The notes under the pieces were generated by a model that was not told the origin of the DNA, searched no databases, and was given only the letters and a program-made list of their open reading frames with translations. A stretch of 64,000 nucleotides of DNA, from the NCBI RefSeq assembly GCF_003019035.1, contig NZ_CP027447.1, one strand, 5' to 3'. This stretch comes from Escherichia coli (GTDB taxonomy: Bacteria > Pseudomonadota > Gammaproteobacteria > Enterobacterales > Enterobacteriaceae). Positions 1 through 64,000 of the stretch are shown piece by piece (within the stretch, counting starts at the first letter, position 1; each line of letters starts with the position of its first letter). The translations under genes were made by a program, and so were the position numbers.

Positions 1-70
1 TTGGCAGTACGCGGAAGAGATCGTCTAATTTGAAGCCTCCGCCGCTGGTACGGCGGAGGACAATGTTGAG

Positions 71-298
71 TCAGGCTTTTTGAACGGTGATGCTCCACGC
101 TGCATCGCCAATCTGCTGATAATCGGTGATGGCATGTCCTTCTTCTGCCGCCCACTGTGGGATTGCTTCAGTTGCCTGGGTGCAATCAAACTCAATTACC
201 AACTCATCGCCGCTGGCCATTTCTGCCAGTGCTGCTTTTGCTTCTATGAGTGGAAACGGACAGACCTGCGTCACCACATCCAGCTTTTTAATCGCCAT
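71..298 (-). CDS. yeeD: TusA-like sulfur carrier protein YeeD
   Basis: 75-aa ORF with N-terminal CPxP motif (VCPFP) typical of the TusA family; sits immediately downstream of yeeE as in E. coli. Confidence 0.8.
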   Translation of the reverse strand: MAIKKLDVVTQVCPFPLIEAKAALAEMASGDELVIEFDCTQATEAIPQWAAEEGHAITDYQQIGDAAWSITVQKA

Positions 299-311
299 CT
301 TTACACCTTAC

Positions 312-1370
312 TTAATTTGCCGCAGCAGTTGCCAGTCGCGCCTTACGCTGCGGTCGAACATACACAAGCCAGGACGCAGTCCAGACTCCGAGAATCATAA
401 ATACAAGGCCAATCCAGCCCTGCCAGGTCATCATTGCAGTCATGACCAGTCCATTACCGATAGAGCAACCACCTGCAATGCTGGCACCGAAGCCCATCAG
501 TACACCACCTAACCCGCTACGTAATGTTGTTTGTGCATCAGCAGCACGAACGCGGAACTCACGGCTCGCTTTGGCGGCAATAAATGACCCCACGAAGATC
601 CCTAACACCAGGAAAACGCCCCAGTTAATGTATTTCACGTCACCCGCGACCAGAAATTGCAGAATATTGGCCGTTGGGGAAGTGATGCCTAACCCAAACA
701 TACGTCCGGTTGCTTCACTCAGGGGCCAGGCTAAAAGCGCAATCAAACCGATGAGTACAGCTGTGACAAAGGGATGCCAGCGTTTTTCAAACAGAATATG
801 AGCGATCCCGGTTCGGCGCGGCGGTAAGGTCGCGACTTTGAGTTTTGGCTTCTTCAACTCTTTCATCACCACCCAGAGCGTTATCACCAGCAAAACGGCA
901 ACCAACGGCCACACAGACAAATTAAAAGTATCAGCAATAGAGTTATGTTCAGTAGTGTAGTGCTGCAAGGTTTGATTTAAACCACTGGCGTGTGGAGAAC
1001 GCATCACCGCACTCATCACCATATAAGTGAAAAGCGCGATCCAACTGCCGATCAATCCCTCACCCGCGCGATACCAGGTCCCGGTGGCACATCCACCCGC
1101 CAGAACAATTCCCAGCCCGAAAAGATACCCACCTATAACAGTACCAAGCCACGGGAACGCCCCGGCTTCGTAAGTCAGTAGGCCCGCCTGAATTAACGCA
1201 AAAACCCCCACGCTTTGTACCGAAATTGCAATCAGCAAGGCGTAAAACATGCGATTATTTTTCGCGATATACATATCGCGAAAACCACCTGTCAGGCAAA
1301 AACGCCCACGCTGCATGACAAATCCCAGCAGAGCACCACAAATTAGCCCGCTTAATATCATTGAAAACAT
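312..1370 (-). CDS. yeeE: YeeE/YedE family thiosulfate transporter
   Basis: 352-aa highly hydrophobic multi-pass membrane protein; conserved neighbourhood with yeeD. Confidence 0.8.
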   Translation of the reverse strand: MFSMILSGLICGALLGFVMQRGRFCLTGGFRDMYIAKNNRMFYALLIAISVQSVGVFALIQAGLLTYEAGAFPWLGTVIGGYLFGLGIVLAGGCATGTWYRAGEGLIGSWIALFTYMVMSAVMRSPHASGLNQTLQHYTTEHNSIADTFNLSVWPLVAVLLVITLWVVMKELKKPKLKVATLPPRRTGIAHILFEKRWHPFVTAVLIGLIALLAWPLSEATGRMFGLGITSPTANILQFLVAGDVKYINWGVFLVLGIFVGSFIAAKASREFRVRAADAQTTLRSGLGGVLMGFGASIAGGCSIGNGLVMTAMMTWQGWIGLVFMILGVWTASWLVYVRPQRKARLATAAAN

Positions 1371-1492
1371 AAATTAATTAACCAGATGAATGTTAATAAG
1401 GAAATTATTCATGACTGGTGGAATGCAGACCAATAACCAAATTCTCTAAATTAGAACAAATGGTTATTAATGAGGATTTCGATAAAAAAGAA

Positions 1493-1528
1493 TAAAAAAA
1501 CCGGAGCCAAATATTCATTCGACTCCGG
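1493..1528 (-). terminator. putative rho-independent terminator downstream of plaP
   Basis: inverted repeat aaCCGGAG...CTCCGGtt followed on the minus strand by a T-run (A-run 1494-1500 on plus), about 20 nt after the plaP stop. Confidence 0.45.
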
Positions 1529-1548
1529 TTGATTATTAGAAAAGATGA

Positions 1549-2907
1549 TTATGCTACGTCTTCGTACTGCGGAACCGGGTTACGGAAGCTCTTGGTTACG
1601 CATGCCAGGTAAATCAGACCGATAGCAGCCCAGATCAGACCCAGAACCATTGAGCTTTCTTCCAGGTTAACCCACAGCGCACCAACGGTCAGCGCACCAC
1701 ACATCGGCAGGAACAGATACTGGAAGTGATCTTTCAGCGTCTTGTTACGCTTCTCACGGATCCAGAACTGCGAGATGACCGACAGGTTAACGAAGGTGAA
1801 CGCCACCAACGCACCAAAGTTAATCAGCGCCGTAGCCATTACCAGGTCGAAGTTGATTGCCAGCAGGGCAATCGCGCCAACCAGGATGATGTTCATCGCC
1901 GGAGTACGCCATTTCGGGTGTACATAACCGAAGAAGCTTTTCGGGAACACGCCGTCACGACCCATTACGTACATCAGACGCGCTACGCCTGCGTGCGCCG
2001 CCATACCGGACGCCAGTACGGTAATGGTGGAGAAGATCAGCGCGCCAACCTGGAACGCTTTACCCGCAACGTACAGCATGATTTCAGGCTGTGACGCATC
2101 CGGATCTTTAAAGCGAGAGATATCCGGGAAGTACAGCTGCAGGAAGTAAGTTGCAAAGATGAAGATCATGCCGCCAATCAGCGCGGTCAGGAAAATCGCA
2201 CGCGGGATCACGCGCTCTGCATCTTTGGTTTCTTCCGACAGATTGCTGATGCCGTCAAAGCCGGTAAAGGAGAAGCACAGGATTGTCGCCCCGGTAATCA
2301 TCGGGATAACATGCGCATCGCCAGACCAGAACGGACGAGTGCTCGCCAGCGTACCCGCGCCTTCACCTTCAAATACGCCATAAACAACCATGCCCAGAAT
2401 CACCGCGATCAGCACTACCTGCAACACGACGATTACAGTGTTGAAGTTCGCTACGGATTTCAGACTACGCAGGTTAAAGGCGGTCATAAAGGCCACCAGC
2501 GCCACCACAAACATCCACGATGGGATGGAAGGCACCAGAGCTTCAAAATAGATTTTCGCCAGCAGAATGTTGATCATCGGCGCGAACAGATAGTCGAGCA
2601 GAGAAGACCAACCCACCATAAAGCCGACAGTCGGGCTAATGGATTTCTGGGCGTAAGTGTATGCAGAGCCAGCAGAAGGATAGCGGCGAACCAGCTTCCC
2701 GTAGCTCAGAGCCGTAAACAGGATCGCAATCAATGCGAACGCATAGGCTGTCGGCACATGACCATCCGTGAGGCCTGAAACGATACCAAAAGTATCAAAC
2801 AGCGTCATCGGCTGCATATAGGCTAGACCCATCATTACAACCGGAACTAACGTAAGCGTTTTACGCAATTCCACGCGAGAGGTGTTTGGAGTAACGTTAT
2901 GCGACAT
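1549..2907 (-). CDS. plaP: APC-family amino acid/polyamine permease (putrescine importer PlaP/YeeF)
   Basis: ORF translation [16 protein letters not shown]..., 452 aa from the second in-frame Met; multi-pass permease; conserved position between yeeE and yeeY. Confidence 0.8.
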
Positions 2908-3054
2908 GGTCATTCTCCTTTACGATGATAACCGTCGCGTAAGCAAAAAATTGCCCCATTTTTTTGGATTCCTCAGCGACAACAACTGTCGATTTTTAGT
3001 AAATATCTATCCGGTACGAAGCCCGGCCTCTTGGTATGAATGATTGGTTTGAAG

Positions 3055-3092
3055 CAAAAAATAACCGACGCTGATGAAACGTCGGTTTTTAG
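3055..3092 (-). terminator. putative bidirectional rho-independent terminator downstream of yeeY
   Basis: palindrome AACCGACG-ctgatgaaa-CGTCGGTT flanked by an A-run upstream and a T-run downstream. Confidence 0.45.
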
Positions 3093-3173
3093 TCATTTTT
3101 TGACAGCGGCGCATTGTGCCTAAATGGGGGAGAAATGACAAGAGAATGAGAGGCTTGTCATAATAATTTTTCT

Positions 3174-4103
3174 TTAAATGGCTGATTTTCCGTCATCAGA
3201 TTTTGCATAAACACCGGCGATCGCACTATTTGCTAAAATTTCATCTCGCCACCAGCCGCTGGCAAGTCCTGCGGTCTGTTCATTCCAGCCAATCCAGACG
3301 GGTTCAAAGAGAGTTTGGGCGACCACTTTCTTCTCGATTAACGCGCCACTATCGAGAAAACGTTGCGCCAGATAACGGGGTAAATAGCCGCAGCCGAGGC
3401 CGCTAATTTGCAGCTCCAGCTTGGTTTTAAAATCGAAAACGGTAATGGCTTCTTGTTCGTCGAGAAGTTGCGAGGCCGTAGAAGCGCCGGCCTGCGCAGT
3501 ATCCCCTACCACAATCGCCCTATATTGCTTAATGATACGACGGTTTAACGGTTCTTCTTCCTGGGCTAACGGATGATGGGGCGCGACCGCAAAGACTTGT
3601 TCAAGATCGCCCAACCGCGAGAAACCAAACTCACTGGAAGATGGTGGCTCATGCATCGCGCCAACAATAATATCCGCTCGCCCCTGAGTCAGGGCATCCC
3701 AGGAACCACCGAGTACGCCATTGATAAACTTCAGGCGCGTCACGCTATGATGTTGATAAAAAGCTTCAATGAGTGGCGCGAGAAGAGAAAAAGGGAAGGT
3801 ATCGTCCACGCCAATCACCAGCTCGTTTTCCCAGCCTTCATGCAGTTTGATCGCCTGCTTTTCCAGTTCTCGCACGGTATGCAGAACTTCCCTCCCTTTC
3901 TCTAATAACATTTTTCCGGTGCGGGTGAATTTAGCGCGGTGTCCGCTACGATCAAGCAATTGAATATTAAGGTCGCTTTCCAGCTTGTGAACGGTGTAAC
4001 TCAGAGCGGACGGCGTCTTGTAGAGTTTGGCCGACGCCGCCGCAAAACTGCCCTCTTTTTCTAAGGCATCGAGGATCATCAACACATCCAGCAGTGGTTT
4101 CAT
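3174..4103 (-). CDS. yeeY: LysR-family transcriptional regulator YeeY
   Basis: N-terminal HTH region (MKPLLDVLMILDALEKEGSFAAASAKLYKTPSALSYTVHKLE) and LysR substrate-binding-like C-terminus; start taken at the internal Met giving 309 aa. Confidence 0.75.
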   Translation of the reverse strand: MKPLLDVLMILDALEKEGSFAAASAKLYKTPSALSYTVHKLESDLNIQLLDRSGHRAKFTRTGKMLLEKGREVLHTVRELEKQAIKLHEGWENELVIGVDDTFPFSLLAPLIEAFYQHHSVTRLKFINGVLGGSWDALTQGRADIIVGAMHEPPSSSEFGFSRLGDLEQVFAVAPHHPLAQEEEPLNRRIIKQYRAIVVGDTAQAGASTASQLLDEQEAITVFDFKTKLELQISGLGCGYLPRYLAQRFLDSGALIEKKVVAQTLFEPVWIGWNEQTAGLASGWWRDEILANSAIAGVYAKSDDGKSAI

Positions 4104-4148
4104 ACACGCCCCCTTGCAGTGCATGCGGCGTCCTGCTGGCGTGATCGT

Positions 4149-4973
4149 TTACTCCAGCGGCATTACCAGCGGATCGGGATACTGGTATTCAAATCCCAGT
4201 TCATTACAAATCCGACTGCCATCAATAATCTTACCTTTTCCGCTGTCCAGACTATTTCTGAACTGCGGAGGTTCCAGTCCCAGTAAACGGGCCATCTGCG
4301 GATAGAAAACATTACGCGCAGGGTGAGCTGGCGCACATATATTATAGATGTGTCCGCCTTTAGGTGCCTGTAACAACAGAGTGATAGCGCCAATAACATC
4401 TTCTAAATGGACTAAATTAACACCATGTTCACCATCAGGGGCGGTTTTTCCGGCAAAGAAACGTCCGGGATGACGTCCCGGTCCGACCAGGCCCGCAAGA
4501 CGTAGAATATCGACCGAAGTTCCGGGTAAATTGTGCAGCCAGTCTTCGAGTTCTTCTAATACTCGTCCACTGTTGGTTACCGGATTACGCGGGGTGGTTT
4601 CTTTCACCGTGCCTTGCGCGTCGCCATAGACAGATGTTGAGCTGGTAAAAATAATGCGGGGAATACGATGGGCCAGCGCGCTATCTACTAACTCTTGTAC
4701 CGCTTGTAAATAAAACTCATCGCCGGGGCCGCTACGACGTGCCGGAAGCGTAATGACCAGCGCATCGGCATCCATCAGGGCATCCAGATCGTCAGAATCG
4801 CAAACTAACTCAGGCTCCATGCGAAGCAGATAGCTATCAATGCCACTCATTCGGGCCGCTTCGACACCATCTTGTGTGGTTTTACTCCCGGTAACTTGCC
4901 AGCCTCGCGCTGAAAGTGACATCGCCAGCGGCATGCCTAACCACCCTAACCCGACAATTGCGACCTTTTTCAT
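4149..4973 (-). CDS. yeeZ: NAD(P)-binding Rossmann-fold protein YeeZ (epimerase/dehydratase-like)
   Basis: 274 aa, N-terminal GxGxxG-type motif (VAIVGLGWLG); conserved position upstream of the his operon. Confidence 0.75.
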   Translation of the reverse strand: MKKVAIVGLGWLGMPLAMSLSARGWQVTGSKTTQDGVEAARMSGIDSYLLRMEPELVCDSDDLDALMDADALVITLPARRSGPGDEFYLQAVQELVDSALAHRIPRIIFTSSTSVYGDAQGTVKETTPRNPVTNSGRVLEELEDWLHNLPGTSVDILRLAGLVGPGRHPGRFFAGKTAPDGEHGVNLVHLEDVIGAITLLLQAPKGGHIYNICAPAHPARNVFYPQMARLLGLEPPQFRNSLDSGKGKIIDGSRICNELGFEYQYPDPLVMPLE

Positions 4974-5077
4974 CCGTTATCTCCTGATACACCTTAGATC
5001 TATAAGGCTACGCTAGCGTATCAAAACTGACAATTCATTCTATGAATGAAATCGAAACTGTTAGCAAATATACAATT

Positions 5078-5177
5078 GCCTGATGCGCTCCGCTTATCAG
5101 TCCTACAAAAACATCAATATATTGAATTTAGGCAACATTTGTAGACCAGATAAGGCATTCACGCCGCATCCGGCAGG
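5078..5177. repeat. REP / BIME-like palindromic units (two inverted REP copies)
   Basis: gcctgatgcgctccgcttatcag..tcctaca and the inverted tgtagaccagataaggcattcacgccgcatccggcagg match the canonical E. coli REP consensus by eye. Confidence 0.55.
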
Positions 5178-5331
5178 AACAAAGCCCACTTTAGTTACAG
5201 AACACAATGTTCTTGAGGGTTTTAAAGACATATTTTCACGATTACTTTTTTAACGTAGCCACTCCTGGCCCCCTCCTTTCCCCGCTCATTCATTAAACAA
5301 ATCCATCGCCATAAAATATATAAAAAACCCC

Positions 5332-5361
5332 TTGCTTTCTAACGTGAAAGTGGTTTAGGTT
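5332..5361 (+). promoter_or_regulatory. his operon promoter (-35 TTGCTT, 18-bp spacer, -10 TAGGTT)
   Basis: hexamers read directly about 40-70 bp upstream of hisL; matches the textbook his promoter arrangement. Confidence 0.55.
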
Positions 5362-5399
5362 AAAAGACATCAGTTGAATAAACATTCACAGAGACTTTT

Positions 5400-5450
5400 A
5401 TGACACGCGTTCAATTTAAACACCACCATCATCACCATCATCCTGACTAG
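5400..5450 (+). CDS. hisL: his operon leader peptide
   Basis: 16-codon ORF MTRVQFKHHHHHHHPD with seven consecutive His codons. Confidence 0.9.
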   Translation: MTRVQFKHHHHHHHPD

Positions 5451-5513
5451 TCTTTCAGGCGATGTGTGCTGGAAGACATTCAGATCTTCCAGTGGTGCAT
5501 GAACGCATGAGAA

Positions 5514-5548
5514 AGCCCCCGGAAGATCATCTTCCGGGGGCTTTTTTA
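5514..5548 (+). terminator. his attenuator (rho-independent terminator hairpin)
   Basis: AGCCCCCGGAAGAT-CATC-TTCCGGGGGCT followed by TTTTTT, between hisL and hisG. Confidence 0.85.
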
Positions 5549-5595
5549 TTGCGCGGTTGATAACGGTTCAGACAGGTTTAAAGAGGAATAAGAAA

Positions 5596-6495
5596 ATGAC
5601 AGACAACTCTCGTTTACGCATAGCTATGCAGAAATCAGGCCGTTTAAGTGATGACTCACGCGAATTACTGGCGCGCTGTGGCATTAAAATCAATCTTCAC
5701 ACCCAGCGCCTGATTGCGATGGCAGAAAACATGCCGATTGATATTCTGCGCGTGCGTGACGATGACATTCCCGGTCTGGTAATGGACGGCGTGGTAGACC
5801 TTGGGATTATCGGCGAAAACGTGCTGGAAGAAGAGCTGCTTAACCGCCGCGCCCAGGGTGAAGATCCGCGCTACTTTACCCTGCGTCGTCTGGATTTCGG
5901 CGGCTGCCGCCTTTCGCTGGCAACGCCGGTTGATGAAGCCTGGGACGGTCCGCTCTCCTTAAACGGTAAACGTATCGCCACCTCTTATCCTCACCTGCTC
6001 AAGCGTTATCTCGACCAGAAAGGTATCTCTTTTAAATCCTGCTTACTGAACGGTTCTGTCGAAGTTGCGCCGCGTGCCGGACTGGCGGATGCGATTTGCG
6101 ATCTGGTTTCCACCGGTGCCACGCTGGAAGCTAACGGCCTGCGCGAAGTCGAAGTTATCTACCGCTCGAAAGCCTGCCTAATCCAGCGCGATGGCGAAAT
6201 GGAAGAATCCAAACAGCAACTGATCGACAAACTGCTGACCCGTATTCAGGGTGTTATCCAGGCGCGCGAATCAAAATACATCATGATGCACGCACCGACC
6301 GAACGCCTGGATGAAGTCATCGCCCTGCTGCCAGGTGCCGAACGCCCAACTATTCTGCCGCTGGCAGGTGACCAACAGCGCGTAGCGATGCACATGGTCA
6401 GCAGCGAAACCCTGTTCTGGGAAACGATGGAAAAACTGAAAGCGCTGGGTGCCAGTTCAATTCTGGTCCTGCCGATTGAGAAGATGATGGAGTGA
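5596..6495 (+). CDS. hisG: ATP phosphoribosyltransferase
   Basis: translation [29 protein letters not shown]..., 299 aa from the internal ATG preceded by AAGAGG SD. Confidence 0.9.
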
Positions 6496-6500
6496 TCGCC

Positions 6501-12017
<5,517 letters not shown>

Positions 12018-12024
<7 letters not shown>

Positions 12025-12629
12025 CAGAACAACAACGTCGCGAACTGGACTGGGAAAAAACCGACGGACTGCTGCCGGTGATTGTGCAACATGCGGTATC
12101 CGGCGAAGTGTTAATGCTGGGCTATATGAATCCAGAAGCCTTAGACAAAACCCTAGAAAGCGGCAAAGTCACCTTCTTCTCGCGCACTAAACAGCGACTG
12201 TGGACCAAAGGCGAAACGTCGGGCAATTTCCTCAACGTAGTGAGTATTGCGCCGGACTGCGACAACGACACGTTACTGGTGCTGGCGAATCCCATCGGGC
12301 CAACCTGCCACAAAGGCACCAGTAGCTGCTTCGGCAACACCGCTCACCAGTGGCTGTTCCTGTATCAACTGGAACAACTGCTCGCCGAACGTAAATCTGC
12401 CGACCCGAAAACCTCTTACACAGCCAAACTGTATGCCAGCGGCACCAAGCGCATTGCGCAAAAAGTGGGCGAAGAAGGCGTAGAAACCGCACTGGCAGCA
12501 ACGGTACATGACCGCTTTGAGCTGACCAACGAGGCATCTGACTTGATGTATCACCTGCTGGTATTGTTGCAGGATCAGGATCTGGATTTAACGACGGTAA
12601 TTGAGAACCTGCGTAAACGGCATCAGTGA
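12018..12629 (+). CDS. hisI: bifunctional phosphoribosyl-AMP cyclohydrolase / phosphoribosyl-ATP pyrophosphatase
   Basis: 203 aa; last gene of the his operon. Confidence 0.9.
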
Positions 12630-12641
12630 GTTGCGGGGTAA

Positions 12642-12706
12642 GCGGATGCGATGTTGTTGTCGCATCCGGCAAAATAAATATCCTCCGGCATAGCCGGAGG
12701 TTTTTC
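12642..12706. terminator. bidirectional terminator region after hisI (two hairpins)
   Basis: hairpin GCGGATGCGA..TCGCATCCGC, then hairpin CCTCCGGC-ata-GCCGGAGG followed by TTTTT on plus and a T-rich run on minus. Confidence 0.55.
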
Positions 12707-12729
12707 AAATGCGCCTATAAGGCTCTCTT

Positions 12730-13437
12730 ACCAGCCGCGCCCTAACAGGCGCACACGATCTGACATTTGCATCCAACTTCGTTACTTACGGCCCGTAAAC
12801 GGGCTGCCCGGATAGGGAATCGATAACTGCTCTCCCATTTTATCCTCTTCAAGCTGGTGCTTTATGTAATCCTGTATCTTCGCCGTGTTCTTACCCACCG
12901 TATCGACGTAATACCCTCTGCACCAGAACTCCCTGTTCCTGTATTTGAATTTCAAATCAACAAACTGCTCGTAAAGCATTAGACTGCTTTTCCCTTTCAG
13001 ATATCCCATAAAGCCGGATACGCTCATTTTGGGCGGGATCTCCACAAGCATATGGATATGATCTGCACAGCATTCAGCTTCCAGAATCCGTACACTTTTC
13101 CACTCACACAGCTTTCTCAAAATACAGCCTATTGCTCTACGCTTCTCTCTGTAGAACACCTGTCTTCGGTATTTTGGCGCAAATACTATGTGATATTTAC
13201 AGTTCCATCGGGTGTGCGCTAAGCTCTTTTCGTTCCCCATTGGGACCCCCTTTTGATTTCTTGTTTGACACTTGCAGTTGCCAGACCGCAAGGTGTTTTA
13301 ACAAATCAAAAGGGGTTTTAATAACTGGCTCAAAGCTGAAAGCTTTCCGGAACCCCCAGCCTAGCTGGGGGTTTTCTGTGCACAAAAAAACGGGCAAGGT
13401 GTCACCACCCTGCCCATTTTCTTTAAAACCGAAAAGA
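12730..13437 (-). mobile_element. IS200-family (IS200/IS605) insertion sequence, about 0.7 kb; ends approximate (+/- 15 bp)
   Basis: single Y1/HuH transposase gene plus the characteristic structured end (hairpins AACCCCCAGCCTAGCTGGGGGTT and GGGCAAGGTGTCACCACCCTGCCC at 13365-13430) upstream of tnpA; no terminal inverted repeats expected for this family. Confidence 0.7.
12782..13240 (-). CDS. tnpA: IS200-type Y1 (HuH) transposase TnpA
   Basis: 152 aa from MGNEKSLAHTRWNCKYHIVFAPKYRR...; HuH motif (HIHMLV) and C-terminal catalytic Tyr region (YIKHQ). Confidence 0.85.
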   Translation of the reverse strand: MGNEKSLAHTRWNCKYHIVFAPKYRRQVFYREKRRAIGCILRKLCEWKSVRILEAECCADHIHMLVEIPPKMSVSGFMGYLKGKSSLMLYEQFVDLKFKYRNREFWCRGYYVDTVGKNTAKIQDYIKHQLEEDKMGEQLSIPYPGSPFTGRK

Positions 13438-14421
13438 TTACTTCACGTTGTAATTACGCAGAGCGTTACGCCCCAACACAATCCCCGCGCCCACCATACC
13501 GCCCAGCAGCACTGCCAGAATCAAGGTGATTGCTTTCTTCGGGCTATCGCGACGAATTGGCAGTGTGGGTTTCATAACGTAACGGTAGGCATGAATATCA
13601 AGATCATCAACCTTCAGACTTTCGATATCCAGCAGGTTTTGACGAGTCTGATAATAGTTTGGCGAGAACACAAGCGGACGAGTCGCTTCGTGCTTAATCA
13701 TCGACCCCAGTGCTTCGCTACCTAACAAAAGCAACGTGTCCTGAGTAATATTTTCACCAGTCTGCTGAATCTGCGGCTTTGTTACCTGCGCCTGATTCGC
13801 ATACTGCAACGCTTCCTGAATCTGGCGGATACGCAGCGTTTTTTGCTCCTGAGCCACCACTTCCTGAGTTTTCAGGGAATCCTGCAATGTTTTCATGCCC
13901 AACGCAATATTATCCTTCAGGTCCTTTTCCAGCTCTTCATTCACTCGGTCATCAACTTGTTGAATGTATTCAGCCAGCTTTTTCTGTGCATCCGCCGCCG
14001 TTTTCCCAACATAAGAAACAGCTAACGGTAACGGCTGGTTTTTAACAGCGGGCTCGATGGTCAGTTTTTCGCGTTCTTCCTGATTATCCAGCGTTTCCGC
14101 TAATGCAGAGAAAGCGGAACTGAAGCGACCAATCAACGCCTCCTGTAAATCAGCTACTTTTGGCGCAGCCTGGCCATAAATTACATTCATGGCGTTGTTA
14201 TAGCCGGCAATTTGCCCCACATCAGGTTGAGTGACAATGGCTGTTGATGTCCATTGCTCTTTCGCTACTGCCAGGTATCCAATAGCCAACACGATAGCCA
14301 CAATGACTGTGGCGATAATGGTCATCTTACCGCGCCACAGTTGTACCAGTAAATCAATTAAATCAATCTGTTCCGGGTCATTGTTGTGCCCAGAAATATT
14401 ATTATTTTCAACTTTCATCAT
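13438..14421 (-). CDS. wzzB: O-antigen chain-length determinant (polysaccharide co-polymerase 1)
   Basis: 327 aa, N- and C-terminal TM segments flanking a long coiled periplasmic region; adjacent to ugd as in E. coli. Confidence 0.85.
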   Translation of the reverse strand: MMKVENNNISGHNNDPEQIDLIDLLVQLWRGKMTIIATVIVAIVLAIGYLAVAKEQWTSTAIVTQPDVGQIAGYNNAMNVIYGQAAPKVADLQEALIGRFSSAFSALAETLDNQEEREKLTIEPAVKNQPLPLAVSYVGKTAADAQKKLAEYIQQVDDRVNEELEKDLKDNIALGMKTLQDSLKTQEVVAQEQKTLRIRQIQEALQYANQAQVTKPQIQQTGENITQDTLLLLGSEALGSMIKHEATRPLVFSPNYYQTRQNLLDIESLKVDDLDIHAYRYVMKPTLPIRRDSPKKAITLILAVLLGGMVGAGIVLGRNALRNYNVK

Positions 14422-14562
14422 TACCCTAACAGACGGAAAATTTCAGGTCGCCATAGTTTAGCGATAATCTGTATGAATGCCATAGGATAAACAATAAATA
14501 TAATGAATTGTTACATGAACATAGATACCAACTACCGCCAAAAATCATCTGATTACAGATAG

Positions 14563-15729
14563 TTAGTCGCTACCGAAAAGATCGCGGGTGTAGACCTTGT
14601 CTGCTGCATCTTTAAGCTCTTCTGACATTCGATTAGAGATAATGACATCAGCCTGTTGCTTAAAAGTCGCGAGATCACGTTCCAGACGTGAATTGAAAAA
14701 CATTTCTTCCTTCATTACCGGTTCATAGATAATCACTTCTACCCCCTTAGCTTTGATACGCTTCATGATCCCCTGAATGGAAGACGCACGAAAGTTATCT
14801 GAACCGCTCTTCATAATTAGGCGATATATCCCTACGACTTTTGGTTTACGCGACAAGATAGCATCGGCAATAAAGTCTTTGCGGGTACGGTTAGCTTCAA
14901 CGATGGCAGAAATGATGTTATTTGGCACAGACTGGTAATTTGCCAGAAGCTGCTTGGTATCTTTCGGCAAACAGTAACCACCGTAACCAAATGATGGATT
15001 GTTGTAATGGTTGCCGATACGAGGATCAAGACAAACACCTTCAATGATTTGACGGGTGTTCAATCCTAGGCTTTCTGCATAACTGTCCAGCTCGTTAAAG
15101 TACGCCACGCGCATTGCAAGGTAAGTATTGGCAAACAGTTTAATGGCCTCTGCTTCTGTTGAATCAGTAAACAGAGTCGGGATATTTTGCTTAATCGCCC
15201 CTTCCTGTAATAACGCGGCAAAACGCTGTGCACGTTCAGAACGTTCGCCGATCACAATACGGGAAGGATGAAGGTTATCGTAAAGGGCTTTGCCTTCTCG
15301 GAGGAATTCAGGGGAGAAAATGATGTTCTCAGTCTTGAATTTTTTTTGCATTGCGGCCGTAAAACCTACCGGAACCGTGGACTTAATAATCATTACGGCA
15401 CAAGGATTTATTTCTGTAACATCTTTAATTACTGATTCTACGCTAGATGTATTGAAATAATTGGTTTTCGGATCATAGTCGGTCGGGGTTGCGATGATTA
15501 CATAATCAGCATTCCGGTAGGCTTCTTTTTTATCTAATGTGGCCTTAAAACGTATTTTGTCTGATTGCAAAAATTGCTGAATTTCTTTATCAACAATAGG
15601 AGATATCCGATCATTTAGCATTGCAACGCGAGATGGCAAAATATCTAATGCTACAACGTTATGATTTTGTGCGATTAATAGCCCATTAGACAGGCCAACA
15701 TAACCGGTTCCGGAAATGGTGATTTTCAT
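14563..15729 (-). CDS. ugd: UDP-glucose 6-dehydrogenase
   Basis: 388 aa, N-terminal NAD-binding GTGYVG motif and conserved catalytic Cys region (GGYCLPKD). Confidence 0.9.
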
Positions 15730-15918
15730 TTCATGCTCTCAGAATTAACTTAACTATGAATCATGATGTTTTAGCACCCTGATAAGAGTTAAAAGTTTTA
15801 ACGCCACGATGATGTCTAGTCAACGAAACGAAAAACATTTCAGATTTTCTTTATAAGAATAGCTGCTATTTATTAAGTTAGTATTAAGCAATGAAATTAA
15901 ATCAATAAGATTGATAGC

Positions 15919-15949
15919 AAAAAAAAGCCCGGCGATAAATGCCGGGCCT
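15919..15949 (-). terminator. rho-independent terminator downstream of gnd
   Basis: GCCCGGC-gataaat-GCCGGGC hairpin; on the minus strand it is followed by a run of 8 T. Confidence 0.6.
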
Positions 15950-15973
15950 TAGTTTATTACTGATTAAATCAGA

Positions 15974-17380
15974 TTAATCCAGCCATTCGGTGTGGAATAC
16001 ACCTTCTTTATCAATGCGCTTATAGGTATGTGCACCGAAATAGTCACGCTGCGCCTGGATCAAGTTTGCTGGCAGTACTGCGGCACGATAGCTGTCATAA
16101 TAAGCAACCGCTGCAGAGAAGGTAGGTACTGGAATGCCGTTCTGCACCGCATAAGCAAGAACATCACGCAGAGCTTGCTGGTAATCGTCGGCAATTTTCT
16201 TAAAGTACGGGGCTAACAGCAGGTTAGCGATCTTCGGATTTTCAGCGTAAGCATCAGTGATTTTCTGCAGGAACTGAGCGCGGATGATACAGCCAGCACG
16301 GAAGATCTTCGCGATTTCACCATAGTTCAGATCCCAGTTGTACTCTTCAGACGCGGCACGTAGCTGTGAGAAGCCCTGAGCGTAAGAAACAATCTTACCC
16401 AGATAAAGCGCACGACGAACTTTCTCAATGAACTCAGCTTTATCGCCTGCTGGTTGTGCTTGCGGACCGGACAGTACTTTAGACGCTGCAACACGCTGCT
16501 CTTTGAGAGAAGAGATGTAACGTGCAAACACTGATTCAGTGATCAGTGACAGAGGCTCACCGAGATCCAGTGCGCTCTGGCTAGTCCACTTACCAGTACC
16601 TTTGTTAGCTGCCTCATCCAGAATCACATCGACCAGGTAGTTACCGTCTTCATCTTTTTTGGTGAAGATATCTTTAGTGATGTCGATCAGGTAGCTGCTC
16701 AGTTCACCGTTGTTCCACTCGGTAAAGGTTTGTGCCAGTTCTTCGTTAGAGAGATTCAGACCACCTTTCAGCAGAGAATAGGCTTCAGCAATCAGTTGCA
16801 TATCACCGTATTCAATACCGTTGTGAACCATCTTCACATAGTGACCTGCGCCATCGGCACCAATATAGGTAACGCACGGTTCGCCATCTTCAGCCACGGC
16901 GGCGATTTTGGTCAGGATAGGTGCAACCAGTTCATAGGCTTCTTTCTGCCCACCAGGCATGATAGAAGGTCCTTTCAGCGCGCCCTCTTCACCACCGGAA
17001 ACACCCGTACCGATGAAGTTAAAGCCTTCTGCAGAAAGCTCCCGGTTACGACGAATAGTATCCTGGAAGAAGGTATTACCACCATCAATGATGATATCTC
17101 CTTTATCGAGATATGGTTTAAGGGAATCAATAGCAGCATCCGTGCCTGCACCTGCTTTCACCATTAACAGGATGCGACGAGGCGTTTCCAGAGATTCAAC
17201 GAACTCTTTCACCGTATAGTAAGGAACCAGTTTCTTGCCTGGATTTTCAGCAATCACTTCTTCCGTCTTTTCACGGGAACGGTTGAAAATAGAGACGGTA
17301 TAACCACGGCTTTCGATGTTGAGCGCGAGGTTGCGTCCCATCACTGCCATACCGACGACGCCGATCTGTTGCTTTGACAT
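15974..17380 (-). CDS. gnd: 6-phosphogluconate dehydrogenase (decarboxylating)
   Basis: 468 aa, [27 protein letters not shown]... Confidence 0.9.
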
Positions 17381-17573
17381 TGTTTACTCCTGTCAGGGGT
17401 GGTCACCGCGGGGTTGCGCGGCTTGAATATGAAACAGATGTTAACTCAAGTTACATGAATGTGTGTAGTGCTGAATTTCATTAATGCAACAAATACCGTT
17501 CATCTTCCTTTATACAGACATCCACTTGTAACCAAACCTACGCGCACATATAAGCGAAGATAAATCTATAACA

Positions 17574-18998
17574 TCAAGAAATTAAAGATATAATATTCCC
17601 AAGCACATTCGTAACATATTGCTTAGCCTGATTTTCATCACTGCCTTCAGCGTAACAACGGAGTTCAGGGGCATTTCCGGAAGGACGGAGATGTATAATA
17701 TCACCATTAGTTAAAATAAATCTTGCACCATCCGTTTCATCAATAGTGGAACAGGATAATGATTCATACCCTAATTTATTAAAGAAATTATTGGGTGATG
17801 AAATGGCATTTTTTATAATTTTCTGACTTGACTCTGAAGGAAAGTTTTTCACTCTATCTGACCAAGTGAATCGCTGTGGAAGATTATTAACCAGTTGAGA
17901 GATAGTACTATTGCGAGAAGCTATTAAGAGCATTAACGCTGGTAATACTGCATCTCGAGTAGGTAACGCATTTAATTCTTTGCCATTAATTTGTAAATCG
18001 GAGGCAAGCAGAAAACCGCCATTAGCTTCAAAACCAGCGACTGAATCAAATTGTTTAGCAAGTTCTGAAAACGCTGCAATCACATAAGGAGAGCCAATTT
18101 TAGTCCGTTGTATATTTGCAAATTTATGAGATTGTTCAATTGCTGTATTACAACTCACTGGAATAGCCAACGCCTTGATATTAAGTTCAATAGCCGTAAG
18201 TAATCCCAGAATATCGCCTCTTAGCCATTCACCATTTTCATCGGCAACTAAAGGGCGATCACCATCACCATCTGTTGAGAAAATTGCATCGAGATTGTAT
18301 TTTTTAGACCACTCTCTTGCAAGTAGACGATCTTCTTCGCTAACTGCTTCCGTATCAATAGGAACGAACTCATCACTTCTACCGAGGGAGATGACCTCAG
18401 CACCCAATTGATTAAAAAGTGGAGCATATAAATCTCGTCCTGCACTAGAATGTTCATAGATCCCAATTCTCTTCCCCTTTAAAATATCGGAATTAAAAAG
18501 AGAAACATAACGTTCCAGGTAGCAATCCGCACCTTGAGTACTTGTTTCAAGATGAGGTAATACATCTACAGGAGAAAAAACATATTCACTATTTACTATT
18601 GCTAACTCATCCTCTTTTGTGATTTCACCATCTGGACGGTAAAATTTCAAACCATTACGGTCAAAAGGTATGTGACTACCGGTAACCATTATGCAGGGGA
18701 TGTTTTTCTGTATGGAATAATGAGCTAATGCAGGGGTCGGAATTACACCATGATATTCAACAGCGAACCCATGTTGTTTGATAGCGAACGCGCATGCCTG
18801 AGCAATTTCATAACTACTCGGGCGGTTGTCAATGGCTAAAGCAACTTTATTAAAATTGTATTTGTCATCAATAACAGAAAGAAACGCATGACTGAAGGCT
18901 GCACAAACATCATGGGTAAAATCGATGACTAAACCACGAGCACCACTAGTGCCGAAAGCAATATTGCTATCGGTAATGATTTTGTTAGCATTTAACAT
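17574..18998 (-). CDS. alpha-D-phosphohexomutase (ManB-like phosphomannomutase candidate), O-antigen cluster copy
   Basis: 474 aa; phosphoserine-loop motif TGSHIPFDRNG; last gene of the AT-rich cluster; clearly different from the colanic acid CpsG. Confidence 0.65.
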   Translation of the reverse strand: MLNANKIITDSNIAFGTSGARGLVIDFTHDVCAAFSHAFLSVIDDKYNFNKVALAIDNRPSSYEIAQACAFAIKQHGFAVEYHGVIPTPALAHYSIQKNIPCIMVTGSHIPFDRNGLKFYRPDGEITKEDELAIVNSEYVFSPVDVLPHLETSTQGADCYLERYVSLFNSDILKGKRIGIYEHSSAGRDLYAPLFNQLGAEVISLGRSDEFVPIDTEAVSEEDRLLAREWSKKYNLDAIFSTDGDGDRPLVADENGEWLRGDILGLLTAIELNIKALAIPVSCNTAIEQSHKFANIQRTKIGSPYVIAAFSELAKQFDSVAGFEANGGFLLASDLQINGKELNALPTRDAVLPALMLLIASRNSTISQLVNNLPQRFTWSDRVKNFPSESSQKIIKNAISSPNNFFNKLGYESLSCSTIDETDGARFILTNGDIIHLRPSGNAPELRCYAEGSDENQAKQYVTNVLGNIISLIS

Positions 18999-19003
18999 GA
19001 TGA

Positions 19004-19750
19004 TTACTTCTTAATAAATTGAGGAAGTTTGGATAGATTTTTATACGCTAAAGCTATTGGCCAGATAATACCATTCTGTTTCATAGCGCGAATATCTTCC
19101 ATTGATTTATTGATCATGGAAGATACTGAGCGATTGCTAATTCCACCAACACGCATTTTCACTAATACTTTTGGTAAGTACGCTATTGAAATACGCTGTT
19201 TTAAAATATAACGTAATAATGAGTCATAATCAGCAGATATTCGGTAATCTAATGAAAAACAACCAAACTGACTATAACAATCGCGTTTCATATAAAATGA
19301 TGGGTGTGGCGGCATCCAACCTAGTTTCATCTTCAAACGGCTAAATGAGCCACTCTTCCATAATCTAATACGTTTAGTTGTATCATTTTTGGCAACATAC
19401 TCCAAATCACCATAAACAGCATCACACCCTGAACTTTCAAATGTTTTTACTATATCTGCAATAGCATCGTCATAAGCAAGTAAGTCATCAGAGTGCAAAA
19501 ATCCAATTATATCACCAGAAGCTGCTTGAATACCTTTATTCAGTGCATCATAAATGCCATTGTCGGGTTCGCAAATGATTGTTGAAACTCTTGTACATTT
19601 ACTCTTGATTAGCTCTATTGTATTATCTTTCGATGCCCCATCTACAACTATATATTCAATATCTGAATGTGTTTGTTTTTCCAGAGAGAGTAATGTATCA
19701 AGAAGCGTTTTTTCACTATTATAAGTTGCTGTGATAATTGAAATCCGCAT
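19004..19750 (-). CDS. family 2 glycosyltransferase (GT-A fold)
   Basis: 248 aa, N-terminal ISIITATYN...VVDGASKD pattern typical of GT2. Confidence 0.65.
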   Translation of the reverse strand: MRISIITATYNSEKTLLDTLLSLEKQTHSDIEYIVVDGASKDNTIELIKSKCTRVSTIICEPDNGIYDALNKGIQAASGDIIGFLHSDDLLAYDDAIADIVKTFESSGCDAVYGDLEYVAKNDTTKRIRLWKSGSFSRLKMKLGWMPPHPSFYMKRDCYSQFGCFSLDYRISADYDSLLRYILKQRISIAYLPKVLVKMRVGGISNRSVSSMINKSMEDIRAMKQNGIIWPIALAYKNLSKLPQFIKK

Positions 19751-21156
19751 TAGTATCCAACTCCAGAAGAAGAAACTCTTATAACATCATCCTCTTCCAA
19801 GTAGACTCCTGATCTAACCTCAATTATTTCAAGTGGGATCTTGCCAGGATTTTCAATGGCATGTGGAACACCAACAGGTATATATGTTGATTCATTTTCT
19901 GAAACAAGATAAGTTTTCTCCTCAAGATGAACTTTAGCTGTCCCCGAGACAACAATCCAATGTTCAGTACGATGGTAATGGATCTGCTTAGCGGTAATGT
20001 GACCCGGTAATACAATCACATGTTTAACCTGAAAGCGTTGCCCTTCAGCTATAGTGTCATGACTGCCCCAAGGACGAAAAATTTCCCGATGTTGTAAATA
20101 TTCTGTTCGATTATTCTTTTTAAGCTGAGCTACGATGTTTTTAACTTGCTGAACTTTATCTTTATGAGCAACTAATACTGCATCTTTCGTTTCAACGACA
20201 ACCAAATCCTTTACGCCCACGGCCCCAATAAGTCTATGCTGCGAATAAAGATAACTATCTGTAGCATCCTCAACCAAAACATCACCACGAATGGCATTGC
20301 CGCTTTGGTCTTTTGAACTTATTTCCCACAGCGCAGACCATGACCCAACATCACTCCATTGCGCATCCAATGGTACGACCACAGCTTCAGCTGTTTTTTC
20401 CATAACGGCATAGTCGATTGACTCTTCAGGGCAGCAAGAAAAAGAAGAGTTATCCAAGCGGATAAAATCTAAATCTTGAGTCGAGGAAGCTAAGGATTGC
20501 TGACAACTCTCTAGAATATCTGGACGGAATTTTTTTAGTTCATCGATGAATACAGATGCTCTGAACATAAACATTCCACTATTCCAAAGATAACCGCCAT
20601 CTGACAAATACCGCTGAGCTAATTCTAGCTCTGGCTTTTCAACAAAAGCTGCAACTTTATAACCTTGCCCACTAAGTGGATCACCTGACTTAATATAGCC
20701 ATACCCTGTCTCTGGAGCTGTTGGAACGATGCCAAATGTGACCAACTTACCTTGCTGCGCAAAGTCCTTCGCGGCCAAAACTGCTGTAATGAAACTATTC
20801 TCATCCTGAATTTCATGGTCAGCCGCAAGAACCAAAAGTATAGGATCCTCTCCACTTGCCGTTGCCTGAAGCGCTGCAAGGGCTACAGCAGGTGCCGTAT
20901 TGCGCCCAACAGGCTCAAGCAAAATCCCACTATGCTTTAAACCAACTTTACGTAATTGTTCAGCAACAATGAAACGATGTGATTCATTACAAATGATCAA
21001 AGCAGGATTGTGTTCAATCTTTTCTAGCCGTCGCAAAGTCTCTTGCAACATAGTTAAGCGGCTATTTAAAGACAGAAATTGTTTCGGATAAAGTGTACGT
21101 GAAAGAGGCCATAATCTGGTACCAGATCCACCGGCCATGACAACGGGAAGTAGCAT
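19750..21156 (-). CDS. manC: mannose-1-phosphate guanylyltransferase (ManC), O-antigen cluster copy
   Basis: 468 aa, close paralogue of CpsB further downstream ([15 protein letters not shown]... C-terminal cupin region). Confidence 0.85.
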   Translation of the reverse strand: MLLPVVMAGGSGTRLWPLSRTLYPKQFLSLNSRLTMLQETLRRLEKIEHNPALIICNESHRFIVAEQLRKVGLKHSGILLEPVGRNTAPAVALAALQATASGEDPILLVLAADHEIQDENSFITAVLAAKDFAQQGKLVTFGIVPTAPETGYGYIKSGDPLSGQGYKVAAFVEKPELELAQRYLSDGGYLWNSGMFMFRASVFIDELKKFRPDILESCQQSLASSTQDLDFIRLDNSSFSCCPEESIDYAVMEKTAEAVVVPLDAQWSDVGSWSALWEISSKDQSGNAIRGDVLVEDATDSYLYSQHRLIGAVGVKDLVVVETKDAVLVAHKDKVQQVKNIVAQLKKNNRTEYLQHREIFRPWGSHDTIAEGQRFQVKHVIVLPGHITAKQIHYHRTEHWIVVSGTAKVHLEEKTYLVSENESTYIPVGVPHAIENPGKIPLEIIEVRSGVYLEEDDVIRVSSSGVGY

Positions 21157-21161
21157 ATCTA

Positions 21162-21623
21162 TTACCTTGATATAAAATAATTTTTGGTATATTGATGAAC
21201 TGTAGTGCTATTAAGCAACGTTACTACATCAAACCACTTGTAGGAATTATGCTGAATCGTTGGTAGGCGAAGTTGCTGCGGATTAATTTGAATTTCATAT
21301 CCATGCACTACGTAGTGTGTAGAAAAATCTACTTCAGAAAAATTGTCATTGTAAAAGTGTTCATACACACCAAGAAATATGGCCTCACCAAGACTAGTTT
21401 GAACGCCTAACTCTTCAAATGTGATCCTTTTAAAAGCATCCTCGAATGACTCGTCCTTAAAAATTCGCCCTCCAGGCACAAACCAATAATTTTTTGCGGG
21501 GCGATTCAGGCGCTGCCCAAGCAGCGCCTCTCCTTTATCGTTTCTAATTACGAGGTCAATCGAGATTAGAGGAGTATGCTTGACTATTGTTTTAAATAAC
21601 TCATATTCTAATCTCTTTTTCAT
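21162..21623 (-). CDS. gmm: GDP-mannose mannosyl hydrolase (Nudix), O-antigen cluster copy
   Basis: 153 aa, alignable by eye with the colanic acid Gmm/WcaH ([20 protein letters not shown]). Confidence 0.75.
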   Translation of the reverse strand: MKKRLEYELFKTIVKHTPLISIDLVIRNDKGEALLGQRLNRPAKNYWFVPGGRIFKDESFEDAFKRITFEELGVQTSLGEAIFLGVYEHFYNDNFSEVDFSTHYVVHGYEIQINPQQLRLPTIQHNSYKWFDVVTLLNSTTVHQYTKNYFISR

Positions 21624-21625
21624 AA

Positions 21626-22591
21626 CTATCCCCGAAAAGAATCAATATTCTCAAGAAACCATTTATATGTTAATGATAGACCTTCATGTAAATTATAGCG
21701 ATGTTGCCAGCCCAAGTTTTTGAGTCGGGTAACGTCCATAAGTTTTCGCGGGGTGCCATCTGGTTTGGTCGCGTCAAAAACAATTTTTCCTTGATAACCC
21801 ACTACAGAAGCCATTGTTTCAGCCATTTCACGTATAGAACAATCCACCCCCGTACCTACATTAATATGAGATAACATTGGTTGTGTATTTTGTTGATAAA
21901 TTGCGTCCTCTAACTCCATCACATGAACCGAGGCAGCAGCCATATCATCAACATATAAAAACTCACGCATCGGCATTCCCGTGCCCCAGACAATAACTTC
22001 TTGTGCACCACTTTCTTTTGCCTCATGGAATCTACGCATAAGCGCCGGAATAACATGGGAGTTTTCAGGATGGAAGTTATCATTCGAACCATAAAGATTA
22101 GTAGGCATTACACTTCTATAATCGCGACCATATTGACGATTATAAGACTCACATAATTTTATGCCCGCAATCTTAGCAATTGCGTATGGCTCATTAGTTG
22201 GCTCAAGTATGCCCGTCAAAAGTGCAGACTCTTTCATCGGCTGCTCAGCAAATTTTGGATAAATACAGCTAGAGCCTAAAAAAAGTAATTTTTGAATTCC
22301 AACCTTGTGAGCTGAATGTATAATATTACTCTCAATCATGAGATTCTGATAAATGAATTCTGCTGGAAATGTATTATTGGCATAAATACCACCTACTTTT
22401 GCCGCAGCAAGATAAACCTGATCAACCCTCTCTCTCTCAAAAAATGCCTCAACATCCTTCTGCACGGTCAGATCGAGTTCTTTGTGTGTTTTAACCACTA
22501 ACTCGATATCATCACGCAGCGATAATTGTCGGCAAATAGCAGAGCCAACCATGCCCTGGTGCCCAGCAACATATACTCTTTTCTTTATCAT
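21626..22591 (-). CDS. fcl: GDP-L-fucose synthase, O-antigen cluster copy
   Basis: 321 aa; long identical stretches with the colanic acid Fcl ([40 protein letters not shown]). Confidence 0.85.
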
Positions 22592-22594
22592 GTA

Positions 22595-23728
22595 TTAACG
22601 CTCCAGAGAAACCGAAACATCATAACCATGGCTTTTAAGAAGTGCATGTTGTTTCGCTTTTAACAAATCGCTAGCAACCATTTCTGCACACATCTCTTCA
22701 ACTGTAATCTCTGGTTCCCAGCCTAATAGATTTTTTGCTTTTGCAGGGTCACCTAAGAGTGTTTCAACTTCAGCAGGACGGAAATAACGAGGATCAACCC
22801 GAACTATAACGTCTCCAACATTTACACCAATAGCACAATCGGAAATTTTATTAACTACTGTGGCTATCTCATCTACACCCTCACCAGAGAATTCAAGTTC
22901 AAGTCCGACTTCTTTAGCAGCCATACGGACAAATTCACGCACAGATATCTGTTTACCTGTGGCAATGACAAAATCCTCTGGATGATCTTGCTGAAGCATC
23001 ATCCATTGCATGCGAACATAATCTTTAGCGTGTCCCCAGTCACGCAACGAATCCAGATTACCCAAATATAAGCATTGTTCGATCCCCTGAGAAATATTAG
23101 CTATTGCACGAGTAATTTTACGGGTAACAAAAGTTTCTCCACGGCGTGGCGATTCATGGTTAAAAAGAATACCATTACAAGCATATATACCATAAGATTC
23201 ACGGTAGTTAACTGTTATCCAGTAAGCATACATCTTAGCTACAGCATAAGGCGAACGCGGGTAGAATGGAGTTGTTTCACGCTGAGGAATCTCTTGCACT
23301 AAACCAAAAAGTTCTGAAGTAGATGCTTGATAGAAACGTGTTTTTTTCTCCAGCCCACAGATTCGTATTGCTTCTAATAAACGTAATGTCCCTATTGCAT
23401 CTACATCTGCTGTATATTCTGGTGACTCGAATGACACTGCGACATGGGATTGTGCACCAAGGTTATAAATTTCATCCGGTTGAATTTCTTGGATTAAACG
23501 GATCAGATTCGATGTATCTGTTAAATCCCCATAGTGTAAAATAAAATTAGGCTCATCAACGAATCGTGATTGATATATATGATCAATTCTATCAGTGTTA
23601 AATGACGATGCTCGGCGTTTTATACCATGTACTTCATAACCTTTTTCAATAAGAAATTCTGCAAGATATGAACCATCTTGTCCAGTTACGCCTGTGATAA
23701 ATGCAACTTTTTTATTCATTTTAATCAT
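22595..23728 (-). CDS. gmd: GDP-mannose 4,6-dehydratase, O-antigen cluster copy
   Basis: 377 aa, [16 protein letters not shown] motif; paralogue of the colanic acid gmd; true start may be the internal Met (MNKKVAF). Confidence 0.85.
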
Positions 23729-23737
23729 GTTATGTTC

Positions 23738-24769
23738 CTAAATATTCAACTCATTATAAACTTTAATCGTTTCATTAACACATTTTGACCATGAAAATTT
23801 TTGCGCCTGCAGTAAACCTCTTTCGATCATAACATTTCTTTTTAAATTAACTAATTCTAAAGCTTCTTTTAACGTAAACTCATTAATATCATCAATATAA
23901 ATAGGCGCATTCCCCCCTACTTCCGGCAACGAGGATGTGTTTGCACAAATAACTGGACATCCGGCCTGCATAGCTTCTAGGACAGGTATTCCAAACCCCT
24001 CATAACTGGAAGGGTAAACAAGTGCATATGCAGTATTATACTGTATATTTAAATCTTCATTACTCAAAAATGTAAAATGTTCATATCTATTTTTTAAATA
24101 TTTTTCAAGGAGTTCTCTTTCATATTTTTTAAGCGAGCCTCCGCCTACAATTGTAAGCTTTAAGCCATGTAATTTCCCTACAGCTTTGACTGCAAGAACG
24201 AAATTTTTATAACCTTCTCTGGCACCGACAAACAAAACTGAATTATTTACTCTCATATCAGACATGTTAGAAATATGTTTATATGATGGGGATACACCAT
24301 TATAAATCACTCTAATTTTATCTTCGCTAATTGGACAGTACTTAAGTAAATCTCTAGCAGTGTTGTTTGAAATACAAATTACGATATCACTATTCTTGAT
24401 AGCATGATATTTTTGAAGAGAATGAATAAATTTTGACATTCCTCCCCTGTATTTTTCATAGGTGAAATCATGAACAGTTGTAACATTTTTCACATTCAAA
24501 TTAGGACTTTTATGAACTCGATAATAACTTGAGTGTAAAACCCTAGTTTTAATATCACTTACATTTCTATATCTTTCTAAAATTCTTGGCTTACGATATT
24601 GCAACTTTAAGTCGCTTGTATCAAACTCAAATTCTTTATTTTTATACAATAGAATTTCAGCTTGGTAATTTGATTTCACCATTCCTTGGATCAACTCATT
24701 AAAGTATACACTTATTCCACCAAATGATTGGAGATTATAAATAATCCCATCGATAGTTACCATTATCAT
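23738..24769 (-). CDS. GT-B fold glycosyltransferase (GT4-like)
   Basis: 343 aa; C-terminal region with EGFGIPVLEAM motif characteristic of GT4 retaining transferases. Confidence 0.65.
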   Translation of the reverse strand: MIMVTIDGIIYNLQSFGGISVYFNELIQGMVKSNYQAEILLYKNKEFEFDTSDLKLQYRKPRILERYRNVSDIKTRVLHSSYYRVHKSPNLNVKNVTTVHDFTYEKYRGGMSKFIHSLQKYHAIKNSDIVICISNNTARDLLKYCPISEDKIRVIYNGVSPSYKHISNMSDMRVNNSVLFVGAREGYKNFVLAVKAVGKLHGLKLTIVGGGSLKKYERELLEKYLKNRYEHFTFLSNEDLNIQYNTAYALVYPSSYEGFGIPVLEAMQAGCPVICANTSSLPEVGGNAPIYIDDINEFTLKEALELVNLKRNVMIERGLLQAQKFSWSKCVNETIKVYNELNI

Positions 24770-26022
24770 CGCCCTCGCAAGGTAATACGTTCGATTAGAA
24801 CGAACAATATCAAAAAGAAGATCAGTAACAATACATATGCCGGCCCAGCAAAATAAGTTCCAAATGAAGGTGAAATGAGAATTATAGAAAGCAAAAAAAA
24901 GGATGCAGAGTTCGTAATTACTTTTGCATTAAACATTTTAAGCTTAGCAAAAATATAGCCATAAAAGATATTCATAGGTGAAAGAAAAGTTAAAATGATC
25001 AGTCCAACATATCCATAATCAACAAAATTATCCATCCCTTTTGAAAAAGCAGGTGTATGCCCCGACTCTGCAGCTCCTGGATAATAGATTTCATTTACAT
25101 GCAGAAATCCATATACAAAAGGTTTATCAGGAAACAAACCTCTCGGTATATAAGACCAAAATTGGCTGAAATAGACTGTGCCATTGAAAAACTTAACCAC
25201 ACCTTTATCAATATCTTGTAGCAAATAAATACTGTTTTGATACTGGTCAAAATAAGACAATACTACATCGACATTCATATTTCCAATAGCTAAAAATAAA
25301 TTATAGAGAATGGCACACGCTGCCAGGGGTGTAACTAAAATCAGGCCAAATTTTAGAAATCTAGATTTATTAAGACTTAACACTGCAAGATAAAAAATCG
25401 CAAATGAAAGAATAAAGGTTTTCGATCCAAGAAAAAAAACCAAGGTACAATAGAATATCGCGCATAAAAATAATTTTATTTCCGAGCGTAAAGCCAACGC
25501 CCTGGAAAAATAAGATACCGAAAGCATACTTAAAGAAAAGGCATATAAAACACCATTACCTTCTCGATAGTTTTGATAACCATCCCTGGGATTCGTCAAC
25601 CATCCAGAAATACCTATTTCTGACTTTGAAGAAAGAAGAACAAATAATGTAATAAACAGAACCAATGTAATATTTGATATTCTTTTTAATTTTGTATGCG
25701 AAATTAAGCAAGTTAAATAGATCTCTCTATTTTTGAATGCTATATTAAAAATAAAATAAAAGAAAATTATAGATAAAACACCCACAAAAGAGTATATGTT
25801 ATATATAAATAAAGCCTCATTATAATATTGATTTAAAGCAAAGTCTGAACCGTAGAAAAGAGGAGCCAAAATATTTTCCAATAGAAAAACCGGAAATAAA
25901 ATAATGGCGTAAATGGTAAAGGGATTGATAATTGTAAGTCTTAGCGTTTTCGTCGCTAATAAAGAAAAAGAATAATATAGTACTATAGCTAGTGTAACAT
26001 TTAAACAATATATTATTACCAC
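24766..26022 (-). CDS. wzy: O-antigen polymerase candidate
   Basis: 418 aa, very hydrophobic multi-pass membrane protein with low-complexity AT-rich codon usage, located between glycosyltransferase genes; start codon uncertain. Confidence 0.55.
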   Translation of the reverse strand: MVIIYCLNVTLAIVLYYSFSLLATKTLRLTIINPFTIYAIILFPVFLLENILAPLFYGSDFALNQYYNEALFIYNIYSFVGVLSIIFFYFIFNIAFKNREIYLTCLISHTKLKRISNITLVLFITLFVLLSSKSEIGISGWLTNPRDGYQNYREGNGVLYAFSLSMLSVSYFSRALALRSEIKLFLCAIFYCTLVFFLGSKTFILSFAIFYLAVLSLNKSRFLKFGLILVTPLAACAILYNLFLAIGNMNVDVVLSYFDQYQNSIYLLQDIDKGVVKFFNGTVYFSQFWSYIPRGLFPDKPFVYGFLHVNEIYYPGAAESGHTPAFSKGMDNFVDYGYVGLIILTFLSPMNIFYGYIFAKLKMFNAKVITNSASFFLLSIILISPSFGTYFAGPAYVLLLIFFLILFVLIERITLRGR

Positions 26023-26032
26023 ATCCTCCCCC

Positions 26033-26842
26033 CTATCTTAAACCGAATAATTTGCGCTTAATTGATTTTGTTTTTTGATATAATGCTTGAGGAACAATCA
26101 CTTTAAATAAAACTTGCAATGAATTATAGACAGCAAATTTTATTTTATATGATAAGGGCATATGAATATTATTTTTAGCTAGAATATAAGCAATTTCTTT
26201 CTTGACTAATTTTTTATTAGATTCATTTGAACTTACACCCGAAGCATCCATTATGGATACAGGAAAATTCACATAATGCATCGTAGATGGATCTATTGTT
26301 CTTATCATAAAATCACTATCAGCAGCAATTTTTAGTGTTGTATCAAAGCGATTAGCATTATCTTTAAAAAAGCTAGAATGCTGGAAAGTACCCTGATGAG
26401 GAGGAAGTGAAGGCCGACCACATTCCCACTTTTTCTTTATTTTTCCGTAAACTCCAACTATATTATCTTCATCACTAAAATATACATCACCATATATAGT
26501 TGTTGCACTCATATTTTCGTGAATGGCATTTGCTATTTTTGAAAGAGTATTATTTTCATAGAATGTATCGCCAGCTCCCATAAAAATAACCCAATCGCCA
26601 TTTATGTGAGGAAGAGCTTTATTCCAAGCGTCGTATATTCCTTGATCAGATTCGCATAAAAAATAATCTATAATATCAATATATCTATAAATATATTCTA
26701 GTGTTGATTTGTTAGAGTTGCCGTCTATAACAATCCATTGAATATTACAATAATTTTGATTTTTAATAGATTCCGCAGTCTTGCAGAAATCTTCCTCACA
26801 ATTATACGTCGATGTTATTATAGTAATCTGTAAGCCATTCAT
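26033..26842 (-). CDS. family 2 glycosyltransferase
   Basis: 269 aa, N-terminal ITIITSTYN...VIDGNS pattern typical of GT2. Confidence 0.65.
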   Translation of the reverse strand: MNGLQITIITSTYNCEEDFCKTAESIKNQNYCNIQWIVIDGNSNKSTLEYIYRYIDIIDYFLCESDQGIYDAWNKALPHINGDWVIFMGAGDTFYENNTLSKIANAIHENMSATTIYGDVYFSDEDNIVGVYGKIKKKWECGRPSLPPHQGTFQHSSFFKDNANRFDTTLKIAADSDFMIRTIDPSTMHYVNFPVSIMDASGVSSNESNKKLVKKEIAYILAKNNIHMPLSYKIKFAVYNSLQVLFKVIVPQALYQKTKSIKRKLFGLR

Positions 26843-26848
26843 CTTAAC

Positions 26849-27559
26849 TCACTTATTTTTCATGGCAATATATTTTAATCTTAATTCTTTAATTAAGGTC
26901 TTTACTTTACTATCAGTGGAATACTCAATATTAAACGTGCCAGAGACTCCTCTTATTTTGGGAATAGTTGTTCCAATAACTCCTTTTAATTTATTATTTT
27001 TAATTTGCTCAAAAAAAATGTGTTCTAAATAAACACCATCAAGGTCACGCACAGATTTATAAGAATTAGCAAAAAAGTCCCAATATATTTTTTTATTTAC
27101 AACATAAAACCTTGTATCAATCATATTTTCATTCAGAAAAGGAACTGGTATAAAAAAAGCTTTACCATTGAATGCTTTTATACATTGCTTATAATTATCG
27201 ACGTATAGTTTTGATGTTATTTTTGCGAAACTTTCAGCATTAGACAAATAGCGACTATTCATTAATGCATACTCAATTATTTCACCCTCTCCGTAACCTT
27301 TACCATAAGATTTAACACTTTCTGTATCATTTTTGAAATGTATTATCTCGATCGAATCTTTATTAAGTATTTGTTTATCATTATGAATATCTTTCGTCAA
27401 ATCATAATCACTACCATCACATATTACTATAGAATCAGCATTCTTAGACAATTCTCTTATCGCTTTCAATGTATGTAATAATCTTGAATTTTCATCAGAA
27501 AGATTTGTAAGAGGAGCATTAGGTGAGATACAAGAAGTCACTAATACTGGGATTTTCAT
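26849..27559 (-). CDS. hypothetical protein in O-antigen cluster (possible unclassified glycosyltransferase)
   Basis: 236 aa from the ATG at 27559 (MKIPVLVTSCISP...), start overlapping the wzx stop as ATGA; the longer 282-aa reading would overlap wzx by about 140 nt; no family recognisable by eye. Confidence 0.45.
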   Translation of the reverse strand: MKIPVLVTSCISPNAPLTNLSDENSRLLHTLKAIRELSKNADSIVICDGSDYDLTKDIHNDKQILNKDSIEIIHFKNDTESVKSYGKGYGEGEIIEYALMNSRYLSNAESFAKITSKLYVDNYKQCIKAFNGKAFFIPVPFLNENMIDTRFYVVNKKIYWDFFANSYKSVRDLDGVYLEHIFFEQIKNNKLKGVIGTTIPKIRGVSGTFNIEYSTDSKVKTLIKELRLKYIAMKNK

Positions 27560-28800
27560 TTTTTCTTTTCCAGCCTCAACGAAATTAACATTAGTATAAA
27601 ATAATCGGCGGTGACTCTTGCGCTCCAGGCATAAGCCACACCTGCTACAGAAAAATACATAATTGAAAAATATAAAACTAGCAGATATGGAATACATTCA
27701 ACAAGATGAATGAGACCCGTAATTTTTGCATAACCTTTCGATTGGATTTGAGCAAATGGAACTTGAGCAAGAGAGTTGAATACAAAACCTACTAATAATA
27801 TTTGAAATATATAAGGACTCTCAGCGCTATATTGTTTTCCAAGCCATAAAGTTATAATATCACTAGCCTTCAAAGAAAACATAATAGATATAACTATACT
27901 AGTTACACTTATTAATAACGTAGCCTCTTTTATTATTTTTTTTCGCTCATTTTTTGTATTATTCTTGCATAGAGCAGGAAAAATTGTCCTTGCTATAGTT
28001 GTCGGTAATATAAGTAACTTTGAAATTGCATCCGCAGGAGCAATATATAACGAAGCTTTAGCAGGGCCAACTGCATTTGATAAGATAAATCGGTCAATAT
28101 TTGTAAGCAATGGGTTAATTATACTACTAATACTCGCCCATCCTCCAAAACTTAATAGTGCTTTTGTTTTACTTAGACTAAAATCCATTGTAAGCCTATT
28201 ATTTCTAAAAACAAAGAACACGCTTAAAAGAGCACCAGTTATTCTCGCAATCACCAATCCCAAAGTAGCATTAAGCAAACCAACATTTCCATGAATGAAA
28301 ATAACTGGTAGTAGCGCAGTTAACACACCTGTAATTGTTTTTTGTACATTTAATAATTTGAATTTTTCATATCCTTCTAATATCCCCCAACAAACCATAT
28401 TAAGAAGATAAAATGGCAGACAGTAGGATAAAACACTTATAGCATATGCAACACTTTCAGTTTGTTCCGGACCACTAATTAAGGATGCAATCTTATGGTT
28501 GCAGTAATAAAAAATTACGGATACAACAACACCAATAGATAATGTTAATAAAAATGATGTTGTAATTATTTGACTGATTGCCTTTTTGTCGTTTTTATTT
28601 AATGATATTTCACGTACAACGGCTCGCGAAAGTCCGAGATCAAATATACTTGCGTATCCAACTATTGTAAAAAACATTAAAAAAAAGCCAAAGTTAGTTA
28701 TTCCTAACTCCCTTGCCAAATACCCCATCGCAGGTATTGACAATAAAGTTGGGATTGCATACCCAGCCAAATTTATTAAACTATTTATTTTAATACTCAT
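27556..28800 (-). CDS. wzx: O-antigen flippase
   Basis: 414 aa, multi-pass membrane protein of polysaccharide-transporter type immediately downstream of rfbC. Confidence 0.7.
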   Translation of the reverse strand: MSIKINSLINLAGYAIPTLLSIPAMGYLARELGITNFGFFLMFFTIVGYASIFDLGLSRAVVREISLNKNDKKAISQIITTSFLLTLSIGVVVSVIFYYCNHKIASLISGPEQTESVAYAISVLSYCLPFYLLNMVCWGILEGYEKFKLLNVQKTITGVLTALLPVIFIHGNVGLLNATLGLVIARITGALLSVFFVFRNNRLTMDFSLSKTKALLSFGGWASISSIINPLLTNIDRFILSNAVGPAKASLYIAPADAISKLLILPTTIARTIFPALCKNNTKNERKKIIKEATLLISVTSIVISIMFSLKASDIITLWLGKQYSAESPYIFQILLVGFVFNSLAQVPFAQIQSKGYAKITGLIHLVECIPYLLVLYFSIMYFSVAGVAYAWSARVTADYFILMLISLRLEKKK

Positions 28801-28816
28801 TTTTAATTATCTTTTG

Positions 28817-29359
28817 TCAATAATTATTTTGTATAAATGGAGTACCCAAACAATCTTTTTGTGATATAAGAGGTTCTTTGTATAATTGCCAATCTATGTT
28901 AAGTAAAGCATCATTCCAAATAATACATTTCTCATGTTCTTTTGAGTAAAAATTATTGGTCTTATACAATATTTCTGAACCTTCTTCTTTTACATAAAAA
29001 CCATGCGCAAACCCTTCCGGGATCCACAACTGGCGCTTATTCTCAGCAGACAAATTCACTCCAACCCATTTCCCAAATGTAGGTGACGATTTACGAATAT
29101 CAACCGCAACATCAAAAACTTCACCAACAACACAGCGCACCAGTTTTCCTTGAGCATAAGGTTCTAACTGATAATGCAACCCTCGTAAAACACCTTTTCT
29201 GGACTTAGAATGATTGTCCTGAACAAACTCAACCTTACGCCCTACAACCTCTTCGAAAACTTTCTGATTAAAGCTTTCCATAAAGAAGCCACGTTCATCC
29301 CCAAAAACTTTTGGTTCAAAAATCAGCACATCAGGAATTTCAGTTTTAATTACGTTCAT
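28817..29359 (-). CDS. rfbC: dTDP-4-dehydrorhamnose 3,5-epimerase
   Basis: 180 aa, cupin-fold RmlC-like sequence (FGDERGFFMESF..., GLHYQ). Confidence 0.85.
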   Translation of the reverse strand: MNVIKTEIPDVLIFEPKVFGDERGFFMESFNQKVFEEVVGRKVEFVQDNHSKSRKGVLRGLHYQLEPYAQGKLVRCVVGEVFDVAVDIRKSSPTFGKWVGVNLSAENKRQLWIPEGFAHGFYVKEEGSEILYKTNNFYSKEHEKCIIWNDALLNIDWQLYKEPLISQKDCLGTPFIQNNY

Positions 29360-29363
29360 CTTA

Positions 29364-30242
29364 TTAATAACCTTTAATCATTTTGAGCAGATACTGACCA
29401 TAAGCATTTTTCTTCAACGGTTCGGCTAATACTTTTACCTGCTCAGCATCAATAAACCCTTTACGATAAGCAATTTCTTCCGGACAGGAAACCTTTAGTC
29501 CCTGGCGCTCTTCAATGGTGGCAATGAAGTTGCTTGCTTCAATAAGACTTTGATGCGTCCCTGTATCCAGCCATGCATAGCCACGCCCCATCATAGCGAC
29601 AGACAAACGTCCTTGTTCCATATAAATACGGTTAATATCGGTAATTTCCAGTTCACCTCGGGCAGAAGGCTTAAGGTTTTTCGCCATTTCCACAACGTCA
29701 TTGTCATAGAAATAAAGCCCAGTAACCGCATAGTTACTTTTTGGTTCCAGCGGTTTTTCTTCCAGGCTAATTGCAGTACCGTTATTATCAAACTCCACGA
29801 CACCATAGCGTTCAGGATCATTAACGTGATAAGCAAATACCGTTGCACCGATTTCTTTGTTAACAGCAGCTTCCATTAATTTTGGCAAGTCGTGTCCATA
29901 GAAGATATTATCACCAAGCACAAGTGCACAATCATCACCTCCAATAAAGTCTTCACCAATGATAAACGCTTGCGCCAGGCCATCCGGACTCGGTTGTACT
30001 TTATACTGTAGATTAAGCCCCCATTGGCTCCCGTCCCCCAACAAATGTTGGAAACGCGGTGTATCCTGTGGAGTACTGATAATAAGAATATCGCGAATAC
30101 CCGCTAACATAAGCGTTGAAAGCGGATAATAAATCATAGGTTTATCATAAATCGGCAACAGTTGTTTACTCACGGCCATAGTCACAGGATAAAGACGAGT
30201 GCCGGAACCACCAGCTAAAATAATACCTTTACGCGTTTTCAT
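29364..30242 (-). CDS. rfbA: glucose-1-phosphate thymidylyltransferase
   Basis: 292 aa, [21 protein letters not shown]... Confidence 0.9.
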
Positions 30243-30300
30243 TTCACCATTCCTTTTAATTCATCCCGCTCTGGCATCATAAGCGAGATGCAAAAATTTG

Positions 30301-31200
30301 TTAAATTGCCGTAGTCGTAAATAATTCGTTGAGCATTCGTTTCACACCCACCTGCCAGTCAGGCAAGACAAGCGCAAAGTTCTGCTGAAACTTTTCTGTA
30401 TTGAGGCGAGAGTTATGGGGTCGACGGGCTGGTGTGGGATAGGCCGTTGTTGGCACGGCGTTAAGTTTGTTAAGAGCAAGGTTAATCCCTGCTTTGCGCG
30501 CTTCTTCAAATACCAGAGCGGCATAATCGTGCCAGGTTGTTGTACCGCCAGCAACCAGATGGTACAAACCAGCAACTTCTGGTTTGTCTACTGCTACGCG
30601 AATGGCATGAGCGGTGCAATCAGCCAGCAATTCGGCACCTGTTGGTGCGCCAAACTGATCGTTTATCACAGCCAGTTCTTCGCGCTCTTTTGCCAGACGC
30701 AACATTGTTTTGGCGAAGTTATTTCCTTTACCTGCATATACCCAGCTGGTACGGAAAATAATATGCTTCGCGCAATGTTTCTGTAACGCTTTTTCTCCGG
30801 CTAGTTTAGTTTCACCATAAACATTCAAAGGTGCTGTAGCATCCGTCTCCTGCCACGGTATTTCACCGGTTCCCGGAAATACGTAGTCAGTAGAGTAGTG
30901 AATAACCCAAGCGCCGACTTCATTAGCTGCTTTTGCAATCGCTTCGACACTTGTCGCGTTAAGTAATTGTGCAAATTCCGGTTCTGATTCCGCTTTGTCT
31001 ACTGCAGTGTGAGCAGCCGCATTAACAATAACATCAGGGCGAATTTTTTTGACAGTTTCAGCTACACCTTCGGGATTACTAAAATCACCACAATAATCAG
31101 TGGAGTGAACATCAAGAGCAATCAGATTACCCAGCGGTGCCAGAGCACGCTGCAGTTCCCAACCTACCTGCCCTGTTTTGCCGAATAGGAGGATATTCAT
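30301..31200 (-). CDS. rfbD: dTDP-4-dehydrorhamnose reductase
   Basis: 299 aa, [20 protein letters not shown]... Confidence 0.9.
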   Translation of the reverse strand: MNILLFGKTGQVGWELQRALAPLGNLIALDVHSTDYCGDFSNPEGVAETVKKIRPDVIVNAAAHTAVDKAESEPEFAQLLNATSVEAIAKAANEVGAWVIHYSTDYVFPGTGEIPWQETDATAPLNVYGETKLAGEKALQKHCAKHIIFRTSWVYAGKGNNFAKTMLRLAKEREELAVINDQFGAPTGAELLADCTAHAIRVAVDKPEVAGLYHLVAGGTTTWHDYAALVFEEARKAGINLALNKLNAVPTTAYPTPARRPHNSRLNTEKFQQNFALVLPDWQVGVKRMLNELFTTTAI

Positions 31201-32285
31201 TACTGGCGGCCCTCATAGTTCTGTTCAATCCACGACTGATAAGCACCGCTTTTCACATTCTCAACCCAATTTGTATTAGCCAGATACCATTCCACCGTTT
31301 TACGAATACCGCTCTCAAACGTTTCTTGCGGTTTCCAGCCCAATTCGCGGCTAATTTTATCGGCATCAATTGCATAACGGCGATCATGCCCTGGGCGATC
31401 AGCAACATAGGTAATTTGCTCACGATAAGATTTCTCTTTCGGGACTATCTCATCCAACAAATCACAAATAGTGAACACTACGTCGATGTTTTTCTTTTCG
31501 TTGTGTCCACCAATGTTATAAGTTTCGCCTGCTTTACCTTCGGTTACGACGGTATATAACGCTCGAGCATGATCCTCTACATACAACCAGTCGCGGATCT
31601 GATCTCCTTTGCCATAAATAGGTAATGCCTTACCTTCCAGTGCATTAAGAATAACCAGTGGAATAAGCTTTTCCGGGAAATGATAAGGACCATAGTTGTT
31701 CGAGCAATTAGTCACAATGGTCGGTAAACCATAAGTACGTTTCCATGCGCGAACCAAATGATCGCTGGAAGCTTTAGAAGCAGAATATGGACTACTTGGC
31801 GCGTATGCTGTCGTTTCCGTAAATAGCGGCAACGTTTCATTGCTATTTACTTCATCCGGATGGGGTAAGTCACCATACACCTCATCAGTAGAAATATGAT
31901 GAAAACGGAAGTTTTTTTTCTTTTCATCATCCAGACCAGACCAATAATTGCGCGCCGCTTCTAAAAGAACATAAGTACCCACAATATTGGTTTCAATAAA
32001 TGCCGCAGGGCCAGTTATTGAGCGGTCAACGTGGCTCTCTGCTGCCAGGTGCATCACCGCGTCTGGCTGGTGCTGTGCGAAAATACGAGCCATCGCTTCG
32101 GCATCGCAGATATCTGCATGCTCAAATGAATAACGTTCAGAATCAGAAATTTCAGCGAGTGATTCCAGGTTTCCGGCGTATGTTAATTTATCGACATTAA
32201 CAACACTATCTTGCGTATTATTTATTATGTGACGAACAACAGCAGAACCAATAAATCCTGCGCCACCAGTAACAAGTATCTTCAC
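31200..32285 (-). CDS. rfbB: dTDP-glucose 4,6-dehydratase
   Basis: 361 aa from a GTG start ([21 protein letters not shown]); the ORF-track 384-aa reading is an upstream over-extension. Confidence 0.9.
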
Positions 32286-32359
32286 TTTTTTATTCCATAT
32301 AGCCAGAGAGCATGCTGTGAAATAGACTGCTCCAGATTTGATTAATAGATGCATTAATG

Positions 32360-32398
32360 CACGCTACCGCCCCTGGCTTAACAGCTACCAGAGCACTG
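32360..32398 (-). promoter_or_regulatory. JUMPstart element with ops site (GGCGGTAG) in the rfb 5' leader
   Basis: minus-strand sequence CAGTGCTCTGGTAGCTGTTAAGCCAGGGGCGGTAGCGTG; ops octamer at 32364-32371. Confidence 0.75.
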
Positions 32399-32657
32399 CG
32401 TACATTTCCACGATGTGACGAGCGTAACCCACTCGTGCCAAATCCGAAAAATTCAAACGCTAATTGTCTTACCAAACAGCTGTAGAAACAAGGAAAATCC
32501 TGGAAAAATTTGAACTATGATTGCAAGCTAACATGCTGTTTTTATTGTACTTATAAAAAAGACAACGGCAGTGAGATTCAATGAGCAAAACTTATGCTAT
32601 GAATCTTCACTGCCGTTTTTAATTACTTACTGACCGACACTTCCAGTCAGGAATTTG

Positions 32658-33551
32658 TTACTCGCTTAACAGCTTCTCAATCCCTTTACGGAACTTCGCC
32701 CCTTCTTTGAGGTTGCGTAGTCCATACTTCACAAATGCCTGCATATACCCCATTTTTTTACCGCAGTCGTAGCTGTCACCTGTCATCAGCATGGCATCAA
32801 CGGACTGTTTTTTCGCCAGTTCAGCGATGGCATCAGTCAGCTGAATACGCCCCCATGCACCAGGCTGAGTGCGTTCAAGTTCCGGCCAAATATCTGCAGA
32901 AAGCACATAGCGACCAACGGCCATGATGTCTGAGTCCAGCGTCTGCGGCTGATCCGGTTTTTCGATGAATTCAACAATGCGGCTGACTTTACCTTCGCGG
33001 TCCAGCGGCTCTTTGGTCTGGATGACAGAGTATTCAGAGAGGTCACCCGGCATACGTTTTGCCAGCACCTGGCTGCGGCCCGTTTCGTTGAAGCGCGCAA
33101 TCATGGCAGCAAGGTTGTAGCGCAGCGGGTCGGCGCTGGCGTCGTCGATCACAACGTCTGGCAGCACCACGACAAATGGATTGTCACCAATGGCAGGTCG
33201 TGCACATAAAATGGAGTGGCCCAAACCTAAAGGTTCGCCCTGACGCACGTTCATAATTGTCACGCCCGGCGGGCAAATGGACTGTACTTCCGCCAGCAGT
33301 TGACGCTTCACGCGCTGTTCAAGGAGAGATTCTAATTCATAAGAGGTGTCGAAGTGGTTTTCGACCGCGTTCTTGGAAGCGTGAGTTACCAGGAGGATTT
33401 CTTTGATCCCTGCAGCCACAATCTCGTCAACAATGTACTGAATCATTGGCTTGTCGACGATCGGTAGCATCTCTTTGGGAATCGCCTTAGTGGCAGGCAA
33501 CATATGCATCCCTAGACCCGCTACAGGAATAACTGCTTTTAAATTCGTCAT
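32658..33551 (-). CDS. galF: UTP-glucose-1-phosphate uridylyltransferase homologue GalF
   Basis: 297 aa from the ATG at 33551 ([39 protein letters not shown]). Confidence 0.85.
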
Positions 33552-33725
33552 TATTTCATCCACCTGTAAAATGGTTGCTGAATTATAGCTTGTTCGATTT
33601 TTTTCGCCAGCATCAATTACCCTGAATTGATTACTGAATTACTTGTGATGTTACGCCGCTTCGTTGTGGATTGCAGTAGCATTGTTCCTAAGTATGACTC
33701 CATTTTTCCAGGAATGGTCGCAAAT

Positions 33726-35120
33726 CTACTCTCTCCGTTCCGGCAATCTAAAGTTAATCTTTTCCACATTAACAATATGGTGATTAATCCTGTCGATATC
33801 GACGGAGCTTTGTCCTTTTTCATTCACCGCATGAACATTTGCAAGAGACAGCAGTGTTTCTTTTTTCGCCATAAACACGCCGCGAACGTCTTTGCGCATG
33901 TCAAAGTTCATGCTCAATGCTGGTCCAACTGAGGATTCCTGCATCACCTTGATATTACGCATAAAAAGATGTTGCGGCTTGTTGTGTAACTCCAATGACG
34001 CACGCTTCATCTCAATGTTAGTCAGCGCCACAAAGGAGACAGCATTCCCGGCGGAGATTTGGATGCCGCGCAATTTATAAGCAAGGTGAGTGTTATCCAG
34101 TTGAATATTATTCACTCGGAAATTTTGCGGTATCGAGAGATATTTGCCTTTAATTACCCCATAGCCGATTAACATCCCGGCACTATTAATCATTTCAATA
34201 TTATCAATTACAAAGTTGTCACAACCATAAATAGCAACTGTGGCGTTATCAATACCTGCTTTCTTACTGAAATCTGGCGTGATATTACGAGCTTTGATAT
34301 TACGGATAACAAAATGTTTACCATTTTCAACATGGATCAGTTGCCGACAATCCGATCCCGTGATATTCGCCACAACAAAGTTTTTCACTGCCTGGTCTTC
34401 CGGGTAGTTGTTATCATAAGTGCTTCCCGCAAGACCTATGCCAATGCCCCAGTTGATTTTGCCGTTAGTACAGTTGATGCGCTCGATGACATGGTCAGAT
34501 ATCAAAATATCACGGTCGTTAATCGCCACGTTCCATTCAATAGCGTCGCCCTGTAAGTCACTGAACTTACAGTTGGTGATGTTGGCACCGATAATCTGAT
34601 TATGAAATCCCTGGCGTAAGATGGCGTAGTTAGCGTGGCTAACGGTGAGGTTATCGATGGTCAGGTTGCGCATGACCCGTTTGTTTTTGCCGCCGATATA
34701 GATCTGCGTCACCGGGCCAAAGCCGCTCATCACCAGCCCTTTGATGGTGCAGTCAGAACCACGCACATCCAGGGTGATGTTATGTATACTGCCGCCCTCC
34801 CCCCCTGTCACCTGGCTGCCGTCCTGTAAGACAAATCGCCCTCTGCCGTTGCCGCGCAGGCTTCCAAGGATGTGTAACGTTTTACCTGCAGGAATGAAGA
34901 TGCCGGTGTTGATATTGTCGCAAACCAATCCGGCGGGCACGACGACCGTTTGCCCTTCGCTGAAGGCTTGTTTAAATGAGGCGATCCAGTCGTGAGGGTT
35001 GTAGTCGTTAATGTTAACGCTTTGCCGGGCAGGAAGTGCACGGGCGAAAGGGGTATGGAGGAAGGCAAGCGCCGAGCTTGCCGTCAGGAAGGTGCGTCGG
35101 GAGAGTTTTTTAAATGGCAT
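33726..35120 (-). CDS. wcaM: colanic acid biosynthesis protein WcaM
   Basis: 464 aa with Tat-like signal ([15 protein letters not shown]); last gene of the colanic acid operon, next to galF. Confidence 0.85.
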
Positions 35121-35130
35121 GCGTTCTCCT

Positions 35131-36351
35131 CTATAAAGCCTGCAGCAAGCTGGCGAGTTCTCGATTAATCACCTGCTGGTTAAAATCGTGTTCGACTTTT
35201 TCGCGAGCACGTTTGACGACCGGAGCCAGTTCGTCGGTGTCCAGTTGGCTAAACGCCGCCAGTCGTTGCGCCAGTGCTCGAGCATCGTTCTCAGGCACCA
35301 GCCAGCCGGATTTGTCGGCCTCCACCAGTTCCGGTATTCCGCTATGCAGAGTAGAAACCACCGGAATGCCGACCGCCATTGCTTCCATCAGCGCCACCGG
35401 AATGCCTTCCATATCGCCGTCAGCACCCGTTACCGATGGCAACAGAAAGACATCCGCGTCGTCGAGCATCGCCTTCACTTCGTGGCTCGGTTTAAAGCCC
35501 GGCATCTCTACCACATCTTCCAGTTGATATTGTTCTATGAGGGTGCGCAGGCGTCGTTCCCACGGGCCAATGCCGAGGATGCGATAACGAAATGCCACGC
35601 CCTGCTCTTTCAACTGACGGCAGGCTTCGATCGCCACGTGCAGGCCTTTTTTCTCGGTTAAGCGTGCGACGGAAATGATTTCCAGCGGCGTTGCGGGCGC
35701 TTTCACCGGACGCGGGCTAAAACGCGTCATGTCCACGCCCATGCGCGATACGGCAATTTTTTCCCTCGGGCAGCCCATTTTTTGCAGCCTTCCGGCCCAC
35801 AGTTCGCTAATCGGTAACATCAAATCGCCACGACGAAACAGTTGTTGATATTCGGGAGTGTAATGGTTGAGCACTTCCCGACTGGAGATATCAATGCCGT
35901 GGAAGATAGTGGCAATTTTGCCGCGAATGACACCCAGTTCCCGTAGTTTTGCTGCGGTTACCCCCGCAGGGCCAAAATGTGCGATAAAGACATCGGCATA
36001 AAATGGTATTGCGACCTGACCACAAATGGCAGACAAAATCAGGTTCCGCGACTCTGCACCATAGCGTTTGAGGTTAAGCGCCTGCCAGGTATTTTTACGA
36101 TGAATACCGCGCAACGTCTGGCTGGCGCGGTGGCGCAGTTTCGCCACTTTGCCTTGTGGCTCGTCCTGTAACCAGCGGGTTCTGGCGGCAAGGTTATATT
36201 TTGTCCATGCCGCGTGGGTGTTTTGTGTGTCGCCTTTTTGCAGCGCGACAATCTCCACCTCAAAGCCCATATCAATAAACGCGGTAATTTGATTGAGGAC
36301 GAAGGTTTCCGACGACAGTGGAAATTTCAGTAAAAAGAAGCCGACCTTCAT
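35131..36351 (-). CDS. wcaL: colanic acid biosynthesis glycosyltransferase WcaL
   Basis: 406 aa, GT-B (GT4-like) sequence; conserved order. Confidence 0.85.
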
Positions 36352-37628
36352 TTCGCCTCCCCGATGCGTTCAAGCACAGATTTCACCATCTGCATTCCCG
36401 TCTGACGTTCGCGGCTGACGGCTTCGTTAAGTCGCGTGTTCAGTGCCGGAAGCTGGCCTAAGGTATCCGCAACCATCGCTTGCAGGCTGCCGTCTAATAA
36501 ATGACGGATATCAATTGCCATCTCTGGTAGCCCCAGTTGTTGCATGATCCCGGCGGATTTATGTTCATAGTTGATGGCAATTGCCGGAGTGGCAAAGTTC
36601 ATCGAGATAATAGCCGAGTGCAGGCGCGTACCGACGGTGAGTTCACAGGCACCGAGAATTTTGCCCATTTCCAGATCGTTGAGTTCATCCATCACTACGT
36701 GATAACGGGCAGGATCGCTGATGTGCTGACGCAGGTTGAGCGCCACCATGCGGTCGTCTTTGTTATAGCTGTCGATGCCCGTACAGGTGGAGAGCGCAAT
36801 CACCTGATACCCTTCATCGAGAATGCGATTGACCACCCCGGCAAAGGCTTTTTCATACGCTTGTTGAGTGGTGCCGAGACGTTTGTCGAACGGTGCCAGT
36901 TCGCGCAGGGTAATTGCCACCGTTTTCTGTTGTGCGGCAACGTCCAGCCAGTGTTGAACGGCATAGCTGGCGGTGAAATCTTCTGTGTGGTGATCGACCA
37001 GCCATGCGGTATCGACCCCATGTTCGACTTTTGCGGTAGTGATATTGCTGTGTTTCATTAGTTCCAGGCTGACCGATTCGCGCAGGATCAGCGCGTCGCA
37101 GTGACCGAATACGTAGTTCGCCAGTTGGTTAAATTGCTCATCCTGGAACGGGCCGACGCTGTGACCAATCATAAACAGCGGCTTTTTCGCCATAAACGTG
37201 CAAAGCGCGTGTTCAAACTGCGGCACGCCGTAGAGATCAACAAAAAACGAACCGCCGACCTGGATAATGGCATCGTAACCTGAAAGCAGGCGCACAAAGT
37301 CAGTAAATCCCTGGGCAATGGCGATATTACGCAGCTTGCCAGTGTCGGTGACGCGTGAGAGCAATACCTGGTGCTGGTAGCGGCGACGGAGGACTTTTTT
37401 TACGCGCCCGACAACGCCCGCCGCGCTGTTGTGTTGTTTCATTTGCAGGAACAGCGGATCGCCCATTACCGGACGGTTGAGCAGCCAGGAAGAACTGACC
37501 GGATAGCGGCTCATTACGTCCACTTCGGCGTGTGGATTGAGGATGTTGATGGCATCAAGTAAGCCGCGCAAGATGGCGCTGTCGCCGCGATTGCCGCAAG
37601 TGTGGTTGCCCAGAATCAGTAATTTCAT
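36348..37628 (-). CDS. wcaK: colanic acid biosynthesis pyruvyl transferase WcaK
   Basis: 426 aa; conserved order. Confidence 0.85.
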   Translation of the reverse strand: MKLLILGNHTCGNRGDSAILRGLLDAINILNPHAEVDVMSRYPVSSSWLLNRPVMGDPLFLQMKQHNSAAGVVGRVKKVLRRRYQHQVLLSRVTDTGKLRNIAIAQGFTDFVRLLSGYDAIIQVGGSFFVDLYGVPQFEHALCTFMAKKPLFMIGHSVGPFQDEQFNQLANYVFGHCDALILRESVSLELMKHSNITTAKVEHGVDTAWLVDHHTEDFTASYAVQHWLDVAAQQKTVAITLRELAPFDKRLGTTQQAYEKAFAGVVNRILDEGYQVIALSTCTGIDSYNKDDRMVALNLRQHISDPARYHVVMDELNDLEMGKILGACELTVGTRLHSAIISMNFATPAIAINYEHKSAGIMQQLGLPEMAIDIRHLLDGSLQAMVADTLGQLPALNTRLNEAVSRERQTGMQMVKSVLERIGEAK

Positions 37629-37699
37629 TTTTTCCTCATAAATTTGATGCCAGGTGAGGTTATGTTGTTGTTTTTATTGCCGGTGCCTAAAACAACAAC

Positions 37700-39178
37700 T
37701 CACCCCGCCCGTAAAAGCATTTTCATTTTTTCGCTGCGACAAAACTGACGCTTCACTTCCACCACCAGCGGATGGCGCGACAACACAATCATCACCACAA
37801 ACGCCAGCACGCCTGCGGCTATTTGCACCGCCAGCAGCATCCCCAGCGCCAGTTGCCCTTTCAGCACAATGCCCAGCGCATAACTAACCACCAGCGTCGG
37901 CAGCGAGAGATAAAACGGCAGCCATAAACTCAGGATGTACTGGCGATAACTGGAACCGAGCACCGGTTTAATCATCACGAAATAGCTCAGAATGGTGTTG
38001 ATAATCTGCACCAGCAGGAAGCCGAGCGTGACGCCGATTGCGCCCGCCATCTGCCCACCAATAACAATCGCCGGAATAAACAGAAATGTTTTGAATACGT
38101 TGAATTTAAAGCTGATATCGACCCGCGCTTTCGCCATCAGCAGCGAACCAATCGGGTTCCCCACTGAGCGCAGCAGCCCCACCACACACAGCAATTGCAG
38201 CACCGGAATAATGCTGCTCCACTTCTCACCAAAGACCAGCGGTACAAAGTTATTCGACACCACCATCAGCCCCAGCAGCGCCGGAAAGTTGATAATCCCC
38301 ACCACCGACAGCAGCTTGTAGAAGTTGACGCGCAGCTTTTCGGTGTCGTCCTGAATTTTGGCAAACGCCGGAAACAACACGCGCGTGATGATTGGGTTCA
38401 GCTTCATCGGCGGCACAACGGCCACGTTGTACGCCAGGTTGTATCCCCCAGCTACGCCCGCGCCGAGAATACGCGCCAGCACCAGCGTTGAAAGGTTGGT
38501 ATTGAGATAGTTGATGATGCTGTCCGCCGTCAGCCAGGCACCAAAACGTAAGTTTGGTGCCACCGACGCCAGCGAGAAGTGCAGACCGGGGCGATAAATT
38601 TTGCGACCAAAGTAGCCAAACAGCAGCGTTCTTACCGCACTATTGACCAGATAACCGAGGATCGCGGTCATCGCCAGTGGCCAGAAATGGGCGCTAACCA
38701 CCGTAAAAGTGAAGCCCGCCAGCACCGCGCTGGTTTCGATCATGCCGATTTTGTTGAACTCCAGCTCTTTTTGCATCAACGCGCGGAACTGCTGCCCGTG
38801 GGGGATCACCACAAACGCCAGCGACAATGTTTTAATCAACGGTGCCAGGTCCGGATTATTCAGCATGTCGCCAATGGCATCACTCAACAAAAACACCGCC
38901 ACACACACCACAAGCCCCAGCCCAACGTTCAGCCAGTACAGCGTGGTGAGTTCAAGGTGGCTGATTTCTTTTCGCTGAATAATCGAGTTAGCGATACCGA
39001 AGTCAGAAAGCGTATCTGCCAGCGCGATGATCACCAGCGACACGGTAAGCAAACCGAACTGGTGGTTGTCGATAATCCGCGCCAGCACGGTCATCTGCAC
39101 CAGCCCGAGGCCGATGATGATCACCGTGGCAATCGCCGACCACTTCGCGCCGCTGATGGTTTTTTCACGTAAGCTCAT
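37700..39178 (-). CDS. wzxC: colanic acid repeat-unit flippase
   Basis: 492 aa, multi-pass membrane protein. Confidence 0.85.
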   Translation of the reverse strand: MSLREKTISGAKWSAIATVIIIGLGLVQMTVLARIIDNHQFGLLTVSLVIIALADTLSDFGIANSIIQRKEISHLELTTLYWLNVGLGLVVCVAVFLLSDAIGDMLNNPDLAPLIKTLSLAFVVIPHGQQFRALMQKELEFNKIGMIETSAVLAGFTFTVVSAHFWPLAMTAILGYLVNSAVRTLLFGYFGRKIYRPGLHFSLASVAPNLRFGAWLTADSIINYLNTNLSTLVLARILGAGVAGGYNLAYNVAVVPPMKLNPIITRVLFPAFAKIQDDTEKLRVNFYKLLSVVGIINFPALLGLMVVSNNFVPLVFGEKWSSIIPVLQLLCVVGLLRSVGNPIGSLLMAKARVDISFKFNVFKTFLFIPAIVIGGQMAGAIGVTLGFLLVQIINTILSYFVMIKPVLGSSYRQYILSLWLPFYLSLPTLVVSYALGIVLKGQLALGMLLAVQIAAGVLAFVVMIVLSRHPLVVEVKRQFCRSEKMKMLLRAG

Positions 39179-39179
39179 A

Positions 39180-40574
39180 TCAATATGCCGCTTTGTTAAC
39201 GAAGCCTTTGAATACCGTCAGGAAAACGATTTTGATATCGAACCAGACGCTCCATTCGCGGATGTACTCAAGGTCGAACTCGACGCGTTTTTCCATTTTC
39301 TCCAGCGTGTCGGTTTCGCCGCGCCAGCCGTTAATCTGCGCCCAGCCGGTAATGCCCGGTTTCACTTTATGGCGCAGCATGTAGCCTTCAATGAGCTGGC
39401 GATACTGTTCGTTATGCGCCACCGCATGCGGACGCGGACCGACAATCGACATCCCGCCAGTCAGCACATTGATAAACTGCGGCAATTCGTCCAGCGAGGT
39501 GCGGCGCAGAAAGTTCCCCACTTTGGTGACGCGCGGATCGTTCTGCGTCGCCTGAGTCACCACTTTGTCGTTCTCCATCACTTTCATCGAACGGAACTTC
39601 CACACTTTGATCGGCTTGCCATCCATGCCGTAGCGAGTCTGGCGAAAAATAACCGGCCCCGGTGAGCTCAGTTTCACCGCTAGCGCAATGCAGCACAGCA
39701 CCGGGGAGATCAGCAGCAGGATAAGCGTCGCCAGCACAATGTCTTCCGCACGTTTGAGCAGGCGGTTAACCCCGGAAAGCGGCGTGTCATACAGCGGCAC
39801 CACCGGTACGCCATTCATCTCTTCGAGGCGTGAATGGAGAATGTTGAAGGTAAAGACATCGGGGATCAGCAGCACCGAACAGGTGGTGTCCGCCAGTTGA
39901 TGGACCAGTTTTTTCACTCGCGCGCCGTCGCACATCTGCATCGCGATATAGACGTTATGAATCTTGCCCGCTTTCGCATCCTCGACCAGCTGTTGCAGAT
40001 TACCCGCCCAGTCGTTAGAAACGCCACCCGGTTTCGGGTCGTGGTAAACGCCCACCACTTCAAACCCTAACCACGGCTGATTACGGAAGCTCTCCATCAG
40101 CATTTGTCCGGCGGCTAAATCCCCCGCCACCGCGACCATGCGCTTGTTATAGCCATGATTACGCAGCCAGCCCGCCCCAATACGAATACATGAACGGCAA
40201 ACCACCAGTCCGATGCTGGTCAGCCCATACCACGCCAGCCAGATTTTCAGTTGCGTGTCGAAATCATTATTGAACGCCACCAGTCCGGCGCTGAAAATCA
40301 CGCTTAAGGTCCAGTTTTGTAGCAGCAGGGCAAATTCTGTCGCTGCCCGAACACCGCGCCATGAGCGATAAAAATCGGTGATGCCACCCAGCATCTGGAA
40401 CACCACCAGCGTAATCAGCGCCACCAACAGGTGCATGTAGAGGAATGACAGGCCGCTCACTTCGCAAACCAGCCATAGTCCGGCAAACATGATGGTGATA
40501 TCTGAAAAGCGTTGCACCATAGAGATTAACGATGCATTGGTTTTCGCTCGCTCGCGCTTTTTTAGATTTGTCAT
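39180..40574 (-). CDS. wcaJ: undecaprenyl-phosphate glucose phosphotransferase
   Basis: 464 aa, N-terminal TM helices and C-terminal sugar-phosphotransferase domain. Confidence 0.85.
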   Translation of the reverse strand: MTNLKKRERAKTNASLISMVQRFSDITIMFAGLWLVCEVSGLSFLYMHLLVALITLVVFQMLGGITDFYRSWRGVRAATEFALLLQNWTLSVIFSAGLVAFNNDFDTQLKIWLAWYGLTSIGLVVCRSCIRIGAGWLRNHGYNKRMVAVAGDLAAGQMLMESFRNQPWLGFEVVGVYHDPKPGGVSNDWAGNLQQLVEDAKAGKIHNVYIAMQMCDGARVKKLVHQLADTTCSVLLIPDVFTFNILHSRLEEMNGVPVVPLYDTPLSGVNRLLKRAEDIVLATLILLLISPVLCCIALAVKLSSPGPVIFRQTRYGMDGKPIKVWKFRSMKVMENDKVVTQATQNDPRVTKVGNFLRRTSLDELPQFINVLTGGMSIVGPRPHAVAHNEQYRQLIEGYMLRHKVKPGITGWAQINGWRGETDTLEKMEKRVEFDLEYIREWSVWFDIKIVFLTVFKGFVNKAAY

Positions 40575-40628
40575 CGTTGTTCCTGTTTTTAACCCCTTAC
40601 CCGCAGTGGGGTAAGGGAAGATCCGACA

Positions 40629-41999
40629 TTACTCGTTCAGCAACGTCAGCAGAGTTCGCGTTCGCGCTTCCATCAGCGGCACATCACCGCGCGATTCCAC
40701 ATTCAACCGCACCACCGGTTCGGTGTTGGAGGAGCGCAGGTTAAAGCGCCAGTCGGCAAAGGTCATGCTGATGCCATCGGTGCGATCCACCGCCAGCGCC
40801 TCACGGCTAAAATGCTGTTCCACGCGGTTAATCGCCTCAACGGGTTGCGCCAGTTTGCTGTTGATCTCACCGCTTGCCGGAAACGCTGCCATCCGGTCGC
40901 GCACCAGTTCGCCCAGCGTTTTTCCTTTCAGGCACACCAGTTCGGCGACCAGCAGCCACGGGATCATGCCGCTGTCGCAGTAAGCGAAATCACGGAAATA
41001 GTGGTGGGCGCTCATTTCGCCACCGTAGATGGCGTCTTCCTTGCGCATACGTTCTTTAATAAAGGCGTGTCCGGTTTTCGACATTACCGGGGTGCCGCCT
41101 GCGGCAGTCACCACATCAACGGTGTTCCAGGAGAGACGTGGATCGTGGATGATCTTCGCGCCGGGATTTTTTTCGAGGAACGCTTCTGCCAGCAGGCCGA
41201 CAATGTAGTAGCCCTCAATAAACTGCCCTTTTTCGTCAAACAGGAAACAGCGGTCAAAATCGCCATCAAAAGCAATGCCCATATCCGCGCCGTGTTTAAT
41301 GACCGCATTGCGGGTGTCGTCGCGACATTCCGGCAGCAACGGGTTAGGAATACCGTTGGGGAAATTGCCGTCCGGCGTGTTATGCACTTTGATTAACTCC
41401 ACCGGTGCGCCGAGGGCTTTAAAGCGGGCTTCGATGGCGTCCACCACCGGACCCGCTGCGCCGTTCCCGGAGTTGATCACCAGCTTGAGCGGCGTAAGGT
41501 TTTTGATATTGATATAACCGAACAGGTGATCAACGTATGCATCACGCAGGTTGATTTGCTGATAGCGACCGCGTTTGGTTTCATCAACGGGAGGAAAGTC
41601 GTTGGCTTCTGCCAGACGCTGGACGTCGCGCAGTCCGGTATCGCCGCTGATCGGGCGAGCCCCTTCGCGCACCAGCTTCATGCCGTTGTAATCCATCGGG
41701 TTATGGCTGGCGGTAACTTCGATGCCGCCATCCACGCCGAGATGGAACGTGGCGAAATAGATTTCTTCGGTGCCGGACATACCGATATCCAGCACATCGA
41801 CGCCCGCATCCTGTAAACCTTTCGCCAGCGCCAGTTTTAAGGTTTCGCTGGTGAGGCGGACATCACCGCCTAACACAATGGTTTTCGGTTTGAGAAATTC
41901 GCCATAGGCGCGACCAATGCGCCAGGCGATATCTTCATTCAGTTCTTCGCCTAATTTCCCGCGAATATCATAGGCTTTAAAGCAGGTTAATTTTTTCAT
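40629..41999 (-). CDS. cpsG: phosphomannomutase, colanic acid copy
   Basis: 456 aa from [14 protein letters not shown]; TASHNP phosphoserine motif. Confidence 0.9.
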
Positions 42000-42099
42000 G
42001 TCGTTACCCTTTTTCAGGCAATAGTTGGCCCTGACCGAAACGGCCAATTTTGTTTTTTCGTTATTTACCGGAGAATTAATCCGGTTGATTATTCAACGG

Positions 42100-43536
42100 C
42101 TACACCCGTCCGTAGCGATCCGCGAAGCGCACCACATCATCCTCTTCGAGATAAGAGCCGGAGCGCACTTCAATTAAATCGAGCGGAATTTTCCCCGGGT
42201 TTTCCAGGCAGTGCGTCGCCCCCAGCGGAATATAAATGGACTCGTTTTCACCAAGCAGTTTGATATCACCGTCAATGGTGACTTTTGCCGTTCCCGCGAC
42301 CACTACCCAGTGTTCCGCGCGGTGATGGTGCATCTGTACCGACAAGCCCTCGCCCGGTTTCACGGTGATGCGTTTCACCTGGTAGCGATCGCCCGCGTCG
42401 ATAGAGTCATATTTGCCCCACGGGCGATACACTTCGCGATGCACCCGATGCTCATGGCGACCATCGGCTTTGATCTGCTCGACCACTTTTTTCACATCCT
42501 GAACCGCGTTACGGTCGGCAATCAGCACCGCATCTTTGGTCTGCACTACCACCAAATCTTTCACCCCGACGGTGGTGACCAGGCCAGATTCGGCATACAC
42601 ATAGCTGTTTTCGGTTTTGTGATTAATCACATCACCGTGGCAAACGTTGCCCTCGGCGGTGTGGGCGCTGATCTCCCATAAAGAGGACCAGGAGCCGACA
42701 TCGCTCCAGCCTGCATCCATCGGCACCACAACGGCATCTGCCGTTCGTTCCATGACCGCGTAATCCACCGACTCTTCCGGGCAGGCCAGAAACGCTTCTT
42801 CATCCACACGAATAAAATCGAGATCCGGATCGACGGCGCTCATCGCTTTTTCACAGGCGTCGAGAATATCCGGGCGATATTTTTTCAGTTCTTCGAGATA
42901 GCATCCGGCGCGGAACAGGAACATGCCGCTGTTCCAGTAATATTCGCCGCTTGCTACATAGGCCTGGGCGGTTTCCAGATTCGGTTTTTCGACAAACTGC
43001 GCCACTTCAAAGGCCACCGTATCCTGCTCACCCGCAGACACTTCACCGCGACGAATATAGCCATATCCGGTTTCAGGTAGATCCGGCACAATGCCGAAGG
43101 TCACCAGCTTGCCCGCTTCGGCATATGGCATGGCATTACGCACGGCGGCACGGAACGCGTCTTCATCGGCAATCACATGATCCGCCGCCAAGACCAGCAT
43201 TAACGGGTCGCTCTCCGGGCTATGACGTTTTGCCGCCAGCGCCGCCAGCGCAATGGCAGGTGCAGTGTTACGCCCTGCCGGTTCGAGAATAATGTTCTCG
43301 GTGAGTTTATTCAGTTGACGCAGCTGTTCCGCGACAATAAAGCGGTGCTGCTCATTGCAAATCACCACCGGGCTTTCGCACTCCACGCCGTTCAGGCGGC
43401 AGATGGTGGTTTGCAGCATGGTGAGATCGCCTTTCAGGCATAAAAACTGCTTGGGATAAAGTACGCGGGAAAGCGGCCATAAGCGGCTACCGGAGCCACC
43501 TGCCATCACAACTGGATAGAGTTTCGACTGCGCCAT
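42100..43536 (-). CDS. cpsB: mannose-1-phosphate guanylyltransferase, colanic acid copy
   Basis: 478 aa, [24 protein letters not shown]... Confidence 0.9.
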
Positions 43537-43538
43537 AA

Positions 43539-44762
43539 TTATCCCCGAATATCATTTATAAATTGACGTAACACGTTCTCTTTATCGAGCGTGCGTTCGG
43601 CATATTCACGTGCCACCGTGTTGTGTTTGGGCAGCAGGAGCGCCTGACGGATCCCCGCCACCAGCGCCTCGACCGATTCCGGTTCTACGCAAACCGCAAT
43701 GCCCGGAAAGGTTTCGCAAAGCTGTCCCAGTTCTGTGTGGGCTTCAGCAGTAATCACCGCGTTACCGCCTACCGCCAGAATATTGGTCAGTTTCGACGGC
43801 AATACGGCATCTGCCGCGCCGCGTTTTTGCACCACCAGATGGCAATCCCCCATCTTCAGCAGTGCGGGTAAAGCGTCATACGATTGCAGCGGGAAAAATT
43901 GCATGTTGCGCAGTCCACGCTGCTGCGCCATTTTTTCCAGCCGCGCTTTGCCGCCGCCCTGCCCGACAATGGCAAAAATCAGCGGTTCATCGCGCAGACG
44001 ATCGGCAGCTTCAATAACGTTTTCCAGCCCCTGCTTTTCACCAATATTGCCGGAGTAAAGAATGATTTTTTTGTTATCCGGCAGGTCAAGCTGGTTACGA
44101 AGGGCGTCAACATCGGCATCTGCAACATGCTGAAAACGGGCAATTTCCGACCAGTTGGGGAAGAAGATGACGTTTTCCGCCGCCACGCCTTTTTCGATGG
44201 CTTTATTCATCATCGAACGCGAAATCGTGGAGACGTTATCGACGTTATTCAGTCCGCTACGTTCGAACGCCGTTGCCAGCTGTGCCACTTTGCCGCCTTT
44301 GCCTTTTCCGGCAAGGCCCAGCCCCAGCATGGCGTCCACTTCGTAATCCTGAATATGTAGCACCGTGCGCGCACCAGACAGTTTCGCCAGCAGGCGCATT
44401 CCCGGCGTGCAAAACAGCGTTGGTACCACGCCGATAATGCGATCCGGCTTCCAGCGACGTTGCGCCATCAGCGGAAAGAAACTGCTGGCGGCAAAACTGC
44501 CGAGATGCAACAGGCGTTTCAGGGTGCTCGGCTGTTTTGGTACGTACAGCGGGCAGCGCCACACCGTGGCGGCCCCCTCTTCTCGTTTGTACCGCCAGGC
44601 GGAATAGTTCTCGCCCACCTGCCATTGCGGGTAGTAAGGCGGTGCGGTAATAACCCGCACCTCATGACCTTGTGCCGCCAGCCATTCCACCATCTCGCCG
44701 GTGTACTTGCCGATGCCGGTTAACTCCGGCGAGTAGTTAATGCCGTAGACCAGTATTTTCAT
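43539..44762 (-). CDS. wcaI: colanic acid biosynthesis glycosyltransferase WcaI
   Basis: 407 aa; conserved order. Confidence 0.85.
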
Positions 44763-45238
44763 AATCCGGGTACTCCGGCACGCTTCTCAGCGAGAAAATA
44801 GGCGCGGCTGTTAGCGTGAACATTGTCACTGGCGAGCAACGCGTCCGGCGTCAGCCAGCGGTAATCGTCATGCTGCTCATCCGGCAGTAACAGCTCTTCT
44901 TCCGCTACTCTGATGCGAAAACCGAGCACCACATAGTGAGTGGTAAAATCCGAGCCGGAGAAGTTATCGTCATAAAAGTGCTGCCAGACACCGTAAAACT
45001 GGCCTGCTGTTATCGGCAGACGCAACCCCAGTTCCGCAAGCGTCAGCCGCTCAAATGCGGCTTCCAGCGTTTCGTCTTTCTGCACGCGCCCTCCCGGCAC
45101 AAACCAGTAACCCTGCGCCGGGCGGTTGGTTCTTTTGCCAAGCAGAAACTCGCCGCGACTGTTCTCGACAATAAAGTCGAGAGAGACAAGCGGTGTGGAG
45201 CGCACTACCGTGGCAAAGTCTTCCTGACGTAAAAACAT
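44759..45238 (-). CDS. gmm: GDP-mannose mannosyl hydrolase (Nudix), colanic acid copy
   Basis: 159 aa from [12 protein letters not shown]... Confidence 0.85.
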
Positions 45239-45240
45239 CA

Positions 45241-46206
45241 TTACCCCCGAAAGCGGTCTTGATTCTCAAGGAACCACTGGTAAGTGCTGGCAAGCCCCGC
45301 TTCCAGTGAGATTTCGTGATACCAGCCAAGCTGATGCAGGCGCGTCACATCCAGCAGTTTGCGCGGCGTACCATCCGGTTTACTGGCATCAAAAACCACC
45401 CGACCTTTGTAACCCACCACTTTGGCGATGGTTTGCGCCAGCTCGCGGATAGTGCAGTCAACGCCCGTGCCGACGTTAATGTGCGACAGCATCGGTTGGG
45501 TGTTCTCCAGCCAGACTTCGTGCGCCAGCTCCATCACATGAATGCTTGCCGCCGCCATATCATCGACATGCAGAAATTCACGCATCGGTGTACCGCTGCC
45601 CCATACCACCACGTCCGGCGCATTCTGTGCCGTCGCCTCGTGGAAGCGACGCAGCAATGCAGGGATCACATGCGAATTACTCGGGTGGAAGTTGTCATGC
45701 GGGCCATACAGGTTGGTCGGCATGACAGAGCGGTAATCGCGTCCGTACTGGCGGTTGTAAGATTCGCACAGTTTGATCCCGGCGATTTTGGCAATGGCGT
45801 ATGGCTCGTTGGTCGGCTCCAGCGTGCCCTGTAACAGCTCGCTTTCTGCCATCGGCTGTTTTGCCAGTTTTGGGTAGATACAGGACGATCCGAGAAACAG
45901 CAGTTTGTTGACGTCGTTCTGATGCGCGGCGTGAATGATGTTGCTCTCAATCATCATGTTCTGGTAGATGAAATCTGCCGGATATGTGTTGTTGGCAACA
46001 ATGCCGCCCACTTTCGCCGCCGCCAGATAGACCTGGTCAATGCGTTCGCTGGCAAAGAAATCATGCACGGCGCGGCTGTCCAGCAGGTTCAGCTCGTCGC
46101 GGGTACGTAATACCAGTTCCACATCACCGCGCTGTTCGAGCTGACGGGTGATAGCGGAACCGACCATCCCGCGATGACCAGCAATAAAAATGCGTTGTTT
46201 ACTCAT
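45241..46206 (-). CDS. fcl: GDP-L-fucose synthase, colanic acid copy
   Basis: 321 aa, [19 protein letters not shown]... Confidence 0.9.
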
Positions 46207-46208
46207 GC

Positions 46209-47330
46209 TTATGACTCCAGCGCGATCGCCACGTCGTAGCCGTGAGATTTCAGCAGAGAGTGTTTTTTCGCCGCTTCGAGGTCATTAGCCACCATTTCAG
46301 ACACCATCTCTCTGAGGGTGATTTCCGGTTTCCAGCCCAGTTTTTCGTGCGCTTTGGTCGGGTCGCCGAGCAGCGTTTCAACTTCTGCCGGACGGAAGTA
46401 ACGCGGGTCAACGGCGATAATCACATCGCCCGGTTTAACGCCCGGCGCGTCATGCCCGGTGACGGAAACCACAATGCCCTTCTCTTCAACGCCCGTGCCT
46501 TCAAAGCGCAGTTTGATGCCCAGCTGTGCCGCCGCCATTTCCACGAACTGACGCACGGAGTACTGAACGCCGGTAGCGATAACAAAATCTTCCGGTTGTT
46601 CCTGTTGCAGCATCATCCACTGCATTTTTACGTAGTCTTTGGCGTGGCCCCAGTCACGCAGGGAATCCATATTGCCGAGATACAGGCACGACTCCAGCCC
46701 CTGGGCGATATTGGCGATTGCGCGGGTGATTTTGCGAGTGACGAAGGTTTCGCCACGGCGCGGGGATTCATGGTTGAAGAGAATACCGTTGCAGGCGTAC
46801 ATGCCGTAGGATTCGCGGTAGTTAACGGTGATCCAGTAGGCGTACAGTTTGGCGACCGCATACGGAGATCGCGGGTAGAATGGCGTGGTTTCTTTCTGCG
46901 GAATTTCCTGCACCAGACCGTACAGTTCAGAAGTGGAAGCCTGATAGAAACGGGTTTTCTTTTCCAGGCCGAGGAAGCGGATCGCCTCGAGCAGGCGCAG
47001 CGTACCCATCGCATCAACGTCTGCGGTATATTCCGGCGACTCAAAAGAAACCGCAACGTGGCTCATTGCCCCCAGGTTGTACACTTCATCCGGCTGTACT
47101 TCACGCAAAATGCGCGTCAGGTTGGAGGTATCACTCAGGTCGCCATAATGCAGATGGAATTTCGGGTTGCAGGTGTGCGGATCCTGATAAATGTGATCCA
47201 CGCGCTCGGTGTTGAATGACGATGCACGACGCTTAATACCATGCACCTCGTAACCTTTTTCCAGCAGAAACTCTGCCAGGTAAGAACCGTCTTGTCCGGT
47301 TACACCGGTGATGAGAGCGACTTTTGACAT
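46209..47330 (-). CDS. gmd: GDP-mannose 4,6-dehydratase, colanic acid copy
   Basis: 373 aa, [22 protein letters not shown]... Confidence 0.9.
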
Positions 47331-47356
47331 GTCTTATTCCTCTGTATTTTTTGAAT

Positions 47357-47905
47357 TTATTCAGTTTCAACGCGTTCGCGTATCACCACTGCGGGATTCC
47401 CCCGGCAAACCACATTTGCCGGAAGCGATTTAAAAACACTGCTTCGCGCACCCACGACGGTGCCGTTGCCGATCGTGACGCCAGGGGCAACAAAAACATC
47501 TGTCGCCAGCCAGCATTTCTCGCCAATCACAATAGGCGTGGCGTTAATGGTGAAATGTTGACTTGCATGGTCGTGGCTCCCGGTGCATAAATAACTTTTT
47601 TGCGATATCACCGAATGTGCGCCAATGGTTATTTCACCGAGGGTATATAAATTGACCTCATCACCGACCCACGCGTAATCACCTAAAGTTAATTTCCACG
47701 GATAGGTAATTTTTACTGACGGACGAATAACTACGTTTTTTCCTATTTTTGCCCCGAATAAACGTAATAAAAAAGCCCGCCAGCGATACAATACTTGTGG
47801 CGACCAGGAAAATAATGTTGCCTGTACTGCCCACCACAATTGCACTTTAATAGCGTTGCCGCCCCGGAACCCTTTCGGCACCGAGAAACCGCTTAAATCT
47901 TGCAT
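47357..47905 (-). CDS. wcaF: colanic acid biosynthesis acetyltransferase WcaF
   Basis: 182 aa, left-handed beta-helix (hexapeptide-repeat) acetyltransferase sequence. Confidence 0.85.
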   Translation of the reverse strand: MQDLSGFSVPKGFRGGNAIKVQLWWAVQATLFSWSPQVLYRWRAFLLRLFGAKIGKNVVIRPSVKITYPWKLTLGDYAWVGDEVNLYTLGEITIGAHSVISQKSYLCTGSHDHASQHFTINATPIVIGEKCWLATDVFVAPGVTIGNGTVVGARSSVFKSLPANVVCRGNPAVVIRERVETE

Positions 47906-47920
47906 CATTTTCCCTTATAT

Positions 47921-48667
47921 TCAGCTTTTGTTATATAAGGCTTTCGTCTTTGAGGTAGTACGCTGGCGTAAATGCCAGGATAATTCTGCCCAGAAGCCAG
48001 GTACATGTAATATTTGCCGTTGGACTTTTTTCGCGTCAGCACACAATTCCATATTATTGGTGGTAGATACCCCACCCATGGAAAATTCAGACACCAGGCC
48101 ATTGAGTTTTCTAAATGCATAACCAGCTTTATACATTTTGGCTGCCAGCGCGTAATCGGAAGAAACTTTATATTCCAGGTCATAACGCCATTTTTTCAAG
48201 CCGGATACCGGAAAAAATATCGCCTGATGACTGGCGGGCAGGCTGTGATAAATATACCAGCCCGGTTTGGCGCTACGTTTAATTTTATGACCGTCGCCAA
48301 AATCCAGCAGCGCATCGCCGGTGATCATCACGTTATCTTTTTGCATTTTTAACTTACGGACAAAATTTGCGGCATCCTGATGAAAAATATCGCCCGAGTT
48401 GAGAAACAACGCGAACTTGCCTTGTGCCATCGCAATGCCTTTATTCATGGCATCGTAGATACCGTTATCTGGCTCGCTGACAAAGCGTAGGTTATAGATA
48501 CCATTGAGATTTTCCAGATACTCACGGGTACCGTCATTGGAACCGCCATCGACAACAATCCATTCGAAGCTGATATCGTCAGCCTGCGCCAGATGCGCCA
48601 ACGAGGCATGTGTTTTGACTATCCCTGCGAGGTTACGAAACGCGACAGTGATTATGCTAAGCAACAT
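47921..48667 (-). CDS. wcaE: colanic acid biosynthesis glycosyltransferase WcaE
   Basis: 248 aa GT2-like sequence. Confidence 0.85.
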
Positions 48668-48677
48668 GTTCTTATTC

Positions 48678-49895
48678 TTACCTCGTAATATTTAACGCTT
48701 TTCGCAAAATAAACGGACAGACGATTAAAAATGCATATTCCGGGCTAAATATCGAACCGGTAAAAAACAGCGATACCGGAGTAAAAAGATATAATTGCAC
48801 GCGAAAATTGCGGTTATCACCAAAAGCGTTGATCATCATTTTTATCACTTTCCCCATGTACCACAGTGATAAAAACACCGCGAACCAGGAAAAATAAATA
48901 ATCAGCAGATACAAACCATTGTCTATGGTTTTTCCGACATCCGCACCGTTAAATATTCCGAATGATGCGACATATTCATAAAGTGAGCCAAATCTGACTA
49001 CACCGTCAATATGGGTCAAAGAATAACCGACCATCACCAGCGGACCGACAATACGATAATATGATGACGATCCTTCTGTACCTAAATCGCCCAGACGGGT
49101 GGAAATATAAGGAAATGCAATTACCACACCAACCAGGAATACAGCCAGAGAAATCAATGCTAACGGTAACTTTTTCTTAATCGCCTCTTTATTCAGATAT
49201 TGAAATGCCCACTCCAGCAAATAAAACAGGATAAAGGTCATAACCCCTGAAAACGATCCGGATAATATTATCCCTGCGAGAATCATAGCATCGGTTTTAG
49301 GTGTTTTGATACCAAACTGTTTGATGCTGAGCCAAATTGAGATTAATGCCAGAGCGAAAAATGCCGGTTCGAAATAAAGTGCTGTCGTGCGCTTGCCGCC
49401 GAATTTGATGAAATTCAGCACATAGCTGTTGCTGTAAATCAGATATTTCGAAATCGACTCCATAATACTGCTGCCACCGGTGAGGATAATTTGCGCCATC
49501 TCCACTGCCGCCAGCGCCACCACCAGCCCGACCACCAGATAAAAGAAACGTAATATCTTGCGATGGTTGTGTGGCGAAATTGTTTTAAAACGAATACTCC
49601 ACACCATGCCAATAATGATCACAATATAGACAAACAGCATGGTTGAAGTGACGTATTTACTGGCATCCAACGACTGACCAAACAGGTAGTTAAACGCCGT
49701 GAGTCCCGCGCCAATCCCTAAGGCAATCATCAATTTTTTAATGCTGATGCGTTCTAAAAACAGCAGTAACAAGACAGGTAAAAAAGTGACGATGGTGATG
49801 GGGAAACTTTCGCCAAGCTGGGCGATTTTGACGTTAACCAACAGGTAAATCAGCGGCAGCAGCAGGTAGCTACAGATTCTGATAGAAGTTGACAT
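48678..49895 (-). CDS. wcaD: colanic acid polymerase WcaD
   Basis: 405 aa from [13 protein letters not shown]...; multi-pass membrane protein; 5' end overlaps the wcaC 3' end. Confidence 0.8.
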
Positions 49896-51087
49896 ACTCC
49901 TCCAGCATCTGTTGTCCACTGTAGGCGGCGCGGCTGCGTTGGCTGAACTCAGCCAGCGTGGTACTAAATATCGCCTGCGCGATTTCCGGTTTGCTTAACT
50001 GCACCAGTTTCAGCACCTCTTCTTCGCTGACGGTTTTACCGCCGGATTTTTGCAGCACTTCCCGCGCCGCATCGCTATGGGTGGCAATCACCGGCACGCC
50101 AATTGATAGCGCCTCACACAAAATCAGTGGGTAGTTATCGACGCGAGAACTGAATACCAGCGCATCCATCTGATTGAGCGCGCTCATCAACTTGCGCTTG
50201 TCAGTTTCAAAGCCGTGATTAACCACGTTGCCAGCGGTGAACGGCGAGAACTTACCAAAGGTATGCAGTTCAATTTTGTCGCCCAGCGCCATCATCTCAC
50301 GCACCAGTTGCTGGTTAGTTTTGCCGTCGTAACGCAGATCATGCGCCACCACCGCGATTTTCGGCTTGCCCTGGGTTTCGCGCACCGGAGGCAAGTCCGC
50401 CAGAATCGCTTCGGTTGCCATATCAATGCCATTATTGATAATCCGGCAACGCCCTGGACCGTACAGACTATTGAAAGCATCAGCCACATGCTGGCTGGGG
50501 GAAATAAACTGACAGCCCAGCGCCAGCATCTCACGGAATAACTGGCGTTTGCCCGCCACCAGCTGGTGTGCGCGATCAATCTTCACCGGCGGATAGTTAT
50601 TTAAGGTCGGGCATTTCTGGCAGCCCGTTTTCCAGCCTTCGCAACCGTCGGTAAAGGCGCAGCGCCCGGTAACGCTCCAGTGGTCGTGCAGCGTCCAGAC
50701 CAGAGTGACATCCGGTTTGTGGTTTTTCACCTTTTCGCAAAAGCGCACCACGCTCTTAAGATTTAGCCAGTAGCTGTGCAGCACATGAAAATGCAGGACC
50801 ACCGGACCCGGTGTGCGAGTAATGGTGCGATATAACTCATTGAAATTGCCAAACAGATCGCGATTAAACAGACGAAACAGGGCAATGTTCGCCATCGCGG
50901 TCATCCGCGGCGTATGTTTGATGACATGCGGATAGTTTTGATGGCTGACGCTCTCTTTGCCGCCTTTGCCGTAGCCGTAGACAAAATGTGACGCCAGCCC
51001 CTGTTGCAGCGCACGCTGGTGGAGATCTAACGCCACACCTGCTGCCCCGCCTTCCGCCAGTCGCACATTGAATTGCAGAATATTCAT
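49870..51087 (-). CDS. wcaC: colanic acid biosynthesis glycosyltransferase WcaC
   Basis: 405 aa; conserved order. Confidence 0.85.
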   Translation of the reverse strand: MNILQFNVRLAEGGAAGVALDLHQRALQQGLASHFVYGYGKGGKESVSHQNYPHVIKHTPRMTAMANIALFRLFNRDLFGNFNELYRTITRTPGPVVLHFHVLHSYWLNLKSVVRFCEKVKNHKPDVTLVWTLHDHWSVTGRCAFTDGCEGWKTGCQKCPTLNNYPPVKIDRAHQLVAGKRQLFREMLALGCQFISPSQHVADAFNSLYGPGRCRIINNGIDMATEAILADLPPVRETQGKPKIAVVAHDLRYDGKTNQQLVREMMALGDKIELHTFGKFSPFTAGNVVNHGFETDKRKLMSALNQMDALVFSSRVDNYPLILCEALSIGVPVIATHSDAAREVLQKSGGKTVSEEEVLKLVQLSKPEIAQAIFSTTLAEFSQRSRAAYSGQQMLEEYVNFYQNL

Positions 51088-51572
51088 TTAATTACCTTCA
51101 CTCGCGCTTTTTCTCCCACCACCAGCGCGTTGTCCGGGACAGAGTCGAGCACCACGCTGCCCGCGCCCACGGTGACGTTGTTACCAAGCGTGATATCACC
51201 AAGAATAATGACGTTGGCACCGAGTTCGACGCCGTTGCCAATGTGTGGACATGCCATGTTATCGGCACCACGATTGCCGATAGTGACGCCGTGACGAATG
51301 GTGAAATCATCCCCCGCGACCACGTTTTTATTGATCACCACGGCGTAACCGTGATGGATAGTAAAGCGTCGGCCTATGGTCGCGGCGGCCTGGATTTCAT
51401 AACCGAAAAAGCATTCGGTGATAATGCGATACAGCACCAGCAGCGGGGCCGCCCACAGATTGTTGAGGACGTTCTTTTTGCGCCACACCGAACAAAAATG
51501 AGCGACGCGATAGGCAAGAACCATGCAGCACGGACGTAAACTCCAGCTGTTGGCGCGCAGATCTTCCAGCAT
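51084..51572 (-). CDS. wcaB: colanic acid biosynthesis acetyltransferase WcaB
   Basis: 162 aa, serine-acetyltransferase-like hexapeptide repeats. Confidence 0.85.
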   Translation of the reverse strand: MLEDLRANSWSLRPCCMVLAYRVAHFCSVWRKKNVLNNLWAAPLLVLYRIITECFFGYEIQAAATIGRRFTIHHGYAVVINKNVVAGDDFTIRHGVTIGNRGADNMACPHIGNGVELGANVIILGDITLGNNVTVGAGSVVLDSVPDNALVVGEKARVKVIK

Positions 51573-51574
51573 CT

Positions 51575-52414
51575 TTAGCGCCCCCGAATACCATCAGCCA
51601 GACGTTTGCCGTTACGCACCGACAGCAGCGTCAGCAAAGTGCGCCAGGTCATGCGTTTATTGCGGATCTGGTAGAGGGTAAACAGCTGATATTTTTTGCT
51701 GGCGCGGTCGAATTTGTCTTTGTGCTTGCGGTAAAAGTGGAAGTATCCGGAGAATTTTTTCGGTGACGAGGTGATCTGCATTTCACCATGATTGATATGC
51801 AGGATCTGCGTCGCCTCTTCCACTTTCCACGGTTCGCCGTACTCCACCACCATCCGCAGGAAGATGTCGTAATCCTGTGCCGCTTTCAGTTTGGTATCGA
51901 ACAAGCACTCTTTGAAACGCCACGCCCAGGTAAAGACCTGATTGCCAATGATATTGCGTTTGTAGAACAGGCGGCGTGAATACGGCGATTTGGGATACAG
52001 CGGCAAGCTTGCCGGTTGGGAATAGACTTCGCCCTGGCAAACGTAGTCGTTAGCGTACAAAAAGGCGTGAGTGACCAGTTGCTGTTTATGGGCGAGGAAG
52101 ACGCTCAGGCGGTTGGGTGTCCATTCATCATCATCATCGATCCCGGTGATGTATTCCCCTTGCGCCAGCATAATCGCCTGGTTACGTACCGCGCACGCCC
52201 CGCTGTTAATGTCGTTGTGAATGTAAGTGATACGCGGATCGTTGAGGGCGGTGACGTACTGTTGTAGTTGTTCCCAGGAGGTGGAGCAATCATCCACGAT
52301 GATCATCTCCCAGTTACTGTAGTCCTGGCGCAGGACCGATTTTATCGCCCGAATCGCCAGTTGTTGACGGTTCCAGGTCGGCATATAGATTGAAATCAGC
52401 GGATTGTCTTTCAT
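51575..52414 (-). CDS. wcaA: colanic acid biosynthesis glycosyltransferase WcaA
   Basis: 279 aa GT2-like sequence (ISIYMPTWNR...IVDDCS). Confidence 0.85.
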   Translation of the reverse strand: MKDNPLISIYMPTWNRQQLAIRAIKSVLRQDYSNWEMIIVDDCSTSWEQLQQYVTALNDPRITYIHNDINSGACAVRNQAIMLAQGEYITGIDDDDEWTPNRLSVFLAHKQQLVTHAFLYANDYVCQGEVYSQPASLPLYPKSPYSRRLFYKRNIIGNQVFTWAWRFKECLFDTKLKAAQDYDIFLRMVVEYGEPWKVEEATQILHINHGEMQITSSPKKFSGYFHFYRKHKDKFDRASKKYQLFTLYQIRNKRMTWRTLLTLLSVRNGKRLADGIRGR

Positions 52415-52448
52415 AGGTTGTTCTCCCGGCTTATGAGCTGGTTTGCTT

Positions 52449-52482
52449 GCCGGATGCGGCGTGAACGCCTTATCCGGCCTAC
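52449..52482. repeat. REP (repetitive extragenic palindrome) element between wzc and wcaA
   Basis: GCCGGATGCGGCGTGAACGCCTTATCCGGCCTAC matches the E. coli REP consensus by eye. Confidence 0.5.
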
Positions 52483-52506
52483 GGGGCGGTGCGAATGCAG
52501 GCGTCG

Positions 52507-54669
52507 TTATTTCGCATCCGACTTATATTCGTATTCGTAATAGCCATAATCCTGATACGCGCTGGCGCGGCGGAAGATGGAGTTCAGAATCACCCCTTTC
52601 ACCGGAATACCGTTTTGCTCAAAGCGGCTCAGACTGGTTTCCACTTCTTTCAATGTGTTGACCGCATAACGCGCCACCATTAACGTGGTTCCGACATGAC
52701 GACCAACAATTGCCGCATCGGTCACTGCCAGAATCGGCGGCGTATCAATCAACACCAGGTCGTAGTTTTTACTCGCCCAGTTCACCAGTTCGGCAAAGCG
52801 TTCGCTCATCAACAGTTCAGAAGGATTTGGCGGCACCTGACCGCGCGGGATCAGGTCAAATTTGGCAATAGAGGTCGGTTTAGCAGCGGTAGTAATATCG
52901 CCCTGTCCAATCAGAATTTCCGACAGGCCATTAACGTTATTAGTGCCCAACAGCTCGTGGGTGTAGCCTTTGCGCATATCGCAGTCGATCAACAACACCC
53001 GTTTATTGGTCTGGCTAATCACCGCCGCCAGGTTGGCGCAGACAAAGGTTTTACCGATTGACGGGCTAACCCCGGTCATCATCAACACATTGTTCTGCGC
53101 CTGCATCATCGCGAAGTGCAGACTGGTACGCAGACTACGGATGGCTTCAATCGCCAGATCGGTTGGATTCCCCACCGCCAGTAGCTGGCTCTGTTTATAG
53201 CGTTTAATCCCTTTGATGGTTTTGACGCTATCGCGCGCTTTCTGCCATTCCGACAACGGGATGCTGGCATAGACACTGATACCGTGTTCTTCCAGCACCT
53301 GCGGGCTTTCGATGCCGCGATTAAACAACGAGCGCAGCAGCACACCCACGATAGAGAGCATCAGGCCAAGGATAATCGCGCCGAGGATAATCAGCCCTTT
53401 CTTCGGTTTTAGCACGCCAGGCTGGGTGATTGCCGGGTCAACAATGCGCACATCGCCGACGGTGCTGGCTTCGGTGATTTTCAGCTCCTGCTCTTTATTC
53501 AGCAGTTGCATATAGACCTGTTGACCAGACTCGACATCGCGGGTCAGACGGACAATTTCCTGCTGGGTTTTCGGCATCGCCGTTACGCGACCGTTAAGTT
53601 TGGCTTTTTCGTCTTCCAGCGCCTGCCGTTTCTCCAGCAGCGTGCGGTACGCCGGGTGAACTTTGGTGTACAGCTTGGAGATTTCCGCCTCTTTAAAGGT
53701 CAGTTCGTTCAACTGCGCGTCGATGTTCACCATTGAATCAAGCACCGCTTTCGCTTCCAGCGGCAGATCAACAGAATCTTTATCCTGACGGAAGGCATTC
53801 AGTTTGTTTTCGGCAACATCAAGGCGGCTACGTACTTCCGGTAACTGTTGCGCGAGGAAGGCGAGGCTTTTCGACGCTTCCGCCGATTTGCGCTCAATAT
53901 TTTGCTCCTGATAGTTACGGGCGATACTGTTAAGAATGTCGCGGATCTGTTCGCGATCTTCACCGGTATAAGTCAGGCTCAGTACGCCTGCGTCTTTGCC
54001 GTTCTCCGTTACCGTCAGGCTGTTTTGCAGTTGGTTGATCATCCCCAGCGTGGAGTATTTGGTGACGGTAAACTCACTGCCCGGGCTGGCGTGAATGGCT
54101 TCAACCATCAGCGTGACGCCTTCTTTTTTCAGCATCTGGCCCGCTTGCCCACGGGCGCTAAAGCCGCCATCGCTGCTCAGAGTGTAGTTTTTATCGTCCA
54201 GCACATTAAGCGTAAACACCTGATCCGCCATCTCTTTCGGGCGGTTAAAGATGGTCACTTTTACCGTCTCGTTCTGGCGTCCCATCAGGCGATCCCAGCC
54301 CGCACCGAAAATCGGGAACGTGTTTTTGCTCACTGCAATATCGAGGTCGAGATCGTCCACCGTTTTACCAAGCACCAGACGCGAACGAATCAACTGGATC
54401 TCGGCGTCCGATGCTGGCGGTTTGTTGGCTAATGCCGAACCAATGTCCTGCACTAACGAATTGCCGCTGTTTTGCTCGATTTGTACCAGTGCGTCGGCAC
54501 TATAAATCGGCGTGGCGAAGAAGGTGTAAACCACGGCACAGAGGGCAAATACGGCGGTGATGCCAATTACCCACCAGCGCGCTTCAATGACGGTGCCGAC
54601 CAGGCGACCAATATCGATTTCATCACTGCCCGTTACCGGAGCGGCATGTTGTTTTACTTTTTCTGTCAT
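52507..54669 (-). CDS. wzc: tyrosine autokinase (BY-kinase / PCP-2a co-polymerase)
   Basis: 720 aa from MTEKVKQHAAPV...; Walker A (GVSPSIGKT) and C-terminal Tyr-rich tail (YQDYGYYEYEYKSDAK). Confidence 0.9.
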   Translation of the reverse strand: MTEKVKQHAAPVTGSDEIDIGRLVGTVIEARWWVIGITAVFALCAVVYTFFATPIYSADALVQIEQNSGNSLVQDIGSALANKPPASDAEIQLIRSRLVLGKTVDDLDLDIAVSKNTFPIFGAGWDRLMGRQNETVKVTIFNRPKEMADQVFTLNVLDDKNYTLSSDGGFSARGQAGQMLKKEGVTLMVEAIHASPGSEFTVTKYSTLGMINQLQNSLTVTENGKDAGVLSLTYTGEDREQIRDILNSIARNYQEQNIERKSAEASKSLAFLAQQLPEVRSRLDVAENKLNAFRQDKDSVDLPLEAKAVLDSMVNIDAQLNELTFKEAEISKLYTKVHPAYRTLLEKRQALEDEKAKLNGRVTAMPKTQQEIVRLTRDVESGQQVYMQLLNKEQELKITEASTVGDVRIVDPAITQPGVLKPKKGLIILGAIILGLMLSIVGVLLRSLFNRGIESPQVLEEHGISVYASIPLSEWQKARDSVKTIKGIKRYKQSQLLAVGNPTDLAIEAIRSLRTSLHFAMMQAQNNVLMMTGVSPSIGKTFVCANLAAVISQTNKRVLLIDCDMRKGYTHELLGTNNVNGLSEILIGQGDITTAAKPTSIAKFDLIPRGQVPPNPSELLMSERFAELVNWASKNYDLVLIDTPPILAVTDAAIVGRHVGTTLMVARYAVNTLKEVETSLSRFEQNGIPVKGVILNSIFRRASAYQDYGYYEYEYKSDAK

Positions 54670-54671
54670 TC

Positions 54672-55115
54672 TTATACCTGCTCTGCGTTCAATGCCTGCG
54701 CCCACTGGCGGGCAGACCGTTCAAGTAATGTGTACACCGCTGCAAACGTTTCCCGGCTTTTGCGATACGGATCGGGGATTTCACATTCGTTATCCCAGTG
54801 ACCAAACAGCATCACTTTGCCGCGCATCTCAGGTGCCATCTCGCATAAGCGTTCGATATGGCGCTTTTCCATGGTCAAAATCAGGTCGTAGTTGCGACAC
54901 AGGCGACGGCTGATTTGCCGTGCACAGTGACCTTCCAGAGACAGTTGATGTTCTGCGGCGACGCTGATAGCAGTAGGGTCAGCGCCCTTACCGACCAGCG
55001 CGCCGAGTCCAGCGGACTCCACTTTCAGCTCCGGGTGATAACGTTGCAGTAAGCGTTCCGCCGTCGGGGAACGGCAAATATTGCCGACACAGACAACTAA
55101 GATGTTGTTAAACAT
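54672..55115 (-). CDS. wzb: low-molecular-weight protein-tyrosine phosphatase
   Basis: 147 aa, N-terminal CVGNICRSP P-loop. Confidence 0.9.
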   Translation of the reverse strand: MFNNILVVCVGNICRSPTAERLLQRYHPELKVESAGLGALVGKGADPTAISVAAEHQLSLEGHCARQISRRLCRNYDLILTMEKRHIERLCEMAPEMRGKVMLFGHWDNECEIPDPYRKSRETFAAVYTLLERSARQWAQALNAEQV

Positions 55116-55120
55116 GACGA

Positions 55121-56260
55121 TTACCAGTTATGAATGTCGCTGGCTGTATCCGTCATGTAACGGACACCGCTAATAGTTGGCAGCAACTGATTGATCAGAC
55201 GGTTCCAGCGGGATACCGGTGCGGTGGTGACATACACCACGTCATAAGGTTGCAGGCGGAATTCTGTCGCCATCACCAGCGACGTGGCATCGGACATATC
55301 CAGCTGGTAGATATTGGCAATCTTGCCGTTACGCCCGCCCTCGCCTTTCAACGGACGAATGACAAAGATGCCGCTGGCGTTGGAGGTGGTCATGTCGATG
55401 CCTTCAGCATTACCCAGGGCTTCAGTCAGGGTCATGCCGCTAAAGTCCATTTTCAGGGTGCTCTGTTTCTTCACTTCACCCATCACAAACACTTTCAGAT
55501 CATCATTACGCGGCACGTAGAGAATATCGCCGGGGTAAAGCAGTCGGTTCTGATTGAGGTCGCCGTTTTGCATCAGCGCCTGCAAAGAAATGCGCTCTTC
55601 ACGACCATTGTGTGTTAGCACCACGTTGCGCCAGTCAGCGGTGTCGGTCAGGCCACCTGCGGCGTTGATGGCGTCGAGAATGGTCAGTGGCACGTTGGTG
55701 ATCGCCTGTTGACCGGATTTATTCACCTGACCGGAGATATAGGCTTTTTGCGAGCGGAAGGCGGCGATATTAACGTCCACCTGCGGGTCAGCGATGTACG
55801 TCGCTAAGCGCCCGGTAATATCACTGCGGATTTCAGCGAGCGTTTTCCCCACCACGTGAACTTTGCCGATATACGGGTAGAACATGGTGCCGTCAGGCTG
55901 TACCCAGTTGCCGGTGTCGCTGGAGCTGCGGTACTGACCGGCTGGCGTGGTGAGTTCCGGGTGATCCCAGACGGTGACATTAAGAACGTCTCCCGGCCCG
56001 ACGCGATACTGATAATTCGCGATCTCACTTTCCAGCGTCATATTGGGGCGCGCTACATTCGGGCGTGGGCGTAATTGGTCAATCAGGCGCGGGGTCAGCG
56101 GATAAACATTCACCATTTTGTCGAGATCGAAATCAGCGTCCTGCTGTTTGATGACGTCTTTCCCCATCGTCGACATATTGCTGCCCGGAAGTACTGTGCA
56201 ACCGCTTATCAAGGTTACTGACACCAATAATGGCATCAATTTCATTTTGGATTTCATCAT
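55121..56260 (-). CDS. wza: outer-membrane polysaccharide export lipoprotein (OPX)
   Basis: 379 aa, lipoprotein signal ending in lipobox LISGC. Confidence 0.9.
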
Positions 56261-56438
56261 TGTTTATTTATCACTTTGGCAGAGTAATTATCCTGTGCAC
56301 TATTAATAGCAATGTCGCCATGCACATTTACCTTGCAGTTAATTGAATAAAAATTTAACTGGCATCAGTCCTAAAAAAATTGATTTCATCCGCAGGCTAT
56401 TGACAGAATAATTCAGACTGGTCTTTCAGGCATCCAGA

Positions 56439-56477
56439 CACGCTACCGCCCCTGGCTTTTTAGCTACCAATACACTG
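56439..56477 (-). promoter_or_regulatory. JUMPstart-like element with ops site (GGCGGTAG) in the colanic acid operon leader
   Basis: CACGCTACCGCCCCTGGCTT on plus, i.e. AAGCCAGGGGCGGTAGCGTG on minus, about 185 bp upstream of the wza start; ops at 56443-56450. Confidence 0.7.
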
Positions 56478-56918
56478 ATTTAGCTTAATTTTTAAAACCC
56501 TCTCAACATACAGTCGTTGATGAGAAAGGGTTATTGCGGAAATTAACTTCCGAATATAAGGTGACATTATGGTAATTGAATATTGGCTCTCCAATAATGC
56601 AGGAGGAAGTGTTACAGCTAACGGAATAGCAGGCAAGGTAACAATTCGGCAATTGGCTATTTTTAAGAATTATATTAAGTGTCATTCAATATGGTTTTTA
56701 GGAGTTTCTTTAGGTTGACAATATTTAATATAGTGTCTCCACATGCGATATTTCTTAAATAATGTTTTATTATTACCACTTTTAATTCAGGGATAATGTG
56801 AGGTTATAAACCTCAAATAATATGAGATAAATAGTGCTGCAACATTGCATTTTTGCCCCGATTTATCCATGATCGAATTGTGACATTTGTCATACAACGA
56901 ATAGGTTTTGTACTTACT

Positions 56919-58502
56919 ATGGAATGGATTGCCGATCCGTCTATCTGGGCCGGGTTAATCACGCTGATTGTGATCGAACTGGTCCTCGGCATTGATAACC
57001 TGGTCTTTATTGCCATCCTCGCCGAAAAACTACCGCCGAAGCAGCGCGACCGCGCACGGGTTACCGGGCTCCTGCTGGCGATGTTAATGCGCCTGTTACT
57101 GCTGGCGTCAATCTCCTGGCTGGTCACCCTGACTCAACCGCTGTTCAGCTTCCGCTCGTTTACCTTTAGCGCCCGCGACTTAATCATGCTGTTTGGTGGT
57201 TTCTTCCTGCTGTTCAAAGCCACGATGGAGCTGAACGAACGGCTGGAGGGGAAAGACAGCAATAACCCCACGCAACGCAAAGGTGCGAAGTTCTGGGGGG
57301 TGGTGACACAAATTGTGGTACTGGACGCCATCTTCTCACTCGACTCGGTGATTACCGCCGTCGGGATGGTCGACCATTTACTGGTCATGATGGCCGCCGT
57401 CGTTATCGCTATTAGCCTGATGTTGATGGCCAGCAAGCCCTTAACGCAATTTGTTAACAGTCACCCGACGATCGTTATTCTCTGCTTAAGCTTCCTGTTG
57501 ATGATTGGCTTTAGCCTGGTGGCAGAAGGTTTCGGCTTCGTCATACCGAAAGGCTACCTGTACGCTGCTATTGGTTTCTCGGTGATGATCGAGGCGCTCA
57601 ATCAGTTGGCTATCTTTAACCGGCGACGTTTTCTTTCCGCTAACCAGACACTGCGCCAGCGGACTACCGAAGCGGTAATGCGCCTGCTTAGCGGGCAAAA
57701 AGAAGATGCGGAACTGGACGCCGAAACCGCGTCCATGCTGGTGGATCATGGTAACCAGCAGATCTTTAATCCGCAGGAACGGCGGATGATTGAGCGGGTA
57801 CTTAATCTTAACCAGCGTACCGTCAGCAGCATTATGACGTCGCGCCACGATATTGAGCATATCGATCTCAACGCGCCGGAAGAAGAAATCCGCCAGTTGC
57901 TGGAGCGAAATCAGCATACGCGGCTGGTGGTTACCGACGGTGATGACGCAGAAGATTTGCTCGGTGTTGTTCACGTTATCGACCTGCTACAACAGTCTCT
58001 GCGCGGCGAACCGCTCAACCTGCGGGTGTTGATTCGCCAGCCGCTGGTGTTCCCGGAAACCTTGCCGTTGTTACCTGCCCTGGAGCAGTTCCGTAATGCC
58101 CGCACGCACTTTGCTTTTGTAGTGGATGAGTTTGGCTCGGTGGAAGGGATTGTGACATTAAGTGACGTCACTGAAACCATTGCCGGTAACTTGCCGAACG
58201 AAGTGGAAGAGATCGACGCCCGCCATGATATTCAGAAAAATGCGGACGGTTCCTGGACGGCGAATGGTCATATGCCGCTGGAAGATCTGGTGCAATATGT
58301 GCCGCTGCCGCTGGATGAAAAACGTGAATATCACACCATTGCCGGGCTATTGATGGAATATTTGCAGCGTATTCCAAAACCTGGCGAAGAAGTTCAGGTG
58401 GGGGATTATTTGCTTAAAACGTTGCAGGTGGAAAGCCATCGCGTGCAGAAGGTGCAAATTATTCCGCTACGTAAGGATGGCGAGATGGAGTACGAGGTGT
58501 GA
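56919..58502 (+). CDS. yegH: TerC-family membrane protein with CBS pair and CorC/HlyC transporter-associated domain
   Basis: 527 aa from [16 protein letters not shown]...; N-terminal multi-pass region, C-terminal CBS/CorC-like region. Confidence 0.8.
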
Positions 58503-58510
58503 TAAAACAT

Positions 58511-58545
58511 CAAATGCGCAGGTTCAAACTGCGCATTTGATTTAT
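58511..58545 (+). terminator. rho-independent terminator downstream of yegH
   Basis: CAAATGCGCAG-gttcaaa-CTGCGCATTTG followed by ATTT. Confidence 0.55.
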
Positions 58546-58576
58546 ACAAAATTTAGTATAATCTAAGGATGGAGTA

Positions 58577-58915
58577 ATGAGAAAAAAGCTGGCTTTTCTT
58601 GATACCAGTCTTGACGATTTACGCGCATTTCCAGAATCGTCTCGACAGGAAATTGGCTATCAACTCGACAGGTTCCAACAAGGGTTAAACCCATACGACT
58701 GGAAACCTTTTTCAACTATCGGCCCTGGTGTGCGAGAGATTCGTACTCGCGATGCTGATGGGATCTATCGCGTCATGTATATCGCAAAATTTGAAGAAGC
58801 GGTTTACGTATTGCATTGTTTTCAAAAGAAAACACAGACTACCAGTCAATCGGATGTTGATTTAGCCAAACGACGCTATAAAGAACTTGTTCAGGAGCGG
58901 AAAAATGAAAATTGA
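58577..58915 (+). CDS. type II toxin candidate, RelE/HigB superfamily (phage Gp49-like)
   Basis: 112 aa; upstream-toxin/downstream-antitoxin order; SD AAGGATGGAG and a TATAAT hexamer at 58557-58562; 3' end overlaps the next ORF. Confidence 0.6.
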   Translation: MRKKLAFLDTSLDDLRAFPESSRQEIGYQLDRFQQGLNPYDWKPFSTIGPGVREIRTRDADGIYRVMYIAKFEEAVYVLHCFQKKTQTTSQSDVDLAKRRYKELVQERKNEN

Positions 58916-59195
58916 AACCTTTGATAGTGTGTGGGATGCGGTGAGTGACACCCCTGAACAAGCGGAAAATATGCGGATCCGTGCCGAACTTGTAACGATC
59001 ATTAATAACTGGATTGAACAACAAGGGTTTAGCCAGGCCCAGGCAGCGTCTGCTTTAGGGGTCACTCAACCTCGCATATCTGAACTTGCCAGAGGTAAGA
59101 TCCAGATCTTTAGTATCGATAAATTGATCACCATGATGGCTCATGCAGGATTGCATATTCAACGTATTGAAATTCAATATCCACATGCTGCTTAG
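58905..59195 (+). CDS. XRE-family HTH antitoxin candidate (HigA-like)
   Basis: 96 aa from MKIETFDSVWDAV...; helix-turn-helix segment QAQAASALGVTQPRISELARGK; start overlaps the toxin stop by 11 nt. Confidence 0.6.
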   Translation: MKIETFDSVWDAVSDTPEQAENMRIRAELVTIINNWIEQQGFSQAQAASALGVTQPRISELARGKIQIFSIDKLITMMAHAGLHIQRIEIQYPHAA

Positions 59196-59204
59196 TGCTA
59201 TAAA

Positions 59205-59237
59205 TACAGATGGCGACAAATTGACGCCGCCATCTGC
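59205..59237. terminator. putative bidirectional terminator between the antitoxin gene and asmA
   Basis: palindrome AGATGGCG..CGCCATCT between convergent genes. Confidence 0.4.
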
Positions 59238-59247
59238 ATAACTTGTC

Positions 59248-61101
59248 TTACATCTTCTCCAGCAACTTCTTCACATCTTTGCCATTGCGGGAATCTTTAT
59301 TCCGCTCGGCCCAGTCATTCAGGCGACGTTTCGCTTCGTCCTGTAGATGTTTGCGCAGTAACTGATCCACTTGCAGGCTGTAATTGAGTTGCTGCCAGTT
59401 GCCATAAACCCGCAGCGGTACTGGCGTTTCTTTGAGGAAATCAATCAGTTTGCTTTCTCCGTTCCAGCCACCAATCACACGAATGTCAAACTGGGTGTCG
59501 CAGGTTTGATCTGCCAGATTCAACATGCCTTCCCCTGTCAGCGCCAGCACTGGCGATTGACCTTGCATGTCGTTTAACGTCACGACGCCATCCTTCAACG
59601 TCAAATCGGTGGTAAAGCGGTCAAGACGCGTTACGTTATCGAAGTTTTCAGCGGCCTTCACATCACCACCATTACGTTCTACCGCTTGCTGAATCATCTG
59701 CTGGAAGTTCATCCCTTCCATGCGTGTGTCGGTCATTTCGACATGTGCCTGTCCTTGCCAGTTGTGGCGGAATGCGTCGGCATCTATGTCAGCACCGGAG
59801 AAATCACCAGCCAGTGACATCTTTCCAGTCAACGAAATCGGATAGTTAAACGCCTTCAGAATGGTGCCAATCTCAACGTTTTCCAGCCGTGGCTGGAAGT
59901 TTATCCGCGGATTTATTGATGTCGCGTCCAGCGTGCCCGGCAGCGAAACCTGTCCACCGTTAAGCTTGCCCTGCAGTTGAGTAATTTCCAGCAAACCCGA
60001 CTTGTTGGTCATTTGCGTGGAAACATCTGTAAAATTCATTCCGCGCCAGCGCACGTTACTGGCCTGCAACAAAATATCAGCCGTAAAGCCTTGCAATCCC
60101 TGATAGGCCGGTTCATCAATACGCGAAGAAATGACCGGGCGCGGCAACGTGGATTGGCTCTGCCCTTGCTGCGCGGCACCGTTTTCACCGTTCGCTGTTT
60201 CTTTAAGCGGGATGAGGTTGTCAAGATTCAGTTGCGGGAATTGCAGTCTCAGCTGCCATTCCGGTTTCTCTGTCAGCGTGACCTGTGCTTGCCCGCTCAG
60301 CGTACTGTCATTGGCGGTCAAACTAATTTGGTTAAATGAAAGGCGTTTATGTGACTCCTGCCACTGGGCCTGGAAACTCCCCTGCCCCTGAATACCTTGT
60401 TTTGGTAAATCTGCACCCTGCAACTGCCAGTTAATTTGTTCAATAGCCGCCGTTAAATCATGCGGATAATCAGAAGCATCTACCGTACCGTTAAGGGATA
60501 TCGTGAGGTCGCGCTGATCGCGATTAACCCGCCCGGAGAACTCAAATGAGCCACGATGTTGGGGATCTTGTTCCATTTGCAGGCGGATATTGCGGATTGT
60601 CACCTGCTCGTCATCTTCATGCTGGAACACCAGCACGCTGTCCGCCATCTTAAGACTGGATATATCAAACGACCATCCGCGATCGTCTGACAGATCCGGC
60701 AAGGTATTGTCGCGCGGTGCAACCGGAGCGTCTTCACTGCGCACCGCTTCCGTCTGCGGCGTCAGTTGGATCACTGCCCCTTTTAGCATCACCTGCTTAA
60801 CGCTCAGTTGATGACTCAGTAGTGGTAAAAGCGCCACGTCCAGACGCATGTTGTCGGCGCGAACCAGTGGCTGGCTCGCGCCCTGGGCGGTGAGAGACAT
60901 TCGCCCGGAGAGGATACTAAGCTGCGGCCAGACGTGCCAACGCAGTGGCCCGTCGAGCTGCAATTGATAACCGCTACGTGCAGCAACTTGCTTGACCATA
61001 TAGTCGCGGAAATCATTCGGATTCACCAGCAACACTAACGCAGATAACCCGGCCACCAGCACGACCAGGAGTATCATCAGCGTCGTCAGAAATCGTCTCA
61101 T
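59248..61101 (-). CDS. asmA: AsmA (outer-membrane assembly / AsmA-family protein)
   Basis: 617 aa, N-terminal signal-anchor (MRRFLTTLMILLVVLVAGLSALVL). Confidence 0.85.
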   Translation of the reverse strand: MRRFLTTLMILLVVLVAGLSALVLLVNPNDFRDYMVKQVAARSGYQLQLDGPLRWHVWPQLSILSGRMSLTAQGASQPLVRADNMRLDVALLPLLSHQLSVKQVMLKGAVIQLTPQTEAVRSEDAPVAPRDNTLPDLSDDRGWSFDISSLKMADSVLVFQHEDDEQVTIRNIRLQMEQDPQHRGSFEFSGRVNRDQRDLTISLNGTVDASDYPHDLTAAIEQINWQLQGADLPKQGIQGQGSFQAQWQESHKRLSFNQISLTANDSTLSGQAQVTLTEKPEWQLRLQFPQLNLDNLIPLKETANGENGAAQQGQSQSTLPRPVISSRIDEPAYQGLQGFTADILLQASNVRWRGMNFTDVSTQMTNKSGLLEITQLQGKLNGGQVSLPGTLDATSINPRINFQPRLENVEIGTILKAFNYPISLTGKMSLAGDFSGADIDADAFRHNWQGQAHVEMTDTRMEGMNFQQMIQQAVERNGGDVKAAENFDNVTRLDRFTTDLTLKDGVVTLNDMQGQSPVLALTGEGMLNLADQTCDTQFDIRVIGGWNGESKLIDFLKETPVPLRVYGNWQQLNYSLQVDQLLRKHLQDEAKRRLNDWAERNKDSRNGKDVKKLLEKM

Positions 61102-61122
61102 GGTATCCTCAATGGGCCTGAA

Positions 61123-61704
61123 TTAGTCTTTATCGATTCGGCTGGCTACCGCGCCCTGCTGGTTGCGATATTTCGCATCTTCACGGCGGTTGTAAGGTCG
61201 CGCCGCCGGGCCGGAAAGCGGCTCAAAGCTCAGCGCACCAATTAACATGCCCGGACGCAGCGCCAGCGGCAGCTTACCGGAGTTGTAGAACTCCAGCACA
61301 ATGCAGCCAGACCAGCCCGGATCGATACGGTGCGCGGTGACGTGCACCATCAGCCCCAGACGCGCCAGTGAAGAACGCCCGTCCAGCCAGCCCACCAGAT
61401 CGGCTGGCAGCGTCACCGACTCCAGCGTCACCGCCAGCGCCAGCTCTCCTGGGTGAAGATAGAACGCCTCGCTTTCATCGAGAACGATCTCATCGCTCAT
61501 CACGCGGTCAAGCGCGGCGCTCACTTCATCTTTGGGACCGCTCAGATCGATAAACGCTGCCGTGTGACCACGGAAGGTACGAAATTTATTGCCCAGGCGC
61601 ACATCCACCGTCGCGCCGTTAATACGCTCCACTGGCGGACGTGGGTTGATCGACAAACGGCCTTCATCAAGCCAGGCTTCAATATCTCGGTCACACAGAC
61701 GCAT
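61123..61704 (-). CDS. dcd: dCTP deaminase
   Basis: 193 aa, [19 protein letters not shown]... Confidence 0.9.
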
Positions 61705-61795
61705 GGCATTTTCTCCTTTCGCGCATCACTCCCTTAACGCCAATTACGTCAAGGGCATACCAGGTTATCACTGAACGGTACACAATTTATCAAGC

Positions 61796-62437
61796 TTATT
61801 CAAAGAACTGACTTATTTTCGCTTTCAATATATCGATGGCGATGCGGTTTTTCCCGCCGCGCGGCACGATAATGTCCGCATATTGTTTAGAAGGCTCAAT
61901 GAATTGCAGGAACATCGGACGCACGGTTTTTTGATATTGCGCCATCACTGAATCCATTGAACGCCCACGCTCGTTAACGTCACGCTTAATGCGGCGCATC
62001 AGGCAGATATCCAGCGGGGTATCAACGAAAATGGAGAAGTTAAGTTCGTCACGCAAACGCGCATCTGTCAGCAACAAAATGCCTTCGAGAATGATGACCT
62101 TCTTCGGCTCAACCGTCACCGTTTCTTTCATACGCGTATGTTCAACATAGCTGTAAACCGGCAGGTCAATTGCCGAGCCGCGTTTCAACGCTTGTAAATG
62201 CTCAAGCAGCAGGCTGTGATCCATCGCGCTGGGATGGTCGTAGTTGGTCTTAACGCGTTCTTCCATCGACAGATGGCTTTGATCTTTGTAATAGCAGTCT
62301 TCGGGAATTACGCCGATGTGTTCATCACCGACTTGCTCACGTAATTCACGATAAAGGGTACTGGCAATAAGACTCTTGCCGGAAGCCGATGCGCCAGCGA
62401 TACCGATAATGACGCACTGATGAGACTGATCAGTCAT
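61796..62437 (-). CDS. udk: uridine/cytidine kinase
   Basis: 213 aa from [22 protein letters not shown] (Walker A). Confidence 0.9.
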
Positions 62438-62754
62438 ATATTTAGCGACCTGATTAACCTGGATGTTAGGAAGGGGGCGACGAAGCGCCAAACGCGGCAA
62501 TTATAGGGATTTCATCCGCCTGATACCAGTCGAATAGCGTTGCCGCGCGCTCAGAGTTAATTGTTGACGAAGAATTCCCGGTGGCAAATTACGTTGATCA
62601 GTTTTATACAAGGTAAAAATTGTTATACGCAGTTGCGCAAATTATCCGCCTTTACGTCACTTTATGAGCAATTCGCATATAAAATGTAAAACTTTTGTAC
62701 TAGCATAAACACAGAAACGAATACTGGCGACCTGGCCTTGCGGATAAAGCGGTA

Positions 62755-64000
62755 ATGAGCAAACAATCACAGCATGTATTAATTGCCCTGCCCCACCCGC
62801 TGCTTCACCTGGTCAGTTTAGGTTTAGTCTCGTTTATCTTCACCCTTTTCTCACTTGAGCTTTCGCAGTTTGGCACCCAACTCGCCCCACTGTGGTTCCC
62901 GACGTCCATCATGATGGTGGCGTTTTATCGCCATGCCGGGCGCATGTGGCCGGGGATTGCGCTGAGCTGCTCGCTGGGAAATATCGCCGCATCCATCCTG
63001 CTTTTTTCCACCAGCTCGCTGAACATGACCTGGACGACCATCAATATTGTTGAAGCCGTGGTCGGGGCAGTGCTACTGCGTAAATTGCTGCCGTGGTATA
63101 ACCCATTGCAAAATCTGGCTGACTGGCTGCGTCTGGCACTCGGCAGCGCCATTGTTCCACCTCTGTTAGGGGGTGTTCTGGTTATCCTGCTGACGCCCGG
63201 AGACGATCCTCTCAGGGCATTTTTGATATGGGTACTGTCAGAATCCATCGGCGCACTGGCACTGGTGCCGCTGGGATTGTTATTTAAACCACACTATCTG
63301 CTGCGCCATCGCAACCCACGGTTGCTTTTTGAGTCGCTGCTCACGTTAGCCATCACACTGACGTTAAGCTGGCTTTCGATGCTGTATCTGCCGTGGCCTT
63401 TTACTTTCATTATTGTGCTGTTGATGTGGAGCGCCGTGCGCCTGCCACGAATGGAAGCCTTTTTGATCTTCCTTACCACGGTGATGATGGTGTCACTGAT
63501 GATGGCCGCGGATCCCTCCCTGCTTGCTACGCCGCGTACATACCTGATGAGCCATATGCCGTGGCTACCGTTTTTGCTGATCCTGCTGCCCGCCAACATC
63601 ATGACCATGGTGATGTATGCCTTTCGTGCGGAACGCAAACACATTTCCGAAAGCGAAACCCGTTTTCGTAACGCCATGGAATATTCCGCCATCGGCATGG
63701 CATTAGTGGGCACCGAGGGGCAATGGCTGCAATCCAACAAAGCACTCTGCCAGTTTCTCGGTTACAGTCAGGAAGAGCTGCGCGGACTCACCTTTCAGCA
63801 ACTGACCTGGCCGGAGGATCTCAATAAAGATCTGCAACAGGTTGAAAAGCTGATCAGCGGTGAAATAAACACCTATTCAATGGAAAAACGCTACTACAAC
63901 CGCAATGGCGATGTTGTCTGGGCGTTGCTTGCCGTCTCACTGGTGCGCCACACCGATGGTACGCCGCTCTATTTTATCGCTCAGATTGAAGACATTAACG
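62755..64000 (+). CDS. dgcE: diguanylate cyclase DgcE (YegE), 5' portion only (MASE1 membrane domain plus start of PAS); runs off the window end
   Basis: open frame from the ATG at 62755 (MSKQSQHVLIALPHPLLHLV...) with no stop to 64000; absent from the ORF track only because it is not terminated in the window. Confidence 0.8.
   Translation, partial: MSKQSQHVLIALPHPLLHLVSLGLVSFIFTLFSLELSQFGTQLAPLWFPTSIMMVAFYRHAGRMWPGIALSCSLGNIAASILLFSTSSLNMTWTTINIVEAVVGAVLLRKLLPWYNPLQNLADWLRLALGSAIVPPLLGGVLVILLTPGDDPLRAFLIWVLSESIGALALVPLGLLFKPHYLLRHRNPRLLFESLLTLAITLTLSWLSMLYLPWPFTFIIVLLMWSAVRLPRMEAFLIFLTTVMMVSLMMAADPSLLATPRTYLMSHMPWLPFLLILLPANIMTMVMYAFRAERKHISESETRFRNAMEYSAIGMALVGTEGQWLQSNKALCQFLGYSQEELRGLTFQQLTWPEDLNKDLQQVEKLISGEINTYSMEKRYYNRNGDVVWALLAVSLVRHTDGTPLYFIAQIEDIN

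Follow-up and report, generated by a model that had tools for sequence, protein, structure and literature searches.

Among the toxin-antitoxin systems described so far, the closest to the locus studied here is Tad-Ata, which corresponds to the RelE-COG5606 combination (Makarova 2009, PMC2701414) and has its type example on pAMI2 of Paracoccus aminophilus (Makarova 2009, PMC2701414; Lima-Mendez 2020, PMC7157771). Pairs of a Gp49 toxin and an HTH_37 antitoxin also occur in Tn3-family transposons (Lima-Mendez 2020, PMC7157771), and a large survey of E. coli toxin-antitoxin systems lists 11 Gp49 clusters in the species (PMC10790755). How such toxins act is best followed in HigB-TAC of Mycobacterium tuberculosis, a ribosome-dependent mRNase whose catalytic pocket consists of E66, R68, N73, R77, F93, K95, Q98, and K99 (PMC9098466). 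The same work names R68, R73, K92, and F90 as the counterparts of this pocket in Streptococcus pneumoniae HigB—equating R73, F90, and K92 with R77, F93, and K95 of HigB-TAC—and describes a long C-terminal helix, alpha3, as typical of Gp49-like toxins (PMC9098466). The related toxin of IncC plasmids has likewise been described as a ribosome-dependent endoribonuclease.

In this study, we analyzed a 64,000-nt stretch of the Escherichia coli contig NZ_CP027447.1 (assembly GCF_003019035.1), referred to as the window, and followed up a pair of small genes at the junction between yegH and asmA. We think it likely that this pair represents a Tad-Ata type II toxin-antitoxin system residing on the chromosome, consisting of a predicted mRNase and its DNA-binding antidote, and that it persists as a stranded selfish element. 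The cassette is an ordinary, known kind of module: Gp49 toxin-antitoxin pairs figure in E. coli surveys (PMC10790755), and the toxin is already annotated in RefSeq under a toxin name. A literature search for yegH or asmA together with toxin-antitoxin, or for the RefSeq protein accessions, found no paper on the yegH-asmA cassette. The present work thus confirms an accessory toxin-antitoxin cassette in the yegH-asmA spacer of a minority of E. coli and adds a precise family—Tad-Ata rather than canonical HigBA—and a probable operator, which goes little beyond bookkeeping.

Gene layout, expression signals, and candidate operator

The yegH-asmA junction holds two plus-strand genes within a spacer that varies between strains:

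yegH, ends at 58502, plus strand: 5' neighbor of the cassette
58503..59247, no strand: variable yegH-asmA spacer (cassette allele), 745 bp between the two stop codons, 42.3% GC
58577..58915, plus strand: toxin gene (ORF1), ATG start, 112 aa; Gp49/Tad-type RelE-superfamily protein
58905..59195, plus strand: antitoxin gene (ORF2), ATG at 58905, 96 aa; HTH_37 (COG5606, Ata-type) Xre-family DNA-binding protein
59248-61101, minus strand: asmA, convergent 3' neighbor of the cassette

The two genes overlap by 11 nt (58905-58915). An earlier note on this DNA had described them as two small plus-strand genes of 112 and 96 aa with an overlap of that length, and both the coordinates and an independent gene call agree: E. 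coli SCU-301 is 100% identical to the window over 58450-59300, and there PGAP calls exactly the same two CDSs between yegH and asmA, naming the first "type II toxin-antitoxin system RelE/ParE family toxin" and the second "helix-turn-helix domain-containing protein." With Pfam E values of 3.6e-29 and 4.9e-22, respectively, neither ORF1 nor ORF2 is a chance reading frame.

The signals around these genes comprise the following elements:

58509-58541, plus strand: upstream hairpin, 13-bp stem directly 3' of yegH; -20.6 kcal/mol, z -7.4
58542..58561, no strand: 20-bp palindrome TTATACAAAA/TTTAGTATAA, an inverted repeat overlapping the -10 hexamer
58557-58562, plus strand: -10 hexamer TATAAT, read from the sequence; forms the right arm of the palindrome
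58565-58574, plus strand: Shine-Dalgarno AAGGATGGAG for the toxin gene, read from the sequence
58893-58897, plus strand: antitoxin Shine-Dalgarno AGGAG, read from the sequence; within the toxin gene's 3' end and 7 nt ahead of the ORF2 start at 58905
59204-59239, minus strand: downstream hairpin, an inverted repeat between the antitoxin stop and the asmA stop

The TATAAT hexamer and the Shine-Dalgarno sequence that the earlier note had assigned to the pair are both present; a canonical -35 element is lacking. Scanning the plus strand for sigma-70 promoters returned no canonical one, and a mere 14 nt separate the -10 from the best -35-like hexamer (TTGATT, 58537-58542) upstream of it; the promoter claim is therefore limited to the -10. 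Both hairpins that had been pointed out at the borders of the cassette—one as a yegH terminator, the other as a palindrome before the convergent asmA—are present. The upstream hairpin is likely the terminator of yegH and would insulate the cassette against read-through; its plus-strand U-tract (UUUAUAC) is weak, and a consensus scan flags a terminator only on the minus strand. The downstream hairpin is likely the terminator of asmA, since it folds with -24.8 kcal/mol (z -6.1) on the minus strand, where UAUUUAU follows, and with -15.5 kcal/mol on the plus strand; it may also end the cassette transcript. Over 58300-59400, the only Rfam match was sub-threshold (STnc40, E 0.99), so that no known RNA element is recognized in this interval.

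In Salmonella plasmid copies of the cassette, where the surrounding DNA is unrelated, the palindrome over the -10 hexamer is retained with hardly a base changed. Moreover, the same design—(T)ATACAAA..TTTGTATA(AT), with the -10 as its right arm—is found immediately 5' of the toxin start in many distant relatives whose proteins are only 54-63% identical. We compared the inverted repeats in 37 distinct upstream regions with 200 composition-matched shuffles of each. In 16 of these regions the strongest inverted repeat was equaled by at most 7 of the 200 shuffles, and in 13 of the 16 this strongest repeat was the palindrome adjoining the start codon; the remaining three regions, which include that of the window, have an unrelated upstream hairpin as their top repeat. 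Because the palindrome covers the -10 and is conserved in distant relatives, it is likely an operator, and we propose 58542-58561 as the candidate operator for the helix-turn-helix antitoxin. A conserved palindrome beside the toxin start is, as a sequence pattern, the expected signature of an autoregulatory operator.

The two genes also travel together. We examined 66 IMG/VR loci that encode a relative of the toxin along with four plasmid or phage loci. Two of these end at the toxin gene; in every one of the 68 testable loci, that is, those with downstream sequence, an antitoxin homologue (HTH_37) follows directly 3' of the toxin gene. In 48 of 65 related loci, the overlap between toxin and antitoxin gene measures 4 nt. 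Taken together, the strict pairing and the conserved operator indicate that selection has probably acted on the pair as a unit.

Predicted properties of the toxin and its antitoxin

The first gene had been taken for a Gp49-like member of the RelE/HigB superfamily and the second for an XRE-type helix-turn-helix protein, and the profile search proposed for a PF05973-like toxin and an HTH domain bears out both assignments. The toxin matches Pfam Gp49 (PF05973) with an E value of 3.6e-29 over model positions 1-90 of 90, and PHROG phrog_2523 with an E value of 1e-35. At E ≤ 0.001, Gp49 is its only Pfam match, with neither a HigB-like family nor ParE_toxin among the hits. The NCBIfam model TIGR02683 (upstrm_HI1419 RelE/ParE toxin) was tried and rejected, at 23.6 bits against a cut-off of 62.85.

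An AlphaFold2 model of the toxin, built with 41 homologues (mean pLDDT, 91), combines a small beta-sheet with two helices at the N terminus and a long one at the C terminus (residues 91-111). The toxin is thus predicted to adopt a RelE fold, which is HigB-like, with the long C-terminal helix of the Gp49-like toxins. In a Foldseek search of the PDB with this model, the best matches were to the M. tuberculosis HigB1/TAC toxin (7awk and 7nbu, TM 0.70), a set of structures that covers this toxin both free and on the ribosome; S. pneumoniae HigB, RelE, and Vibrio cholerae HigB2 followed, and ParE2 was among the weaker matches. Sequence comparisons with solved structures reach less far. The best match of the toxin sequence is weak (HMMER, S. 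pneumoniae HigB 6af3, E 0.019), and a profile of the toxin family searched against PDB sequences finds only S. pneumoniae HigB (E 0.0015) and no HigB1 chain, so that only the fold comparison links the toxin to HigB1-TAC.

The HMMER alignment to 6af3 places R65, F82, and K84 of the toxin on R73, F90, and K92 of S. pneumoniae HigB, and E54 and R56 are inferred, by spacing alone, to be the counterparts of E66 and R68 of HigB-TAC. All five residues (E54, R56, R65, F82, and K84) are invariant in 41 close homologues, which are 54-96% identical to the window protein. By analogy with these systems, the 112-aa protein is probably a ribosome-dependent mRNA endonuclease. The name given by PGAP covers both RelE and ParE, and the weaker fold matches (E 6e-3 to 4e-2) include structures of ParE2 and ParDE2, so one could instead read the toxin as a ParE-type gyrase poison. 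We regard this as extremely unlikely, as every top-ranking fold match is a HigB/RelE mRNase, no match to Pfam ParE_toxin was reported, the catalytic Arg and Lys of HigB and its conserved core Phe all have conserved counterparts, and the Gp49-type toxins with shown activity are ribosome-dependent RNases.

The antitoxin matches Pfam HTH_37 (PF13744) with an E value of 4.9e-22 and HTH_3 with an E value of 5e-7. Its match in the PDB is 2a6c (E 3e-14), a solved but functionally uncharacterized helix-turn-helix protein, and it shows a weak resemblance (E 7e-5) to the PADLOC candidate-defense component PDC-M64C. It was also compared with canonical HigA, and this candidate was rejected: NCBIfam TIGR02607 gives 16.3 bits against a cut-off of 47.7. 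The reading of the locus as a toxin-first HigB/HigA-like module is supported in its gene order, architecture, and superfamily, with the refinement that the family is Tad-Ata.

To represent the complex, we used AlphaFold2 on a single fused chain of toxin, linker, and antitoxin, with a paired alignment of such fusions. The resulting model has a pTM of 0.84 and a disordered artificial linker; across both domains, pLDDT is at least 91 in almost all blocks of 10 residues, the only exception being the last few residues of the antitoxin (pLDDT 72). A new beta-strand appears at antitoxin residues 3-6. The fused-chain model fits a complex in which the conserved N terminus of the antitoxin would contact the toxin.

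From M. tuberculosis HigB-TAC, S. pneumoniae HigB, and the Tad/HigB toxins of IncC plasmids and Acinetobacter baumannii, we infer the following mechanism for the window pair. The 112-aa protein would enter the ribosomal A site and cleave the mRNA being translated, probably by means of R65 and K84 and probably also of E54 and R56; F82 is proposed to bring the catalytic residues into position. The 96-aa protein would bind and neutralize the toxin, probably by way of the 20 conserved residues at its N terminus, and its helix-turn-helix would repress the operon at the palindrome 58542-58561. In its plasmid relatives, such a module serves as an addiction or stabilization system.

Distribution, decay, and role on the chromosome

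A survey of the junction across complete E. coli genomes, which had been put forward as a check, finds the cassette in 792 of 5,426 (15%), always at yegH-asmA. Some 3,819 E. coli genomes, MG1655 among them, instead have a 273-bp spacer that contains a REP-like element and is unrelated to the cassette allele, and further genomes carry a 451-bp variant. In MG1655, the 273-bp spacer contains no annotated gene, in accordance with the statement in the earlier note that the pair is missing from K-12. The cassette allele has no homology to either the 273-bp or the 451-bp allele, and similarity resumes at the two stop codons. Since the alleles share nothing between these stop codons, the whole spacer has been exchanged by allelic replacement; the idea of a simple insertion between yegH and asmA fails on this point. 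The cassette would have replaced the yegH-asmA spacer by recombination.

The description of the pair as accessory cargo in core DNA holds: it is present in this minority of genomes, its GC content is 42.3% compared to 52.4% in yegH and asmA, and its nearest relatives lie on plasmids. Outside E. coli, the closest relatives are found in plasmid maintenance or transfer regions. Salmonella plasmid copies (79% identical) have as neighbors either IncFII repA and parG-parA or tra and exclusion genes; the copy on a conjugative Erwinia persicina plasmid (74% identical) adjoins psiA and parB; and Pantoea plasmid copies are 70-73% identical. Prophage copies in Mycobacterium abscessus are 56% identical, and members of the family are frequent in prophages and phage-like contigs. 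The cassette is accessory and mobile in character. Two E. coli records labeled as plasmids, of 43 kb and 438 kb, were considered as evidence of mobility and set aside: both carry asmA-dcd-udk beside the cassette, and the 438-kb record also carries wza and yegH. With such chromosomal genes on the flanks, both represent chromosome-like DNA and not independent plasmid contexts.

Several E. coli lineages carry disrupted copies. In strain 13P460A, a 23-bp deletion in the toxin gene (58651-58673), equal in length to the spacing of a 14-nt direct repeat in that gene, causes a frameshift and leaves the antitoxin intact. Strain NDM2 has a frameshifted antitoxin beside a full-length toxin reading frame in which a nearly invariant residue is replaced (W42C). 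In a widespread lineage, both genes are broken, the toxin by a stop codon at Q83 and the antitoxin gene by a 1-nt deletion; the 82-aa product of the Q83stop toxin occurs on at least 326 contigs. These forms fit a loss of the toxin first and of the antitoxin afterwards, as a real toxin predicts, in a pattern that consists of three decayed forms and so amounts to anecdotes rather than a survey. Ordered from the intact pair through the toxin frameshift and the toxin missense with antitoxin frameshift to the state in which both genes are broken, the copies could provide a convenient natural series for studying the decay of chromosomal toxin-antitoxin systems.

The same disrupted copies can be read differently, namely as remnants of a non-toxic or domesticated Gp49/HTH pair that forms only a small autoregulated transcription unit or a neutral leftover. 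They show that the cassette is dispensable, and NDM2 tolerates a frameshifted antitoxin adjoining a full-length toxin reading frame; further, the window copy lacks a canonical -35. There is also precedent in the family: HigB2 and HigB3 of M. tuberculosis, which a paper on A. baumannii higBA lists as Gp49-domain homologues, are not toxic in Mycobacterium smegmatis or E. coli (PMC9098466), so that membership in Gp49 is no guarantee of toxicity. We nonetheless consider a non-toxic pair rather unlikely. Both window reading frames are intact with all proposed catalytic counterparts conserved, the W42C exchange in NDM2 fits a prior inactivation of a real toxin, and the strict pairing with a conserved operator indicates selection on the pair as a unit.

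A separate question is what the cassette does on the chromosome. Given that prophages and phage-like contigs commonly carry the family, and that the antitoxin weakly resembles PDC-M64C (E 7e-5), its chromosomal role could be anti-phage abortive infection rather than plasmid-style addiction, with the same molecular mechanism. This appears highly improbable, as the toxin has no significant match among the PADLOC defense models (the best is NsnC, E 0.0024) and the locus lies outside any defense island, with yegH, asmA, and colanic acid genes as its neighbors. More broadly, the chromosomal copy might be an active cassette that benefits its carriers, be it by abortive-infection defense or as an anchor against deletion or replacement of the surface-polysaccharide region: the colanic acid cluster abuts the cassette region, and the O-antigen cluster is about 20 kb away. 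Such a benefit, which we judge very unlikely, would explain why the same site is occupied in about 15% of E. coli. As the most likely state of the chromosomal copy, we favor a stranded selfish cassette, one that would be slowly decaying in some lineages.

Comparison with known toxin-antitoxin systems

Canonical HigB/HigA systems, as known from Proteus vulgaris Rts1 and as HigBA from E. coli K-12, resemble the window pair in being toxin-first and in combining a RelE-superfamily toxin with an Xre-HTH antitoxin. Their sequence families differ from those of the window pair, however, and canonical HigB lacks the long C-terminal helix of the window toxin model. This helix is shared, together with the RelE fold, by HigB1 of M. 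tuberculosis (the TAC toxin Rv1955; 7awk and 7nbu), and counterparts of HigB1 E66, R68, R77, F93, and K95 are present in the window toxin, although the two are only 18-20% identical in a structural alignment. In addition, TAC includes a SecB-like chaperone as a third component, whereas the window locus has no chaperone gene.

Phage N15 offers a validated Tad-Ata homologue in gp49, the namesake of the Pfam family. The N15 pair is toxin-first too, and its toxin is 32% identical to that of the window (E 2e-16). N15 gp48 was tried as a homologue of the antitoxin and rejected, as BLASTP detected no similarity to ORF2; the N15 pair is thus homologous only on the toxin side. N15 gp48 belongs to the other Xre class (COG1396), in contrast to COG5606 for the window antitoxin. 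The HigBA system of A. baumannii pAB120 and the Tad-Ata/HigBA system of IncC plasmids, which are experimentally toxic, have a Gp49-domain toxin, an HTH antitoxin, and the reverse gene order in common with the window pair, yet both are distant relatives, and the Acinetobacter plasmid matches align only over residues 51-112, with 42% identity.

The closest likeness is to Tad-Ata itself, with its Gp49/PF05973 (COG4679, DUF891) toxin, its HTH_37/PF13744 (COG5606) antitoxin, and its toxin-first overlapping operon. Judged by its domain families, the precise family of the window pair is Tad-Ata (Gp49 with COG5606/HTH_37), and it is HigBA-like only in a broad sense. The window copy differs in sitting at a single fixed site of the E. 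coli chromosome and not on a plasmid or transposon, and a Tn3-associated copy from Klebsiella is only 39% identical to it.

Alternative alleles of the yegH-asmA spacer

The spacer between yegH and asmA is occupied by the toxin-antitoxin cassette (58577-59195, + strand) in the window and by sequences of 273 bp or 451 bp in other E. coli loci, so that no fewer than three alleles, unrelated or nested, occur at this one site. The REP-like element of the 273-bp allele gave a sub-threshold match to naRNA4 (E 0.003), and the 451-bp allele likewise gave a sub-threshold match to TwoAYGGAY (E 0.045).

The two alternative spacer alleles are as follows.
273-bp allele: 1054-1326 in L003 and 5487-5759 in L085 (K-12); REP-like element plus GC-rich hairpin
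451-bp allele: 1054-1504 in L002; extra insert of ~178 bp

Upstream of the cassette, the window carries a colanic acid cluster and an O-antigen cluster of the O36 family. The wzy gene of SCU-301 (37979-39232 in L018) is flagged by PGAP as "frameshifted; internal stop", whereas the corresponding span of the window, at about 24766-26022 (- strand), is an uninterrupted 418-aa ORF.

Broken copies of the cassette

In a widespread E. coli lineage (L016/L017; GCA_014327655.1 and others), both cassette genes are broken, the toxin by a premature stop (Q83stop, C58823T) and the antitoxin gene by a 1-nt deletion at 58948, in a spacer that differs from that of the window at 37 positions; the resulting 82-aa toxin product is found on at least 326 contigs. 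Strain 13P460A (L010, NZ_CP019271.1) retains an intact antitoxin gene beside a toxin gene frameshifted by a 23-bp deletion (window 58651-58673). The toxin gene contains an imperfect 14-nt direct repeat (window 58636-58672; ATCGTCTCGACAGG / ATCAACTCGACAGG, 23 nt apart), and the deletion matches the spacing of these repeats; it looks like a slipped-strand event between them.

In an exact-sequence look-up, the protein collection placed toxin and antitoxin in one 90% cluster; rather than biology, this probably reflects an artefact, caused either by the collection itself or by a gene call that was read through or fused.

Cassettes on records labeled as plasmids

Two E. coli cassettes come from records deposited as plasmids. 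In both the 43-kb "plasmid unnamed3" (L005, NZ_CP083887.1) and the 438-kb "plasmid" (L006, NZ_CP114132.1), the cassette adjoins chromosomal asmA-dcd-udk, joined in the latter by wza and yegH; the likely explanation for these records is either contig misassignment or a replicon derived from the chromosome. The 43-kb copy also bears a 5-bp insertion in the antitoxin and W42C in the toxin. On two Salmonella plasmid contigs, two different Gp49+HTH pairs lie within ~3 kb of each other, one of the HTH_37 type and the other of the HTH_31/HTH_3 type.

Gp49+HTH pairs on the Salmonella plasmid contigs
L011: 4001-4625; 5913-6504
L014: 4001-4623; 7190-7841

Promoter and leader in relatives

In the upstream regions of most of the distant IMG/VR relatives (L019-L084), just 6 to 9 nt separate the palindrome's -10-like right arm from the toxin start codon, a gap which implies that their toxin mRNAs would be leaderless or nearly so. 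In E. coli and S. diarizonae (L011), the corresponding gap between the right arm and the toxin start is 14 nt, and in the E. coli copy it includes a Shine-Dalgarno sequence. Many of the IMG/VR relatives also have a TTG-type -35-like element 5' of the palindrome; it lies 16 nt from the -10 in L024 (counted in that locus), compared to 14 nt for the TTG of the window.
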